From positions 8,142-72,141 of the forward strand of contig JAJDTA010000175.1 in NCBI GenBank assembly GCA_022827405.1: a DNA stretch of 64,000 bases, in the 5' to 3' direction. The notes under the pieces were generated by a model. That model was not told where the DNA came from. It searched no databases and saw only the letters and a program-made list of their open reading frames with translations. This document shows, one piece after another, positions 1-64,000 of this stretch. A program made the position numbers and the translations under genes. Within the stretch, counting starts at the first letter, position 1. Each line of letters begins with the position of its first letter. The DNA is from Acidimicrobiia bacterium (lineage in GTDB: Bacteria; Actinomycetota; Acidimicrobiia; Acidimicrobiales; Bin134).

Positions 1-900
1 TCCTCCACAGCATGGCTGGTGACCTTTCACGGTGTGCTCGGCTTCGCGGTTCTGGTTCTGGCCCGTCCCAAGTCACCGGTAGTGCAACGCGGCCTCAGTC
101 GCCGTCGTCCCAATCGCTTTGCCTCCATTGCGCTGGCCACCGTTGTCACCGGCGCGCTGATCACCGGGCTGATCCACATCCTCGACATCTGGGAGCCGTT
201 TGGCCTGTGGTCGCCCATCGGCCTGCACGTCATCTTCGCCATCGGCGCAGTGCCGCTGGCCATGTTGCACGTAGTGACCCGTCCTCAGCGGGTCCGTCCC
301 ATAGACATCTCCCGACGCACGTGGCTACAGGCGCTGGGAGTGGCCGGGATCGCCTTCGGGCTCCGCTCGGTCTTCGACCAGTGGGTGGCGGCCGACCGGC
401 GCTTCACCGGCTCCCATGAGGTGGGCTCGGGCCAGCCTCGGCAGATGCCGGTGGTCCAGTGGTTCACCGACTCGCCCCCTCGTATCGACCCATCCGAGTG
501 GGTGCTACGGCTCCGGGGTTCGGTGCACCGAGACGTGGACTATCAGGAGCTCGCCGCCCACACCACAACCAAGGAGGCCACGCTGGACTGCACCAACGGG
601 TGGTACAGCACCCAGGACTGGACTGGTGTGATTCTGTCCGACCTTCTCGGTCCGGGGGCTACGGGCCGCAGCCTGGAGGTGCGCTCGGCCACTGGCTACA
701 CCCGCCGCTTTCCCCTTGGTGACGTGCACAAGATGATGCTCGCCCACCAGCTGGGGGGAGAGCCCCTGTCACGCGGCCACGGCGCCCCGGCTCGACTGGT
801 GGCCCCTGGGCGGCGGGGACTGTGGTGGGTGAAGTGGGTGATTGAGATAAGGACCAGCGACCGCCCCTGGTGGCTCCAGTCGCCGATCTCGTTCACATAA
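1..900 (+). CDS. Sulfite-oxidase-family molybdopterin-dependent oxidoreductase with N-terminal membrane segment (probably 5'-partial)
   Basis: Frame open from base 1; LDCTNGW Mo-ligand Cys; PLSRGHGAPARLVAPGRRGLWWVKW motif; hydrophobic N-terminal helices. Confidence 0.8.
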   Translation, partial: SSTAWLVTFHGVLGFAVLVLARPKSPVVQRGLSRRRPNRFASIALATVVTGALITGLIHILDIWEPFGLWSPIGLHVIFAIGAVPLAMLHVVTRPQRVRPIDISRRTWLQALGVAGIAFGLRSVFDQWVAADRRFTGSHEVGSGQPRQMPVVQWFTDSPPRIDPSEWVLRLRGSVHRDVDYQELAAHTTTKEATLDCTNGWYSTQDWTGVILSDLLGPGATGRSLEVRSATGYTRRFPLGDVHKMMLAHQLGGEPLSRGHGAPARLVAPGRRGLWWVKWVIEIRTSDRPWWLQSPISFT

Positions 901-917
901 CCGATCTCGTTCACATA
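883..917. repeat. 17-bp direct duplication of the gene 3' end (CCGATCTCGTTCACATA x2)
   Basis: Copies at 883-899 and 901-917, each completing a stop codon with the next base (TAA, TAG). Confidence 0.9.
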
Positions 918-998
918 GCAGTGAAAGATCGCAGTAGATCAAAGTAGATCGCTGTAAAGAGTCATCAATCAGGCTGCGGGCTGGGTAGATTGACCCAT

Positions 999-1457
999 AT
1001 GCCGCGAGTCGCCGCCGGGGCCGATCACGCTGGGGTGCAGTTGAAGGATGTGCTGGTGACCCATTTGCGGGAACTTGGACACGAGGTCATCGACTGCGGC
1101 ACCCATGGCCTCGATCGGGTGGACTACCCCGACTACGGCGAGGCGGTGGCCCGCAAGGTGGCCGCCGGCGAGGCCGACTTGGGCCTATGCGTGTGCGGCA
1201 CCGGCATCGGGATCGCCATGGCGGCCAACAAGGTGCCCGGCGTGCGGGCGGCCACCGTGCACGACGTAACCTCGGCCCGGCTTACCCGGGAGCACAATGA
1301 CGCCAACGTGATTTGTCTAGGGGAGAGGCTGATTGGCCCCGAGGCGGCCCGCGAAGCCCTGGACACCTTCCTGGGGGCCACCTTTGAGGAGGGCCGCCAC
1401 GTTCCCCGGGTGGCCAAGATCGATGCCCTATTACCCACAGAAGAGGTGGCCCCGTGA
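999..1457 (+). CDS. rpiB: Ribose-5-phosphate isomerase B
   Basis: GADHAG, DYPD, CGTGIG, ANKVPGVRAA and REHNDAN motifs; TAGATT -10 box 7 nt before ATG (leaderless). Confidence 0.95.
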   Translation: MPRVAAGADHAGVQLKDVLVTHLRELGHEVIDCGTHGLDRVDYPDYGEAVARKVAAGEADLGLCVCGTGIGIAMAANKVPGVRAATVHDVTSARLTREHNDANVICLGERLIGPEAAREALDTFLGATFEEGRHVPRVAKIDALLPTEEVAP

Positions 1458-1532
1458 TGTGGCCGGATAGCAGAGGATCGATGCCCCATTGTCCACAGAA
1501 GAGGCAGCGCGGTGATGTGGCCGGATAGCAGA
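1418..1532. repeat. 57-bp imperfect tandem duplication of the rpiB/glyA junction
   Basis: 1418-1474 vs 1476-1532, period 58, about 7 mismatches. Confidence 0.9.
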
Positions 1533-2762
1533 AACGACCCGGTGTTCGACATGGTCCGCCGGGAGGTGGAGCGTCAGAACACCACCGTGCAGCTCATCGC
1601 CTCGGAGAACTTCGCCTCGCCTGCGGTGTTGTCGGCTACTGGGTCGGTGCTCACCAACAAGTACAGCGAGGGCTATCCCGGCCGTCGCTACTACGGCGGC
1701 AACATGGTGATCGACGAGGTGGAGTCCATCGCCCGAGAGCGGGCCGCCACCCTGTTCGGGGCCGATCACGCCAACGTGCAGCCCCACTCGGGGGCCAATG
1801 CCAATGTGGCCGCCTACCTGGCCGTGTTGGAGGCGGGCGACACGGTGTTGGGGATGAGCCTGGACCACGGCGGCCACCTCACCCACGGCTCCCCGGTGAA
1901 CATCAGCGGACGCACCTACCACTTCGTGGCCTACGGGGTAACCCCCAGTGACGAGCGAATCGACTACGACCAGGTGCGGGATTTGGCCCTCGAACACCGG
2001 CCCAAGCTGATCGTGGCTGGCGCCACCGCCTATCCCCGCATCATCGACCCCGCGCCATTTCGCTCCATCGCGGATGAGGTGGGCGCCCTGTTCATGTTCG
2101 ACGCGGCCCACATCGCCGGGCTGATCGCCGGCGGAAAGCACCCCAATCCGGTGCCGTACTCCGACATCGTCACCTTCACCACCCACAAGACCCTGCGCGG
2201 CCCCCGGGGCGGAGCCATCCTGTGTACCCAAGATCTGGCCCCGGCCATCGACAAGGCTCTGTTCCCTGGCCTCCAGGGCGGCCCCCTAGAGCATGTGATC
2301 GCGGCCAAGGCGGTGGCCTTCGGCGAGGCCGCCACCCCCGAGTTCGCCGACTACGCCGGTCGCATCGTGCAAAACAGCGGAGCGCTGGTTAAGGGGCTGG
2401 CCGAGGAGGGGTTCCGCTTGGTGTCGGGAGGCAGCGACAACCACCTGCTGCTGGTGGATCTGCGGACCTTCGACGACGAGTTGACCGGCAAGGTGGCCCA
2501 AGAGGTGCTCGACCGAGCGGGAATCACCCTCAACAAGAACACCGTGCCCGACGACCCTCGGTCGCCATTCGTTACCAGCGGGGTACGGATCGGCACGCCG
2601 GCTACCACCACCCAGGGCATGGGCCCCGCGGAAATGGGCCTTATCGCCGCCTTGATCGGTCGGACCCTGCGCCAGCGCGACGACGAGGGCGCGGTGGCCG
2701 ACGTCCGCTCCGAGGTCTTTGACCTCTGCCGGCGTTTTACCCCCTATTCGCTGGCCGGATAG
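1512..2762 (+). CDS. glyA: Serine hydroxymethyltransferase
   Basis: [21 protein letters not shown] and [11 protein letters not shown] (PLP Lys) motifs. Confidence 0.97.
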
Positions 2763-2789
2763 GCGTCGCAGAGGGCGCCTCCCACCACC

Positions 2790-3896
2790 ATGGCCCCTGA
2801 TCTCAACAGCTATCTAATCGTCTTCGCGGTGGCTGCGGGGGTCACGCTGGTGGCCACGCCGGTACTGCGCCGGATCAGCGAGCGATGGGGCCTCATGGTG
2901 GAGCCCGATGCCCGACGAGTCCACGAGCGCTCCACCGCGGTGCTCGGCGGGGTGGCCATGTTCATCGGCTTTTTGTCGGCCATGGGCACCGCCTGGCTGA
3001 TAGGCGACTTCGACGTGGTGTTCGCCACGGCCTCGGAGCCAGCGGGCATCGTGGTCGCCGCGCTGGTGATGATCGTGTTCGGCACCTACGACGACGTGAG
3101 GGAGATGTCGGCCCCGGCCAAGGTGGCCTCCATGGTGCTGGCCGGCAGCATCCTGTCGTTTGCCGGGGTGACCGTGCTGAATCTGAGACTGCCGGTGCTG
3201 GATGCGCTGATCCTGTCCCAAGACCTGGCCTTCGTGGTCACGGTGCTGTGGCTGGTGGCCATCGCCAACGCCATCAACCTGATCGACGGCCTCGACGGGC
3301 TGGCCGCAGGCATCGTGGCCATCGCCGGGCTCACGTTCTTCGTGTACTCCTTAAAGCTCACCGATGAAGAGGTGCTCTTGCCCAACAACATCGGGCCGCT
3401 GGTGGCCATCATCGCCAGCGGGGTGGCGGTGGGGTTCCTTCCCCAGAACTTCCACCGGGCCCGCATCTTCATGGGCGACGGCGGTGCGCTGTTTTTGGGC
3501 ACGCTGCTGGCCGCCTCCACGGTCTCGGTGGGGGGGCGCAGCAGCGAGCCGTTCGCCGGCCAGACCTACTTTCTGTTCGCCCCCATGCTCATCCCGCTCA
3601 TCATCCTGGCTGTGCCGGTAGTGGACGTGCTGTGGGCAGTGCTGCGGCGCACTCGGGCCCGCACCAGCATCACCGCCCCCGACAAAGAGCACCTGCACCA
3701 CCGCCTGATGAGCCTGGGCCACGGCCATCGCCGCAGCGTTTTGATCCTGTGGCTGTTCACCGCCTTGATGTCCACCCTGGTGCTGTATCCCACCTACACC
3801 GGAGAGGGTGAGGTGATCATGGTCCCCGCCGCCGCGGCCCTGGTGCTGGTGCTCTACACCGTTTTTCACCCCATCTTGCGCCGGCGGACCCCCTGA
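2790..3896 (+). CDS. wecA: WecA/Rfe-type polyprenyl-phosphate GlcNAc-1-phosphate transferase (MraY family)
   Basis: GTYDD, NAINLIDGLDGL, FMGDGG and HLHHRL motifs; canonical position upstream of the atp operon. Confidence 0.88.
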   Translation: MAPDLNSYLIVFAVAAGVTLVATPVLRRISERWGLMVEPDARRVHERSTAVLGGVAMFIGFLSAMGTAWLIGDFDVVFATASEPAGIVVAALVMIVFGTYDDVREMSAPAKVASMVLAGSILSFAGVTVLNLRLPVLDALILSQDLAFVVTVLWLVAIANAINLIDGLDGLAAGIVAIAGLTFFVYSLKLTDEEVLLPNNIGPLVAIIASGVAVGFLPQNFHRARIFMGDGGALFLGTLLAASTVSVGGRSSEPFAGQTYFLFAPMLIPLIILAVPVVDVLWAVLRRTRARTSITAPDKEHLHHRLMSLGHGHRRSVLILWLFTALMSTLVLYPTYTGEGEVIMVPAAAALVLVLYTVFHPILRRRTP

Positions 3897-4016
3897 TCGG
3901 GACTCATTGGCTCTTCGGGCAGCCAGCCTGATGATTTGGCCCTTTGGCGTGGTTCGCGAAACCATTTTGGCGAGGCCAGACCACTCGACATAGGGGCCCA
4001 ACCTGTGCCAACTGCA

Positions 4017-4310
4017 ATGACGCAGACTCGCCAACAACACGACCGTCAGAGTGCGGGGGACGCCCTATCCATCGCCTTCGAATTGGTGGCCACCCCGGCG
4101 GTCTTCGCCTTCTTCGGCTGGCTCATCGACCGTGCCCTCGACACCCAGCCGATCATCACGTTGGTCTTGTGCCTGTTGACTGCTTCCTACACCTCGTGGA
4201 AAGCCATGAGGGCCTACAGCGAGCGCATGGAGGCCTTCGACCGCAACCTGCCCAGCCGTCGAGTCGATTCTGGTTCGAAGGCTGGGGCTTCGGAGGCTGG
4301 CGATGGCTGA
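4017..4310 (+). CDS. AtpZ/AtpI-family small membrane protein
   Basis: Two TM helices with GWLID motif; first gene of the atp operon. Confidence 0.75.
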   Translation: MTQTRQQHDRQSAGDALSIAFELVATPAVFAFFGWLIDRALDTQPIITLVLCLLTASYTSWKAMRAYSERMEAFDRNLPSRRVDSGSKAGASEAGDG

Positions 4311-4740
4311 TCAGCCGACGGCGATGGGGGAGGAGGCCCCCGAGCGGGCGATGGCCACCGATATCGTCCGGCGAGGCTTGATTGGCGGTCCGGTGCTGGT
4401 TGGGGTGTGCGCCGGGGTGTGGGGGTTCGACGGTCTGTGGTCGAGCGGTTACGCCCTCGGGCTGATCCTGGTCAACTTCTGGTTGGCCGCCTCGCTCATC
4501 ACCTGGTCGATGCGGATTTCTCCCACCATGTTGATGGCCGGGGTGATGGGCGGATACTTCATCCGCCTGGGAATTCTCACCGGTGCCTACTTCCTGGTGC
4601 GAAATACCGGGTGGTTTGAGGCGCTGCCGTTTGTCATCACGCTGGTCGCGGCCCATATTGTTCTGCTGGTTTGGGAGACCCGATACGTCTCCATGTCCCT
4701 CGCTTACCCCGGCTTGAAGCCACAAGGAGCCACTCAGTGA
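4303..4740 (+). CDS. atpI: ATP synthase protein I
   Basis: Four-TM protein directly upstream of atpB. Confidence 0.75.
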   Translation: MADQPTAMGEEAPERAMATDIVRRGLIGGPVLVGVCAGVWGFDGLWSSGYALGLILVNFWLAASLITWSMRISPTMLMAGVMGGYFIRLGILTGAYFLVRNTGWFEALPFVITLVAAHIVLLVWETRYVSMSLAYPGLKPQGATQ

Positions 4741-5501
4741 ACGTGTTTGCCCTGGACTTTCCTCCGGTCTCGCAGCTCTTCAATTGGCCCGACTTCTTGT
4801 TCACCGACACGCCGGTGGCTCTCAACAAGACCGGGTTGATCTACATCGCCGCGCTGCTGCTGACTGCTGGGCTGTTCTGGGCGGCGGGCCGGCGCCGATC
4901 GCTAGTGCCCACCGGGGCGCAGACGGTGGCCGAGGCGGGGATCGACTTTGTCGAGAACAGCATCATCATGCAGACCATTGGCCCCGACGGCCGCCGGTAC
5001 CTTCCCTTCCTGACCACGCTGTTCTTCTTCGTCTTCTTCAGCAATATCTTCGAAGTCGTTCCGTTCATCCAGTTCCCGGCCAACTCCCGCATGGCCATCC
5101 CGCTGGCACTGGCGCTGGTGGTGTGGGCCATCTACCACGTGGTGGGTATCCGGGCGCAGGGCTTCTACCACTACTTCAAGGGGGCGCTGTTCCCACCGGG
5201 AGTGCCCAAGGCCCTTTACATTTTGGTGGCGCCCATCGAGTTGCTCCAGATTCTGTTGATCCGCCCGCTGTCGCTGGCCATCCGGCTCTGGGCCAACATG
5301 GTGGCCGGCCACTTGTTGCTGGTGACCTTCGCAGTGCTGTCGGCCGCGTTGTGGGGAACCCTCTACGTGCCTGCGGTGCTGCCGTTTGCCGCCCTGATCC
5401 TGCTCACCGCGTTCGAGATCTTCGTCTCGGCCCTCCAGGCCTTCATCTTCACCATTCTCACCGCCGTGTACATCGGCGGATCACTACACCCCGAGCACTA
5501 G
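4737..5501 (+). CDS. atpB: F0 ATP synthase subunit a
   Basis: RPLSLAIRLWANM and LQAFIFTIL motifs; GTG start overlaps the atpI stop. Confidence 0.95.
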   Translation: MNVFALDFPPVSQLFNWPDFLFTDTPVALNKTGLIYIAALLLTAGLFWAAGRRRSLVPTGAQTVAEAGIDFVENSIIMQTIGPDGRRYLPFLTTLFFFVFFSNIFEVVPFIQFPANSRMAIPLALALVVWAIYHVVGIRAQGFYHYFKGALFPPGVPKALYILVAPIELLQILLIRPLSLAIRLWANMVAGHLLLVTFAVLSAALWGTLYVPAVLPFAALILLTAFEIFVSALQAFIFTILTAVYIGGSLHPEH

Positions 5502-6529
<1,028 letters not shown>

Positions 6530-6533
6530 GCTA

Positions 6534-7058
6534 ATGGCTGAGCGATCTGCCAGCTACGCCGATGCCGTGGCCGCGGTGGCCCGGGCCGAGGGCAACCTCG
6601 ACCTGGTGGCCGACGAGCTCTTTCGCGTCGCTCGGGCGCTGGAAGGCTCCGATGAGCTGCGCATGACGCTGTCCGACCGGCAGGTGCCCGCCGCCCGCCG
6701 CCAGCAGATCGTGGAAGACCTGCTGGGCGGCCACGCCTCCGACACCACCACCGCCATGGTGTCCATGATCGTGGCCGCCGGACGGTCGTCCGATCTGGCT
6801 GGCATCGCCCGGGAGGCCGTGGAGATCAATGCCCGAGACCGGGGCCGCTCAGTGGCCGAGGTGCGGTCTGCGGTGGCGCTGACCGAAGACCAGGCAGAGC
6901 GGTTGTCGGCTGCGCTGAGCGCGGCCACGGGCCATCAGGTGGACATCAAGGTGGTCGTCGATCCCAGCATCATGGGCGGCGTGGTGGCCACCATCGGCGA
7001 CGAGGTGATCGACGGTTCGGTTCGCCACCGCCTGAGCCAGCTTCGGGACACCTTCTAG
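6534..7058 (+). CDS. atpH: F1 ATP synthase subunit delta
   Basis: VDPSIMGG and VIDGSVR motifs; operon position. Confidence 0.95.
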   Translation: MAERSASYADAVAAVARAEGNLDLVADELFRVARALEGSDELRMTLSDRQVPAARRQQIVEDLLGGHASDTTTAMVSMIVAAGRSSDLAGIAREAVEINARDRGRSVAEVRSAVALTEDQAERLSAALSAATGHQVDIKVVVDPSIMGGVVATIGDEVIDGSVRHRLSQLRDTF

Positions 7059-7102
7059 CCCGATGCGATTGATTTGATGAACGTTTCTTACCGAGGAGAG
7101 CA

Positions 7103-8728
7103 ATGGCAGAGCTGACCATCGACACTGGTTCCATCGCCGAGGCCATACGCCGCAATCTGGAGGGCTTCCAGCCCGAGGTTGAGTTGGCCCAGGTGGGGAG
7201 AATCACCGAAGTGGGCGACGGCATCGCCCGCATCTCCGGGCTGCCCGGCGCGGCGGTGAACGAGATGCTCGAGTTTGAGAACGGGACCATCGGCTTGGCC
7301 CTGAACCTCGACGAGGACTCCATCGGCGCGGTAGTGCTCGGCGAGGTGGACGAGATCGAAGAGGGCCAGGCCGTCCGCTCCACCGGCGACATCCTGTCGG
7401 TACCGGTGGGCGACGCCCTCTTGGGCCGGGTGGTGAACGCCCTCGGCGAGCCGGTAGACGGCAAAGGCCCCATCGTCGGCGCCGACACCCGCCGCATGGA
7501 GGTGCAGGCGCCCGGCATCACCGGCCGCAAGCCGGTACACGAGCCCATTCAGACTGGCATCAAGGCCATCGACTCGCTTATCCCCATCGGCCGGGGTCAG
7601 AGGGAGCTGATCATCGGCGACCGCAAAACGGGCAAGACCACCGTGGCCATGGACACCATCTTGAACCAGAAGGGCCAGGGGGTGAAGTGCGTATATGTGG
7701 CCATAGGCCAGAAGGCCTCCACCGTGGCCCAAGCGGTGGCCACGCTGGCCGAGCGGGGTGCCATGGAGTACACGGTGGTGGTAGTGGCCCCCGCCTCCGA
7801 TCCGGCTCCGTTCAAGTACCTGGCCCCCTACGCCGGCTGCGCCATGGGCCAGCACTGGATGGACAACGGCGGCCACGCCCTGGCGGTGTACGACGACCTG
7901 TCGAAGCAGGCCGAAGCCTATCGCCAGATGGCGTTGCTGCTGCGCCGCCCGCCGGGACGCGAGGCCTACCCCGGCGACGTGTTCTACCTGCACAGCCGAC
8001 TGCTGGAGCGGGCGGCCAAGCTGAGCGACGAGCGGGGGGCGGGGTCGCTGACCGCGCTGCCCATCATCGAGACCAAGGCCGGCGACGTGTCGGCCTACAT
8101 CCCCACCAACGTGATCTCCATCACCGACGGGCAGATCTTCTTGCAGGACGACCTGTTCAAGTCCGGGGTGCGGCCCGCGGTGGACGTGGGCATCTCGGTG
8201 TCCCGGGTGGGTTCTGCCGCCCAGATCAAGGCCATGAAGACCGCGGTGGGCACGCTCAAAGCCGACCTCCAGCAGTTCCGCGAGCTCGAAGCCTTTGCCG
8301 CCTTCGGCTCCGATCTCGACGCAGTGTCCCAAGCCCAGCTCGACCGGGGCTACCGCCTCACCGAACTGCTCAAGCAGGGCATTCAGACGCCCATGCCGGT
8401 GGAAGAGCAGGTGGTGTCGCTGTACGCCGGCACCCGGGGCTACCTGGACAACATCCCAGTCGAAGATGTAGCTCGCTTCGAGTCTGAGCTGCTGGAGTGG
8501 GTCCGAGCCCGCAACGCCAACTTGATGTCGGCAGTGGTGGACACCGGAGCGGTGGATGAAGAGGCTTTGGAAGCCGCGGTGTCGGCTTTTGCCGCCCAGT
8601 TCGAGTCGTCGGCCGAGCCCGAGGGTGACGAGCCCGACGCCGAGGCGCAGGCCGAAGCTGAAGCCGGAGTAGTAGACGCCGACCACACGCTTCCCGAGAC
8701 CGACATCCAGCGGCCCGAGGAAGACTGA
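7103..8728 (+). CDS. atpA: F1 ATP synthase subunit alpha
   Basis: GDRKTGKT P-loop and [21 protein letters not shown]. Confidence 0.98.
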
Positions 8729-8732
8729 ATCT

Positions 8733-11110
<2,378 letters not shown>

Positions 11111-11112
11111 CC

Positions 11113-11370
11113 GTGGCCCTGAACGTCGAGCTCGTCTCCCCCGAGGAGATCGTCTACACCGGCGAAGCCGAGATGGTGGTGGCCCGCACCACCGACGGGG
11201 AGATCGCGTTCCAACCCGGCCATGTGCCCTTCCTGGGTGTCCTGGTGCCCAGCGACGTGCGGGTGTACACCACCGACGGCGCCAAGACCACCATCGCCGT
11301 CGAGCGCGGTTTCGTGGAAGTCTCCCACGACACCGTCGCCCTACTCAGCGACTCCGCCACCGTTAGCTGA
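11113..11370 (+). CDS. atpC: F1 ATP synthase subunit epsilon (N-terminal beta-domain only)
   Basis: ELVSPE, PGHVP and GFVEV motifs; only 85 aa. Confidence 0.9.
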   Translation: MALNVELVSPEEIVYTGEAEMVVARTTDGEIAFQPGHVPFLGVLVPSDVRVYTTDGAKTTIAVERGFVEVSHDTVALLSDSATVS

Positions 11371-11429
11371 AATACCACTAATTTGTCAGCGTGAGATCGT
11401 CGGCTTCGTTCCTGATGGGGGTGCTTGGA

Positions 11430-12236
11430 ATGGGTTTGGGGAGATCTCGGGGGTTGCAGTGGGAGCGGGCGTTGGTCACTGGGGCGTCGACGGGGATCGG
11501 ACGGGCGATGGCCGTGCAATTGGCCGCGGCGGGGGTTGACTTGGTGCTGGTTGCCCGGAGCGGCGACCGATTGGAGGAACTGGCTGCTGAGTTGCGGGCC
11601 AGCGAGGGGCAATTGGACGTGGAGGTGCTGGAGGCCGACTTGTGCGAGCCAGAGGGGTTGGCCGCGGTGGAGAAGCGGGTGGTGGCTGAGGAGGCGCCCA
11701 TCGATCTGCTGGTGAACAATGCCGGGTTGGGTTACGAGGGGCTGTTTCACGCTCAAGATCTTGCTGAGGTGTCGGAGACCATTGATGTGAACGTGGTGGC
11801 GCTGGTGCGGCTGACCCATGCCGCGTTGGGACCGATGACCGCCCGGGACCGGGGCCAGGTGATCCTGGTGTCGTCCATGGCCTCGCTTCAAGGCATGCCC
11901 ACGACTGCGGTGTACTCGGCCACCAAAGCGTTCATCACCAGCTTCGGCGAGGGCCTATATGAAGAGCACAAAGGCACTGGGGTAACGGTCACCACCGTGT
12001 TGCCCGGACTCACCCACACCGAGTTTCACCAGCGGGGTAACTGGGATTTGGACCGGTGGCCGTCGATTGGATGGCAAGACGCCGATGCCGTGGCCTCAGT
12101 GGCATTGGCCGCGGCGGCAAAGTCCCGGCCCGAGGTGATAAGCAGCTGGCAGAACCGGGTGCTCGCCGTCTTGTCCAGCAAAGCGCCTCGGCATCTGCGA
12201 CGGGCGACCATCGGTTGGTTCTCCCGCCGCAAATAG
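11430..12236 (+). CDS. Short-chain dehydrogenase/reductase
   Basis: TGASTGIG, NNAG and YSATK motifs. Confidence 0.92.
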   Translation: MGLGRSRGLQWERALVTGASTGIGRAMAVQLAAAGVDLVLVARSGDRLEELAAELRASEGQLDVEVLEADLCEPEGLAAVEKRVVAEEAPIDLLVNNAGLGYEGLFHAQDLAEVSETIDVNVVALVRLTHAALGPMTARDRGQVILVSSMASLQGMPTTAVYSATKAFITSFGEGLYEEHKGTGVTVTTVLPGLTHTEFHQRGNWDLDRWPSIGWQDADAVASVALAAAAKSRPEVISSWQNRVLAVLSSKAPRHLRRATIGWFSRRK

Positions 12237-12268
12237 GTTGCCCTCGCATGCTCGCAAGGACTCGTGGA

Positions 12269-14314
12269 ATGAACCCCAAACGGTGGCTCGGTCTCGTGCT
12301 CGTGCTCGTTTTCGCCTTCACGTTCGCCTGTTCGGACGATGATCCTGCCCCCACCGCGTCGACGCCCGAAGCGACCGTCGCGCCGGACACAGACTCCGTA
12401 GAGCCAGACGCCGCCGAGCCAACGGCTGAGCCGCCCGAGCCGACCCCTGTTACTAGTGCCGAGCCGACGGCTACACCGCCCGTTCCGACCGCCGAGCCTG
12501 CGCTGCCCGATGAGAGCGAGGCAATCGAGCCGGCGGGCCAGTCGGCTCTGGAGCAGCTCCGCCGTCGCGTGGCGGCTGCTGCTGCGTTCGGGGAACTTGT
12601 TCCGTCTATGGCCATCGTGGAGGAATTGCGCCGGAACGCCGAGGGATTCTCCTATGAGATCGGCGATCACGGCGGCGCGCTCACGGTGGCGACGATCTCC
12701 GAGCCCCTCACGTTCAACCTCGCTCTTTCCAGGGACGCCGGATCGTCGAACGTGCTCGGATACCTGTTCGAGGGCCTCACCGAGACCTCGTGGCTGAACG
12801 ACGAGATCGAGCCGCTGCTGGCCCAGTCGTGGGAGCGCTCCGACGACGGGCTTCGCTGGGTGTTCCATCTGCGCGACGACGTGCAGTGGCACGACGGCAC
12901 CCCGTTCACCGCCCACGACGTGGAGTTCACGTTCAACCGCGTCATCTACAACGACGATTTCCAAGCGGCGAGCCGGGCTTCCTTCGAGTTCCGATTCCTG
13001 GATTCTGAGACCGGCCAGTGGGAGCAGTCGCAGATGACGGTGACGGCGCTCGACGACCACACCGTGGAATTCGTCCTCCCGCAGCCGTTCGCGCCGTTCC
13101 TGCGTTCAATGGGCACCGCCATCTACCCCAAGCACATTGTCGAGGGGCCTATCGAGGCGGGCGCCTTCGAGGAGTTTTGGGACATCGACACTGATCCTGC
13201 CGAGATAATCGGCACCGGCCCGTTCACCATCGGGGAGTACACCCCCGGCGAGCGTGTCGTCTTCGAGCGGAACCCCGACTACTGGCTGGTTGACGATGCG
13301 GGAGGGCGCCTGCCGTATCTCGACCGGGTGGTGCAGTTGATCGTGGAAGAGCTCGAAGACGAACTGGAATTGTTCCGCGACGGAACCACCGATTTCCACG
13401 GCGTATTGGGCGAGGAGTTCGCGGTGCTCGATCCGGTGGCCGATGTGGAGAACTTCACCCTGCATCGCCGAGGTCCCGGGTTCGGCACCAATTTCTTGGC
13501 GTTCAATCAGAACCCCGGGTCGAACGACGCGGGCGAGCCGTATGTCGATCCGGTGCAACTGCATTGGTTCCAGAACACGGCATTCCGACAGGCCGTTGCC
13601 CACACCATGGACAAAGCAGCCATGATCGACGGGGTCCAGCACGGTCTGGGCTATCCGCAGTGGTCTTCGGTTAGCCCGGCCGCAGGCGATTTTCACAATC
13701 CGTTGGTGCATCAGTACGCCTACGACCTCGACCGGGCCAACGAGATCCTCGACGAAATGGGCTGGCTGGACGCCGACGGCGACGGCATCCGCGAGGACGA
13801 TATGGGCAACCCCATCTCGTTCACGATGGTCACCAATGAGGGGAACAGCGTTCGCTCCGAGATCACCGGCATCATTCATGAGGGGATGACGGCCATCGGC
13901 CTCGACGTTGATTTCCGCATCGTGGACTTCGGCGACATGGTGGCCCAGCTCACGGCCACCTACGACTGGGAGGCCATGGTGGTGGGACTGACCGGCAGCC
14001 CCGACCCCTTCGGCGGAATGACCGTGTGGCACAGCGGCGAAGGCCTGCACCTCTGGCATCCGAATCAGCCTGAGCCCGCCACGGAGTGGGAGGCGGAGAT
14101 CGACGAGCTGTACATCGCCGGCAGCAAAGAGCTCGACCACGAGCAGCGGGTACAGCACTACTGGGATGCGCAGGCGATCGTCGCCGAGAACGTGCCGCTC
14201 ATCTACACCACGCAGGGCGAGCGGTTGGGGGCGGTCCGCAACGTGTTCGGCAACACCACGCCGACGCTGTACGGCTACTGGGATCTGCGCTACCTGTACC
14301 GAACCGATCAGTAA
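12269..14314 (+). CDS. Family-5 (peptide/nickel) ABC substrate-binding lipoprotein
   Basis: Lipobox FTFAC, Pro/Ala/Glu linker, LRDDVQWHDGTPFTAHDVEFT and GTGPF motifs. Confidence 0.88.
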   Translation: MNPKRWLGLVLVLVFAFTFACSDDDPAPTASTPEATVAPDTDSVEPDAAEPTAEPPEPTPVTSAEPTATPPVPTAEPALPDESEAIEPAGQSALEQLRRRVAAAAAFGELVPSMAIVEELRRNAEGFSYEIGDHGGALTVATISEPLTFNLALSRDAGSSNVLGYLFEGLTETSWLNDEIEPLLAQSWERSDDGLRWVFHLRDDVQWHDGTPFTAHDVEFTFNRVIYNDDFQAASRASFEFRFLDSETGQWEQSQMTVTALDDHTVEFVLPQPFAPFLRSMGTAIYPKHIVEGPIEAGAFEEFWDIDTDPAEIIGTGPFTIGEYTPGERVVFERNPDYWLVDDAGGRLPYLDRVVQLIVEELEDELELFRDGTTDFHGVLGEEFAVLDPVADVENFTLHRRGPGFGTNFLAFNQNPGSNDAGEPYVDPVQLHWFQNTAFRQAVAHTMDKAAMIDGVQHGLGYPQWSSVSPAAGDFHNPLVHQYAYDLDRANEILDEMGWLDADGDGIREDDMGNPISFTMVTNEGNSVRSEITGIIHEGMTAIGLDVDFRIVDFGDMVAQLTATYDWEAMVVGLTGSPDPFGGMTVWHSGEGLHLWHPNQPEPATEWEAEIDELYIAGSKELDHEQRVQHYWDAQAIVAENVPLIYTTQGERLGAVRNVFGNTTPTLYGYWDLRYLYRTDQ

Positions 14315-14317
14315 GCG

Positions 14318-14407
14318 GCTAGCCGAACTCGTCCTGCCGCTTTCAGGGGCAGGGTGCTAGCCGAACTCGTCCTGCCGCTTTCAGGGGCAGGACGCTAGCC
14401 GAACTCG
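14318..14407. repeat. 38-bp tandem repeat containing the glpX stop region and a stem-loop (probable terminator between convergent genes)
   Basis: GCTAGCCGAACTCG at 14318, 14356 and 14394; CGTCCTGCC/GGCAGGACG stem. Confidence 0.85.
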
Positions 14408-15402
14408 ATGGCGGAGAAGCTGTTCAGCTTGTCCTGTTGGTGGTCGGCGGTCACCAGCCGCACGGTGCCCGACTTCGACCGCATGACCAGCGACTGAGTG
14501 CTGGCGTGGTTCTTGTAGTAGTGGACGCCCCTGAGCAGGTCGCCGTCGGTAATCCCGGTGGCGGCGAAGAAGCAGTTGTCGCCTTGAACCAAGTCGTCGG
14601 CGGTGAGCACCTGAGTCACGTCCCGACCCAGTTTCTCCGCCCCCTTGCGCTCCTTGTCGTTGCGGGGCCAAAGCCGGCCCAGTTGCTCACCGCCCATGCA
14701 CTTGAGGGCGGCCGCAGAGATGACGCCCTCGGGGGTTCCACCGATGCCGAACAGTATGTCGGCCCCCGAGTCGGGCCCGGCGGTGGAGATGGCCCCGGCC
14801 ACGTCGCCGTCGGGAATGAGCCGGATGCGGGCGCCGGCCTCGCGCACCTCGGCGATCAGCTCCGAGTGGCGGTCGCGGTCGAGGATCACCGCGGTCACAT
14901 CCCGCACCGGCTCGCTCTTGGCCTCGGCCACCAGCTCGAGGTTGCGGGTGGGGGAGTTGTCCATCGAGATGCCATAGCCCACGCATTCGGGACCGTAGGC
15001 GATCTTCTCCATGTACACGCAGGGTCCGGGGTTGAACATGGTGCCCCGGTCGGATACCGCGATCACCGACAGGGCGTTGCCCCGGCCCAGCGAGGTGAGC
15101 GTGGTGCCGTCGATGGGGTCGACCGCGATGTCGCATTCGGGAGGCGTTCCGTCGCCGATGAGCTCCCCGTTGAAGAGCATGGGGGCTTCGTCCTTCTCGC
15201 CCTCGCCGATCACCACGATCCCGTCCATCGGCACGGTCCGCAGCAGCACCCGCATGGCCTCCACCGCGGCGCCGTCGGCCCCCTCCTTGTCACCCCGACC
15301 CATCCATCGGGAGGCGGCCAGAGCGGCGACTTCGGTCACTCGGACCAACTCCATCGCCAGGTTGCGGTCGGGGGTCTCGGGCGATGCATTCACGTTGCCC
15401 AA
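14395..15402 (-). CDS. glpX: Class II fructose-1,6-bisphosphatase
   Basis: [19 protein letters not shown] and GIGGTPEG motifs. Confidence 0.96.
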
Positions 15403-15444
15403 CCGTAGTGCTGCGATGCGACCGCTGCCCCGTTATCTGAGACC

Positions 15445-16260
15445 ATGTTCGGCATGGTTTGGTGCTTTCAATGCGGTGCACCCTACGACGACGACGTGTC
15501 GGAGTGTGCGGAGTGCGGCGTGGCTACATTCCCGTCGCCACCACAGCCGGCCGAGGCGGTGGGCGGCCCCGAAGACGAGCAACTGGCCTACGAATTCCAC
15601 GAGTGGTCGTATGGCGCCCGCAATGGCCTAGAAGCCGCGCTTCGATCCGAGGATTTGGAGCACGCCTGGCTGGGCCCGACGCTGATCGTGTGCGAGGCCG
15701 ACGAGCAGGAAGTCGACAGGGCGGTGGAGAAGGTACTGCGGGCCCAACTGCCCGACCTCGACAAGAGCCTGCCCGCGGTGGTGTACGAGCTGGGGGACTA
15801 CGACGAAGCCCAAAAGGCCGATGTGTTGAGCGAACTTCTGAGTGAGGGCATCGCCCACGAAGTGGACTACGCCGGCAATTTGGTGGTGGGGGAGGCCGAC
15901 GAAGAAGTGGTGGACGCCCTGTTCGACCGGATGATCAACACCGCCGCCCAGCGCCAGTTCGGCCCAGGACTGCCCGGGGTGGAGCCCTATCAAGTGTTGG
16001 AGGCACTGTTCTTCTCCTCCGACCGGCTGCGCCGCAACACCTCCGATACCAAAGCGGTGGAGGATTTCGCCATCGCCCACGATCAAGTGGTGCAGCTCAG
16101 CCTGCCGTGGGGGTACGACGCCGAGTTCTGGCGAGCCATGCTGGAGGGTGCCGACGGGTTGCGAGAGGCCTTGGTGGCCGGACCCGATCCGACCGAAGGC
16201 GACGCCCCTGCCCAACAAGCCGCCACTGCCCTGAGGGATCTCCTGCGACGGTTCATGTGA
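15445..16260 (+). CDS. Hypothetical protein with N-terminal Zn ribbon
   Basis: CFQC...CAEC; acidic repeated domains; start may be 15454. Confidence 0.7.
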   Translation: MFGMVWCFQCGAPYDDDVSECAECGVATFPSPPQPAEAVGGPEDEQLAYEFHEWSYGARNGLEAALRSEDLEHAWLGPTLIVCEADEQEVDRAVEKVLRAQLPDLDKSLPAVVYELGDYDEAQKADVLSELLSEGIAHEVDYAGNLVVGEADEEVVDALFDRMINTAAQRQFGPGLPGVEPYQVLEALFFSSDRLRRNTSDTKAVEDFAIAHDQVVQLSLPWGYDAEFWRAMLEGADGLREALVAGPDPTEGDAPAQQAATALRDLLRRFM

Positions 16261-16829
16261 TGGGGAAGCCCACGGTGGACGGGCTGGTGCTGACCCACGG
16301 TGCAGGCGGAGACCGCGACCAGCACACGCTGGTGGCCCTTGCCGAGGGGCTGGCCCCGCTGGCGGTGGAGCGGATCAACTTTCCCTATCGCAATCAGGGG
16401 CGCCGACCCCCCGATCGGGCCCCTAAGCTGCTGGCCTTCTTGCGCGAGGAGATTCCGGCCATCGCCGCCCGGCTGGGGACCGATACTGGGCGCCTGGTGC
16501 TTGGGGGCCGGTCGATGGGCGGCAGGATGTGCTCTATGGCGGTGGCCGAAGGGATGCCCGCGGCCGGGCTGGTGCTGTTGAGCTATCCGCTGCACCCGCC
16601 GAAGAAGCCGGAGAATCTGCGGACTGCGCATTTCCCGGAGATCGACGTTCCTTGCTTGTTCATCTCGGGTGACCGCGATCCTTTCGGCAGTCCCGAGGAG
16701 TTTGATCGGCATTTGCCCGCCATCAAAGGCCCGGTGACTGTGGTGTGGCTGGAGGGCGAGCGCCACGATCCGAGGAAGGCTGATGTGGACATTATTGGTG
16801 TTGTGGCTAACTGGTTGGAGGCGCTCTAG
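16260..16829 (+). CDS. Alpha/beta hydrolase (KANL3/Tex30-like)
   Basis: HGAG, GGRSMGG, SYPLHPP and GDRDPF motifs. Confidence 0.85.
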   Translation: MGKPTVDGLVLTHGAGGDRDQHTLVALAEGLAPLAVERINFPYRNQGRRPPDRAPKLLAFLREEIPAIAARLGTDTGRLVLGGRSMGGRMCSMAVAEGMPAAGLVLLSYPLHPPKKPENLRTAHFPEIDVPCLFISGDRDPFGSPEEFDRHLPAIKGPVTVVWLEGERHDPRKADVDIIGVVANWLEAL

Positions 16830-16846
16830 AGCTTTACCACCCCCCG

Positions 16847-16937
16847 GCGTGGTGGCGGGTCCTGTCCCGGCCCAGCCCGCCGTCCTCCATGGAGTCCGGG
16901 CGGCGGGCGCCCTGAGCCGGGCCACCCCCCACCACGC
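16847..16937. other. Long imperfect GC-rich hairpin between convergent genes (candidate ncRNA, terminator or REP-like element)
   Basis: Three stacked stems: 16847-60/16924-37, 16866-75/16912-21 and 16876-85/16898-907. Confidence 0.6.
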
Positions 16938-16959
16938 TTATGTTGCGCCATCCAACGTC

Positions 16960-18471
16960 CTACTGATCTTCAGGGTTGAGCTCTTCTAGGGAGCGACGCG
17001 TTGTCTCGGGGTAGAAGAGGAGGACCAGGATGGCTACGAGGATTGGGCCGGCAACTAGCACCGAGAATGCAGTGCCGTAGCCCCAGGCGTCGGCCATAAC
17101 CCCCGCGGCTGCCAGTCCAGCCGCACTGCCAGCTACGCCGGCTATGCCGAGGAGTCCGTTGGACTCCGACCGGCGGATGGTTCCGAACATCTCGGCCCGG
17201 TACACCCCCAACGTCGGCACCGTGGTGGCAGTCATGAAGGTTCCCATTGCGATCAGAACCCACATGGGCCATCCGGCCAGGGTGAAGTGCCACAACGCGA
17301 ACAGCGCTCCGCCACTCACCCCGATAGAGGCAAGAACCCGTCGGCCCCGAAGGTCAGCCAGCTTGCCGGCTATGAGCATTGCTGGTCCCGCCGTCCAGGC
17401 GGTGAGCAGGGTGAAGATCGCAATCTTGGTGGCGCTAAAGCCCCGTTCGTCCCGCAAGAAGTCGTTTTGCAGCTGAGAGGCCGGAGAGGCAAACACCAGC
17501 ACCGCAAACGAGGTCACAGCCAAGAGGATCAGTCGGAAGCGGTACTGCTGGGGTGGTCGGGTTCGAGGCTGTCGTCGGGCGGTTTCGAACCGCTGGGATT
17601 CCGGCAATCTACGGGCCGCGAACAGAACCAGGGGCAGTCCAGCCAGCGCCACCACGAAACTGAGCCGCCACGCGGTATCCCCCAGGTCGGCCAAGGGCAC
17701 CGACCCGACGGCGATTCCCGAGCCCAACCCGGCAGCCAACCCCAGCATGGAGGCCACAAACGCCCGAGAGCCGGCGGGGGCTTCCTCGAGGGCGAACACA
17801 AAGATGAGCAGCGCCATGGCGTGGGACAGCCCCCGGGAGATTGCTTGGACCGCGGTCAACGTGGCCAGGTTGGCCACCAGCGAAGTCGCGGCTGAGGCCA
17901 AAACGGCACCGGCCGCGGCATAGAGCAGGGTGCGCCTCCGGCCCTTGCGGTCGGCCAGCGCGGCCACGGCCACCGTGATCAGGATGCTGAGCCTGATCAG
18001 CGACAGGGCGACGCCCGCAGCTGACTTGCTCTCCCCGAATTCCTCTCTCGCAAAGGTGATGGTCTGGCCGAGCAGGGTGCCCAGGAACCCGGCGAGCACC
18101 GCCAATGTGGCCAGCAACGCCACGATCCGAGCCTGGCGGGCGGTGAAGCGGTCGGGGGGGTGCCACCAGGGAAGGTCCCGTCCTTGGCGCAGGGCGCGGC
18201 TGACGGGGACGGTGAACAGCACTCGCCAAACCGGGATGGCCAGCTGAAAGTCGAATACCTCGGTGACCTCTACCTGATCGGAGCTGATCGGCTCGACGGA
18301 GACCGTGCGGCGGTAGTGATCCACCGGCCCCTCGACTGCGGTGAAACCCCCTTCAGGCTCGGCGCGCTCCAAAACAATGTCGGAGCGGGGGGTCAGCAGG
18401 CCGCCAGGGCCATTCAGTACGACATCGGCGGCATCCGCGCTCAGAACGCGACAAGAGATCACTCGGGGCAT
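16960..18471 (-). CDS. MFS transporter with extra N-terminal soluble domain
   Basis: LADRKGRR and LADLRGRR motif A copies; about 100-aa soluble N-terminus. Confidence 0.85.
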   Translation of the reverse strand: MPRVISCRVLSADAADVVLNGPGGLLTPRSDIVLERAEPEGGFTAVEGPVDHYRRTVSVEPISSDQVEVTEVFDFQLAIPVWRVLFTVPVSRALRQGRDLPWWHPPDRFTARQARIVALLATLAVLAGFLGTLLGQTITFAREEFGESKSAAGVALSLIRLSILITVAVAALADRKGRRRTLLYAAAGAVLASAATSLVANLATLTAVQAISRGLSHAMALLIFVFALEEAPAGSRAFVASMLGLAAGLGSGIAVGSVPLADLGDTAWRLSFVVALAGLPLVLFAARRLPESQRFETARRQPRTRPPQQYRFRLILLAVTSFAVLVFASPASQLQNDFLRDERGFSATKIAIFTLLTAWTAGPAMLIAGKLADLRGRRVLASIGVSGGALFALWHFTLAGWPMWVLIAMGTFMTATTVPTLGVYRAEMFGTIRRSESNGLLGIAGVAGSAAGLAAAGVMADAWGYGTAFSVLVAGPILVAILVLLFYPETTRRSLEELNPEDQ

Positions 18472-18568
18472 GGGGCTTGAGGCAGTCTACTTTTCGGCCG
18501 CAAACGCCCTGTGACCGCATCGCTAGTTTTGACTTCGCTGATGGGAGCGCGGGCACCATACTTATCGA

Positions 18569-19861
18569 GTGGAACGCGTCCACCAGGAGGACTTCGATCA
18601 GCAGGACCGGATCGAGGTTCGCGCCCGCGGTCCGCTGGAGGGATCGGTGACCATCGGCGGGGCCAAGAACTCGGTGCTGAAGCTCATGGCCGCCTGTCTG
18701 CTCGCCGAGGGCACGTACGTGATCCGCAATGTGCCCGACATCGACGATGTGACGGTGATGGCCGATGTGCTGCGGGCCATGGGGGTCACGGTTTCCCGTT
18801 TGGGCGATGCCCTCACCATCGAGCGCCCCGCGGCCATCAACCCCGAGGCGCCCTATTCGCTGACCGAGCAGCTGCGAGCCTCCACCGCGGTTCTGGGACC
18901 ACTGTTGGCCGGCATCGGACATGCCCGGGTGGCCCTGCCCGGGGGCGACGACTTCGGCCCCCGGCCCATCGACATGCACATCGCCGCGCTGGAGGCCATC
19001 GGTTGTCGGTTCAAGATCTCCGGGGGCGATGTACACGCCACCGCCGACAATCTGGTGGGCAGCCCGGTTCTACTGGAGTTCCCCAGCGTGGGTGCCACCG
19101 AGAACGTGATGATGGCTGCTGTCCGGGCCAAGGGCACGACGGTGATTGACAATGCCGCCCGGGAGCCAGAGATCGCTGACCTGGCCGGATTCCTGAACCG
19201 CATGGGGGGCCAGGTGACTGGGGCGGGCACGTCCACCATCATGGTGGAAGGTGTGGACGAATTGCACCCGGCCGAGCACACCGCGATGAGCGATCGGATC
19301 GAGGCGGCCACGTTTTTGGCCGCACTTGGAGTGGCCGGCGGGGAGATCATCTTGCGGGGCGCCCAGCCCGACCACATGGCCATGCCGTGCCGCAAGCTGG
19401 GCGAGATGGGGGTGCGGACCTCGTCGGACTCCGAGGGGATCTGGGCCATGAGTAGCGGGCGCTTGCGGTCGGCCGATGTGTCCACCCTGCCGTATCCCGG
19501 CCTGCCCACCGACTGCAAACCGCTGCTGGTGGCCATGATGTCGGTGGCCGAGGGAGTGGGAATTGTGACCGAGAATCTCTTCTCGGGCCGGTTCCGCTAC
19601 GTGGACGAACTATTGCGCATGGGCGCCGATATCCGCACCGAGGGCCACCATGCCGTGATCCGGGGAGTGGACCGGCTCAGCGGTGCTCCGGTGCGGGCGT
19701 CCGACATCCGGGCGGGTGCAGCCCTCGTGGTGGCCGGGTTGGCCGCCGAGGGCGAGACCGTGGTGTGCGATCCCCACCACATCGACCGGGGCTACGAGGA
19801 CTTTGTGGGCAAGCTCAGCGCGCTGGGGGCCGACGTTTGCCGCGAGAGGCCCGGCGGTTAG
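18569..19861 (+). CDS. murA: UDP-N-acetylglucosamine 1-carboxyvinyltransferase (Asp variant)
   Basis: GAKNS, LPGGDDFGPRPIDMH, SVGATEN and NAAREPE motifs. Confidence 0.96.
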   Translation: MERVHQEDFDQQDRIEVRARGPLEGSVTIGGAKNSVLKLMAACLLAEGTYVIRNVPDIDDVTVMADVLRAMGVTVSRLGDALTIERPAAINPEAPYSLTEQLRASTAVLGPLLAGIGHARVALPGGDDFGPRPIDMHIAALEAIGCRFKISGGDVHATADNLVGSPVLLEFPSVGATENVMMAAVRAKGTTVIDNAAREPEIADLAGFLNRMGGQVTGAGTSTIMVEGVDELHPAEHTAMSDRIEAATFLAALGVAGGEIILRGAQPDHMAMPCRKLGEMGVRTSSDSEGIWAMSSGRLRSADVSTLPYPGLPTDCKPLLVAMMSVAEGVGIVTENLFSGRFRYVDELLRMGADIRTEGHHAVIRGVDRLSGAPVRASDIRAGAALVVAGLAAEGETVVCDPHHIDRGYEDFVGKLSALGADVCRERPGG

Positions 19862-19949
19862 CCAGATACAGCAGGCCGGCCAGCAGGGCCAGCGGCGCGG
19901 CCACCAACAGGATCTCGTCCCAACCTCCCTGGTGGGCCAGCACTTCCAC
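19815..19949 (-). CDS. Small single-TM protein (44 aa)
   Basis: VLAHQGGWDE plus hydrophobic helix plus basic tail; overlaps the murA 3' end. Confidence 0.55.
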   Translation of the reverse strand: MEVLAHQGGWDEILLVAAPLALLAGLLYLANRRASRGKRRPPAR

Positions 19950-20039
19950 GGTGCCGAGTCTGTCAGATGTCTCCTTGATTGATTGAACGAGATCGGCGAG
20001 GAGGTTGGCGAATTGGGTTTCGGCTGAGACAATTGGGGC

Positions 20040-20303
20040 GTGGAGAACGCCGTAGCCCAGGTGATTGAGGCCATCCGCCCGGCGGTGCAGGCCGACGACG
20101 GCGACATCTTCTTGCGCGGGGTGGACGAGGACACCGGCGTGGTCACCGTGGAACTGACCGGGGCCTGCGTGAGCTGTCCGGCCTCGACGGTCACGCTGAA
20201 GGCCGGGGTGGAGCGGATTCTCAAGGATCGGGTACCCGGGGTCACCGAGGTGGTGAACGTGGGCCAGAACCTGCTGAGCGACGGCTCCCCGGTGGGTCTG
20301 TAA
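20040..20303 (+). CDS. NifU/NfuA-type Fe-S scaffold domain protein
   Basis: IRPAVQADDGD and GACVSCP (CxxC). Confidence 0.9.
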   Translation: MENAVAQVIEAIRPAVQADDGDIFLRGVDEDTGVVTVELTGACVSCPASTVTLKAGVERILKDRVPGVTEVVNVGQNLLSDGSPVGL

Positions 20304-20326
20304 CCGCGAGCGGCCTTCGCCCAAGC

Positions 20327-21013
20327 ATGGTCCCGCAACGAACCGACACCTGGTACGTCAGCTATGTGCTGATCGCCGCCAACGTGGCGGTGTTCATCGT
20401 CGGCATGGCGATGGGTGACAGCCTGGGCGGCGGGGGCACACTCGACGGCCTAGTAGTCGAAGCCGCCACCTGGGGGGCGGCCATTGACGTCTACAACGAG
20501 TGGTGGCGGGTGTTCACCGGCGGTTTCTTGCACCACGGTGTGTTTCATCTCGCGGTGAACATGTACTCGTTGTACATCCTGGGATTGGCCCTGGAACGGT
20601 GGCTGGGCCGAGTGCCGTTCACCGCGGTGTACCTCTCTTCGCTGGTGAGCGGGTCATTCGGGGCGCTGATCGAGACCCCCAACTCGCTGGTGGCGGGAGC
20701 GTCGGGGGCGATCTTTGGGCTGATGGGGGCCTATGCCGCTCTCTTGCTGACCCAAGGGGTGGGCTTATTCCAGACCCCGATTGGACCGATCCTGGCCATC
20801 AACCTCGTTATCAGCTTCACCGTTTCGGGAATTTCGCTGGGTGGCCACATCGGGGGGCTCGTCGGCGGTGTCCTCGTGGGGGCAGCTGCGGCTCAAGCAA
20901 TACGCAAACAGAAGTACACCACTGCGACCCCGGTGCTCGCAGCCATAGCGGTGGCCGCGGCCTCTTTCGCCGGCTCATTGTGGGCCGCCTCCCGCTGGTT
21001 GGAGGTGCTCTAG
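20327..21013 (+). CDS. Rhomboid intramembrane serine protease
   Basis: WWR, HLAVNM, GASG and GHIGG motifs. Confidence 0.92.
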   Translation: MVPQRTDTWYVSYVLIAANVAVFIVGMAMGDSLGGGGTLDGLVVEAATWGAAIDVYNEWWRVFTGGFLHHGVFHLAVNMYSLYILGLALERWLGRVPFTAVYLSSLVSGSFGALIETPNSLVAGASGAIFGLMGAYAALLLTQGVGLFQTPIGPILAINLVISFTVSGISLGGHIGGLVGGVLVGAAAAQAIRKQKYTTATPVLAAIAVAAASFAGSLWAASRWLEVL

Positions 21014-21018
21014 GCGGC

Positions 21019-21450
21019 CTAGAACTGGGCCCGCAGGGTCTTCAGGTTGCGGCGCCACACCCATTCGAGCACCCGGGACCCTACGATGTCGCCCAGCAGG
21101 CCCCCCATCCACCAGGGGAATTGGAGCTCCTCGGTCCAGCAGAATTCGGTGCGGTCGGTTCCCGCTGGCGAAAGGCTGAAGCGGCCCTCGCCGGTGACTA
21201 GTCCAGTGTGGCGTACTCCAATGGCCTCCTGTTCGGCCCATTCGGTGATCACCATGGCATCGTTGAGCCGCAGGGGGCCGATCTTGGTGAGGCAATCGAA
21301 GGCGGTGCCCACGCCCTCGGTCTGGGTTCCCTGGAACGAGATCGACTCGGCGTCGGCCATCCACTCGGTATGGCTGTCGATTCGGCGAACGTACTCCCAC
21401 ACGGCGTCGAGAGGCGCTTCGATGGTGGTGGAAACCCTGATCCTGGCCAC
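21019..21450 (-). CDS. SRPBCC/polyketide-cyclase-family protein
   Basis: TIEAPLDAVWEY N-terminus; 143 aa. Confidence 0.8.
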   Translation of the reverse strand: MARIRVSTTIEAPLDAVWEYVRRIDSHTEWMADAESISFQGTQTEGVGTAFDCLTKIGPLRLNDAMVITEWAEQEAIGVRHTGLVTGEGRFSLSPAGTDRTEFCWTEELQFPWWMGGLLGDIVGSRVLEWVWRRNLKTLRAQF

Positions 21451-21512
21451 AACCTAAGTCTAAGAGCGGTCCACGGGGAGAACCTCAGCCGATAGGCCGT
21501 AGAATTGACGCC

Positions 21513-22169
21513 ATGCCCGATGCCGATATCGAGTTCTTCTGGGATCCGATCTGTCCGTTCGCGTGGCTCACTTCACGGTGGGTGGCCGACGTCGCCCGCC
21601 AGCGGGACTATGCCGTGGACTGGCGGCTGATCTGCCTGTCGATCCTCAACGAAGACAGCGACTACGAGAACTTTCCCGAGGGCTACCAAGACCTGCATCA
21701 CAAGGGCCGCCGGATGCTTCGGGTGGCCCAGGCGGTTCGCAACGAGCACGGTGCGAGCGCCGCGGGCGGGCTCTACACCGCCTACGGATCCACCATCTGG
21801 AATCCCGATGCGGATATTCGCTCGACGATGGGCGAGGTGGCCTCTGACGAGCACTTGAGGGCCGCCCTAGATCGCGCCGGCCTACCGGGTGAGCTAGCTG
21901 GCCGGGCCGAGGACGAGTCGCTGGATGATGCGCTGCGGAGCTCCACCGAGGAGGCGTTGAGCCGCACCGGACGGGACGTGGGCACTCCGATCATCTCCTT
22001 TCACCACAGTGGCGGCACCACGTCGTTCTTCGGGCCGGTGGTGAGCCAGATTCCGCCTCCGGAGGAGTCCGTGCGCCTGTGGGACGCGGTGGTGACCTTG
22101 GCCGAGTGGCCGTCGTTTGCCGAGCTCAAGCGCTCCAAGCGCGACGACCTGGTGTTCCCCAAGGTATAG
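21513..22169 (+). CDS. Rv2466c-like DsbA-fold (mycothiol-dependent reductase family) protein
   Basis: FWDPICPFAW, DVGTP, FFGPV and FAELKR motifs. Confidence 0.85.
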   Translation: MPDADIEFFWDPICPFAWLTSRWVADVARQRDYAVDWRLICLSILNEDSDYENFPEGYQDLHHKGRRMLRVAQAVRNEHGASAAGGLYTAYGSTIWNPDADIRSTMGEVASDEHLRAALDRAGLPGELAGRAEDESLDDALRSSTEEALSRTGRDVGTPIISFHHSGGTTSFFGPVVSQIPPPEESVRLWDAVVTLAEWPSFAELKRSKRDDLVFPKV

Positions 22170-22190
22170 AGGGAAGCAGGAGGATTGGGC

Positions 22191-23333
22191 ATGGCGTCGG
22201 ATTCGATTGCGTATCTGGACAATGCAGCTTCGACCCCGCTGTGCGTCGAGGCGGCCGAGGCCATGGCCCCGCTGCACCGGGAGTTGTATGCCAATCCGAC
22301 CGGCGCCCACCGAATGGCCCGGGACACCCGCCGCAAGATCGACGATGCCCGGGACGTGATGGCCGAGGCGTTGGGCTCGCAACCAGGAGAGATCGTGTTC
22401 ACCGGCGGGGGCACCGAGGGCGACAACATGGCGGTGGTCGGACGGCACATGCAAGCCGGCGGGGTGACCGTGTGCTCGGCCATCGAGCACCACGCCGTGC
22501 TGGAGCCGGTGGAGCACTTGGGGGGCCGGGTGGTATCGGTGGACGCCGCCGGGGTGATCGATCTGGATTCGCTGGCCGCGGCCCTCGACGATGACGTGAC
22601 CGTGGTGTCGGTGATGCTGGCCAACAACGAGACCGGCATGGTCCAGCCCTTGGCCCAAGTGGCCGAGGCCGTGCGCTCGGCTGCCCCCCGGGCTGTGCTC
22701 CACACCGACGCGGTGCAAGCCTTCCCTTGGCTCGACGTGGCTTCGCTGGCGGCTGATGCCGATCTGATCTCGGTGAGTGCCCACAAGTTCGGCGGACCCA
22801 AAGGGGTGGGCGCGCTGGTGGTACGCGACGGGGTGGAGTTGTCGCCGCTGATGTTGGGGGGTGGCCAGGAGCGAGGTTTGCGTTCAGGAACCCACAACGC
22901 GGCGGGTATCGCCGGTATGGCCGCGGCGGCCGACGTGGTGCTCAAGAGCCGGTCTGAGCAGGTAGTCCGGCTGGCCGGGCTGCGGGACCGGCTGGTGGAC
23001 GGCATTTTGGCTGCGGTGCCCAACACGATTGAGACCGGAGAGCGATCGGGCAAGGTGGCCGGGTCGGCCCACCTGTGTTTTGAGGGAATCGAGTCGGAGG
23101 CGCTGCTGTTCCTGCTGGAAGACGCCGGGGTGTACGCGTCGGCCGCGTCGTCGTGCTCTAGCGGCGCGCAGGATCCGTCCCATGTGCTGGCCGCTATGGG
23201 CTACGACCGGATGCTGGCCGGGGGCTCGCTGCGGCTTTCCCTGGGCTATGAGACCAAGGACGTCGATATCGATCAGGCGTTGGCGGTGATCCCCGATGCG
23301 GTGGCCCGGCTCCGGAACTACGGGACGGGCTGA
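22191..23333 (+). CDS. iscS: Cysteine desulfurase
   Basis: YLDNAASTP, SAHKFGGPKG and SSCSSG motifs; adjacent to mnmA. Confidence 0.92.
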   Translation: MASDSIAYLDNAASTPLCVEAAEAMAPLHRELYANPTGAHRMARDTRRKIDDARDVMAEALGSQPGEIVFTGGGTEGDNMAVVGRHMQAGGVTVCSAIEHHAVLEPVEHLGGRVVSVDAAGVIDLDSLAAALDDDVTVVSVMLANNETGMVQPLAQVAEAVRSAAPRAVLHTDAVQAFPWLDVASLAADADLISVSAHKFGGPKGVGALVVRDGVELSPLMLGGGQERGLRSGTHNAAGIAGMAAAADVVLKSRSEQVVRLAGLRDRLVDGILAAVPNTIETGERSGKVAGSAHLCFEGIESEALLFLLEDAGVYASAASSCSSGAQDPSHVLAAMGYDRMLAGGSLRLSLGYETKDVDIDQALAVIPDAVARLRNYGTG

Positions 23334-23336
23334 GCA

Positions 23337-24365
23337 ATGAGGGTGTTGGCGGCCATGTCGGGAGGAGTGGATTCGTCGGTGGCCGCCGCCATGCTGGCCG
23401 AGCAGGGCCACGAGGTGGTGGGCGTCACCCTCAAGCTGTGGGGTGGCGAGTCGGATACCGGCTGCTGCTCGGTGTCGGATGTGGAGGACGCCCGCCGAGT
23501 AGCCGACCTCCTGGGGTTGCAGCACCACGTGTTCAACTTCGGCGACGCCTTTGACCAGAGGGTGGTGTCCCCGTATGTGGATCACCACGCGGTTGGGCTG
23601 ACGCCCAATCCGTGCATCGAATGCAACCGCCACATCAAATTCGACAAGCTCATGGTGCGGGCCGAGGCTCTGGGCTTCGACGCGGTGGCCACCGGCCATC
23701 ACGCTCGACTCGAGGCCGCAGAGGGCGGATACCGAGTGCGCCGGGGAGTGGACGAAGCCAAAGACCAGTCCTACGTGCTGTACATGCTGGGACAGGAGCA
23801 GATGGCCCGGTTGTTGTTGCCCATCGGCCACCTGACCAAGGCCGAGGTTCGCGAGCGGGCCGCCGATCTGGGTTTGCGGAACTCGGCCAAGCCCGACAGC
23901 CAAGATGTGTGCTTCATCGCCAATCGGGCCGGGGGACGGCAGGGCTTTCTGTCCCGTCGATTGGGGGAGTCGCCCGCCACCGTGGTGGACGTCGACGGCA
24001 CAGAGTTGAGCACAGTCGAAGCAGTGCAGGCGGTAACCATCGGCCAGCGCCGGGGCCTCAACCTGGGCGGCACCGACGAGCCTAGGTATGTGACCGACGT
24101 GGACATTGCCGCGGGCCGGGTCACCGTGGGGCGACGAGAGGATTTGTACACCCCGACCCAGGATGTGGTCGATATCGAGTGGGCCGATGAACCGGTCGAC
24201 GGTCCGGTGGACGTCCAAGTGAGCGCTCACGGCACCCCAGCGGTCGGGGTGGTGGACAGAGCGGGCAGGGTTGACTGGCAAGAGCCCCAGCGCCGAGTAG
24301 CCCCTGGCCAGGCGGTGGTGTTTTACCAGGACGAATTGGTAGCCGGCGGAGCGGTCGCGGCCTGA
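23337..24365 (+). CDS. mnmA: tRNA 2-thiouridylase
   Basis: AMSGGVDS, TPNPC, KDQSY and DSQDVCF motifs. Confidence 0.96.
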   Translation: MRVLAAMSGGVDSSVAAAMLAEQGHEVVGVTLKLWGGESDTGCCSVSDVEDARRVADLLGLQHHVFNFGDAFDQRVVSPYVDHHAVGLTPNPCIECNRHIKFDKLMVRAEALGFDAVATGHHARLEAAEGGYRVRRGVDEAKDQSYVLYMLGQEQMARLLLPIGHLTKAEVRERAADLGLRNSAKPDSQDVCFIANRAGGRQGFLSRRLGESPATVVDVDGTELSTVEAVQAVTIGQRRGLNLGGTDEPRYVTDVDIAAGRVTVGRREDLYTPTQDVVDIEWADEPVDGPVDVQVSAHGTPAVGVVDRAGRVDWQEPQRRVAPGQAVVFYQDELVAGGAVAA

Positions 24366-24406
24366 CTAGGGCAATTTGCGGCTTTGGCGTCAGATCTGGG
24401 CCAGTT

Positions 24407-25366
24407 CTAGGGATTGACTCGGCGATCAACCGAAGGATGGGCGGCCGCGGGATCAAGTAGGTGCTCGGGGTTCCCGCCTCTAAGCCAGATGAGAGCCTGT
24501 TCCAACGCCTGGCCTATCAGCCTTACGATCCCCACGGTGGTAGTTGAGGCCACATGGGGAGTGACAACCACATTGTCGCGGCATAAGAGTGGATGGTCCG
24601 GGGGCATAGGCTCTGGTTCGGTGACGTCGAGGCCCGCGCCGCCCACATGGCCGGAATCGAGTGCGGCTAGCAGTGCTTCCTGATCCATCAGAGCCCCTCG
24701 GGCGCAGTTGATGATGATCACTCCGGGGCGCATGGCCGCCAGCGAGTCGGTGTTGACGATGTGGCGGGTCTCCGGCGTGGCCGGGGCATGCAAGGAGACC
24801 ACATGAGCCTGTGCCCACAGCTGGTCGAGTCCTACCAACTCGCCGACGGGAGCCGCCTCGAGATAAGGGTCGTAGACCAGCACAGTCATCCCCAATGCCT
24901 CGGCGTAGCGCCCTAGGAGACTGCCGATCCGCCCGCAGCCCACTAGCCCCAGGATGCGTCCGTCCAACTCCAGCGCCCCGGGGCCGGTGAATCGGCCAGG
25001 GCCGCTGGCGGTCCCAGCGGTCAAGCGCTCTTCGGAGCTCTTGAGCCGCTTGGTTACCGCCAGCATCAGCGCCAAGGCATGTTCAGCAGTAGAAACCGTG
25101 GGGGCGTCGGGGGTGTTGCAGGCGGCTACCCCGTGGGCTGCGCAAGCGGCGACGTCCACGTTGTCGTAGCCGATGCCCGAGCGGGCTACCACCTTTAGGT
25201 TGGGCAGGCGACGGCAGACCTCGTCGTCCCACGGCCGGTCGGCGGCCACCACCACCCCGTCGGCGTGCTCAGGGCCGTCAACCAACTCCACATCAGGGGG
25301 GATCGCGACCTCAGACGGGGGAGTCCGGTCGATCCAGATGCGGATTCTCTTCTCAGGACCGCTCAT
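24407..25366 (-). CDS. D-isomer-specific 2-hydroxyacid dehydrogenase (SerA-like)
   Basis: GIGYDNVD, GCGRIG, INCARG and TPHVA motifs. Confidence 0.9.
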   Translation of the reverse strand: MSGPEKRIRIWIDRTPPSEVAIPPDVELVDGPEHADGVVVAADRPWDDEVCRRLPNLKVVARSGIGYDNVDVAACAAHGVAACNTPDAPTVSTAEHALALMLAVTKRLKSSEERLTAGTASGPGRFTGPGALELDGRILGLVGCGRIGSLLGRYAEALGMTVLVYDPYLEAAPVGELVGLDQLWAQAHVVSLHAPATPETRHIVNTDSLAAMRPGVIIINCARGALMDQEALLAALDSGHVGGAGLDVTEPEPMPPDHPLLCRDNVVVTPHVASTTTVGIVRLIGQALEQALIWLRGGNPEHLLDPAAAHPSVDRRVNP

Positions 25367-25376
25367 CCCGCGGGCG

Positions 25377-26021
25377 CTAGCCAGTTCCGAGAAGCCGATC
25401 GAGTTCAGCTAGGGCGGGAGCGATGTCATCTCCTACCAGCACACCGTGCATACCGAGGTCTCGGGCAGCCACCACATTGGGCTCGAAATCGTCCAGAAAG
25501 GCGCTCGTTTCTGGGCGAGAAACCTCCAATCTCTGGAGGGCGAGCTGGTAGATACTCGGATCGGGCTTTCGCATGCCCACTGCGCTGGAGTCGATCACTG
25601 CCTCGAACAGCTCATCGACCGGGATGAGCTGGCGCCACATGTCGCCGAATTCCTTCGCGTTGTTGGTGATGATGGCCTGTCGTATGCCCGAATCGTTGAG
25701 TGCTCTGACTTTGGAGACTGCTCGCTCTCGCCGCTCGTCGCTGCTAGTGCTGCTCATGGCCTTGAAGAAACCCTCGGATGTGAACCCCTCAATGCCATCG
25801 GCCCGGCACGACTCGTCTGCCGCCTCCAGCGCCTCGGCCAGCGTTCCCTCGCCTCGCTCCAGGCGGTGCCAGGGATGGTCGCCGTTGGCCTCGTACCTCC
25901 CGAACACGTGCTCCAAGAGTCGATCGTTGGTGGTGCCCAGCGACCGGGCGTAGTCGTCGAGATGATGAAACGGCGAACCAGTGAACACGCCACCGAAATC
26001 CCAAAACACTGCTTCAATCAA
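25377..26021 (-). CDS. HAD-family phosphatase
   Basis: DFGGV, KPDP and FLDD motifs. Confidence 0.88.
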   Translation of the reverse strand: MIEAVFWDFGGVFTGSPFHHLDDYARSLGTTNDRLLEHVFGRYEANGDHPWHRLERGEGTLAEALEAADESCRADGIEGFTSEGFFKAMSSTSSDERRERAVSKVRALNDSGIRQAIITNNAKEFGDMWRQLIPVDELFEAVIDSSAVGMRKPDPSIYQLALQRLEVSRPETSAFLDDFEPNVVAARDLGMHGVLVGDDIAPALAELDRLLGTG

Positions 26022-26038
26022 GTGGATCTCCCCTTATG

Positions 26039-30999
<4,961 letters not shown>

Positions 31000-31290
31000 T
31001 TAGTGGCCCGCTTCGGTTTGCTCGACCATCGCTCCATAGCGCTGCTGGGCAGCCTGTGGGGAGGTTCCCAAAATCTCTCCGATTTTGTTCCATGTGATGC
31101 CACTCGACCGGGCCGCAGCGACGGCTTCCACGATCTCTCCTTCGCAGCGGGCCCGGGCCATGACGGCCCGCTTCAGCAAGTACTCCTCCACAGGCACTTC
31201 ATCGCCTTCCGCTGGCACGTAGTCCTCGAACCGCTGGGCCAGTTCATCGGCGTGGTCAAGGATGTCTTGAATAGATCGGGGCATGGCCAT
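31000..31290 (-). CDS. Small HTH protein, probable orphan antitoxin
   Basis: ARSSGITWNKIGEILGTSPQAAQQRY HTH; 96 aa. Confidence 0.7.
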   Translation of the reverse strand: MAMPRSIQDILDHADELAQRFEDYVPAEGDEVPVEEYLLKRAVMARARCEGEIVEAVAAARSSGITWNKIGEILGTSPQAAQQRYGAMVEQTEAGH

Positions 31291-31321
31291 CACTCCAGGA
31301 ACTTGGGTATGCGCCCTCAAG

Positions 31322-32770
31322 TTATCTTGACACATAGCCGGCCTCCCTGTCACGCGAGAGGGCCATTGTTCGTGAGGGCTGGTGCCGGTTGAGGTTCGCT
31401 GAGAGACCGGATGCCTTGTCGACGCTGCGAGATCTTGTGCGAGACGGTGGGCGAAGTTGGCGCTGGCCATCCGAGGCGTGGGCCAAGATATAGCCCCGTT
31501 TATGGACCTTCTTATGGCACTTTGGACAAAGCAGCACGAGATTGGTGATGTCGGTAGGACCGTCGTCGTCCCACCAGATGATGTGGTGGGCGTCGCAGGC
31601 GCTGGCCCGGATACCGCAGCCAATGCATTGCTTGTCCCGGACGTACAGGGCCAGCTTCTGGGCCGCGGTGGCGGCTCGTTGTTTTCTCCCCATGTAGAGG
31701 GGTTGGCCGTCGGCAGCGAAGATGGCGGGAACGATTCCGGCGTCACAGGCGATGTGTCGGAGTTCGTCGATGTCGATGGGGGTGCCGTCAGTGAGCCCAG
31801 CGTTCTTGAGTTGGCCGGTCAGCGTGTCGTAGTCCACGGTGACGATCAGCGTGGTGGCTTGCGGGGTGAGTTCGCCGCTCCCCGGTAGGTCAAGACTGGA
31901 TTGGCCACTGTGGTCGCCGTGACTGTCGGAATCGCCGGTGTCGGTGTCGTCGTCGGCATCACAGCAATCAGCACATGCTTTGCCACGGGGTTCGTCAGCC
32001 CCCGCGGGCTTTTGGGTGATGAGGGCGACCAAGGCATCAGCAGTACGTTGTTCATGCGTGCGATCTGATCCGCTCTTGGCATCTTCTCTGAACATTCGGT
32101 CGGCTAGGGCAAACAGCGATGTCTTGACCCGCTCGCCGGCGACTCTGTCGAATTCGGCGTGCATGACGACCATGTCGTTGTCGCCGTCGAACACTTTGCC
32201 GCTGCGCCGCTGCTTCTGCTGTTCCATCCGAGACAGCCCACCGTCGGCCTGGCGCTGGCCTTCTAGGCGGGCAGCGGTCTTCTTGAACTGGTCGAGGTCC
32301 TCTTTGATGGCCAGGGTGATCAACTCGATTTCCTGCTCAGGCGCCATCGGGGCCCGTTGGTGCGACTCGCCCATGACGCGTGCGTGGTCGATGGAGATCC
32401 ACCCCTGCTTGGACGCCTCCAGCGTGTCGGGCAGCGCGTTGAGTGCGTTGGCGGTCTTGGCGTGCTGGCGAGCCCGATAGCGGCCCAGACCAAACTGCCG
32501 ACACAACTCCTCTACGGCTTCTTGGCCCTCCAAGTCAGCGAAGCGGCCCAGCAAGGCAGCAAGGTAGCCGTCAAGCTGGCGGCGGGCGGCGTCGGCTTGG
32601 AGTATTTGCTTGACCATCTCCCCCGAGTCCAGCCCCGCGAAGTCAACCGGCTTGACCCCCAACCAATCGGCATCGCAGCCGCCTGCATACGTGCGAACAC
32701 ATCCGCCGGCCGCCAGCGTGTCAGCCCCGGTCTGCTCTGTGTTCTCCCTGGTCAGAGTACCAATTGCCAT
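31322..32770 (-). CDS. DUF222 (13E12-repeat-like) HNH endonuclease
   Basis: RDKQCIGC, CDAHHIIWW and GPTDITNLVLLCPKCHKKVH; TAGACT -10 box 7 nt before ATG. Confidence 0.88.
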   Translation of the reverse strand: MAIGTLTRENTEQTGADTLAAGGCVRTYAGGCDADWLGVKPVDFAGLDSGEMVKQILQADAARRQLDGYLAALLGRFADLEGQEAVEELCRQFGLGRYRARQHAKTANALNALPDTLEASKQGWISIDHARVMGESHQRAPMAPEQEIELITLAIKEDLDQFKKTAARLEGQRQADGGLSRMEQQKQRRSGKVFDGDNDMVVMHAEFDRVAGERVKTSLFALADRMFREDAKSGSDRTHEQRTADALVALITQKPAGADEPRGKACADCCDADDDTDTGDSDSHGDHSGQSSLDLPGSGELTPQATTLIVTVDYDTLTGQLKNAGLTDGTPIDIDELRHIACDAGIVPAIFAADGQPLYMGRKQRAATAAQKLALYVRDKQCIGCGIRASACDAHHIIWWDDDGPTDITNLVLLCPKCHKKVHKRGYILAHASDGQRQLRPPSRTRSRSVDKASGLSANLNRHQPSRTMALSRDREAGYVSR

Positions 32771-32860
32771 GCCCACTAGTCTACCGACCCCAGTGACAGT
32801 TACTGCTCAACGGGCATTCTCTTCTGCTGGTGTATGACAGATGTTGTACGCTGCTATTTC

Positions 32861-33103
32861 ATGGCCACGAAATTGCTGACTGTGCGTGTCGACGCCGAGT
32901 TGTGGGACGCGGCTGTCCGCCGGGCTGGAGTATTGGGCACCTCGGTTTCACAAGTGGTGCGCGAGGCTTTGCGTGACGCAGTGGTAGCTCGTCCTCTTGG
33001 CGATCGTGTCGGCCTTCTCCGAGGCTCGATCCAAGCCGATACTGCCGACGCCCCCCAAGACGACTGGCAAACTGAGATACGCGCCCATAACTGGCGCTCG
33101 TGA
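32861..33103 (+). CDS. RHH/CopG antitoxin (VapB-like)
   Basis: LLTVRVD...TSVSQVVREAL; overlaps the PIN gene start. Confidence 0.8.
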   Translation: MATKLLTVRVDAELWDAAVRRAGVLGTSVSQVVREALRDAVVARPLGDRVGLLRGSIQADTADAPQDDWQTEIRAHNWRS

Positions 33104-33522
33104 ACACTTGGCTAGTCGATACTGGACCCTTGGTCGCCTATCTCGATTCCAGCGAGATCGAGCATGACCAAGTCGGTGAGATCATGGACGGGTTCACGGG
33201 CATGCTGGCTACCACGGCCGCAGTGGTCACCGAAGCCATGCATTTCGTCCGCCGTGCCCGCTACGGAGCCATGGCCGTCAGCGAGTTCATCTTTCAAAGC
33301 AGAATGCAGGTGCACGGGATGTGTGAATCTGCGGACATCCAAGCTGCCACCGAGTTGATGCAGCGCTACGCCGACACGCCCATGGACTTCGCCGATGCCA
33401 CCCTGGTGCTGCTGGCAAAGCGACTGGCTGTGCCAAGCATCCTCACATTGGACCGTAGGGGCTTCAACACGTACCGCTTGCCCGACGGCACTCCCTTCAA
33501 CCTAGTTCTTGACAGCATCTAG
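33100..33522 (+). CDS. vapC: PIN-domain toxin (VapC)
   Basis: LVDTG, TEA, MDFADA and LTLDRRGF acidic motifs. Confidence 0.9.
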   Translation: MNTWLVDTGPLVAYLDSSEIEHDQVGEIMDGFTGMLATTAAVVTEAMHFVRRARYGAMAVSEFIFQSRMQVHGMCESADIQAATELMQRYADTPMDFADATLVLLAKRLAVPSILTLDRRGFNTYRLPDGTPFNLVLDSI

Positions 33523-33541
33523 ACCCGGTGGTGGTCACTAG

Positions 33542-34477
33542 ATGCCCAAGAAAGAGGCTGGTTTTGGTTCCGAAAGAGGAGGTGCTGTAGTGGGGTGGGT
33601 GAGAGGTCTCGGTGGAGATCGGGTGTGGGTGTGGGCCGTGCGGGTGTGGTGGGCGGCGCTGCCGTTCACTGCCGGGCCGGTGTTGGCCGACGGGCTGCAC
33701 GATGCGTCGGCCGCGTGGCGGTCGACCGCCTCGGTGGGTCTGTGGGTCCTTTGGGGTGGGGTGTTGGTGGGCTCCCTGCTCGCCCACCCGGCGACCCTGG
33801 TGCTGGTTCGGCTGGCCGTGCCGTCGGCAGTGGCGGCTGTGGTGTGGGCGGGGTTGGGCGATGCCGATTGGGGCGAGGTCGCGCTGGTCGCCGCCATTAC
33901 CGGAGCGATGGCCGCAGTTTGTTTGAGCTCACCGGTCGGCCAAGTTTTCGTGAACGCCATCTCCTATGGCGACGAGGTCCGGTTGTTGCTTCGACCACCG
34001 ACGGTGCTGCTAGCTGGTCCGCTGCCCGCGGCAGCAGCGATCACGGTCGGTGGTCTGGTCAGTGGGCCGCTTGTGTTGGCGGCCGAGCGATGGGTCTTGG
34101 GCGCGCTCATCACCGTGGTAGGCGGAGCAGTAACCGTGCTCGGTGGCCGATCGCTCTATGCGCTCACTCGTCGGTGGTTGGTCTTCGTTCCCGCTGGGGT
34201 GGTGCTCCATGACCATCTGGCAGTGCAAGACCCTGTATTGCTGCGCCGCCGAGTTGTATCCGCCTTTGGCCCGGCTGAGCAGGGATCGGGCGCGTTCGAC
34301 TTGAGCCAAGGCGCGACCGGGTTGATCTTGGAACTGGCCGCGAACCAGCCGATCACCTTGACCCCCCCAACCCGGAGAAGGAACCAAGCCGACGAAGTCC
34401 AAACCAGCGCCGTTCTGATCGCGCCCTCGCGGCCCGGACAAGCCGTCGCTCTCGCCCTACAGCGGCAACTCATTTAG
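33542..34477 (+). CDS. Hypothetical membrane protein (true start probably near 33590)
   Basis: Multiple TM segments and a soluble C-terminal part. Confidence 0.7.
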   Translation: MPKKEAGFGSERGGAVVGWVRGLGGDRVWVWAVRVWWAALPFTAGPVLADGLHDASAAWRSTASVGLWVLWGGVLVGSLLAHPATLVLVRLAVPSAVAAVVWAGLGDADWGEVALVAAITGAMAAVCLSSPVGQVFVNAISYGDEVRLLLRPPTVLLAGPLPAAAAITVGGLVSGPLVLAAERWVLGALITVVGGAVTVLGGRSLYALTRRWLVFVPAGVVLHDHLAVQDPVLLRRRVVSAFGPAEQGSGAFDLSQGATGLILELAANQPITLTPPTRRRNQADEVQTSAVLIAPSRPGQAVALALQRQLI

Positions 34478-34501
34478 CGGCCAGCGTCCCCGAAAGGGAG
34501 G

Positions 34502-34551
34502 CCCCTGAGCGCCGAGGAAACTTTGGCCCTAAGATACCGAGCACTGAAATA
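34502..34551 (+). promoter_or_regulatory. Putative promoter and degenerate MarR (UrtR-type) operators of the catabolic operon
   Basis: TAAGAT -10-like box at 34530; AACTTT-N6-AAGATA and two weaker neighbouring 18-mers. Confidence 0.35.
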
Positions 34552-34569
34552 CCTAGGGGGAGGGACCAG

Positions 34570-35049
34570 ATGGCGAGTCAGTTCACTGAAGCTGAGTTCA
34601 ACGAGCACATCCAGCGGTACGAGAGCAAGGAGCTGGACTGGGACCCATTTGCCGCTCAGGGAGACCTCAAGGAGAAATACCGGCGAGCCCATGTGCGGAT
34701 GGTGGGGGCGAGCATCACCGGCAAGCACTACGAACCCGGAACCGTCACCGCCGACAACTTCACCCTGTCGGTGATGATGATGCCCCCGGGAGCCGAGGCA
34801 CCATCGCACGCCCATGAGGTGGAAGAGGTCTTCTTTGTGGTCAAGGGGGAGTTGACCGCATGGTGGGAAGACGACAACGGCCGGATTCTCGACACCGTTC
34901 TGAAAGAGCGAGAGATGATCTACAGCCCTGCCGGGATCATGCATGGCTTGCGAAACCACACTGATGAAGAGGCCTTGGTGCAGGTTGTGATAGGCGTGGG
35001 CCGCCCGCAAAAGCCCACCTACCTCGACGCCGCTCTTACTGATCTCTGA
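34570..35049 (+). CDS. Cupin-domain protein
   Basis: PSHAHEVEEVF and PAGIMHG motifs. Confidence 0.88.
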   Translation: MASQFTEAEFNEHIQRYESKELDWDPFAAQGDLKEKYRRAHVRMVGASITGKHYEPGTVTADNFTLSVMMMPPGAEAPSHAHEVEEVFFVVKGELTAWWEDDNGRILDTVLKEREMIYSPAGIMHGLRNHTDEEALVQVVIGVGRPQKPTYLDAALTDL

Positions 35050-35056
35050 GGGGACC

Positions 35057-35824
35057 GTGCGACTGGGAGAGATGAGCTGGACGGCTCTGAGCGAGCGGCT
35101 CGACCAGGGCCCATTGGATGTGATGATCCCCTTGGGCGCTCTCGAGCAGCACGGTCCCCATCTTCCCCTCGACACTGACGCCCTCATCGCCGAGGCAGTG
35201 GCCGATCGGGCGGCTCGAGCAGTAGGGGAGTGCGTGGTTTCGCCCTGCATTCCCGTTGGGTCCTCCAGCCATCACCTCACTTTCCCGGGCACGGCCAGCT
35301 TGAGCGACGAGACCCTCAGCGACGTCCTGGTTGAGGTGATCCAAACTCTGCTGAGCCACGGATTCCGCGGCGCCTATTTGGTAACCGGCCATGCCGGAAA
35401 CGTCGGGGCAATGGCCGGGGCCCTGTCTGAGCTCGACGCCGACGACCGTGCCCGAGTGGTGTCGTTTGACGATTGGCCCGCCCAGCGAGATGCGATTCAC
35501 CGAGCAGCCGAAACCCAGCTCAACATGGATCGAGAAGTAGTGGGTACCCATGGTGGGCACTTCGAAACCAGCATCATGCTGGTTGTCGCCCCCGACCGGG
35601 TGGATTTGGACTCAGCAGTCGCCGGCCACGTAGGACCAGCGGCCTCAGCCAGCGCCAAGCTGCGCTCCGAGGGCATGGCGGCAGTATCCCCGGTCGGCAT
35701 CATCGGTGATCCGCGAGGGGCCACGGAAGACGCCGGCGAGCTCTACCTCGACGCATTGGTAGGCCTGGTGGTCGAGGGCATCGAAGCCCATCGCACTCAG
35801 TCGAATGAGCGGGTGGCCCCATGA
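35057..35824 (+). CDS. Creatininase-family cyclic amidohydrolase (MftE-like fold)
   Basis: EQHGPHLPLDTD, GHAGN and HGGHFETS motifs. Confidence 0.88.
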   Translation: MRLGEMSWTALSERLDQGPLDVMIPLGALEQHGPHLPLDTDALIAEAVADRAARAVGECVVSPCIPVGSSSHHLTFPGTASLSDETLSDVLVEVIQTLLSHGFRGAYLVTGHAGNVGAMAGALSELDADDRARVVSFDDWPAQRDAIHRAAETQLNMDREVVGTHGGHFETSIMLVVAPDRVDLDSAVAGHVGPAASASAKLRSEGMAAVSPVGIIGDPRGATEDAGELYLDALVGLVVEGIEAHRTQSNERVAP

Positions 35825-36966
35825 CCGAGCCCTCGGTCGCAATGGGCTGGGACAAGATCCGGGTCGCTATTCCCCGGGTGGTGGAGGCCGGGTTCGCCAT
35901 ATTCGTAGTCGTCATCCTGGGCGCAGTCATGACCGTCAAATCCGACGTGTTCCTGACCACGGGAAATCTCCAGAACATTTTGCTGCAGACCTCGTTCTTG
36001 GCCTGCGCGGCTTTCGGAATGACCCTGGTGATCATCACCGCCGAACTCGATCTGTCTCAAGGGTCGGTTTTGGCCCTGATCGGGGTCGTGGCGGCCGAGA
36101 CCATGGTCCGCAACAACAGCATCGTGCTCGGCCTGTTGGCTGGAGCGGGGGTGGGCATAGCCGCCGGGCTGTTCAACGGGCTGATCACCGCGGTGCTCAG
36201 AGTTCCCTCATTCATCACCACCCTGGGACTTCTGATCATGGCCCGGGGCTTGGCCCGAGAGATCACCGCGGGCAATACCGTGGGCAACCTACCCGGCGGC
36301 TGGAAGGCGTGGTGGAGCGGGGAGTTCATCGGGCTGCGAATGCCCATTTGGGTGGCGCTGGGTCTCGGTGTCGTCTACCACATCATCCTTCGCTATTCCC
36401 GCTTCGGATTGCGGATCTACGCGGTGGGAGGAAATGCCGAAGCAGCCCGCCGAGCCGGCATAAACGTCACTCGGGTGCGGGTCACCGTCTTCGTGCTGGG
36501 GGGCCTGGCCGTTGCCGTCGGCGGCTTCACCCTGTTGGGACGAGTCAACGTCGGCCAACCCAATGCCGCAGTGCTCACCGAGCTGTACGCGGTGGCCGCG
36601 GTGGTTCTAGGAGGCACTAATCTGTTCGGAGGTCGGGGGTCGATACCCCGCACGCTGGCCGGCGTGCTGCTGATCGGGGTGATTCGCAACAGCCTCAACC
36701 TGCTCAATGTGTCGTCCAACATGCAAGACGTGTGGCTCGGCGTCGTGTTCGTGCTGGCCATGACATCGCAGTTCTTGCGCAGGTACCTGGAGCGGTGGGC
36801 CAACCGAAGCGAGGACACCGCCATCGAAGTGGAAGTGGAGCACGAGCTCGACGAAGAGCGCCGTGCTATCGAGCTGGCCGAGCAATCGGCCCGCTCGCCA
36901 GACCTAGAACTCCAAGGCGTGGAGCCGGCCGAGCAATCGGCCACCTCGACGTCGGAGCAACCATAA
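35821..36966 (+). CDS. Sugar/nucleoside (RbsC-type) ABC permease
   Basis: LDLSQGS, PSFITTLG, GGNAEAARRAGI and AVVLGGT motifs. Confidence 0.92.
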   Translation: MTEPSVAMGWDKIRVAIPRVVEAGFAIFVVVILGAVMTVKSDVFLTTGNLQNILLQTSFLACAAFGMTLVIITAELDLSQGSVLALIGVVAAETMVRNNSIVLGLLAGAGVGIAAGLFNGLITAVLRVPSFITTLGLLIMARGLAREITAGNTVGNLPGGWKAWWSGEFIGLRMPIWVALGLGVVYHIILRYSRFGLRIYAVGGNAEAARRAGINVTRVRVTVFVLGGLAVAVGGFTLLGRVNVGQPNAAVLTELYAVAAVVLGGTNLFGGRGSIPRTLAGVLLIGVIRNSLNLLNVSSNMQDVWLGVVFVLAMTSQFLRRYLERWANRSEDTAIEVEVEHELDEERRAIELAEQSARSPDLELQGVEPAEQSATSTSEQP

Positions 36967-36984
36967 GGGAATTATATACGATAG

Positions 36985-37013
36985 TTGACGTGGCTGGTGG
37001 CGGCGGGTAGCTT
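36985..37013 (+). promoter_or_regulatory. Inward sigma70-type promoter at the left TIR
   Basis: TTGACG-17 nt-TAGCTT. Confidence 0.65.
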
Positions 37014-37019
37014 CGGGGC

Positions 37020-37092
37020 TGCCGTCAATCTGTCCAGACCTGGAGCCGGGTATCTCCTGGCTCCATTCGGCATGGTCTGGGCATTGACGGCA
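37020..37092 (+). ncRNA. Structured RNA or 5' leader (29-bp interrupted hairpin)
   Basis: Three helices of 9, 10 and 10 bp with two G-U pairs on the + strand; begins at the predicted TSS. Confidence 0.5.
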
Positions 37093-37125
37093 ATTGATAT
37101 CCGACTTCCCGAAGGGAGCCACCCA

Positions 37126-37440
37126 ATGACACCGAGAAACGCCGAGCTGCGAGAGATCGCTGCTTCCTGCAAAGACCTCACCGAGGCTGAGCGAGCCCAG
37201 TTCGCCGCCCAATACGCCTGCCAGCGCTTGGAGCCGGGACTGGCGACAGCGTTGAGCATGATGATGCTCGACAGGTTCTACATCGGCCAGGTGGGGATGG
37301 GCATCGCCAAGATCCTCACTTTCGGCGGCCTGGGCGTCTGGGCGCTCGTGGATCTGTTCACCATGCGGAACAAGGTCGCTGAGATGAACTTGGAGGCCAT
37401 GCGCCACGTCAAGGCCCACGTCGTTGAGATGCGCCCCTAG
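37126..37440 (+). CDS. TM2-domain small membrane protein (IS cargo)
   Basis: DRFYIGQVGMGIAKILTFGGLGVWALVD TM2 signature. Confidence 0.85.
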   Translation: MTPRNAELREIAASCKDLTEAERAQFAAQYACQRLEPGLATALSMMMLDRFYIGQVGMGIAKILTFGGLGVWALVDLFTMRNKVAEMNLEAMRHVKAHVVEMRP

Positions 37441-37531
37441 GGGGCCTGCGGCAGCGGCTAGAATCGCCCCTGAAAAGGCCAAACCCCCGGTGGACAAGAC
37501 CGGGGGCTGGAAGAAAGGTTGAAACAACCTA

Positions 37532-37831
37532 ATGACTAACCAAGAGACTAGCGCGTTGGACGCGCGCGCTCAAATACCGGAGGACGGCGAGCACTGGGTG
37601 GAACTGGAGCCGCGTCCCGCCGGCCCCGGCGAAGTCCAAATCCTCCGCCACTGGGCCTACACCGGCCCCACTCTCGCCGACGTGTATGAGCGGTTGGAGA
37701 ACCCGCCGCCCGAGCAGCCGATCCCGAAAGTCTCCGCTGTCGAAGACCCCGACAGGCCCGGCGTGCTCCAGGTCGAGTTCTCGATCCAGCTCTCCGAGGA
37801 TGAGTGGGAGGCCGCCTTCGGCAGCAACTAG
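37532..37831 (+). CDS. Hypothetical acidic Pro-rich protein (IS cargo)
   Basis: 99-aa ORF with TAGAAT -10 box at 37459 and hairpin leader; stop overlaps the transposase stop. Confidence 0.6.
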   Translation: MTNQETSALDARAQIPEDGEHWVELEPRPAGPGEVQILRHWAYTGPTLADVYERLENPPPEQPIPKVSAVEDPDRPGVLQVEFSIQLSEDEWEAAFGSN

Positions 37832-38721
37832 GGGGCGGTGAGGTCGGTGTAGCGGAGGCGCTTGCCGACCATCCCGCAGGCCACCCAGCGCAGCGACGTG
37901 GCCTCGTTCACCCTGGCCTCAACCTCCGAGCAGTAGCGGTGCAGGTGCTTGTCCGACATCCAGTGGTAGGTGCCGATGTAGGAGCGCTTGAGCAGCGCCC
38001 ACACGCCCTCGATCCGGTTCGTGGAGGCCAGGCCCCTCCGGTACTCGCCGCGGCCGTGGGCGACCCGCCCGTGGCGGAACCCCAGCCTGCCGAGCGGCCC
38101 GTAGACCGGGGCCTCGTCGGTGAACACGTCAGCTCCCCGCCGCACCCTCGACGACACGAACCCGGCGGCGGTGGCACCGTCCACGCTTCCCACCGCCTCC
38201 AGCGACACCGACCCGGTGTGCCGATCAGCCGCGCCCATCACCGGGGCCTTCCCCGACGGGCCACGCCCAGACCCCTTCTTACCACGGTGGCGATTCTTGT
38301 TCTTCCCGCCGACATAGGTCTCGTCGATCTCGACCGGGCCGACCATGAGCGGATCGTCGCCGTCGGCCCACGCCTGGCGGATGCGATGGCCGAGATGCCA
38401 TGCCGACTTCTGGGTGATCCCCAAATGGCGGCCCAGGCTCACCGACGACACGCCTTTGGGCGACTGGGAGAGCAGGTAGACGGCCAGCAGCCACGTCTGA
38501 GCGCCCAGCTTGCTCGACTCCATCACCGACCCCTTCCGCCACGAGAAGTAGGAGCGGCACGACCCGCACCACCAGTCCATCGACTGGTGCTTGGACTCCA
38601 CCACCCGCTCGCCCGACCCGCAGTCGATACACCGCACCCCGTCGGGCCAGCGCTGCTCGACGAACCAGCGGCGGGCCGCTTCGTCGTCCGGGTACTTCCT
38701 CGCAAGCTCGATCAGGTTCAT
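37828..38721 (-). CDS. IS1595-family DDE transposase
   Basis: CxxC...CxxC Zn ribbon; VEIDETY, VFTDE and TNRIEGVW motifs. Confidence 0.93.
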   Translation of the reverse strand: MNLIELARKYPDDEAARRWFVEQRWPDGVRCIDCGSGERVVESKHQSMDWWCGSCRSYFSWRKGSVMESSKLGAQTWLLAVYLLSQSPKGVSSVSLGRHLGITQKSAWHLGHRIRQAWADGDDPLMVGPVEIDETYVGGKNKNRHRGKKGSGRGPSGKAPVMGAADRHTGSVSLEAVGSVDGATAAGFVSSRVRRGADVFTDEAPVYGPLGRLGFRHGRVAHGRGEYRRGLASTNRIEGVWALLKRSYIGTYHWMSDKHLHRYCSEVEARVNEATSLRWVACGMVGKRLRYTDLTAP

Positions 38722-38727
38722 GCCCAA

Positions 38728-38756
38728 ACCCTAGTCCCGACCCGCCAGCCTGTCAA
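38728..38756 (-). promoter_or_regulatory. Transposase promoter at the right TIR (leaderless)
   Basis: TTGACA-17 nt-TAGGGT, 6 nt before the ATG at 38721. Confidence 0.7.
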
Positions 38757-38801
38757 GTTATGTATATAGTTCCCAACCATAAACACCCGGAGGGGAGCAC
38801 A

Positions 38802-39797
38802 ATGAAAACCAAGAATCTGTTGTTCAAGCTGCTGGCGCTGCTATTGGCCCTTGGGCTGGTGGCATCGGCGTGCGGCAACGACGATGACGACGACACCGCG
38901 TCGGGAGACGGGGGTTGTGAGGAGACCTACGAGGTGCGGTATGCCAACTTGGCCACCTTCATCTTGTATTTCCGCGACCTCGAAGCTGGTCTGCGCGACT
39001 TCGGTGCCGGTAACTGCTGGAACTTCGTCGCCGCTGACGCCGCCTACGTGATCGAAGACCAAGTGGCTCAGATCGAGGACTTCGTAACCCAAGGCGTCGA
39101 CCTGATCATCGCCTCGCCGGGCGACCGCCAAGCGCTCATTCCCGCTTATGAAGCCGCCGCGGCCGCCGGCATTCCCATGTTGTCCACCGGCGACAGCGTG
39201 CAGGAGGCTGCCCCGGAGATCGGCTTCATCGGTACCGACTGGGGCGTTGAGGGCACCAAGCAGACCGAGTGGATGGTCGAACAGCTCGGCGGATCGGGCA
39301 AGATCGCCCGTATCGGTGGCCCGGGCGCCAGCGAGTACGTGGAGAAGCGCCGCGAGGGCTTCGAGCACACCATGGAGAACAACCCCGGTATCGAGGTGGT
39401 GTTCAACCAGAGCGCCAACAGCTTCACCGCCGAAGAGGGCCTCCGTTTGGCCCAGGACGCGTTGACCGCCAATCCCGATCTCGACGGAATCTGGGCAGAC
39501 AGCGATGCCCTGGCTCTGGGCGCCGCCACCGCGGTGGAAGAGGCGGGCATCGCCCACGCCGACATCCTCATCAGCGGAACCGACGGCGAGCCGGCGGTAT
39601 TCGATCAGATCCGGGCCGGATCCGGCGTGGACATGACTATTGCCTTGCGGGGCTATCAGTGGGGTTGGCAGACCGCCGAGGTCGCCCACCAGTACCTAAC
39701 CACCGGCAGCACCGGCCAGGGCTATTTCATCCAGGCGCCCACCTTCGTGGTGGATGCCGACACCATTGAAGGCATGACCAACGCCGATCTCCGCTAG
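38802..39797 (+). CDS. Sugar (RbsB-type) ABC substrate-binding lipoprotein
   Basis: Lipobox LVASAC; periplasmic-binding-protein type I pattern; GGGGAG RBS. Confidence 0.9.
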   Translation: MKTKNLLFKLLALLLALGLVASACGNDDDDDTASGDGGCEETYEVRYANLATFILYFRDLEAGLRDFGAGNCWNFVAADAAYVIEDQVAQIEDFVTQGVDLIIASPGDRQALIPAYEAAAAAGIPMLSTGDSVQEAAPEIGFIGTDWGVEGTKQTEWMVEQLGGSGKIARIGGPGASEYVEKRREGFEHTMENNPGIEVVFNQSANSFTAEEGLRLAQDALTANPDLDGIWADSDALALGAATAVEEAGIAHADILISGTDGEPAVFDQIRAGSGVDMTIALRGYQWGWQTAEVAHQYLTTGSTGQGYFIQAPTFVVDADTIEGMTNADLR

Positions 39798-39830
39798 GGG
39801 TCCTTCCCTTCCGGATTTTCGATAGCGAAC

Positions 39831-41441
39831 ATGACCTATCGGGCCGACGTACTCATCATCGGCGCCGGTGCATCCGGCGGGGTGGCGGCGCGCCACCTCG
39901 CCGAGCACGGCTTCGACGTGGTCTGCCTCGAGCAGGGCGATTGGCCCGATAGGTCTTCGTTCCCCGGTACCCGCCCCGACTGGGAGCTGGCCATCCGCCG
40001 GGACTGGGCCATGAGTCCCAATGTGAGGAATCGACCGGAGGACTACCCGGTTGTCCACGACGACTCCGACATCGAACCCCTCATGTACAACGCGGTGGGG
40101 GGGAGCATGATCATCTACGCCGGGACATGGCCGCGGATGCTCCCATCGGATCTGCGAGTGCGAACCCTCGATGGGGTGGCCGATGACTGGCCCCTCGCCT
40201 ACCGGGACCTGGTTCCCTACTACAACGCCATCGACCGCCAGATCGGCGTATCCGGCCTCGCCGGCGATCCGGCCTACCCGCCCCATGACGACTACCCGCT
40301 GCCGCCGCTGCCCCTGGGCGTGGCTGGCAGGCGGGTGGCCGAGGGCCACAACCGGCTGGGATGGCACTGGTGGCCCGAGCCCAATGCCATCTTGTCGGCC
40401 CCCTACGACGGGCGGCGGCCGTGCGTGCAGCGGGGAGTGTGCACCTCGGGATGCGCTGAAGGGGCCAAAGCCTCCACCGACCTGACCCATTGGCCCCAGG
40501 CGACGGCCGCCGGGGCCCGGCTTATCACCGGGGCCCGGGTCAGCCGGATCACCATCGGGCCTCGGGGGTTGGCCACCGGAGCCGTGTGGCTGGACCATGC
40601 CGGAGTCGAGCACCATCAAGAAGCCGATGTGGTGATCCTGGCGGCCAACGCCGTGGGCACGGCGCGGCTGCTGTTGCTCTCGGCCGACGACCGCTTATGC
40701 CCTGATGGGTTGGCCAATTCCAGCGGCCTCGTGGGCCGGCGCTTGATGATGCACCCGTTCTCGGTGGTTACCGGATGGTGGGACGATCAGGTGGAGGGCT
40801 GGCAGGGCCACTTCGGGGCCAGCATCACCACCTACCAGTTTTACGAGACCGACGCCGACCGAGAGTTCGTGCGCGGGGCCAAGTGGGCGCTTTCGCCGGT
40901 CGGCGGCCCCCTCAACCACATATTGCCCATGAGGGCCGGCAACGAGGTGTGGGGACCCGATCACCACCAGCTCATGGGACGGACATTCGGGCGGGGGGCG
41001 AGTTGGGCCATCTTCGGCGAGGACCTCCCCGAGGAGTACAACCGGGTGGAACTCGACCCGGACCGCACCGACAGCCACGGCATTCCCGCGCCCCGGGTGA
41101 GCTATCGGATCTCTGACCACTCCCGGCGACTGATGGCCTTCCAAGAAGAGCGGGCTACCGAGTCGCTCACCGCATCGGGCTGCCAGGAGACCGCGGTGGC
41201 CAGCATGATTCCCTATTCGGGGTGGCACCTCATGGGTACTGCCCGCATGGGAGACGACCCGGCGACATCGGTGGTCAACTCCCGCCAGCAGGCCCACGAT
41301 GTGGCCAATCTGTATGTCGCCGACGCCAGCGTGTTCGTGACCAGCTCGGGGGTGAACCCCACCTGCACCATCACCGCACTAGCCCTGCGAACGGCCGATC
41401 TACTGGTTCAAAACCGAAACGAGCAGAAGGTTCCGGCATGA
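39831..41441 (+). CDS. GMC-family flavoprotein oxidoreductase
   Basis: IIGAGASGG, CVQRGVCTSGC, HLMGTARMG and NPTCT motifs. Confidence 0.92.
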   Translation: MTYRADVLIIGAGASGGVAARHLAEHGFDVVCLEQGDWPDRSSFPGTRPDWELAIRRDWAMSPNVRNRPEDYPVVHDDSDIEPLMYNAVGGSMIIYAGTWPRMLPSDLRVRTLDGVADDWPLAYRDLVPYYNAIDRQIGVSGLAGDPAYPPHDDYPLPPLPLGVAGRRVAEGHNRLGWHWWPEPNAILSAPYDGRRPCVQRGVCTSGCAEGAKASTDLTHWPQATAAGARLITGARVSRITIGPRGLATGAVWLDHAGVEHHQEADVVILAANAVGTARLLLLSADDRLCPDGLANSSGLVGRRLMMHPFSVVTGWWDDQVEGWQGHFGASITTYQFYETDADREFVRGAKWALSPVGGPLNHILPMRAGNEVWGPDHHQLMGRTFGRGASWAIFGEDLPEEYNRVELDPDRTDSHGIPAPRVSYRISDHSRRLMAFQEERATESLTASGCQETAVASMIPYSGWHLMGTARMGDDPATSVVNSRQQAHDVANLYVADASVFVTSSGVNPTCTITALALRTADLLVQNRNEQKVPA

Positions 41442-41872
41442 CGAGTGACAACAACAGCACCGTTGTCGACATCGGCCGATTGGAACAGTTGGCCGACATC
41501 ATGCTGCCCTCGGCCCACGGCATGCCCTCGGCCTCCGAAGTGAGGGCGGTGGACTCCTATCTCGACGAGGTGTTGGAATGGCGCGACGACCTGTGCCAAC
41601 CGCTGGTCGAGGCCTTGACCGCGCTCGATCCGGCAACGTTCACCGTGGAAAGGCTGTCGGCCTTCCTTTCCGAGAACGAAGACGCCTACACCGCCCTCAC
41701 CACCGTGGTGGCAGCCTGCTACTACCTCAGCCCGGTGGTGCGCGACCGCATCGGCTATCCGGGCCAGGTGGCCAAGACTTACGATCCCTTCGCCTACACC
41801 GAATGGGTGGCCGAGGGGCTGCTCGACCCGGTTGTCGATCGGGGCCCGATTTGGCGAAAGGTCTCCGAATGA
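41438..41872 (+). CDS. Gluconate-2-dehydrogenase subunit-3-like partner protein
   Basis: LADIMLP...MPSAS and IGYPGQ motifs; coupled to the GMC gene. Confidence 0.7.
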   Translation: MTSDNNSTVVDIGRLEQLADIMLPSAHGMPSASEVRAVDSYLDEVLEWRDDLCQPLVEALTALDPATFTVERLSAFLSENEDAYTALTTVVAACYYLSPVVRDRIGYPGQVAKTYDPFAYTEWVAEGLLDPVVDRGPIWRKVSE

Positions 41873-42957
41873 GCCGAGCAGTGGTTTTGGCCGACTATGC
41901 CCTCGGTCCCGCGGTCGAGCGCCTGAATCTGGGACCGGTGATGCCAGGGGGCGCCCTGGTGCGCATCGATGCCGCCACGGTGTGTGGAACCGACGTCCAC
42001 ATCTGCGACGGAGTCTTCGAGCAACTGGCCCGTCTGCCGCTGGTATTGGGCCATGAGGGCACCGGAACGGTTTTGGAGATCGGCGCGGGTTTGGAGCGCG
42101 ACGCACGAGGCCAGCCGCTGCGACCGGGCGACCGCATCATCTGGGCCCACAACTGGTGCGGTCGGTGCTACTTCTGTGCAGTGGCCAAACAGCCCACCCT
42201 TTGCGAGAACACCATGGGTTACGGGTGGGGGCCTTATGAGGAGGGGTCAGTTAACGGCACATTCTCCGAGCACCTCCACGTGTCGCCCGATTCACGGGTG
42301 CTGCGGGTGCCCGACAGCGTGTCCAGCCCGCTGGCGTCGGCGGCCACCTGCGCGCTCCGCACCGTGATGCACGCCCTCGACCGTCTGCCCCGCATCCGCT
42401 TCAGCGACACCGTGGCCGTGCTCGGCGCCGGCCCGGTGGGCGTTCTGTGCGCGGCGGCCGCCCTGCACAGCGGGGCCCACCAGGTAGTGCTCATCGGCGC
42501 GCCCGCCTCCCGGCTGGCGGCCACCGAGAAGTGGGGCCTCACCGCCCGTATCGACATCGACCACACTGAGCCCGAGGAGCGAATCGACGCCGTCCGCGAC
42601 CTGACCGACGGCCGGGGCGCCGACGTGGTGTTCGAGTGCGCCGGGCCTCCCAACGCCTTTACCGAGGGAGTGGAGATGGTACGGGCCGGCGGCTCGCTCA
42701 TGGTGATCGGCCAGGCCCACGGTCAGTCAGTCCCGGTGGACACCACAGCCATGAAGGTCCGCCAACTCACGGTGCGAACCTCCCTTTCGGCCGACATTGC
42801 CCACTTCAACGACGCCCTTCAGTTCCTGGATCGGCATGGGGCTGCGCTGGAATTGGAATCGGTGGTGTGCTCGAAGACCTACTCGCTGAATCAGGTGACC
42901 GACGCCCTAGCAGCCATGAAGGCTGGCACGGAGATGAAGCCGGTGATTGTTCCATGA
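41869..42957 (+). CDS. Zinc-dependent (MDR) alcohol dehydrogenase
   Basis: CGTD, GHE, CxxCxxC...C and GAGPVG motifs. Confidence 0.92.
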   Translation: MSRAVVLADYALGPAVERLNLGPVMPGGALVRIDAATVCGTDVHICDGVFEQLARLPLVLGHEGTGTVLEIGAGLERDARGQPLRPGDRIIWAHNWCGRCYFCAVAKQPTLCENTMGYGWGPYEEGSVNGTFSEHLHVSPDSRVLRVPDSVSSPLASAATCALRTVMHALDRLPRIRFSDTVAVLGAGPVGVLCAAAALHSGAHQVVLIGAPASRLAATEKWGLTARIDIDHTEPEERIDAVRDLTDGRGADVVFECAGPPNAFTEGVEMVRAGGSLMVIGQAHGQSVPVDTTAMKVRQLTVRTSLSADIAHFNDALQFLDRHGAALELESVVCSKTYSLNQVTDALAAMKAGTEMKPVIVP

Positions 42958-44435
42958 CCGCCGGTTTCCCCGAACCAGCCGTTCGCGACCGCTACCCGCT
43001 GGTAGTGGGAGACCGCGAGGTCACCGCGGACGCTCTCATGCCCGCCACCGCGCCGGGCACCGGGGAGATCGTGGCCGAGGTGCCGCTGTCCGATGCCGAA
43101 GTAGTGGATCAAGCCGTAGCGGCCGCCACCGACGCTCAGCAAGCGTGGGCCGGCCTCTCGGCGGCCGAACGGGGCCGGTATCTGCGCGATCTGGCCGATG
43201 CGGTGCGGGCCCAGGCCGAGCAGCTCGCCCGGATCGACGCCTTGGACAGCGGCAACCCCCTGGCTGCCATGCGCAACGACGTGGCCTACGGCGCCGACGC
43301 TCTGGACTACTTCGCCGGCATCGCCCGGGAGCTGCACGGCAAGACCCTTCCGGCTTCGGCCAACGGCCTCCATCTGACCCTTCGGGAGCCCTATGGCGTG
43401 GTGGCCCGCATCCTGCCGTTCAACCACCCGCTGATGTTCACCCTCTTCCACGCGGCTGCCCCTTTGGCCGCGGGCAACACCGTGATCGTGAAGGCCCCCG
43501 ACCAAACCCCGATCTCCCCTCTGGAAGTGGCGTACTTGGCCGCCGAGATCCTGCCCCCCGGCGTGCTCACCGTGCTCACCGGCGACGGGGCCACCACCGG
43601 CGAGGCTCTGGTGGCCCACCCCGGCATTGGCCGGATCGGATTCACCGGCCGGGGGACTACCGGTCTGCGGGTCATGGAAGCGGCCGCGGCGTCGGGCCAT
43701 GTGAAGCACGTCACCGTAGAGCTGGGGGGCAAGAACCCCTTGCTGGTGGCGCCTGATGCCGACCCCGCTTACGTGGCCGAGCAGGCCGTGGGGGGAATGA
43801 ACTTCGAGTCTTCTCAGGGACAGTCGTGCGGATCGACCTCGCGGCTGTATGTGCCAACGGGGATGCGCGATGACGTGGTGGATGCGGTGGCTGCCCGGCT
43901 CGACCGGATCAAGGTGGGCAACCCCCTCGATCCGGCCACCACCATGGGACCGCTCGTCTCCGAGCCCCAGCTCAGCCGGGTGCGCGGCTACGTGGAGGCC
44001 GGGACGTCCGAGGGCGCCCGACTGGTTCGGGGGGACGGCCCGCCCGACGGGGTGCCCGACGGCGGGTACTACCTGGCCCCCACGCTGTTCGACCAGGTGG
44101 CGCCCGGTCATGTCATCGCCACCGAGGAGATCTTCGGCCCGGTGCTGTCTGTGCTGGAATGGCAAGACAGAGACGACCTCATCGCCCAGGCCAACGCCAC
44201 CCGCTACGGACTGACCGCCAACATCATCACCGATGACTTGGACTGGGCGATGGACGCCGCCCGCCGGGTGCAGGCCGGATGCGTATGGATCAACGGACGG
44301 GGCCAGCACTTCTTGGAAACCCCGTTCGGGGGTTACAAGGACTCCGGGCTGGGAGCTGAGGGGTCGATGGAGTCGCTGCTCAGCTACACCCGAACCAAAG
44401 TCGTCCACATTCTCGACATCGGAGCGCGACCATGA
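42954..44435 (+). CDS. Aldehyde dehydrogenase
   Basis: PFNHP, FTG, ELGGKN, GQSCGS and EEIFGP motifs. Confidence 0.93.
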   Translation: MTAGFPEPAVRDRYPLVVGDREVTADALMPATAPGTGEIVAEVPLSDAEVVDQAVAAATDAQQAWAGLSAAERGRYLRDLADAVRAQAEQLARIDALDSGNPLAAMRNDVAYGADALDYFAGIARELHGKTLPASANGLHLTLREPYGVVARILPFNHPLMFTLFHAAAPLAAGNTVIVKAPDQTPISPLEVAYLAAEILPPGVLTVLTGDGATTGEALVAHPGIGRIGFTGRGTTGLRVMEAAAASGHVKHVTVELGGKNPLLVAPDADPAYVAEQAVGGMNFESSQGQSCGSTSRLYVPTGMRDDVVDAVAARLDRIKVGNPLDPATTMGPLVSEPQLSRVRGYVEAGTSEGARLVRGDGPPDGVPDGGYYLAPTLFDQVAPGHVIATEEIFGPVLSVLEWQDRDDLIAQANATRYGLTANIITDDLDWAMDAARRVQAGCVWINGRGQHFLETPFGGYKDSGLGAEGSMESLLSYTRTKVVHILDIGARP

Positions 44436-45148
44436 GCAGCCACCCCACTGAGGTCATCGCCTCTCTCAAGGACAAGATCGCCACCTCCACCCGGATTCTG
44501 GTCCGAGAGCGGCTGATAGGACCCTTCGGCCACCCCTCGGCCCGGGTTCCCGGCACCGACTTGGTGGCGGTACTGGGCCACACCCACGATGACGTGAAGG
44601 ACTTGGCCGAGACCGAGCCGGGCGACGTAGTGGTGATGGGCTTGGACGGCGAGGTGGTCGAGGGATCCATGGACGCCCCCGGCGAGCGCTTCATGCACAC
44701 CGAGATCTACCGAGTCCGGCCCGACGTGGGCGCGGTGATCCACGCCCACCCCATGCACTGCATCGCGTTCTCGATGACCGACGTTCCCCTGGCCCCGGTC
44801 TGGCACCTGTGCACCCTGTTCGCCGACGGTGTTCCGGTGTATGACTCCGCCGTGCAGATCGACAACCCCGACCGCGGCCGGGCCGTGGCTGCGGCCCTGG
44901 GCGACTGCAAAGGCGTGCTGTTGAAGGGCCATGGCCTGACCGTGGTGGGCTCGTCTATCGAGGAAGCCACAGTGAGCGCGGTGAACCTCGAGCGCTCAGC
45001 CCGACTGCAGATAATGGCCCAAGGCATCGGAGCGGTGGAGGCCATCGATCGAACCGAGCTCACCGACGATCTGCTGACCGACGGCCTCACGCTGGAGGAG
45101 TACACCCACACCCAATGGGACTACTGGGCCATGGAGACGGCCGGATGA
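44432..45148 (+). CDS. Class II aldolase/adducin-family protein (possible decarboxylase)
   Basis: FGHPSAR, ERFMHTEIY, VIHAH and LLKGHG motifs. Confidence 0.88.
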   Translation: MSSHPTEVIASLKDKIATSTRILVRERLIGPFGHPSARVPGTDLVAVLGHTHDDVKDLAETEPGDVVVMGLDGEVVEGSMDAPGERFMHTEIYRVRPDVGAVIHAHPMHCIAFSMTDVPLAPVWHLCTLFADGVPVYDSAVQIDNPDRGRAVAAALGDCKGVLLKGHGLTVVGSSIEEATVSAVNLERSARLQIMAQGIGAVEAIDRTELTDDLLTDGLTLEEYTHTQWDYWAMETAG

Positions 45149-47466
45149 GCCAATTGCGGCGCGAGGATCCCCGGCTCCTGCGAGGAGGTGGACGCTATGT
45201 GGCCGACATCGATCTGCCGTCGATGCGCTATGCGGCCTTTGTGCGGAGTCCGGTGGCCCACGCCGATCTAATCGGCGTTGAGCTGCCCCCCGACGTAGAA
45301 GGCTTGATCGGCCAAGACCTGATCGGGCGAATCGACACCATGGCCCCCAACGAGGCCGACGGCGGCGTCTACCAGGACAAATTGCTGGAATCCCTGAACG
45401 ACGACCGGCTGTTCGTGCGTCACGAGGGCCGGCCGCTGTTGGCCGTAGACCGGGTGCGCCATGTGGGCGACCCCGTTGCCGTGGTCATTGCCGACACCCC
45501 CTACGGCGCGGCAGACGCGGCCGATCGGGTGGGCCTCGATCTGGAGAGCCGCCCGGCGGTGGTCGACCCCTTTGCCGCACTGGCCGACGACGCTCCCCGG
45601 CTGTACGACCACTGGCCCGACAACCGCTCGCTGTTCGTGGCCGCCGGATTCGGCGACATTGGCGCCGCCTTCGCCGACGCGGCTCACGTGAGTCGCCGCC
45701 GGCTGCACTCGGGGAGGCTGGCTTGTCACCCCATGGAGCCGAGGGGGGTGGTGGCCCAGCACGATCCCCGCACCGATCTGCTCACGGTATGGAGCAGCAC
45801 CCAGATTCCCCATCCGCTGCGCACCGCCCTGGCCAAGGCCTTGGGGCACCCGTCCCACCGGATCCGGGTCGTAGCACCCGATGTGGGCGGCGGATTCGGA
45901 GTCAAGGCCATTCCCTACGCCGAGGAATTGATCTTGGCCTTTCTCGCTCTGGAGCTGGGCGGGGCGCTCCAATGGGTGGAGCAGCGGAGCGAGCATGGCC
46001 TCGCCGCCATTCAATCCCGCGATCAGGTCCATGACATCGAATTGGCCCTCGACGGCGACGCCCGCATCCTGGGCGTGCGCGACCGCTTCGTAGTGGACAG
46101 CGGGGCAGCCAACCCTCTCGGCGTGGTCCAGCCCTACAACACGCTGGCCCACCTATGCGGCTGCTACCGGGTACCGGCGCTCGATGTGGAGGCCACCGTG
46201 GTGGTGACCAACAAGGCCCCCAACTCGCCCTATCGGGGTGCGGGCCGGCCCGAGGCAGTCTTCGCCATGGACCGCATCCTCGACGTGGCCGCCCGAGAGA
46301 TGGGAATCGATCCGGTGGAGCTTCGCCGCCGCAACCTCATCTCCGGCGACGAGATGCCCTATTCCGTCGGGCTCAACTACCGAGACGGCACGGCCATGAC
46401 CTACGACAGCGGCGACTTCGACGGTTGCTTCGAGGCAGCCATCGCCATGGGCAACATATCCGAAGGGCTCCGTGGAGGAGCTAGCGACGAAGCTGGCCGG
46501 CTGGTGGGCGTTGGAGTGTCCTCCTATGTGGAGGGCACCGGGGTTGGCCCGTTTGAGAGCGCCCGAGTACGGGTGGACGAGACCGGTTGGGTGGAGGTGG
46601 CCACTGGCGCCTGCTCTCAGGGCCAGGGCCATGAGACGGTGTTTGCCGACGTATGCGCCCAGGCGCTCGGGGCCGATCCCGCCCGGGTGACGGTGATCGG
46701 GGGTGACACCGCCGCGGTGGAGTTCGGCTGGGGCACGCTGGCCAGCCGCAGCGCGGTGGTGGCCGGCAGCGCCATCCACCAAGCCGCCACGGTGTTGCGA
46801 AACCGCATTGTGGATGCGGTAGCCGAGCAGTGGGAAGTGGCCCCCGCTGACCTGTGCATCCGCAACGGCGCGGTGGAGGTGGTGGGAACCCCCACCCGCC
46901 GAATGGAATTGTCCGAGGTGGCCACCGGCTTCGCCCCCGGGGGCGTGTTGTCCAACGGCAGCCGCGCCGGTTTGGAGGAAATGATCTGCTTCGAGCCGCC
47001 GACCGTCACCTTTGCCGCCGGGGTGCACGTAGCCCGGGTCGCGGTCGATCCGTCGACGGGCACGGTCGAGGTCCTGGACTATGTGGTGGCCCACGACTGC
47101 GGGCCATTGCTGTCAACGATGATCGTGGACGGCCAGATCATGGGGGGCGTGGCTCAAGGGATCGGAGCCGCGCTGTTCGAGCAGGCGGTATACGACGCCG
47201 AGGGCCAGCCCCAGAACCCGAGCCTGGCCGATTATCTGGTACCCGACGCCGCCGGTGTCCCTGAGTTGGCCGTCACCCATTTGGAGACGCCGTCGCCCCT
47301 CAACCCGCTGGGCATCAAGGGCGTGGGAGAAGCCGGGGCCATCTCGCCTCCGGCCGCGGTGGCCAACGCCATCGAAGACGCCCTGGCCGGGCTGGGCGTC
47401 GAGGTAAACCGAGTACCGGTTTCGCCCGACTATCTGTTCGAACAATTGCAGGGAGCGAGAACATGA
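45145..47466 (+). CDS. Xanthine-dehydrogenase-family molybdopterin large subunit (CoxL form-II-like)
   Basis: VGGGFG, PYRGAGRPE, GQGHET and KGVGE motifs. Confidence 0.92.
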   Translation: MSQLRREDPRLLRGGGRYVADIDLPSMRYAAFVRSPVAHADLIGVELPPDVEGLIGQDLIGRIDTMAPNEADGGVYQDKLLESLNDDRLFVRHEGRPLLAVDRVRHVGDPVAVVIADTPYGAADAADRVGLDLESRPAVVDPFAALADDAPRLYDHWPDNRSLFVAAGFGDIGAAFADAAHVSRRRLHSGRLACHPMEPRGVVAQHDPRTDLLTVWSSTQIPHPLRTALAKALGHPSHRIRVVAPDVGGGFGVKAIPYAEELILAFLALELGGALQWVEQRSEHGLAAIQSRDQVHDIELALDGDARILGVRDRFVVDSGAANPLGVVQPYNTLAHLCGCYRVPALDVEATVVVTNKAPNSPYRGAGRPEAVFAMDRILDVAAREMGIDPVELRRRNLISGDEMPYSVGLNYRDGTAMTYDSGDFDGCFEAAIAMGNISEGLRGGASDEAGRLVGVGVSSYVEGTGVGPFESARVRVDETGWVEVATGACSQGQGHETVFADVCAQALGADPARVTVIGGDTAAVEFGWGTLASRSAVVAGSAIHQAATVLRNRIVDAVAEQWEVAPADLCIRNGAVEVVGTPTRRMELSEVATGFAPGGVLSNGSRAGLEEMICFEPPTVTFAAGVHVARVAVDPSTGTVEVLDYVVAHDCGPLLSTMIVDGQIMGGVAQGIGAALFEQAVYDAEGQPQNPSLADYLVPDAAGVPELAVTHLETPSPLNPLGIKGVGEAGAISPPAAVANAIEDALAGLGVEVNRVPVSPDYLFEQLQGART

Positions 47467-48296
47467 CCGCCACTCAATCCGGATCCGTTGTCGACGCTCC
47501 CCAGCATGAAGTGCCAGAGTCGTCGGACATCGCGCTGAGCGTGTCGGGGATCCACAAACGCTACGGCGGAGTGGTCGCCCTCCGAGACGTTTCGCTGGAC
47601 TTTCCCACCGGCACTCTTACCGCCATCGTGGGCGACAACGGGGCCGGCAAGAGCACCCTGTTGAAGGTGATCTCCGGGGCAGAACAACCCGATGCCGGAA
47701 CAGTGGTGCTTCACGGCGAAGTCCGTCGATTCCGCTCTCCCTTGGACGCCCGGACCGCAGGCATCGAGACCGTGTATCAAGACTTGGCGCTGGCCGACAA
47801 TCTCGATGCCGCCCAGAACCTGTTCATGGGACGGGAAATCAAGCTGGGATGGGGTCCCTTCACTTTTCTGCGCCAACGGGCCATGCGTCGGGAGACCGAG
47901 CAGATCATCAGGAGGCTCAACATCAAGATCCCATCGGTTCGCATCCCGGTTCAGCACTTCTCCGGAGGCCAGCGCCAGGGAGTGGCCATAGCCCGGGCCA
48001 TGAACTGGGGCAATGAGGTGATCATTATGGATGAGCCCACCGCAGCCCTGGGTATCGCCAAGACAGCCCGGGTGGAAGACCTCATCACTACTTTGCGAGA
48101 GCGCCAGTTGACCATCGTCGTGGTGAGCCACAATCTCGACCAGGTGTTTCGGCTGGCTGACCGGATCGCAGTCATGCGCCGAGGCCAGCTCATCGAGCTG
48201 CTCGACGCCCGCAGCACCGACGCCCAGAAGCTGGTGTCGCTCATTACCGGCCTGTCCGCTTCTCATGAGGGGACAGATGGCCATGAAGGAGCCTGA
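47463..48296 (+). CDS. Sugar ABC transporter ATP-binding protein
   Basis: GDNGAGKS, FSGGQ and MDEPT motifs. Confidence 0.93.
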   Translation: MTATQSGSVVDAPQHEVPESSDIALSVSGIHKRYGGVVALRDVSLDFPTGTLTAIVGDNGAGKSTLLKVISGAEQPDAGTVVLHGEVRRFRSPLDARTAGIETVYQDLALADNLDAAQNLFMGREIKLGWGPFTFLRQRAMRRETEQIIRRLNIKIPSVRIPVQHFSGGQRQGVAIARAMNWGNEVIIMDEPTAALGIAKTARVEDLITTLRERQLTIVVVSHNLDQVFRLADRIAVMRRGQLIELLDARSTDAQKLVSLITGLSASHEGTDGHEGA

Positions 48297-48297
48297 G

Positions 48298-49074
48298 ATG
48301 GCGCCAAGGGTGGGCGTCCAGATACGACCCAACCATGTGAGCTGGGCCGACATGAAGGCCGCTTGGCAGTACGCCGATGGGGCCGGAGCCGACAGCATCT
48401 GGACTTTCGACCACTTCTTTCCCATCGACGGCGATCCCGAAGGCACCGCCTTTGAGTGCTGGACCACGCTGGCCGCCATGGCGTCGGCCACCAAGACGGC
48501 CATGATCGGCCCGCTGGTCACTTGTACAGGGTTCCGCAACCCCGATCTGTTGGCCGACATGGCTCGCACCGTGGACCACGCATCCGGGGGCCGGGTGGTG
48601 CTCGGGCTGGGCTCGGGCTGGTTGGAGCGGGACTACCACTCCTATGGGTATGCCATGTCGGGCGATGCCGATCGAATACGGGAGATGGAGGTTGCCATCC
48701 ACCGCATCCGCCGTCGGCTGGGACAGCTCCGTCCTGGCCCGATGGGCCCGCTCCCCATACTGATCGGTGGGTTGGGGGAGCGCATGACCCTGGACGTGTG
48801 CGCCCGCCTGGCCGACGCCTGGAACGGCTGGGGCACCCCAGACGAGATCGCTCACCTCAACAGCGTGCTGGACGGGTGGTGCGAGCGGGCCGAGCGCGAC
48901 CCGTCTCAGGTGGAGAGGACGGTGGCGCTGTTCGAAACGGCCAGCGATGCAACCTACGACGACTATGCGGCCGCGGGGGCCGACCACCTCATCTTGGTCT
49001 GCTCGGGCCCCGACTATCAGATTGAAGAGCTGGGATCCCTGCTGGCCTGGCGGGACTCGCGGAGCGGATCGTGA
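48298..49074 (+). CDS. LLM-class, probably F420-dependent, oxidoreductase
   Basis: WTFDHFFP, FECWT, RNPDLLADMARTVD and LGLGSGW motifs. Confidence 0.88.
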   Translation: MAPRVGVQIRPNHVSWADMKAAWQYADGAGADSIWTFDHFFPIDGDPEGTAFECWTTLAAMASATKTAMIGPLVTCTGFRNPDLLADMARTVDHASGGRVVLGLGSGWLERDYHSYGYAMSGDADRIREMEVAIHRIRRRLGQLRPGPMGPLPILIGGLGERMTLDVCARLADAWNGWGTPDEIAHLNSVLDGWCERAERDPSQVERTVALFETASDATYDDYAAAGADHLILVCSGPDYQIEELGSLLAWRDSRSGS

Positions 49075-49117
49075 ACTCGGGAGCCCTTGATCGGGAGCGA
49101 CCGCTCGGGGAGAGACG

Positions 49118-50359
49118 GTGAGCGGCCCAACCGGCGCTTTGTGGATGCCGTTCACCTCGGCGGGCGGCACCCAGCCTCCGGTGGTCGTGGCCGGGGACGG
49201 CAACCATGTGATGACCGATGATGGATCCCGGCTGCTCGACGCCACCGCCGGGGGAGTGGCCTGTGTGATCTTGGGGCACGGTCGAGCCGAAATCGCCGAC
49301 GCGGTGGCTGAGCAGCTCCGCACACTGGAGTATCAGTGCCTCTTCGGGTACAGCCACCCTCGGGCTCAGGAACTGGCCGAGGCTGTTGCCGAGCGCACGC
49401 CGGGCGATCTGAATCACGTCTTCTTCACCAACTCCGGCTCAGAGGCGGTGGAGACCGCCATGAAGATGGCCCGCGGCTACTGGCGCCAGGTCGGCCAGGG
49501 ATCCAAGACCGGATTCGTGTCGCTGCACCGGGGCTACCACGGCATGAACTTCGGTGGGATATCGGTGGGTGGCCTGACCGAGAACCGGGCGGGATTCGGC
49601 CCACTGCTGGAGGGCTGCACCCAGGTTCCGGCCCACGACATCGACGCTCTAGAACAGGAGCTGGCCTACCGGGATCCGAGCACCATCGCGGCGGTGATCG
49701 TGGAGCCCGTGCAGGCCGCCGGAGGCGTCTACCCGCCCCCTGAAGACTACTTGTCCCAGGTCAGGGCCTTGTGCGACCGCAATGATGTGCTTCTGGTGCT
49801 GGACGAAGTGGTTTGCGGATTCGGAAGGCTGGGCCACTGGTTCGGCGGCCACCGCTATGGGGTGGCCCCCGACATCATGACCGTTGCCAAGGGGTTGACC
49901 TCGGCCTACGTCCCCATGGGAGCGGCCATCGCCAGCAGCCGGATCCACGGGGAGTTTGTCGACCCCGGAGGATCAATCGAACTGATGCACGGCTATACCT
50001 ACAGCGGCCATCCCGCAGCTTGTGTCGCCGGGCTGAAGGTGATCGAGATACTCGAACGGGAATTACTGGTGGACCACAGTCTCCAGGCCGGCCGGCACCT
50101 TCAGAAGCGGATACACAGTCTGGATTCCCTGCCAGTGGTGGCCGAGGTTCGCGGTGAGGGGATGCTGGCCGCGGTGGAATTGGCCGGGGAAAACCCGGAG
50201 CCCTTGGTGGCCGAGGCCCAGAGGCGCATCCAGTCAGCCGGGGTACTGGTGCGGGCCCAATCCGACCACTTGGGCATCTACCCGCCATTTACCTTTACCG
50301 CTACCGAGGTGGACCAAGTAGTAGATACCGCTGGGGCGGTGTTGGGGGAGTTGTCGTGA
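49118..50359 (+). CDS. Class III (omega-amino acid) aminotransferase
   Basis: NSGSEA, YHG, DEVVCGFGR, AKGLTS and HGYTYSGHP motifs. Confidence 0.92.
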   Translation: MSGPTGALWMPFTSAGGTQPPVVVAGDGNHVMTDDGSRLLDATAGGVACVILGHGRAEIADAVAEQLRTLEYQCLFGYSHPRAQELAEAVAERTPGDLNHVFFTNSGSEAVETAMKMARGYWRQVGQGSKTGFVSLHRGYHGMNFGGISVGGLTENRAGFGPLLEGCTQVPAHDIDALEQELAYRDPSTIAAVIVEPVQAAGGVYPPPEDYLSQVRALCDRNDVLLVLDEVVCGFGRLGHWFGGHRYGVAPDIMTVAKGLTSAYVPMGAAIASSRIHGEFVDPGGSIELMHGYTYSGHPAACVAGLKVIEILERELLVDHSLQAGRHLQKRIHSLDSLPVVAEVRGEGMLAAVELAGENPEPLVAEAQRRIQSAGVLVRAQSDHLGIYPPFTFTATEVDQVVDTAGAVLGELS

Positions 50360-50889
50360 CATTTGACCGGGTGGACTCGATCTTGGAGCAGTGGGCCAGC
50401 GAGCGGCCCGACTTGGACCCCTCTCCCATCGGGATTTTCGGGCGGATCTCCCGCATCGACCGGTTGTTCGAACAGTCGATGGCCGAGTTCCTCCGCCCCC
50501 ATGGCCTCACCCTTGGCCTGTTCGACGTGTTGGCCGCGTTGCGGCGAAACGGCGAGCCCTTCCAGGCAAAGCCAAGCGACTTGGCGGCCATGACCATGCT
50601 CACGTCCGGGGGCATGACCGGGCGGTTGGACCAGCTTGAGAAGCTCAATCTGGTGCTCCGGGTGCCCGATCCCGACGACCGCCGGGTCATGATGGCCCAG
50701 CTCAGCCCCGATGGCAGAAACCTCATCGACCGGCTCATGGGCGAGCACCTCGAACGCGAGCGAGACCGGTTGGAGTGGTTGCAGACCGGAGAGCCAGAGG
50801 AGTTCGCCGGCTATTTGCGCAAACTGGAGGCATCCCTTCGGTCCCTCGATGTACGAGGAGATGGGGCTGGCTCGGAGTCACCCCACTAG
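50356..50889 (+). CDS. MarR-family regulator of the UrtR (PecS/TamR/HucR-like) type
   Basis: DRVDSILEQWASERPDLD N-terminal helix; FDVLAALRR; DDRR wing. Confidence 0.85.
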   Translation: MTFDRVDSILEQWASERPDLDPSPIGIFGRISRIDRLFEQSMAEFLRPHGLTLGLFDVLAALRRNGEPFQAKPSDLAAMTMLTSGGMTGRLDQLEKLNLVLRVPDPDDRRVMMAQLSPDGRNLIDRLMGEHLERERDRLEWLQTGEPEEFAGYLRKLEASLRSLDVRGDGAGSESPH

Positions 50890-51305
50890 GAGGCGGTGAA
50901 GCACCAGGAAATGGTGTTGGCGTTGTCGGGGCCGACCTCTTGGCGCCAGTAGGTGGCCTGGACGCAGTTCTGCTCGGCTTGAAGTCTCTCGATCACCTTG
51001 TCCTGATCGGGCCGGAAGGTGAAGCGGTTGATATTGGGCAGATGGCGAATCTGCTCGGGGGGAATGGCCACTCCGTTGATGGCCAAGCGGGCGTCATAGC
51101 CGCTGGCCAGATCGATGCCGACGGTTTCTTGGGAGAGGACCTCGGCGTTTCGAGGGGGAATGAGCTCGTCTACCGCGGCGTTGCCGGTAACGCTCACGTC
51201 GCTGTCGTCGGTGTCGGCTAGCAACAGGGCCAACAAGATGGCTCCCGCACCCATCAGGGCCGCGGCACCCAACAACACCCGGCGCAGAATGACCGACTCC
51301 AGCAC
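50886..51305 (-). CDS. Hypothetical membrane-anchored or secreted protein
   Basis: N-terminal hydrophobic helix; Cys pair. Confidence 0.65.
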   Translation of the reverse strand: MLESVILRRVLLGAAALMGAGAILLALLLADTDDSDVSVTGNAAVDELIPPRNAEVLSQETVGIDLASGYDARLAINGVAIPPEQIRHLPNINRFTFRPDQDKVIERLQAEQNCVQATYWRQEVGPDNANTISWCFTAS

Positions 51306-51386
51306 TCATCCAGTGTGCCCGCTAGCAGAGGCCAGAGACACCCTGAGTGGCGCGGAAAAACTCAAGACAGCAAGTACCCTCAATGC

Positions 51387-53279
51387 GTGTCCCAAGACAG
51401 CGGCGATACCGAGGTGATCGGCCGGGTCTTGGGCGGGCGCTTCCGGCTCGTGACCCGTATAGGCCCGGGCCGGTTCACCGATGTCTACGTGGCCTACGAC
51501 CTGGCCGCTTCGCGCAGGGTGGCGGTCAAGCTGCTCTCCGAAGACCTCCTGCCCGACGGATGGGCCAGCCTCGCCAGCCGATTCCTGGAGGCTGCCGGGG
51601 AAGCGGCCGCGGTAAGCCACCCCCACGTGGTGGGCGTCCAAAGCTGGGGAGACTCCGATCTCGGCCTCTACGTAGTAAGCGACTACATGGAGGGCGGGAG
51701 TTTGCTGGGGATGTTGGATGCCGGGCACCTTCTGTCACCATCGCAGGTTCTCATGGTGGGCTTGGACATCGCCCGGGGCCTGGAGCACATCCACCGTCAG
51801 GGCATCATCCATGGGGACATCCGGCCCTCCAACGTCTTGTTCTCACGCCGCGGTCGAGCCCGACTGGCTGATCTCGGCACATCATGGGCCTTGAGTTCGT
51901 CTGAGCGCGAGGGAGCGCTGATGGCCAGGTCGGTTTTTTCGTCGATCGACGCGGTGCGCTACGCCTCTCCCGAGCAGGCCCAGGGCCTGACCCCCGACCA
52001 CAAGAGCGACGTTTATTCCCTCGTCCTCGTGCTGACAGAGGTTCTGACGGGTCGGGTGCCATTCGACTCTGAAGACCCCGAATACACCCAGATGGCCAAG
52101 ATGAGCAGACGGCTTGATCTCGCCGGCCAGTTCGACCGTCTGGGCCGGGTCTTGGAGCAAGCGGTACGACCAGAGCGGGACGACCGACCCACCGCTCGCG
52201 ATCTAGGCGTAGGCCTGTTGGCGGCCGCAGAGTCACTGCCCCGCCCGGCCCCGCTTCCCCTGTCAAAACCGGGGCCGGAGATTCCCGACACCGGTGAATC
52301 CGCGGCCGCGACCGCACCCGACCGACAGCCGGAGGAGGCGGTGCCGAAGGCCAGCAGCCGCTCGGGGGGTCGAAGGCTGCTGGCCATGGTGGTGACGCTT
52401 GTGCTGCTGGGGGCGGCGGCGTTCGGAGCCTTCAAGCTGTGGGACAACCGGTTCGGCACCGAGACCCAACCGGTGCCCGATCTGGTTGGTGCCGCCGACG
52501 CCGACCTCTCGCGTATCGAGAACGAGTTCGGTTGGGTGCTCGACCGCCGCGAGCAGCGCCAAGACGGCACCGTGGCGGGCCAAATCCTGCGCCAGGCGCC
52601 CCAGCCGGGCACTGGGTTGGAACAGGGTAAGACGGTCACGGTTTGGATCTCCTTGGGTCCTGAGTTGGTGTCCATTCCCGGCAACCTGACAGGACTGTCC
52701 ATTGCCGACGCCGAGGAGGCTTTGGCCGCGGTAGGCCTGTCAGCCGGTGACATCACCGAGCGTTTCGACGAGATTGCTATCGAGGGGGTTGTCATCGAAG
52801 TCGACGAGATGCTCCTCCAGCTCGAGCGGGAGAGCCGGGTGGACTTGGTGGTCTCTCTCGGACCGCCGCCGCGGCTGGTGCCCGAAATCGATGCAGGCAT
52901 GTCGTTGGCCGCAGCCCTTGAGCAGCTGGAAAAAGCCGGGTTAGAGGCGCTCGAGTGGAGGGTGGCGGACAACAATGTGGAAGCGGGCCACGTTTTGAGG
53001 GTCGAGCCTCTGCCGGGAACCGAAGTTGCCGCCAACTCGGTGGTCTCCGTGGTGGTCTCCGACGGCCCCGAGCAAGTGAGGATTCCCTTCTTGGCCACCC
53101 TCGGCGCGGAGGAAGCCGCGGCCATCCTTGAGGCAACAGGCCTCTGCCGGGGAGAGATCGTTGGTCCCCCCGACGCCGAAGTCTTGGCCACCAACCCGCC
53201 AGCCGAAGCTGTCGTGGACTTTGGGACGTGTGTCAGCCTCATCACCCGGCCAGAAGAAGGGTCAGAAGAAGAAGGCTGA
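51387..53279 (+). CDS. Ser/Thr kinase-like protein with TM helix and PASTA repeats
   Basis: VAVK, HGDIRPSN, DLG and YASPEQ motifs; VPDLVG-type PASTA repeats. Confidence 0.88.
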   Translation: MSQDSGDTEVIGRVLGGRFRLVTRIGPGRFTDVYVAYDLAASRRVAVKLLSEDLLPDGWASLASRFLEAAGEAAAVSHPHVVGVQSWGDSDLGLYVVSDYMEGGSLLGMLDAGHLLSPSQVLMVGLDIARGLEHIHRQGIIHGDIRPSNVLFSRRGRARLADLGTSWALSSSEREGALMARSVFSSIDAVRYASPEQAQGLTPDHKSDVYSLVLVLTEVLTGRVPFDSEDPEYTQMAKMSRRLDLAGQFDRLGRVLEQAVRPERDDRPTARDLGVGLLAAAESLPRPAPLPLSKPGPEIPDTGESAAATAPDRQPEEAVPKASSRSGGRRLLAMVVTLVLLGAAAFGAFKLWDNRFGTETQPVPDLVGAADADLSRIENEFGWVLDRREQRQDGTVAGQILRQAPQPGTGLEQGKTVTVWISLGPELVSIPGNLTGLSIADAEEALAAVGLSAGDITERFDEIAIEGVVIEVDEMLLQLERESRVDLVVSLGPPPRLVPEIDAGMSLAAALEQLEKAGLEALEWRVADNNVEAGHVLRVEPLPGTEVAANSVVSVVVSDGPEQVRIPFLATLGAEEAAAILEATGLCRGEIVGPPDAEVLATNPPAEAVVDFGTCVSLITRPEEGSEEEG

Positions 53280-53283
53280 GGGC

Positions 53284-53715
53284 TCAGCCCTCGTCGAGGA
53301 TGGTGATGGCCCGCAGCCGGGTCTGGGCATGGCGGGCGAAGGCGACCTGCTCGTCGTCCATCCCCTCCCCGAACAAGATGAGAACGAGGGCCAAGTCGCC
53401 GTCCACTCGGAGAGCGCCGGTGAGAAACCCGTGAGCAACGATGTCGTGGTCATCGGTGACGAATGCGGCCAGGGCAGCCGGGTAGTCGAGGATCACGGTG
53501 GCATTGGGATCGTCCAGGTTGCCCGGCATGGGCAGCGGACCTCCGGCCTCGGTGTCGATGTAGGCCCGGAACTCGCCGTCGCCGAAGGGGGTGTCGGTGA
53601 CCACCAGGTTGACCCTGGCGGTTTGGGCAGGATCGGGCGCGGTTGATGCCAGCTCTTCGCGCAGGGCCATGGCTGCTTCGATCCACTCAGGGCTCAGAAA
53701 CCGGTACGCCCCCAT
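53284..53715 (-). CDS. SCP2 sterol-binding-domain protein
   Basis: FLSPEW and FLTGALRVDGD motifs. Confidence 0.75.
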   Translation of the reverse strand: MGAYRFLSPEWIEAAMALREELASTAPDPAQTARVNLVVTDTPFGDGEFRAYIDTEAGGPLPMPGNLDDPNATVILDYPAALAAFVTDDHDIVAHGFLTGALRVDGDLALVLILFGEGMDDEQVAFARHAQTRLRAITILDEG

Positions 53716-53781
53716 CCCGGCAACGTATCGCTATTGGGGCAAGGGCAAAGTGATGGTTGGGCGGTACGATGTCGCTTCGGT

Positions 53782-54087
53782 ATGGGGCAGCAACGCATAA
53801 CCCGGGCTGAGTGCGCCCATGTGGCCGCTTTGGCCCGTTTGGCACTGACCGACGAGGAGCTGGACCGCTTCACCGGCCAGCTCGACGAGCTCCTGGACCA
53901 TGTGGCCGAGGTAGAGGCTCTGGACGTGGAGTCGCTTCCCCCGACGATGCACGCCCTTCCCATCGTCAACCTGCTTCGTCCCGACACTCCCGGTGAGGTG
54001 CTGGACCGCGACGAGGTGTTGGCGCAGGCACCGTTCGCCGAAGAGGGTCAGTTCCGGGTTCCCCCGGTTCTCGGAGAGGCGCCGTGA
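53782..54087 (+). CDS. gatC: Asp/Glu-tRNA amidotransferase subunit C
   Basis: HVAALARL, LRPD and FRVPPVL motifs; operon context. Confidence 0.93.
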   Translation: MGQQRITRAECAHVAALARLALTDEELDRFTGQLDELLDHVAEVEALDVESLPPTMHALPIVNLLRPDTPGEVLDRDEVLAQAPFAEEGQFRVPPVLGEAP

Positions 54088-55499
54088 CTGCGGTCGAGAT
54101 CGCCACTGCCGTGCGGTCGGGACAGCGTTCGGCCCGATCAGTGGTCGACGAGTACCTGGGTGCCATCGCGGACGGCGATGACGACATCCACGCATTCAAT
54201 CTGGTGACCGCCACCCAGGCCCGGGCTCAAGCCGACGAGATTGACGCCGCGGTGGCCGCCGGCCGCGACCCTGGCCCACTGGCCGGGGTGCCCGTGGCCC
54301 TAAAGGACAACCTGTGCACCCGGGGGGTGCCCACAACCTGCTCCTCTCGCATTCTGGAGGGCTGGGCCCCGCCGTATGACGCCACCGTGGTGGAGCAACT
54401 CCGCCGTGCCGGCGCAGTGACGGTGGGGAAGACCAACATGGACGAGTTCGCCATGGGCAGCTCCACTGAGAACTCGGCGTTCGGTCCCACTCGCAATCCG
54501 TGCGACCCCAGTCGGGTTCCGGGAGGCTCGTCGGGGGGAAGCGCCGCCGCAGTGGCCGCCGGGTTCGCACCGGTGGCGCTGGGCAGCGACACCGGTGGGT
54601 CGATCCGCCAACCCGCCGCACTGTGCGGGGTGGTCGGAGTGAAACCCACCTACGGACTGGTGTCCCGCTACGGCCTGGTCGCGTTCGCCTCCTCACTCGA
54701 CCAGGTCGGCCCCTTCACTGCCACGGTGGCCGATGCGGCTGCCGTCCTCGACGTGATCAGCGGCCCCGATTCCCGCGACTCCACCAGCATCGGAGATGCC
54801 CAGCCCCTGGTGTCCGACACGCTGGGCGACGGGGTAGACGGGCTCCGGGTGGGGGTGCTGTCGGAGTTGAGCGGCGACGGCATTGCTCCCGATGTGGCGG
54901 TCCGATTGCAGGCCGCGGTGGGGGCGCTGGAAACAGCCGGCGCTCGGGTGGCTCAGGCCAGCGTTCCGGCGGCGGTCTACGGGCTGTCGGCCTACTACCT
55001 GATCTCCCCGGCCGAGGCGTCCAGCAACCTGGCCCGCTACGACGGGGTTCGCTACGGGCTGCGAGTAGATGCTGCCAGCACTCCCGACATGAACACCGCC
55101 ACCCGCTCAACCGGCTTTGGCGACGAGGTTAAGCGCCGCATCATGATCGGCACCTACGCCCTGTCGGCCGGGTACTACGACGCCTACTACGGCAAGGCCC
55201 AGAAGGTTCGCACGCTGATCATCAACGACTTCGCCTCGGTATGGGAGCAGTTCGACTTGCTGGTGAGCCCCACCTCGCCCACCACCGCGTTCTCGCTGGG
55301 AGAGCGCACCGCTGATCCGATGGCCATGTACATGAGCGACGTGTGCACCGTGCCGGTGAACCTCACCGGCCAGGCGGCAATGTCGGTGCCCTACGGGGTG
55401 GGCGACGACGGCCTGCCGGTGGGGGTGCAGATCATGGCCCCCGCTCTGGGTGAACCGGTCATGTTCCGGGCTGCCGCGGTGCTGGAAGCGAGCTTGTGA
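54084..55499 (+). CDS. gatA: Asp/Glu-tRNA amidotransferase subunit A
   Basis: GGSSGGS, GSDTGGSIRQPA and SSNLARYDG motifs. Confidence 0.97.
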   Translation: MTAVEIATAVRSGQRSARSVVDEYLGAIADGDDDIHAFNLVTATQARAQADEIDAAVAAGRDPGPLAGVPVALKDNLCTRGVPTTCSSRILEGWAPPYDATVVEQLRRAGAVTVGKTNMDEFAMGSSTENSAFGPTRNPCDPSRVPGGSSGGSAAAVAAGFAPVALGSDTGGSIRQPAALCGVVGVKPTYGLVSRYGLVAFASSLDQVGPFTATVADAAAVLDVISGPDSRDSTSIGDAQPLVSDTLGDGVDGLRVGVLSELSGDGIAPDVAVRLQAAVGALETAGARVAQASVPAAVYGLSAYYLISPAEASSNLARYDGVRYGLRVDAASTPDMNTATRSTGFGDEVKRRIMIGTYALSAGYYDAYYGKAQKVRTLIINDFASVWEQFDLLVSPTSPTTAFSLGERTADPMAMYMSDVCTVPVNLTGQAAMSVPYGVGDDGLPVGVQIMAPALGEPVMFRAAAVLEASL

Positions 55500-56950
55500 T
55501 GAGCGCGGAACGAGACGACGTTCCCGGATTGGGCGCTCCGGCCGAAACCGAGTGGGAGACCGTGGTGGGGCTGGAAGTCCACGCCGAACTCGCTACCGAG
55601 ACCAAGCTGTTCAGCGCCAGCCCCAACCGGTTCGGCGGCGAGCCCAACACCCACATCGACCCGGTGTCGCTTGGCTTGCCGGGTTCGCTCCCCGTCCTCA
55701 ACGAGAAGGCGGTGGAGTTGGCCATCCGGGTGGGTTTGGCCCTCAACTGCCGGATCCAGCCCTCGGTATTCGCCCGCAAGAACTACTTCTACCCCGACAT
55801 GCCCAAGGACTTTCAGATCAGCCAGTACGACCAGCCGATCAACGTCGACGGCTGGCTGGAGCTGCCCTCGGGCAAGCGCATCGGCATCGAGCGGGCCCAC
55901 CTGGAGGAGGACACCGGCAAGACCATCCACATCGGTGGGGGAGGGCGCATCCACGAGGCCGGCTATTCGCTGGTGGACTACAACCGGGCCGGGGTGCCGC
56001 TCATCGAGATCGTGGGCCACCCGGAACTCAGGTCGGCCGAGGAGGCCCGGCAATACGTTTCTGAATTGCGGTCCATCCTGGTGGCGGTGGGGGCATCGGA
56101 CGGCAAGATGGAAGAGGGGTCGCTGCGGGTGGACTGCAATGTGTCGGTGAGGCCCGTGGGAAGCGACCGGCTGGGCACCCGCTGCGAGATCAAGAACGTG
56201 AACTCGTTGCGCTCGCTGGGCCGGGCCATCGAATACGAGGCCCGCCGCCAAATCGACCTGCTAACCAGTGGGCAGGCCATTGAGCAGCAAACCCGGCACT
56301 GGAATGAGGACGACGGGCGCACTCACGCCCTGCGTTCCAAGGAAGAGGACTACGACTACCGCTATTTCCCCGAGCCCGATCTGTTGCCGCTCAACCCCAG
56401 CGCAGAGTGGGTGGAGGAGATCCGCCGAGTTTTGCCCCCGCTGCCCCGAGATCGCCGGCTGTCCTTGGTGGAGGCCGCGCCGACGGTGGAAGCCGACCAA
56501 ATTGCCCTAGTCGTTGAGCGCTCGATGGACGAACTGGCGATGGGTGCCATCAGCGAGGGAGGAGCAGCAGAGCGAGTGATGACCCACATCGTCCAAAACC
56601 TGGCCGATGGCGCGGGAAAGCTGACCCCGGAATCCCTAGCCGGCCTGGTTGGCATGGAGGAAGCGGGAGAGCTGACCGCCACCCAGGCCAAGAAAGTGCT
56701 GGCCATGCTGGTGGAGGGAGGGGGATCGCCCCAGAACGCGGCCCAGGAACTGGGATACGAGGCCATGGACACTGGCGAACTGGAGTCCCTGGTCGACAAC
56801 CTCATTGCCGAGCATCCCGACGAGTGGTCCCGCTTCTGCGATGGCGACGCCAAGCTCACCGGTTTCTTTGTCGGCCAGGTGATGAAGGCCACCCAAGGCC
56901 GGGCTGACGGAAAGGCCGTCACCCAGCTCCTGAATGCCCGCCGCGGCTGA
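55496..56950 (+). CDS. gatB: Asp/Glu-tRNA amidotransferase subunit B
   Basis: VGLEVH, RKNYFYPD and DYRYFPEPDL motifs. Confidence 0.97.
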   Translation: MMSAERDDVPGLGAPAETEWETVVGLEVHAELATETKLFSASPNRFGGEPNTHIDPVSLGLPGSLPVLNEKAVELAIRVGLALNCRIQPSVFARKNYFYPDMPKDFQISQYDQPINVDGWLELPSGKRIGIERAHLEEDTGKTIHIGGGGRIHEAGYSLVDYNRAGVPLIEIVGHPELRSAEEARQYVSELRSILVAVGASDGKMEEGSLRVDCNVSVRPVGSDRLGTRCEIKNVNSLRSLGRAIEYEARRQIDLLTSGQAIEQQTRHWNEDDGRTHALRSKEEDYDYRYFPEPDLLPLNPSAEWVEEIRRVLPPLPRDRRLSLVEAAPTVEADQIALVVERSMDELAMGAISEGGAAERVMTHIVQNLADGAGKLTPESLAGLVGMEEAGELTATQAKKVLAMLVEGGGSPQNAAQELGYEAMDTGELESLVDNLIAEHPDEWSRFCDGDAKLTGFFVGQVMKATQGRADGKAVTQLLNARRG

Positions 56951-56990
56951 AGGGCCAGTTTTCGGGGGATTGGATAGGGTGCAGGGCGGT

Positions 56991-58232
56991 ATGACGCTGC
57001 TGGAACGGTCGGCCCGAATAATCGACGACGGCGCTGACGAGCCGCAGCAGGCGATCCACCCCATGGACGGGTCGTTCCACGAGATAGCCGACGACATTTC
57101 CATAGTGTGCGCGTTCTCACATGTGTGGTCGGTGGCCACCGAGGAGGGGCTGGTGGCTATCGACACCTCGCTTCCGGGGTTCGCTCCCATCGCGCTGGAC
57201 CACCTCCGCCGGTGGAAGGGCCTGCCGGTCCACACCATCGTGTACACCCACGGCCACATGGATCACGTCGGCGGGGCCCCCGCCTTCGTGGAGGACGCCC
57301 TCCAACAGGGGAGGGCCGCTCCCCAGGTGGTGGCCCACGAGGCGGTGGATCGCCGGTTCGACCGCTATACCCTCACCCAGGACTACAACCGGCTCATCAA
57401 CCGCCGCCAGTTTGGGCGAAGCGGCGTGATGGACATGTTCGCCGACGACTGGGTGCGCCCCACCACCGACTACGCCGCTGAGCTGGAGTTGGAGGTGGGC
57501 GAAACGTCGCTGCGGCTCATACACGCCGAGGGGGAGACCGACGACCACACCCTGGTGTGGCTGCCCCACCAGAGGGCGCTGTTCGCCGGCGACCTGTTCA
57601 TCTGGTACTTCCCCAACGCGGGCAACCCCCAGAAAGTACAGCGTTATCCCGCCGAGTGGGCCGCGGCCCTTCGCCGGATAATCGACCTGCGGCCCGCGTT
57701 GTTGCTGCCGGCCCACGGCCTGCCCATCGAGGGGGAGGCGCGCATCGCCATGGTGCTCGACGATGTGGCCACCGCGCTGGAGGGCTTGGTGGCCGACACG
57801 CTGGAGATGATGAACGCCGGAGCCCGCCTCGACGACATCATCCACCAGATTCGGGTTCCCGACGAACTGATGGCCAAGCCCTACTTGCGGGCCAGCTACG
57901 ACGAGCCCGAGTTCGTGGTTCGCAACATCTGGCGCCTCTACGGGGGCTGGTACGACGGCAACCCCGCCCGCCTCAAGCCCGCCCCAGATCAGGCGGTGGC
58001 TGCGGAAGTCGCCCGGCTGGCCGGAGGGGCTTCCGAATTGGCAAGCCGGGCTATCGAACTCTCCGAAGCTGGCGACCTACGTATTGCCTGCCAACTCGCT
58101 GAATGGGCCGCCCAAGCCGCGCCCGATGCCCCCGTCGTGCTCGAACAGCGGGCCGCGGTGTACCAGAAGCGGAGAGACCAAGAGCAATCCCTGATGTCCC
58201 GCGGCATCTACAACGAGGCCAGCAAGACATGA
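56991..58232 (+). CDS. Alkyl-sulfatase-like MBL-fold hydrolase with dimerisation domain
   Basis: THGHMDH, GETDDH, PNAGNPQK and YGGWYDGNP motifs. Confidence 0.85.
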   Translation: MTLLERSARIIDDGADEPQQAIHPMDGSFHEIADDISIVCAFSHVWSVATEEGLVAIDTSLPGFAPIALDHLRRWKGLPVHTIVYTHGHMDHVGGAPAFVEDALQQGRAAPQVVAHEAVDRRFDRYTLTQDYNRLINRRQFGRSGVMDMFADDWVRPTTDYAAELELEVGETSLRLIHAEGETDDHTLVWLPHQRALFAGDLFIWYFPNAGNPQKVQRYPAEWAAALRRIIDLRPALLLPAHGLPIEGEARIAMVLDDVATALEGLVADTLEMMNAGARLDDIIHQIRVPDELMAKPYLRASYDEPEFVVRNIWRLYGGWYDGNPARLKPAPDQAVAAEVARLAGGASELASRAIELSEAGDLRIACQLAEWAAQAAPDAPVVLEQRAAVYQKRRDQEQSLMSRGIYNEASKT

Positions 58233-59383
58233 ACATCGACACCGAAGCGGTAGATCTGGCGCTAACCACGACGAGGGCGGTGCGGAAACGGCTGGATCTA
58301 GAGCGGCCGGTGGACGATCAGATCATCCTCGACTGCATCGACATCGCAGAGCAGGCCCCGACCGGAGGCAACCAAACCAGCCGGCGGTGGATCGTGGTGC
58401 GCGACCCCGAGATCAAACAGGAACTGGCCCGTCTGTACCGCGAGGTGGTGGGCGGCTTCATGCTCGAGGCTCGCGACCGCCTGGAGGGCACCAACCATCC
58501 CCGGGCCAAAACAGTGAGCTCGTCGGCGTATCTGGTGGAGCACCTGGCCGAGGTGCCAGCGATCGTCATCCCCACCATCGTGGGCCGCCACGACGGCAGC
58601 GGCGCGCCCGGACTGTTCGACTCGGTCATCCAGAGCGGGTGGAGCTTCTGTGTTGCATTGCGAGCCCGGGGGCTGGGCACCGCGTGGACCACGGCCATCT
58701 TGGCCAAGGCCCCCGAGTTGAAGGAGTTGCTGGGCATCCCCGAGGAGATCACCGAAATCGCCATGTTTCCGGTGGCTTGGACCAAGGGCACCGATTTCCG
58801 GCCCGCACAACGTACTCCAGCCCGAAACATCACCTTCTTCGACGGCTACGCCCGCACCTACGAGTCCGGTCCGGGTACGCCGGTGACGATGGCCGACGGC
58901 CCCGGCACGATGGTCGAAACCGACATCGCGGCCGAGATCGACGAGGTGTGGGCCGCGGTCACCGACATCGACCTTCCCGCCCAATTCTCCGACGAGTTCA
59001 CCGGCGCAACCTGGGACGATGGTTTCGACGGCCCCGCGCTGGGCGCCACTTTCACCGGCCGCAACTATCTCGAGGCGATGGGCGACTGGGAGGTCCCCTG
59101 CTTCGTGGACGTGTGCCAGGAACCCACGGCCTTCGGCTGGTGTACCTCCGACCCCGACAACCCCGGCGCAAGGTGGCGCTTCGAGCTCCAGCCCCTCATG
59201 GGCGGCGGCACCCGCCTCATCTACCGCCTCCTCCTCGGCCCCGGCCCCTCCGGCCTCAACATGTTCATCGAGCAGAACCCCGAAAAAGAACCCCGAATCA
59301 TCGCCAACCGCCTCCGAGTCCACCGAGCCAACATGCAGGCAGTGGTGAACGGCATCAAAGCCCACATCGAAGCGTCTTCCTAA
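58229..59383 (+). CDS. Nitroreductase-SRPBCC fusion protein
   Basis: TTRAVRKRLD...QAPTGGN nitroreductase, then IAAEIDEVWAAVTD SRPBCC domain. Confidence 0.85.
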   Translation: MNIDTEAVDLALTTTRAVRKRLDLERPVDDQIILDCIDIAEQAPTGGNQTSRRWIVVRDPEIKQELARLYREVVGGFMLEARDRLEGTNHPRAKTVSSSAYLVEHLAEVPAIVIPTIVGRHDGSGAPGLFDSVIQSGWSFCVALRARGLGTAWTTAILAKAPELKELLGIPEEITEIAMFPVAWTKGTDFRPAQRTPARNITFFDGYARTYESGPGTPVTMADGPGTMVETDIAAEIDEVWAAVTDIDLPAQFSDEFTGATWDDGFDGPALGATFTGRNYLEAMGDWEVPCFVDVCQEPTAFGWCTSDPDNPGARWRFELQPLMGGGTRLIYRLLLGPGPSGLNMFIEQNPEKEPRIIANRLRVHRANMQAVVNGIKAHIEASS

Positions 59384-59492
59384 GTCCGTTAGCTACCGCG
59401 AACACCGGGTGTCCACCCCTGACGAAAACTAGCCGTCGCTGCCGCGCCTTTTCCTCCTTCAGAATCCTTGACCATTCATCCGACAGGTCAAC

Positions 59493-59514
59493 TGTCGCTC
59501 TCCTTCTCTATGCT
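59493..59514 (+). promoter_or_regulatory. PafBC/RecA-NDp-like promoter motif
   Basis: TGTCG-N11-TATGCT upstream of the DUF5131 gene. Confidence 0.4.
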
Positions 59515-59552
59515 GTATCCCGTCAAGTCTGCGCTGAACTAGGAAGGTGCCT

Positions 59553-60401
59553 GTGAGCGACCGGTCAACGATTGAGTGGACCGAGGCTACTTGGAATCCC
59601 ACAACGGGATGCGACCAGGTCTCGCCCGGCTGCGACAACTGCTACGCGCTTACCCTCGCCAAGCGGCTCAAGGCTATGGGCAATCACAAATATCAAGAAG
59701 ATGGAGACCTACGAACCAGCGGTCCTGGATTTGCCTTGACACTACACGAGGATGAACTGGCCCTTCCTCATCGCTGGAAATCCCCACGGGTGATATTTGT
59801 GAACTCAATGAGTGATCTGTTCCATCCAGAAGTTCCTGATCAGTTCATTGAAGACGTCTTTCAGGTTATGACTGATACTCCCCGACATACATATCAAGTT
59901 CTCACCAAACGTTCAAAACGTCTAGTCAAGCTGGCAGCACAACTTCCTTGGCCCGAGAACATATGGATGGGCGTGAGTGTTGAGACAGACCCCTATTGTT
60001 TCCGAGTCGATCATCTGAGAGAAGTACCCGCAGCTATTCGCTTTGTATCTGCCGAGCCCCTCTTGGGCGAATTGCCTTCCCTTGGTCTTGAAGCCATAGA
60101 TTGGGTCATAGCTGGAGGGGAATCTGGGGTGAATGCTCGACCCATGCATCCTTCATGGGCGTTTGATTTACGGGATAGATGCCTAGAGTCCAATACTCTA
60201 TTCTTCTTTAAGCAGTGGGGGGCATGGACTCCGAGGGACGATGATAATGCGGTCCTAGTCGTGAATGATGGAACACTAGTTGCGGAACCAGACTCTATTC
60301 CCATTCCTGGATCGCCTATCCGTATGCGTCGAGTCAGCAAGAGTGAGGCAGGTCGCGAACTTGAGGGAAGAACCTGGGATCAAATACCTAATGTAGGTTG
60401 A
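59553..60401 (+). CDS. DUF5131 (phage Gp37/Gp68) three-Cys radical-SAM-like protein
   Basis: STIEWT, WNPTTGCDQVSPGCDNCYA, NSMSDLFH, EPLLG, GGESG and FFKQWG motifs. Confidence 0.92.
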   Translation: MSDRSTIEWTEATWNPTTGCDQVSPGCDNCYALTLAKRLKAMGNHKYQEDGDLRTSGPGFALTLHEDELALPHRWKSPRVIFVNSMSDLFHPEVPDQFIEDVFQVMTDTPRHTYQVLTKRSKRLVKLAAQLPWPENIWMGVSVETDPYCFRVDHLREVPAAIRFVSAEPLLGELPSLGLEAIDWVIAGGESGVNARPMHPSWAFDLRDRCLESNTLFFFKQWGAWTPRDDDNAVLVVNDGTLVAEPDSIPIPGSPIRMRRVSKSEAGRELEGRTWDQIPNVG

Positions 60402-60692
60402 AATAGTATCTTCGTTCCTGAAGGAAAAGTACCAGTTCTGCGATTTCCGGGAGATTCAACTGCTACTATTCTTCCCGCACTTTCCATGGGTGCCAAAGTC
60501 ATGCGCCTTATGTGGGATTCTTTGTAAGGTGTTTCAAGCAGCACATACTCTTCAATTTCTTCGATGTCCGCAGTCTTCCCCGAAAATTCCTTACTGAGTT
60601 CTTGTTGGAGCAAAGTAGTATCCACATTAGATCCTGTAAACAGAGACACCTGATTCCAGTGTGAGGTTCCCCCCGTTGTCCGGACACTTGGT

Positions 60693-61586
60693 TTATGCGG
60701 CTTGTTCTAGTCGTTGTCGGTGGTTGTCCTCCCATTCTGTGGGGGTGTGGTAGTCGAGGGTCGAGTGGATTCGCCGTGTGTTGTAGCGGCCGATCCAGGC
60801 GAAGATCTCCCGGCGGGCTTGGTTGCGGGTCGCGAACCGGGTTTGTGTGACGAGCTCGCGTTTGAGGGATGAGAAGAACGCCTCGACGACGCTGTTGTCC
60901 CAGCAGTTGCCGACCCGCCCTGCGGATTGGCGCATTTGGTGGCGGCGCAGCGCCGAGGCGAAATCCCTGGAGAGATATTGCGGGCCGCGGTCGGAGTGGA
61001 AGACGACCCCGGCGGTGCGGTGGCCTCTGGATGCGGCGGCGGTGTCCAGGGCGTCGATGACCAGTGGGGCGGCCATGTCGGGGGCCATGGAATAGCCGAT
61101 GAGCCTCCGCGATCCGACGTCGAGCACGACGGCGAGGTGCAGCCAGCCCTCGCCGGTGGGGATATAGGTGATGTCGCCGGCCCACACCCGATCCGGCCGG
61201 CCGGGGCGGAACCGCCGGCGCACCAGGTCCGCCGGCGCCGATCTGGTGCCGGCCGGGATCCTCCAGCGGGGCTTGCGGCGCTTGTGGATGCCGCAGATCC
61301 CGTTGAGGCGCATGAGCCTCTCGACGCGCTTGCGGTTGACTCTGCGGCCCTGTCGGCGCAGCTGCGCGGTGACCCTGGGCGAACCGTAGGCCCCGCCCGA
61401 CTCGGCGTGGACGGCGCGTATCGCACCCACCAGCTCGGCCTCGGCCAGCTCCCTCGGGCTCGGGCCCGCCTTTTGGCGCACGGACCAGTCGTAGAACGCC
61501 TGGCGGCTCACACCGGCAACATCGCACGCTGGCTTCGTCGGGAAGCCCTCGGCCCTCCGGGCAGCGACCCACAAATAGCGGGTCAC
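60693..61586 (-). CDS. IS3 transposase OrfB (DDE integrase core)
   Basis: YGSPR, WAGDITY, FHSDRG and DNSVVEAFF motifs. Confidence 0.93.
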   Translation of the reverse strand: MTRYLWVAARRAEGFPTKPACDVAGVSRQAFYDWSVRQKAGPSPRELAEAELVGAIRAVHAESGGAYGSPRVTAQLRRQGRRVNRKRVERLMRLNGICGIHKRRKPRWRIPAGTRSAPADLVRRRFRPGRPDRVWAGDITYIPTGEGWLHLAVVLDVGSRRLIGYSMAPDMAAPLVIDALDTAAASRGHRTAGVVFHSDRGPQYLSRDFASALRRHQMRQSAGRVGNCWDNSVVEAFFSSLKRELVTQTRFATRNQARREIFAWIGRYNTRRIHSTLDYHTPTEWEDNHRQRLEQAA

Positions 61587-61900
61587 TGTCCCGACTCCTG
61601 CACCCAGAAGGCCGTCGCTCGTTTGAGCAGCTCACGCTCCATTCGCAGCTTCGAGTTCTCCCGGCGCAACCGCACCAACTCGGCGCGCTCCCCAGTCGTC
61701 AAACCCGGTCGGTCGCCCCGATCAATGCGGGCCTGGCGGACCCAGTTCCCCAAACTCGTCGCCCCGATACCCAGATCCCGGGCGACATGGGCCACCGGCC
61801 TGCCCCCGTCCAACACCAACGCCACCGCGTCAGCCTTGAACTCCTTGGTGAAACGCCGCCTGGTCCTGCCCGGCGGCCTCTCCTTTTCCATCAATGACAT
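61583..61900 (-). CDS. IS3 transposase OrfA (HTH)
   Basis: RRFTKEFKADAV, VARDLGI and ERELLKRATAF motifs. Confidence 0.93.
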   Translation of the reverse strand: MSLMEKERPPGRTRRRFTKEFKADAVALVLDGGRPVAHVARDLGIGATSLGNWVRQARIDRGDRPGLTTGERAELVRLRRENSKLRMERELLKRATAFWVQESGQ

Positions 61901-62859
61901 GGTTACCTCCTAATCGAGGTGACCGGCCAAAGGGGGGATGCTCAGTGCATATCTGAGAATTGCTGACCATCTGCAGGATCAACTGACCACATTGCGTCTT
62001 TGAATTTTCTGACCCCAGTGATGTTCCTTGTGGCGTAAATTATGTAATAGGCATTGTGACCGTCAGATCGTACCATTTGAAAGTCTAATGCGAACGAAAA
62101 TCTAGCGACTCTCTTCAGTTGACTCTTATATTTCTCAACTAGCACAGGCACAGCATCATCAGCAGCTTCCACATCGTCAAAATTGACAGTTCCATAAAGA
62201 GTTTCAAACCGCCTCCTCACTGGACTATGCGACTTGAATCGGTTGAGATGATCTACCATTAGAATCATTATCAATTCACACTTTGGCGCGCTTAGGAATC
62301 GCCGAATAGTATCCATCGGGACCCCGGAAAAGCCAAATGGATCAATGAATGCAAGTGTCGGAGCTAATCTCGCTTCTTCTTCTGCAAGATTTCCTAGTAT
62401 TTCCTCAATTACATCTTGGAACTCTCCCTCGATGGTCTCAACATTGTAACTCGGTCTCCAGACGGTCTAGTCTCTCGCTATTGTTTTCGATAAACAAGAA
62501 AACAAACTCGCATTCATTTAGATTTGGAAAATAGCTGTGTTCGAGAAGGGTATTGATGGCGATTATTGGTGAGCCAGATTGTCCGCCTTCGTAAATGCCT
62601 GGTCCAGCGAAACCGTCTAGGAAAATGACACGTCCCGAATGTCGTGCGAGAATCGGATACCAAGCCTTCAGATAGTGCCTGAGAAGGTCATGTTTTGCCG
62701 CGGTATGCGGTTCAAGCGTCCATACCGTGTCGCGGGGAGCAGCCATGGGAGAGGGAACATTAGCAGTGCCGACGGGGAAAGCGGTGGATGCTATCTGAGA
62801 GATGGAATGGGTGAATTGACGAGGGGAATCGAATGGTTTGTGGACAGCGGGGGCTGCCG

Positions 62860-63999
62860 CTAGGCCCGTCTAGCGATGTGAGGCTCAGCGCACCATGCGG
62901 TTCTCAATACGGCCAGCGCTTCCATGAACTCGTCGTCGGTCGCATTGCATAGGAGCGGCAGTCCGAGCAGCCCGCAGAAGACCTCACGGTCCAGGCGAAC
63001 CCGGTTTTCGTCGACGTCGGCTTGATTCGCAGGGAGCAACTTCCACAACTTGGCCTCGTCGAACAAAGCGCCTGCTTTTTGGGCCTGCGCAACGCTCAGT
63101 GACCGCGGGTCGTACACAGGCAGCAATGGGAGACTAGTTACTGTGTGTATCGACCGCCTTTTCTGCTGGCGGCTACCAGTGCTCCAAAAGGCATAGAGAC
63201 CGAGGGTGGTGTTCATCCACAGGGCAAGAAACTCGGTGTGCGCCTCGTTCGCTGGTTTGAAGCCGGGCCACGCCCTGCCGCCGAGAGACCTTTTTGGGGT
63301 GACAGCGGCAGCGAGCATCTGCGACCCGAAGTCGAAGTCTTGGTTAAGGTGGAGGCGTACAGCCCAATTCTTGAATAGTTGGCGAGCCGCCTCGTTCTTC
63401 CCTTGTCTAATGCTCCCCGCCTTGTCTGGGTGTGTTTCTATGGACGATTCTCGCCCGCTGACCGCATCGTGCGCCCAGAGCATCGGGAACGGATCGCTGT
63501 CCGGTGGTCCAGGCTCGTCAATTAACAGCGGGGCGCGGTCGCCTTTCGATCCCTGCGAGCCTCGGCTAGTGGCAACGTCGAGGTGGTATGGCCCCCTTTC
63601 GCCTAGCTCGCCCAAAGGGACAATCGGCAAGCTCGCCGGCGCGAAGCGCTGAAGCCGCAATTCTCCAACAGCGATGCCCGCACACGCTTCCGCCACTGTC
63701 TGAGACTTGACGGCGAGCAGTCCGCCGTCTTCGATACGAGCCTCGACGACTCGCCCGATCTCGGTTGAGCCAAGGCGCAATGAAGCGAAGGCTCTATCGG
63801 ATTGATCGCCAGAAATGATCCTGGCTGCGATCACGGCTTCCGGTTCTGAAGGAGGCCTCGAATCTAGGCTGGCCCACCTCACTCGTGCAGGCTCGTCGTC
63901 TGCTCCGCGCGCCTGATGCCGTCTTGTTGCTATTAGCAAGGTTTCGGCTATGCCAGTGTCGGATGAGAATTGGCGTTCGTCATCGGTGGCTCCTGCCAA
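62860..63999 (-). CDS. C-terminal part of a large restriction-modification-like (Type IIG-like MTase/TRD) protein, 5'-partial
   Basis: Runs off the window edge; FSSDTGIAETLL motif-VIII-like segment and TRD-like LALWMNTTLGL...LPVYDP; defence-island context. Confidence 0.55.
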   Translation of the reverse strand: MAGATDDERQFSSDTGIAETLLIATRRHQARGADDEPARVRWASLDSRPPSEPEAVIAARIISGDQSDRAFASLRLGSTEIGRVVEARIEDGGLLAVKSQTVAEACAGIAVGELRLQRFAPASLPIVPLGELGERGPYHLDVATSRGSQGSKGDRAPLLIDEPGPPDSDPFPMLWAHDAVSGRESSIETHPDKAGSIRQGKNEAARQLFKNWAVRLHLNQDFDFGSQMLAAAVTPKRSLGGRAWPGFKPANEAHTEFLALWMNTTLGLYAFWSTGSRQQKRRSIHTVTSLPLLPVYDPRSLSVAQAQKAGALFDEAKLWKLLPANQADVDENRVRLDREVFCGLLGLPLLCNATDDEFMEALAVLRTAWCAEPHIARRA

Positions 64000-64000
64000 T

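What the first reader, a model, noticed from the sequence alone, without database searches (positions are those of the whole stretch)
36985..37128. Left-TIR promoter positioned to start a highly structured RNA ahead of the TM2 gene (best candidate for a new system)
Seen: both ends hold mirror promoters (left TTGACG-17-TAGCTT, right TTGACA-17-TAGGGT). The left predicted TSS (~37020) coincides with the first base of a 73-nt hairpin: 37020-28/37084-92, 37031-40/37074-83 and 37041-50/37056-65, with an 8-nt bulge. Both non-Watson-Crick pairs are G-U on the transcribed strand. A small TCCC-GAA-GGGA hairpin then covers the TM2 RBS. Inference: an IS-encoded ncRNA or regulatory leader, controlling either a membrane effector or the transposase. 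I know of no such RNA described for IS1595.
Basis: partly seen in the sequence, partly recalled or inferred. Interest (0 to 1): 0.75.

Follow-up and report, generated by a model that had tools for sequence, protein, structure and literature searches.

The report
Structured mRNA leader inside transporter IS
The hairpin is real and belongs to an uncatalogued family of folded mRNA leaders that sit in front of membrane and secreted protein genes in this bacterial genus, one of which has been picked up as cargo by a jumping gene.

Summary
The 73-nt hairpin sits at exactly the stated coordinates (MFE -59.9 kcal/mol, z -5.6). It lies 53 nt inside the left end of an 1808-bp IS1595-family transporter IS (36967-38774), which has an 8-bp target duplication and four matching empty sites in sister genomes.

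The RNA is not specific to IS1595. The unit has four parts: a -10 hexamer, a 5'-terminal hairpin (P1-P2-P3), a CA-rich linker, and a Shine-Dalgarno box. A core model finds this unit at 78 sites in 28 of 40 same-genus genomes. It finds none in 150 other genomes of the class, and Rfam has no match.

Only 1 of 61 related transposase loci carries the unit, so it follows the downstream gene rather than the transposase. At least four complete IS1595 transporter ISs carry it in front of their cargo. Downstream genes are mostly envelope proteins (26 of 33 against 21 of 122 neighbouring ORFs).

Two mutually exclusive pairings both show compensatory changes:
- the hairpin;
- a 12-bp pairing between the 3' arm of P3 plus the bulge (GGCTCCCTTCGG) and the SD box (CCGAAGGGAGCC).

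My best reading is a cis-acting translational leader or switch. In this copy the hairpin state is favoured by about 15 kcal/mol, so the SD should be free. There are no expression data. I judge it a new RNA motif of a known kind.

The parts
36959..36966 (.). Left copy of the 8-bp target-site duplication AACCATAA. It contains the TAA stop of the upstream ABC permease gene.
   Evidence: Four same-genus genomes (L155, L157, L158, L159) carry the uninterrupted site, with a single copy.
36967..36989 (+). Terminal inverted repeat at the transposase-distal end (GGGAATTATATACGATAGTTGAC).
   Evidence: alignment with the reverse complement of 38752-38774. A related TIR motif occurs in L014, L135 and L183.
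36985..37013 (+). Predicted inward-facing promoter: TTGACG (36985-90), 17 nt, TAGCTT (37008-13). It mirrors the transposase promoter at the other end.
   Evidence: Sequence. A TANNNT hexamer lies 5-7 nt upstream of P1 in 8 of 8 leaders. The E. coli-type scan does not call it. No TSS data.
37020..37092 (+). 5'-terminal hairpin of the leader. P1 is 37020-28/37084-92, P2 is 37031-40/37074-83, P3 is 37041-50/37056-65, and the bulge is 37066-73.
   Evidence: fold, z -5.57; covariation, with 93.1% of cells paired and 8 of 29 pairs changed on both sides.
37059..37070 (+). Anti-SD box GGCTCCATTCGG (3' arm of P3 plus the start of the bulge). It is complementary to the SD box in 11 of 12 positions here.
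37093..37108 (+). Single-stranded CA-rich linker. The conserved pattern is AAnnGA....CGAC.
   Evidence: Alignments A7 and A8.
37109..37120 (+). SD box CCGAAGGGAGCC. The GGAG core lies 7-8 nt before the ATG.
37126..37440 (+). Cargo gene 1: a 104-aa TM2-domain membrane protein.
   Evidence: Pfam PF05154, E 3.2e-10. Homologues behind the same leader: L128/L121 at 54% identity and L143 at 34%.
37532..37831 (+). Cargo ORF 2 (99 aa), of no known family. Its stop overlaps the transposase stop.
   Evidence: No PADLOC, PHROGs or Atlas hit. That it is a real gene is not shown.
37828..38727 (-). IS1595-family transposase (299 aa counted from the TTG). The ATG at 38721 lies 6 nt after the -10 hexamer.
   Evidence: PF12762, E 5.7e-36, and PF12760, E 2.8e-5.
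38752..38774 (-). Terminal inverted repeat at the transposase-proximal end. It contains the -35 of the transposase promoter.
38775..38782 (.). Right copy of the target-site duplication AACCATAA.

Best explanation
The hairpin is the 5' domain of a cis-acting leader on the mRNA of the IS's cargo genes (TM2, and possibly ORF99). It is one copy of a portable expression module: a -10 hexamer, a 5'-terminal P1-P2-P3 hairpin, a CA-rich linker, an SD box and a start codon.

How it would work. Step 1 (predicted): transcription starts at about 37020 from the promoter built into the left inverted repeat. Step 2 (shown by folding): the first 73 nt fold into a very stable hairpin. Step 3 (shown by sequence and covariation): the 3' arm of P3 plus the bulge (GGCTCCaTTCGG) is the complement of the SD box (CCGAAGGGAGCC). 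The RNA therefore has two exclusive states. In one, the hairpin forms and the SD is free, so translation is on; a paired 5' end may also protect against 5'-end-dependent RNases. In the other, the anti-SD pairs with the SD and translation is off.

In this copy the on state is favoured by about 15 kcal/mol, so the cargo is probably expressed constitutively. In other family members the two states are close in energy or reversed, so the family as a whole looks like a translational switch. What triggers the switch is unknown.

The module belongs to the genus's envelope-protein genes. It came into the IS with the cargo, or by recombination within the leader. It is not part of the transposition machinery.
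For: Fold: -59.9 kcal/mol, z -5.57, better than the opposite strand.

Homologues outside this IS were found by BLAST, by covariance model R1 and by core model R2 (93 matches, which are 78 distinct sites, in 28 of 40 same-genus genomes).

Hairpin covariation, on 7 leaders of the simple-hairpin type: 93.1% of cells paired against 85.2% in shuffles; 8 of 29 pairs changed on both sides; score 0.282 against 0.126, with 0 of 500 shuffles reaching it; slid controls pair 25-49%. More distant members keep P1 and P2 with unrelated sequences, for example L144, L146, L072, L097 and L090.

Anti-SD:SD pairing, on 27 leaders: 94.8% paired; 4 of 12 pairs changed on both sides (8 cells against 2.8 in shuffles, reached by 1 of 500); score 0.198 against 0.158, 0 of 500. 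C at anti-SD position 4 occurs only with G at SD position 9 (4 of 4). A at SD position 10 occurs only with T at anti-SD position 3 (2 of 2).

Strand: in the anti-SD:SD helix there are 26 G-U cells against 7 A-C cells.

Energies: the off state minus the on state ranges from -10.3 to +14.9 kcal/mol over 12 leaders, and is +14.9 for the window.

Promoter: TANNNT lies 5-7 nt before P1 in 8 of 8 leaders.

Gene link: 33 of 38 sites are followed within 2-11 nt by an ORF of at least 60 aa. Of these, 26 of 33 have an N-terminal hydrophobic segment, against 21 of 122 neighbouring ORFs.

Not tied to the transposase: 1 of 61 loci with related transposases has it.
Against: - No transcript data. The TSS, the RNA itself and any switching are all inferred. 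No RNA run was listed.
- In the window's own copy the off state is 15 kcal/mol worse and the anti-SD has a mismatch (A at position 7), so this copy may never switch.
- I located the anti-SD and SD boxes by fuzzy match to two complementary consensus 12-mers. The high percentage paired is therefore partly built in, and only the double changes are informative. Those are few (8 cells) and come from related sequences.
- I chose the start points of the A8 sequences at P1.
- The G-U excess over A-C in the hairpin itself is weak (15 against 10).
- ViennaRNA cannot score a pseudoknot in which P1 and P2 coexist with the anti-SD:SD pairing, so 'mutually exclusive' is an assumption.
- I inspected only part of the 78 R2 sites (those with loci).
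Confidence: 0.6

Rival explanations
1. It is only an mRNA-stabilising or insulating 5' stem-loop. The hairpin protects the cargo transcript's 5' end and does nothing else. The anti-SD/SD complementarity would then be a by-product of an SD-like sequence in P3.
For: The predicted TSS falls on the first paired base here. The -10 spacing is the same in 8 of 8 leaders. In the window the hairpin state wins by 14.9 kcal/mol.
Against: The 12-nt complementarity is kept through compensatory changes. In G229, G078 and G291b the SD-sequestered state is the more stable one. The linker and SD box are conserved as well as the stem.
Confidence: 0.17
2. It is a DNA-level site: a recombination or capture site (attC-like or a cruciform) that lets cargo genes be exchanged between elements.
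For: Leader similarity does not follow cargo similarity. L014 and L128 leaders are 91.8% identical in front of unrelated genes. The window and L128 both carry TM2 (54% aa identity), yet their leaders are 62.4% identical. Many copies lie near transposases or integrases, and 10 of 45 loci have an IS1595 transposase gene or fragment nearby.
Against: No integron integrase scores over the cut-off in 5 of 5 genomes tested. Copies are scattered singly, not in arrays. The fixed distance to a start codon, the SD complementarity and the G-U excess on the sense strand fit RNA. Ordinary homologous recombination within a conserved leader would explain the shuffling.
Confidence: 0.07
3. It is an IS-encoded small RNA, or the start of an antisense transcript, that controls the transposase.
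For: The cargo transcription unit converges on the transposase gene and their stops overlap, so read-through would be antisense to the transposase mRNA.
Against: No terminator-like site follows the hairpin. It runs directly into an SD and an ORF. It is absent from 60 of 61 related transposase loci. In L014, L135, L138 and L183 the leader and cargo point the same way as the transposase, so antisense geometry is not conserved.
Confidence: 0.05
4. It is a selfish or neutral dispersed repeat (REP- or MITE-like) with no function of its own.
For: Multi-copy: 1-11 sites per genome, patchy across the genus.
Against: It has no terminal repeats or target duplications of its own. It always faces an ORF (33 of 38). 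Compensatory changes occur in two helices. A promoter hexamer is conserved.
Confidence: 0.04

Closest known systems
Transporter IS (tIS) of the IS1595 family
   Same: DDE_Tnp_IS1595 transposase with an N-terminal zinc ribbon, short terminal inverted repeats, an 8-bp target duplication, and passenger genes inside the IS. [quoted passage not shown]
   Different: I found nothing in print about a structured leader on tIS cargo. Here the cargo is driven from the mirror copy of the transposase promoter in the distal inverted repeat and reads towards the transposase gene.
SD-sequestering cis-regulatory leaders (RNA thermometers such as ROSE and fourU, and riboswitch expression platforms)
   Same: An anti-SD segment can pair with the ribosome-binding site, and an alternative upstream helix competes for that segment.
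   Different: No Rfam family matches at E up to 10 in the window or up to 1 in 13 member loci. The competitor is a 29-bp 5'-terminal hairpin. Architecture varies between a simple hairpin and a three-way junction. No ligand pocket or temperature-sensitive weak helix is evident. The trigger is unknown.
IS-borne 5'-UTR structures that limit transposase translation (ISPpu9, PMC8450116, listing and abstract only; IS10 and IS50 fold-back inhibition, recalled)
   Same: A mobile element carries an mRNA structure near its end that governs access to an RBS.
   Different: Here the regulated gene is cargo, not the transposase. The transposase itself appears to be leaderless. The RNA is shared with genes that have no IS1595 transposase nearby.
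5'-terminal stabiliser hairpins (ompA-type; recalled, not from a call)
   Same: A stem-loop begins at or next to the first transcribed base.
   Different: This family also has conserved complementarity to its own SD.
Integron attC sites
   Same: An imperfect palindrome of about 70-130 nt, conserved in structure more than in sequence, next to diverse small genes in mobile contexts.
   Different: No integron integrase and no cassette arrays. It lies upstream of the gene and includes the gene's SD and promoter. Wobble pairs favour the sense strand.

Membership tests
IS1595 family (transporter IS) | DDE transposase of the ISXO2/IS1595 type with an N-terminal zinc ribbon | tested here: met
   PF12762, E 5.7e-36, and PF12760, E 2.8e-5.
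IS1595 family (transporter IS) | Terminal inverted repeats and an 8-bp target-site duplication | tested here: met
   TIRs of about 23 bp. AACCATAA flanks both ends. Four empty sites in sister genomes.
IS1595 family (transporter IS) | Passenger gene(s) between the inverted repeats | tested here: met
   The TM2 gene and ORF99 lie inside 36967-38774.
Any Rfam 15 family | Match to a curated covariance model | tested here: not met
   Nothing overlaps 37015-37131 at E up to 10. Nothing falls at the leader in 13 member loci at E up to 1.
Riboswitch | A conserved ligand-binding core whose folding controls an expression platform | tested here: inconclusive
   An expression-platform-like anti-SD/SD pair is present. 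No conserved junction or pocket was identified, and members differ in architecture. Ligand binding cannot be tested here.
RNA thermometer | A weak, meltable helix over the SD | tested here: not met
   The anti-SD:SD helix is 12 bp and G+C-rich. No ROSE or fourU hit appears in Rfam. A temperature response cannot be tested here.
Integron attC | An associated IntI integrase and cassette arrays | tested here: not met
   TIGR02249 scores over its cut-off in 0 of 5 genomes. Sites are dispersed.
REP / MITE | Own terminal repeats or target duplication, and a position independent of gene starts | tested here: not met
   33 of 38 sites are followed by an ORF of at least 60 aa within 2-11 nt. No flanking repeats were seen in the loci inspected.
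Type I toxin-antitoxin mRNA leader | A small hydrophobic toxin plus an overlapping antisense RNA | not tested
   Downstream proteins range from 65 to more than 490 aa and are mostly secreted or lipoproteins. No antisense RNA was sought.

The most novel reading that the evidence does not exclude
The leader is an orphan RNA switch that places a large share of this genus's secretome under one post-transcriptional signal. The set includes lipoproteins, signal-peptide proteins, and small membrane proteins such as TM2. The model finds up to 11 sites per genome and 78 in 28 genomes. IS1595 transporter ISs would then use the same promoter-leader cassette as a plug-in expression and cargo-swapping module. 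In that case mobile cargo is automatically wired into the host's envelope regulon, and new cargo is acquired by recombination within the leader.
Probability: 0.25. Interest if true: 0.75.

Novelty: new variant of a known kind. Interest (0 to 1): 0.55.

Why it matters
A structured leader with compensatory changes in two competing helices, confined to one lineage and tied to envelope-protein genes, is a good candidate for a new regulatory RNA class whose signal is still unknown.

For mobile-element biology, it shows a transporter IS whose cargo carries a complete host-type expression cassette fused to the IS's own end promoter. It also shows the same cassette recurring in at least four complete IS1595 elements with different cargo. 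That pattern suggests how such ISs acquire and express passengers.

The hosts appear to be uncultivated symbionts: the named relatives are mostly sponge-associated MAGs. The practical value is therefore a testable RNA motif rather than an immediate phenotype.

Tried and rejected
- RNA-seq evidence: no RNA holder was listed for 36900-37900.
- Exact 24-base pattern in metagenome contigs: 4 stretches. On inspection all were unrelated perfect palindromes without P1, P2 or the linker. In viral contigs: 0.
- BLAST of 36967-37440: no match in phages. In plasmids only the TM2 coding part matched, in 2 Arthrobacter plasmids, and the leader did not.
- The order-wide DNA search gave 26 of 401 genomes at E up to 0.01. 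Most of those were short G+C-rich matches to the TIR/promoter stretch, which I did not count as leaders.
- MAFFT alignments A1, A5 and A6, and the CM-made alignments A3 and A4, mis-register the 5' strands of P1 and P2 when simple-hairpin and three-way members are mixed. I did not use them for counts. RNAalifold on A5 recovered only the anti-SD:SD helix.
- Weak R1 hits L112, L113, L115, L116, L122, L127, L145 and L150 lack the boxes, so I dropped them. The weak hits L033 and L018 were not inspected.
- PADLOC: 0 of 7 cargo or neighbouring proteins matched. PHROGs: only TM2 matched, to families of unknown function. The Atlas gave nothing for ORF99.
- The upstream in-frame ATGs inside the hairpin, and the 151-aa ORF from the TTG at 36985, were rejected as the real start. 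The homologues start at the equivalent of 37126, and the upstream ATG is not at a conserved position (read).
- Slips: one search used the wrong frame coordinates and exceeded the length limit. Both were corrected.

Full report
THE OBSERVATION

Folding 37015-37131 on the + strand gives helices 37020-28/37084-92, 37031-40/37074-83 and 37041-50/37056-65, with an 8-nt bulge at 37066-73 and a small hairpin over the RBS. The energy is -59.9 kcal/mol and z is -5.57; 0 of 200 dinucleotide shuffles fold as well. The opposite strand folds less well (-53.2, z -3.83). Both hexamer pairs read as described. The tool's E. coli-type scan calls no promoter or terminator anywhere in 36800-38900, because the -10 hexamers TAGCTT and TAGGGT match TATAAT at only 3 of 6 positions. 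They do fit TANNNT, which I recall as the usual actinobacterial -10. That recollection comes from no call.

THE ELEMENT

The hairpin lies 53 nt inside the left end of an IS spanning 36967-38774 (1808 bp).
- It has inverted repeats of about 23 bp and an 8-bp direct repeat, AACCATAA, on both sides.
- Four same-genus genomes (L155 at 96% flank identity, plus L157, L158 and L159) carry the uninterrupted site. There the permease stop codon runs straight into the RBS of the next gene.
- The transposase (37828-38727, minus strand) has the IS1595 DDE domain and zinc ribbon.
- The cargo on the + strand is a 104-aa TM2-domain protein (37126-37440) and a 99-aa ORF of no known family.
- Two contig ends elsewhere in the assembly match the two IS ends at 100%, so there are at least two copies.

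This is a transporter IS, a category already described for IS1595 (TnCentral preprint, passage read).

THE RNA IS NOT PRIVATE TO THIS IS

None of the 61 loci encoding related transposases (34-74% identity) encodes the TM2 protein or ORF99. BLAST of the left end, however, found homologues of the hairpin's 3' half, the linker and the RBS in other places:
- inside another IS1595 element (L014);
- on another contig of the same genome (L005/L140);
- in three further genomes of the order.

A covariance model built from four copies (R1) then found more in the same genus, including two in front of TM2 homologues (L128/L121 at 54% identity, L143 at 34%). A short core model running from the anti-SD box to the SD box (R2) gave the widest census:
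- 93 matches at E up to 0.001 in 28 of 40 genomes of the genus. Fifteen are the reverse strand of the same site, which leaves 78 distinct sites, 1-11 per genome.
- No match in the 150 other genomes sampled across the class; the only genome with a match was the window's own.
- The exact 24-base box pattern occurs in 6 of 401 genomes of the order.

Rfam has nothing at these positions. Phage and plasmid collections do not hold the leader. I inspected only those R2 sites for which loci were returned.

ANATOMY AND CONSERVATION

Every well-preserved member has five parts in order:
1. a TANNNT hexamer ending 5-7 nt before the first paired base (8 of 8 examined; two of these are close homologues of each other);
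2. an outer helix P1 and a middle helix P2, whose sequences differ widely between members;
3. an apical helix P3, whose 3' arm plus the following bulge reads GGCTCCCTTCGG;
4. a linker of about 14 nt, CA-rich and conserved;
5. the box CCGAAGGGAGCC, followed 3-9 nt later by a start codon.

Some members insert an extra hairpin and form a three-way junction.

Hairpin counts. I used the seven simple-hairpin leaders that align cleanly (7 of the 27 known at that point; I chose the 5' ends at P1). The three helices are 93.1% paired against 85.2% in shuffles. Eight of 29 pairs change on both sides (18 cells against 6.0). The covariation score is 0.282 against 0.126, and 0 of 500 shuffles reach it. Sliding the partners drops pairing to 25-49%. 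One G-U pair in P3 is invariant in 7 of 7.

The second pairing. The two boxes are exact complements of each other. Over 27 leaders the 12-bp pairing is 94.8% kept, with double changes at 4 of 12 positions (8 cells against 2.8 in shuffles; score 0.198 against 0.158, 0 of 500). For example, C at anti-SD position 4 appears only with G at SD position 9 (4 of 4), and L144 changes two further pairs in concert. I found the boxes by similarity to the two consensus words. The percentage paired is therefore partly built in, and the double changes carry the weight. G-U outnumbers A-C by 26 to 7 in this helix and by 15 to 10 in the hairpin. That favours the sense strand, weakly in the hairpin.

WHAT IT TRAVELS WITH

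Only 1 of 61 loci with related transposases carries the leader. Two further hits of 17-18 bits were not inspected. The leader is nevertheless over-represented in IS1595 transporter ISs of this lineage:
- It lies inside complete elements with intact inverted repeats in the window, in L014, and in L135 and L138.
- It lies next to transposase genes or fragments in L140, L137, L142, L183, L171 and L184.
- That makes 10 of 45 loci for which I had flanks of 1.5 kb or more.

In L014, L135, L138 and L183 the order is transposase, then leader, then cargo, all in one direction. Only in the window is the module inverted and fused to the distal inverted repeat.

Other copies sit near ISL3, IS110, TnpB or phage-integrase genes, or next to housekeeping genes.

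The downstream genes are unrelated to one another but alike in kind. Of 38 sites with at least 11 of 12 box pairs, 33 have an ORF of at least 60 aa starting 2-11 nt after the box. Of these, 26 have a hydrophobic 17-mer in the first 70 residues and 30 have one somewhere. The figures for neighbouring ORFs are 21 and 32 of 122. Many are lipoproteins or signal-peptide proteins.

Leader similarity does not follow cargo similarity. The L014 and L128 leaders are 91.8% identical in front of unrelated genes. The window and L128, both with TM2, share 62.4%. Leaders have therefore been exchanged or homogenised.

MECHANISM

Shown: the fold, its conservation, the complementarity to the SD, and the gene association.

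Inferred:
- Transcription starts at about 37020 from the promoter in the inverted repeat. This promoter mirrors the transposase promoter at the other end, where the ATG follows the -10 by 6 nt, which suggests a leaderless transposase mRNA.
- The hairpin forms first and locks the anti-SD into P3, leaving the SD free.
- If the hairpin is opened or cut, the anti-SD can close over the SD.

Constrained folding puts the SD-sequestered state 14.9 kcal/mol above the SD-free state in the window. Over 12 members the difference runs from -10.3 to +14.9. The family looks bistable, while this copy looks locked on. A paired 5' end may also stabilise the message (recalled analogy with ompA). The trigger for the switch is unknown. 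A pseudoknot that keeps P1 and P2 together with the box pairing was not evaluated.

RIVALS

- A pure stabiliser hairpin fits the window's energetics but does not explain the compensatory changes in the box pairing.
- A DNA-level capture site would explain the leader shuffling and the mobile contexts. Against it: no integron integrase in 5 of 5 genomes, scattered single copies, a fixed spacing to start codons, and the sense-strand wobble bias.
- A transposase-directed sRNA is unlikely, because the orientation relative to the transposase is not conserved and no terminator follows the hairpin.
- A neutral repeat is unlikely given the constant position and orientation before ORFs.

COMPARISON AND NOVELTY

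The IS itself is an ordinary member of a known kind. The leader works like known SD-sequestering leaders, but it matches no catalogued family. My literature searches found no description of such an RNA on IS1595 cargo or in Acidimicrobiia: IS1595 with 'passenger', with 'ISNwi1', and with 'untranslated region' or 'secondary structure'; Acidimicrobiia with 'RNA motif' or 'Shine-Dalgarno'; and 'Poriferisocius'. These searches cover open-access text only, and I opened no supplements. I rate it a new variant of a known kind.

LIMITS

- There are no expression data.
- The source genome is a 237-contig assembly with 5.3% contamination.
- The alignments were anchored by hand.
- The sequences are related, so shuffle counts overstate significance.
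- E-values from the short-calibrated models are rough.

Noticed in passing
window 38719-38756 (minus strand): The transposase promoter lies in the right inverted repeat: TTGACA, 17 nt, TAGGGT. The ATG at 38721 follows the -10 by only 6 nt, which suggests a leaderless transposase mRNA. L183 has the same layout (TTGACA ... TACAGT, 6 nt, ATG).
   Followed up: partly
window 36959-36966 and 38775-38805: The IS inserted exactly between the stop codon of an ABC permease gene and the RBS of the following solute-binding-protein gene. This splits what is a contiguous operon in four sister genomes. The target duplication regenerates the permease stop codon.
   Followed up: yes
G000:C14:1-103 and G000:C200:6277-6413 (L003, L002): Two contig ends match the IS ends at 100%, so at least one more copy exists. 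The C14 contig breaks inside the hairpin, at the equivalent of window position 37069.
   Followed up: partly
window 37484-37506: A strong stem-loop (CCCCCGG ... CCGGGGG) lies between the TM2 gene and ORF99, with no T run. Rfam gives only a chance-level c-di-GMP-I-GGC hit over it (13.7 bits, E 8.4).
   Followed up: no
window 37828-37831: ORF99 and the transposase converge and their stop codons overlap. Read-through of either transcript would be antisense to the other.
   Followed up: no
L096:1568-1590 (same place as L130 about 6130): One degenerate leader copy is followed by an ATG and then a run of 15 C. This could be a slippage-prone tract or an assembly artefact.
   Followed up: no
L163, L167, L168, L169, L172, L174, L176, L177, L179 (downstream ORFs): Many leader-preceded genes encode long secreted proteins. 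They share a signal peptide ending in A-x-A, followed by H-E, H-Q or H-D and threonine-rich repeats. They look like one paralogous family.
   Followed up: no
L138:3621-7837: A 4.2-kb IS1595 transporter IS with perfect 27-bp inverted repeats carries a nested IS4-type transposase gene (PF13701) between its own transposase and the leader-cargo unit.
   Followed up: partly
L009-L069 (record titles): Relatives of this transposase at 40-53% identity occur in MAGs titled Dehalococcoidia, Latescibacterota, Binatia, Entotheonella, Rhodobacterales and Arenicellales. This points to spread of the IS lineage across phyla that share a habitat.
   Followed up: no
L133:7930-8053 and 9334-9464; L131:6609-6737 and 14858-14986: A sub-family of leaders precedes small membrane proteins that all begin MTTTPHPATIGPMT. 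Two pairs lie within 1.4 kb and 8 kb of each other, among ISL3 and rve transposase genes.
   Followed up: partly
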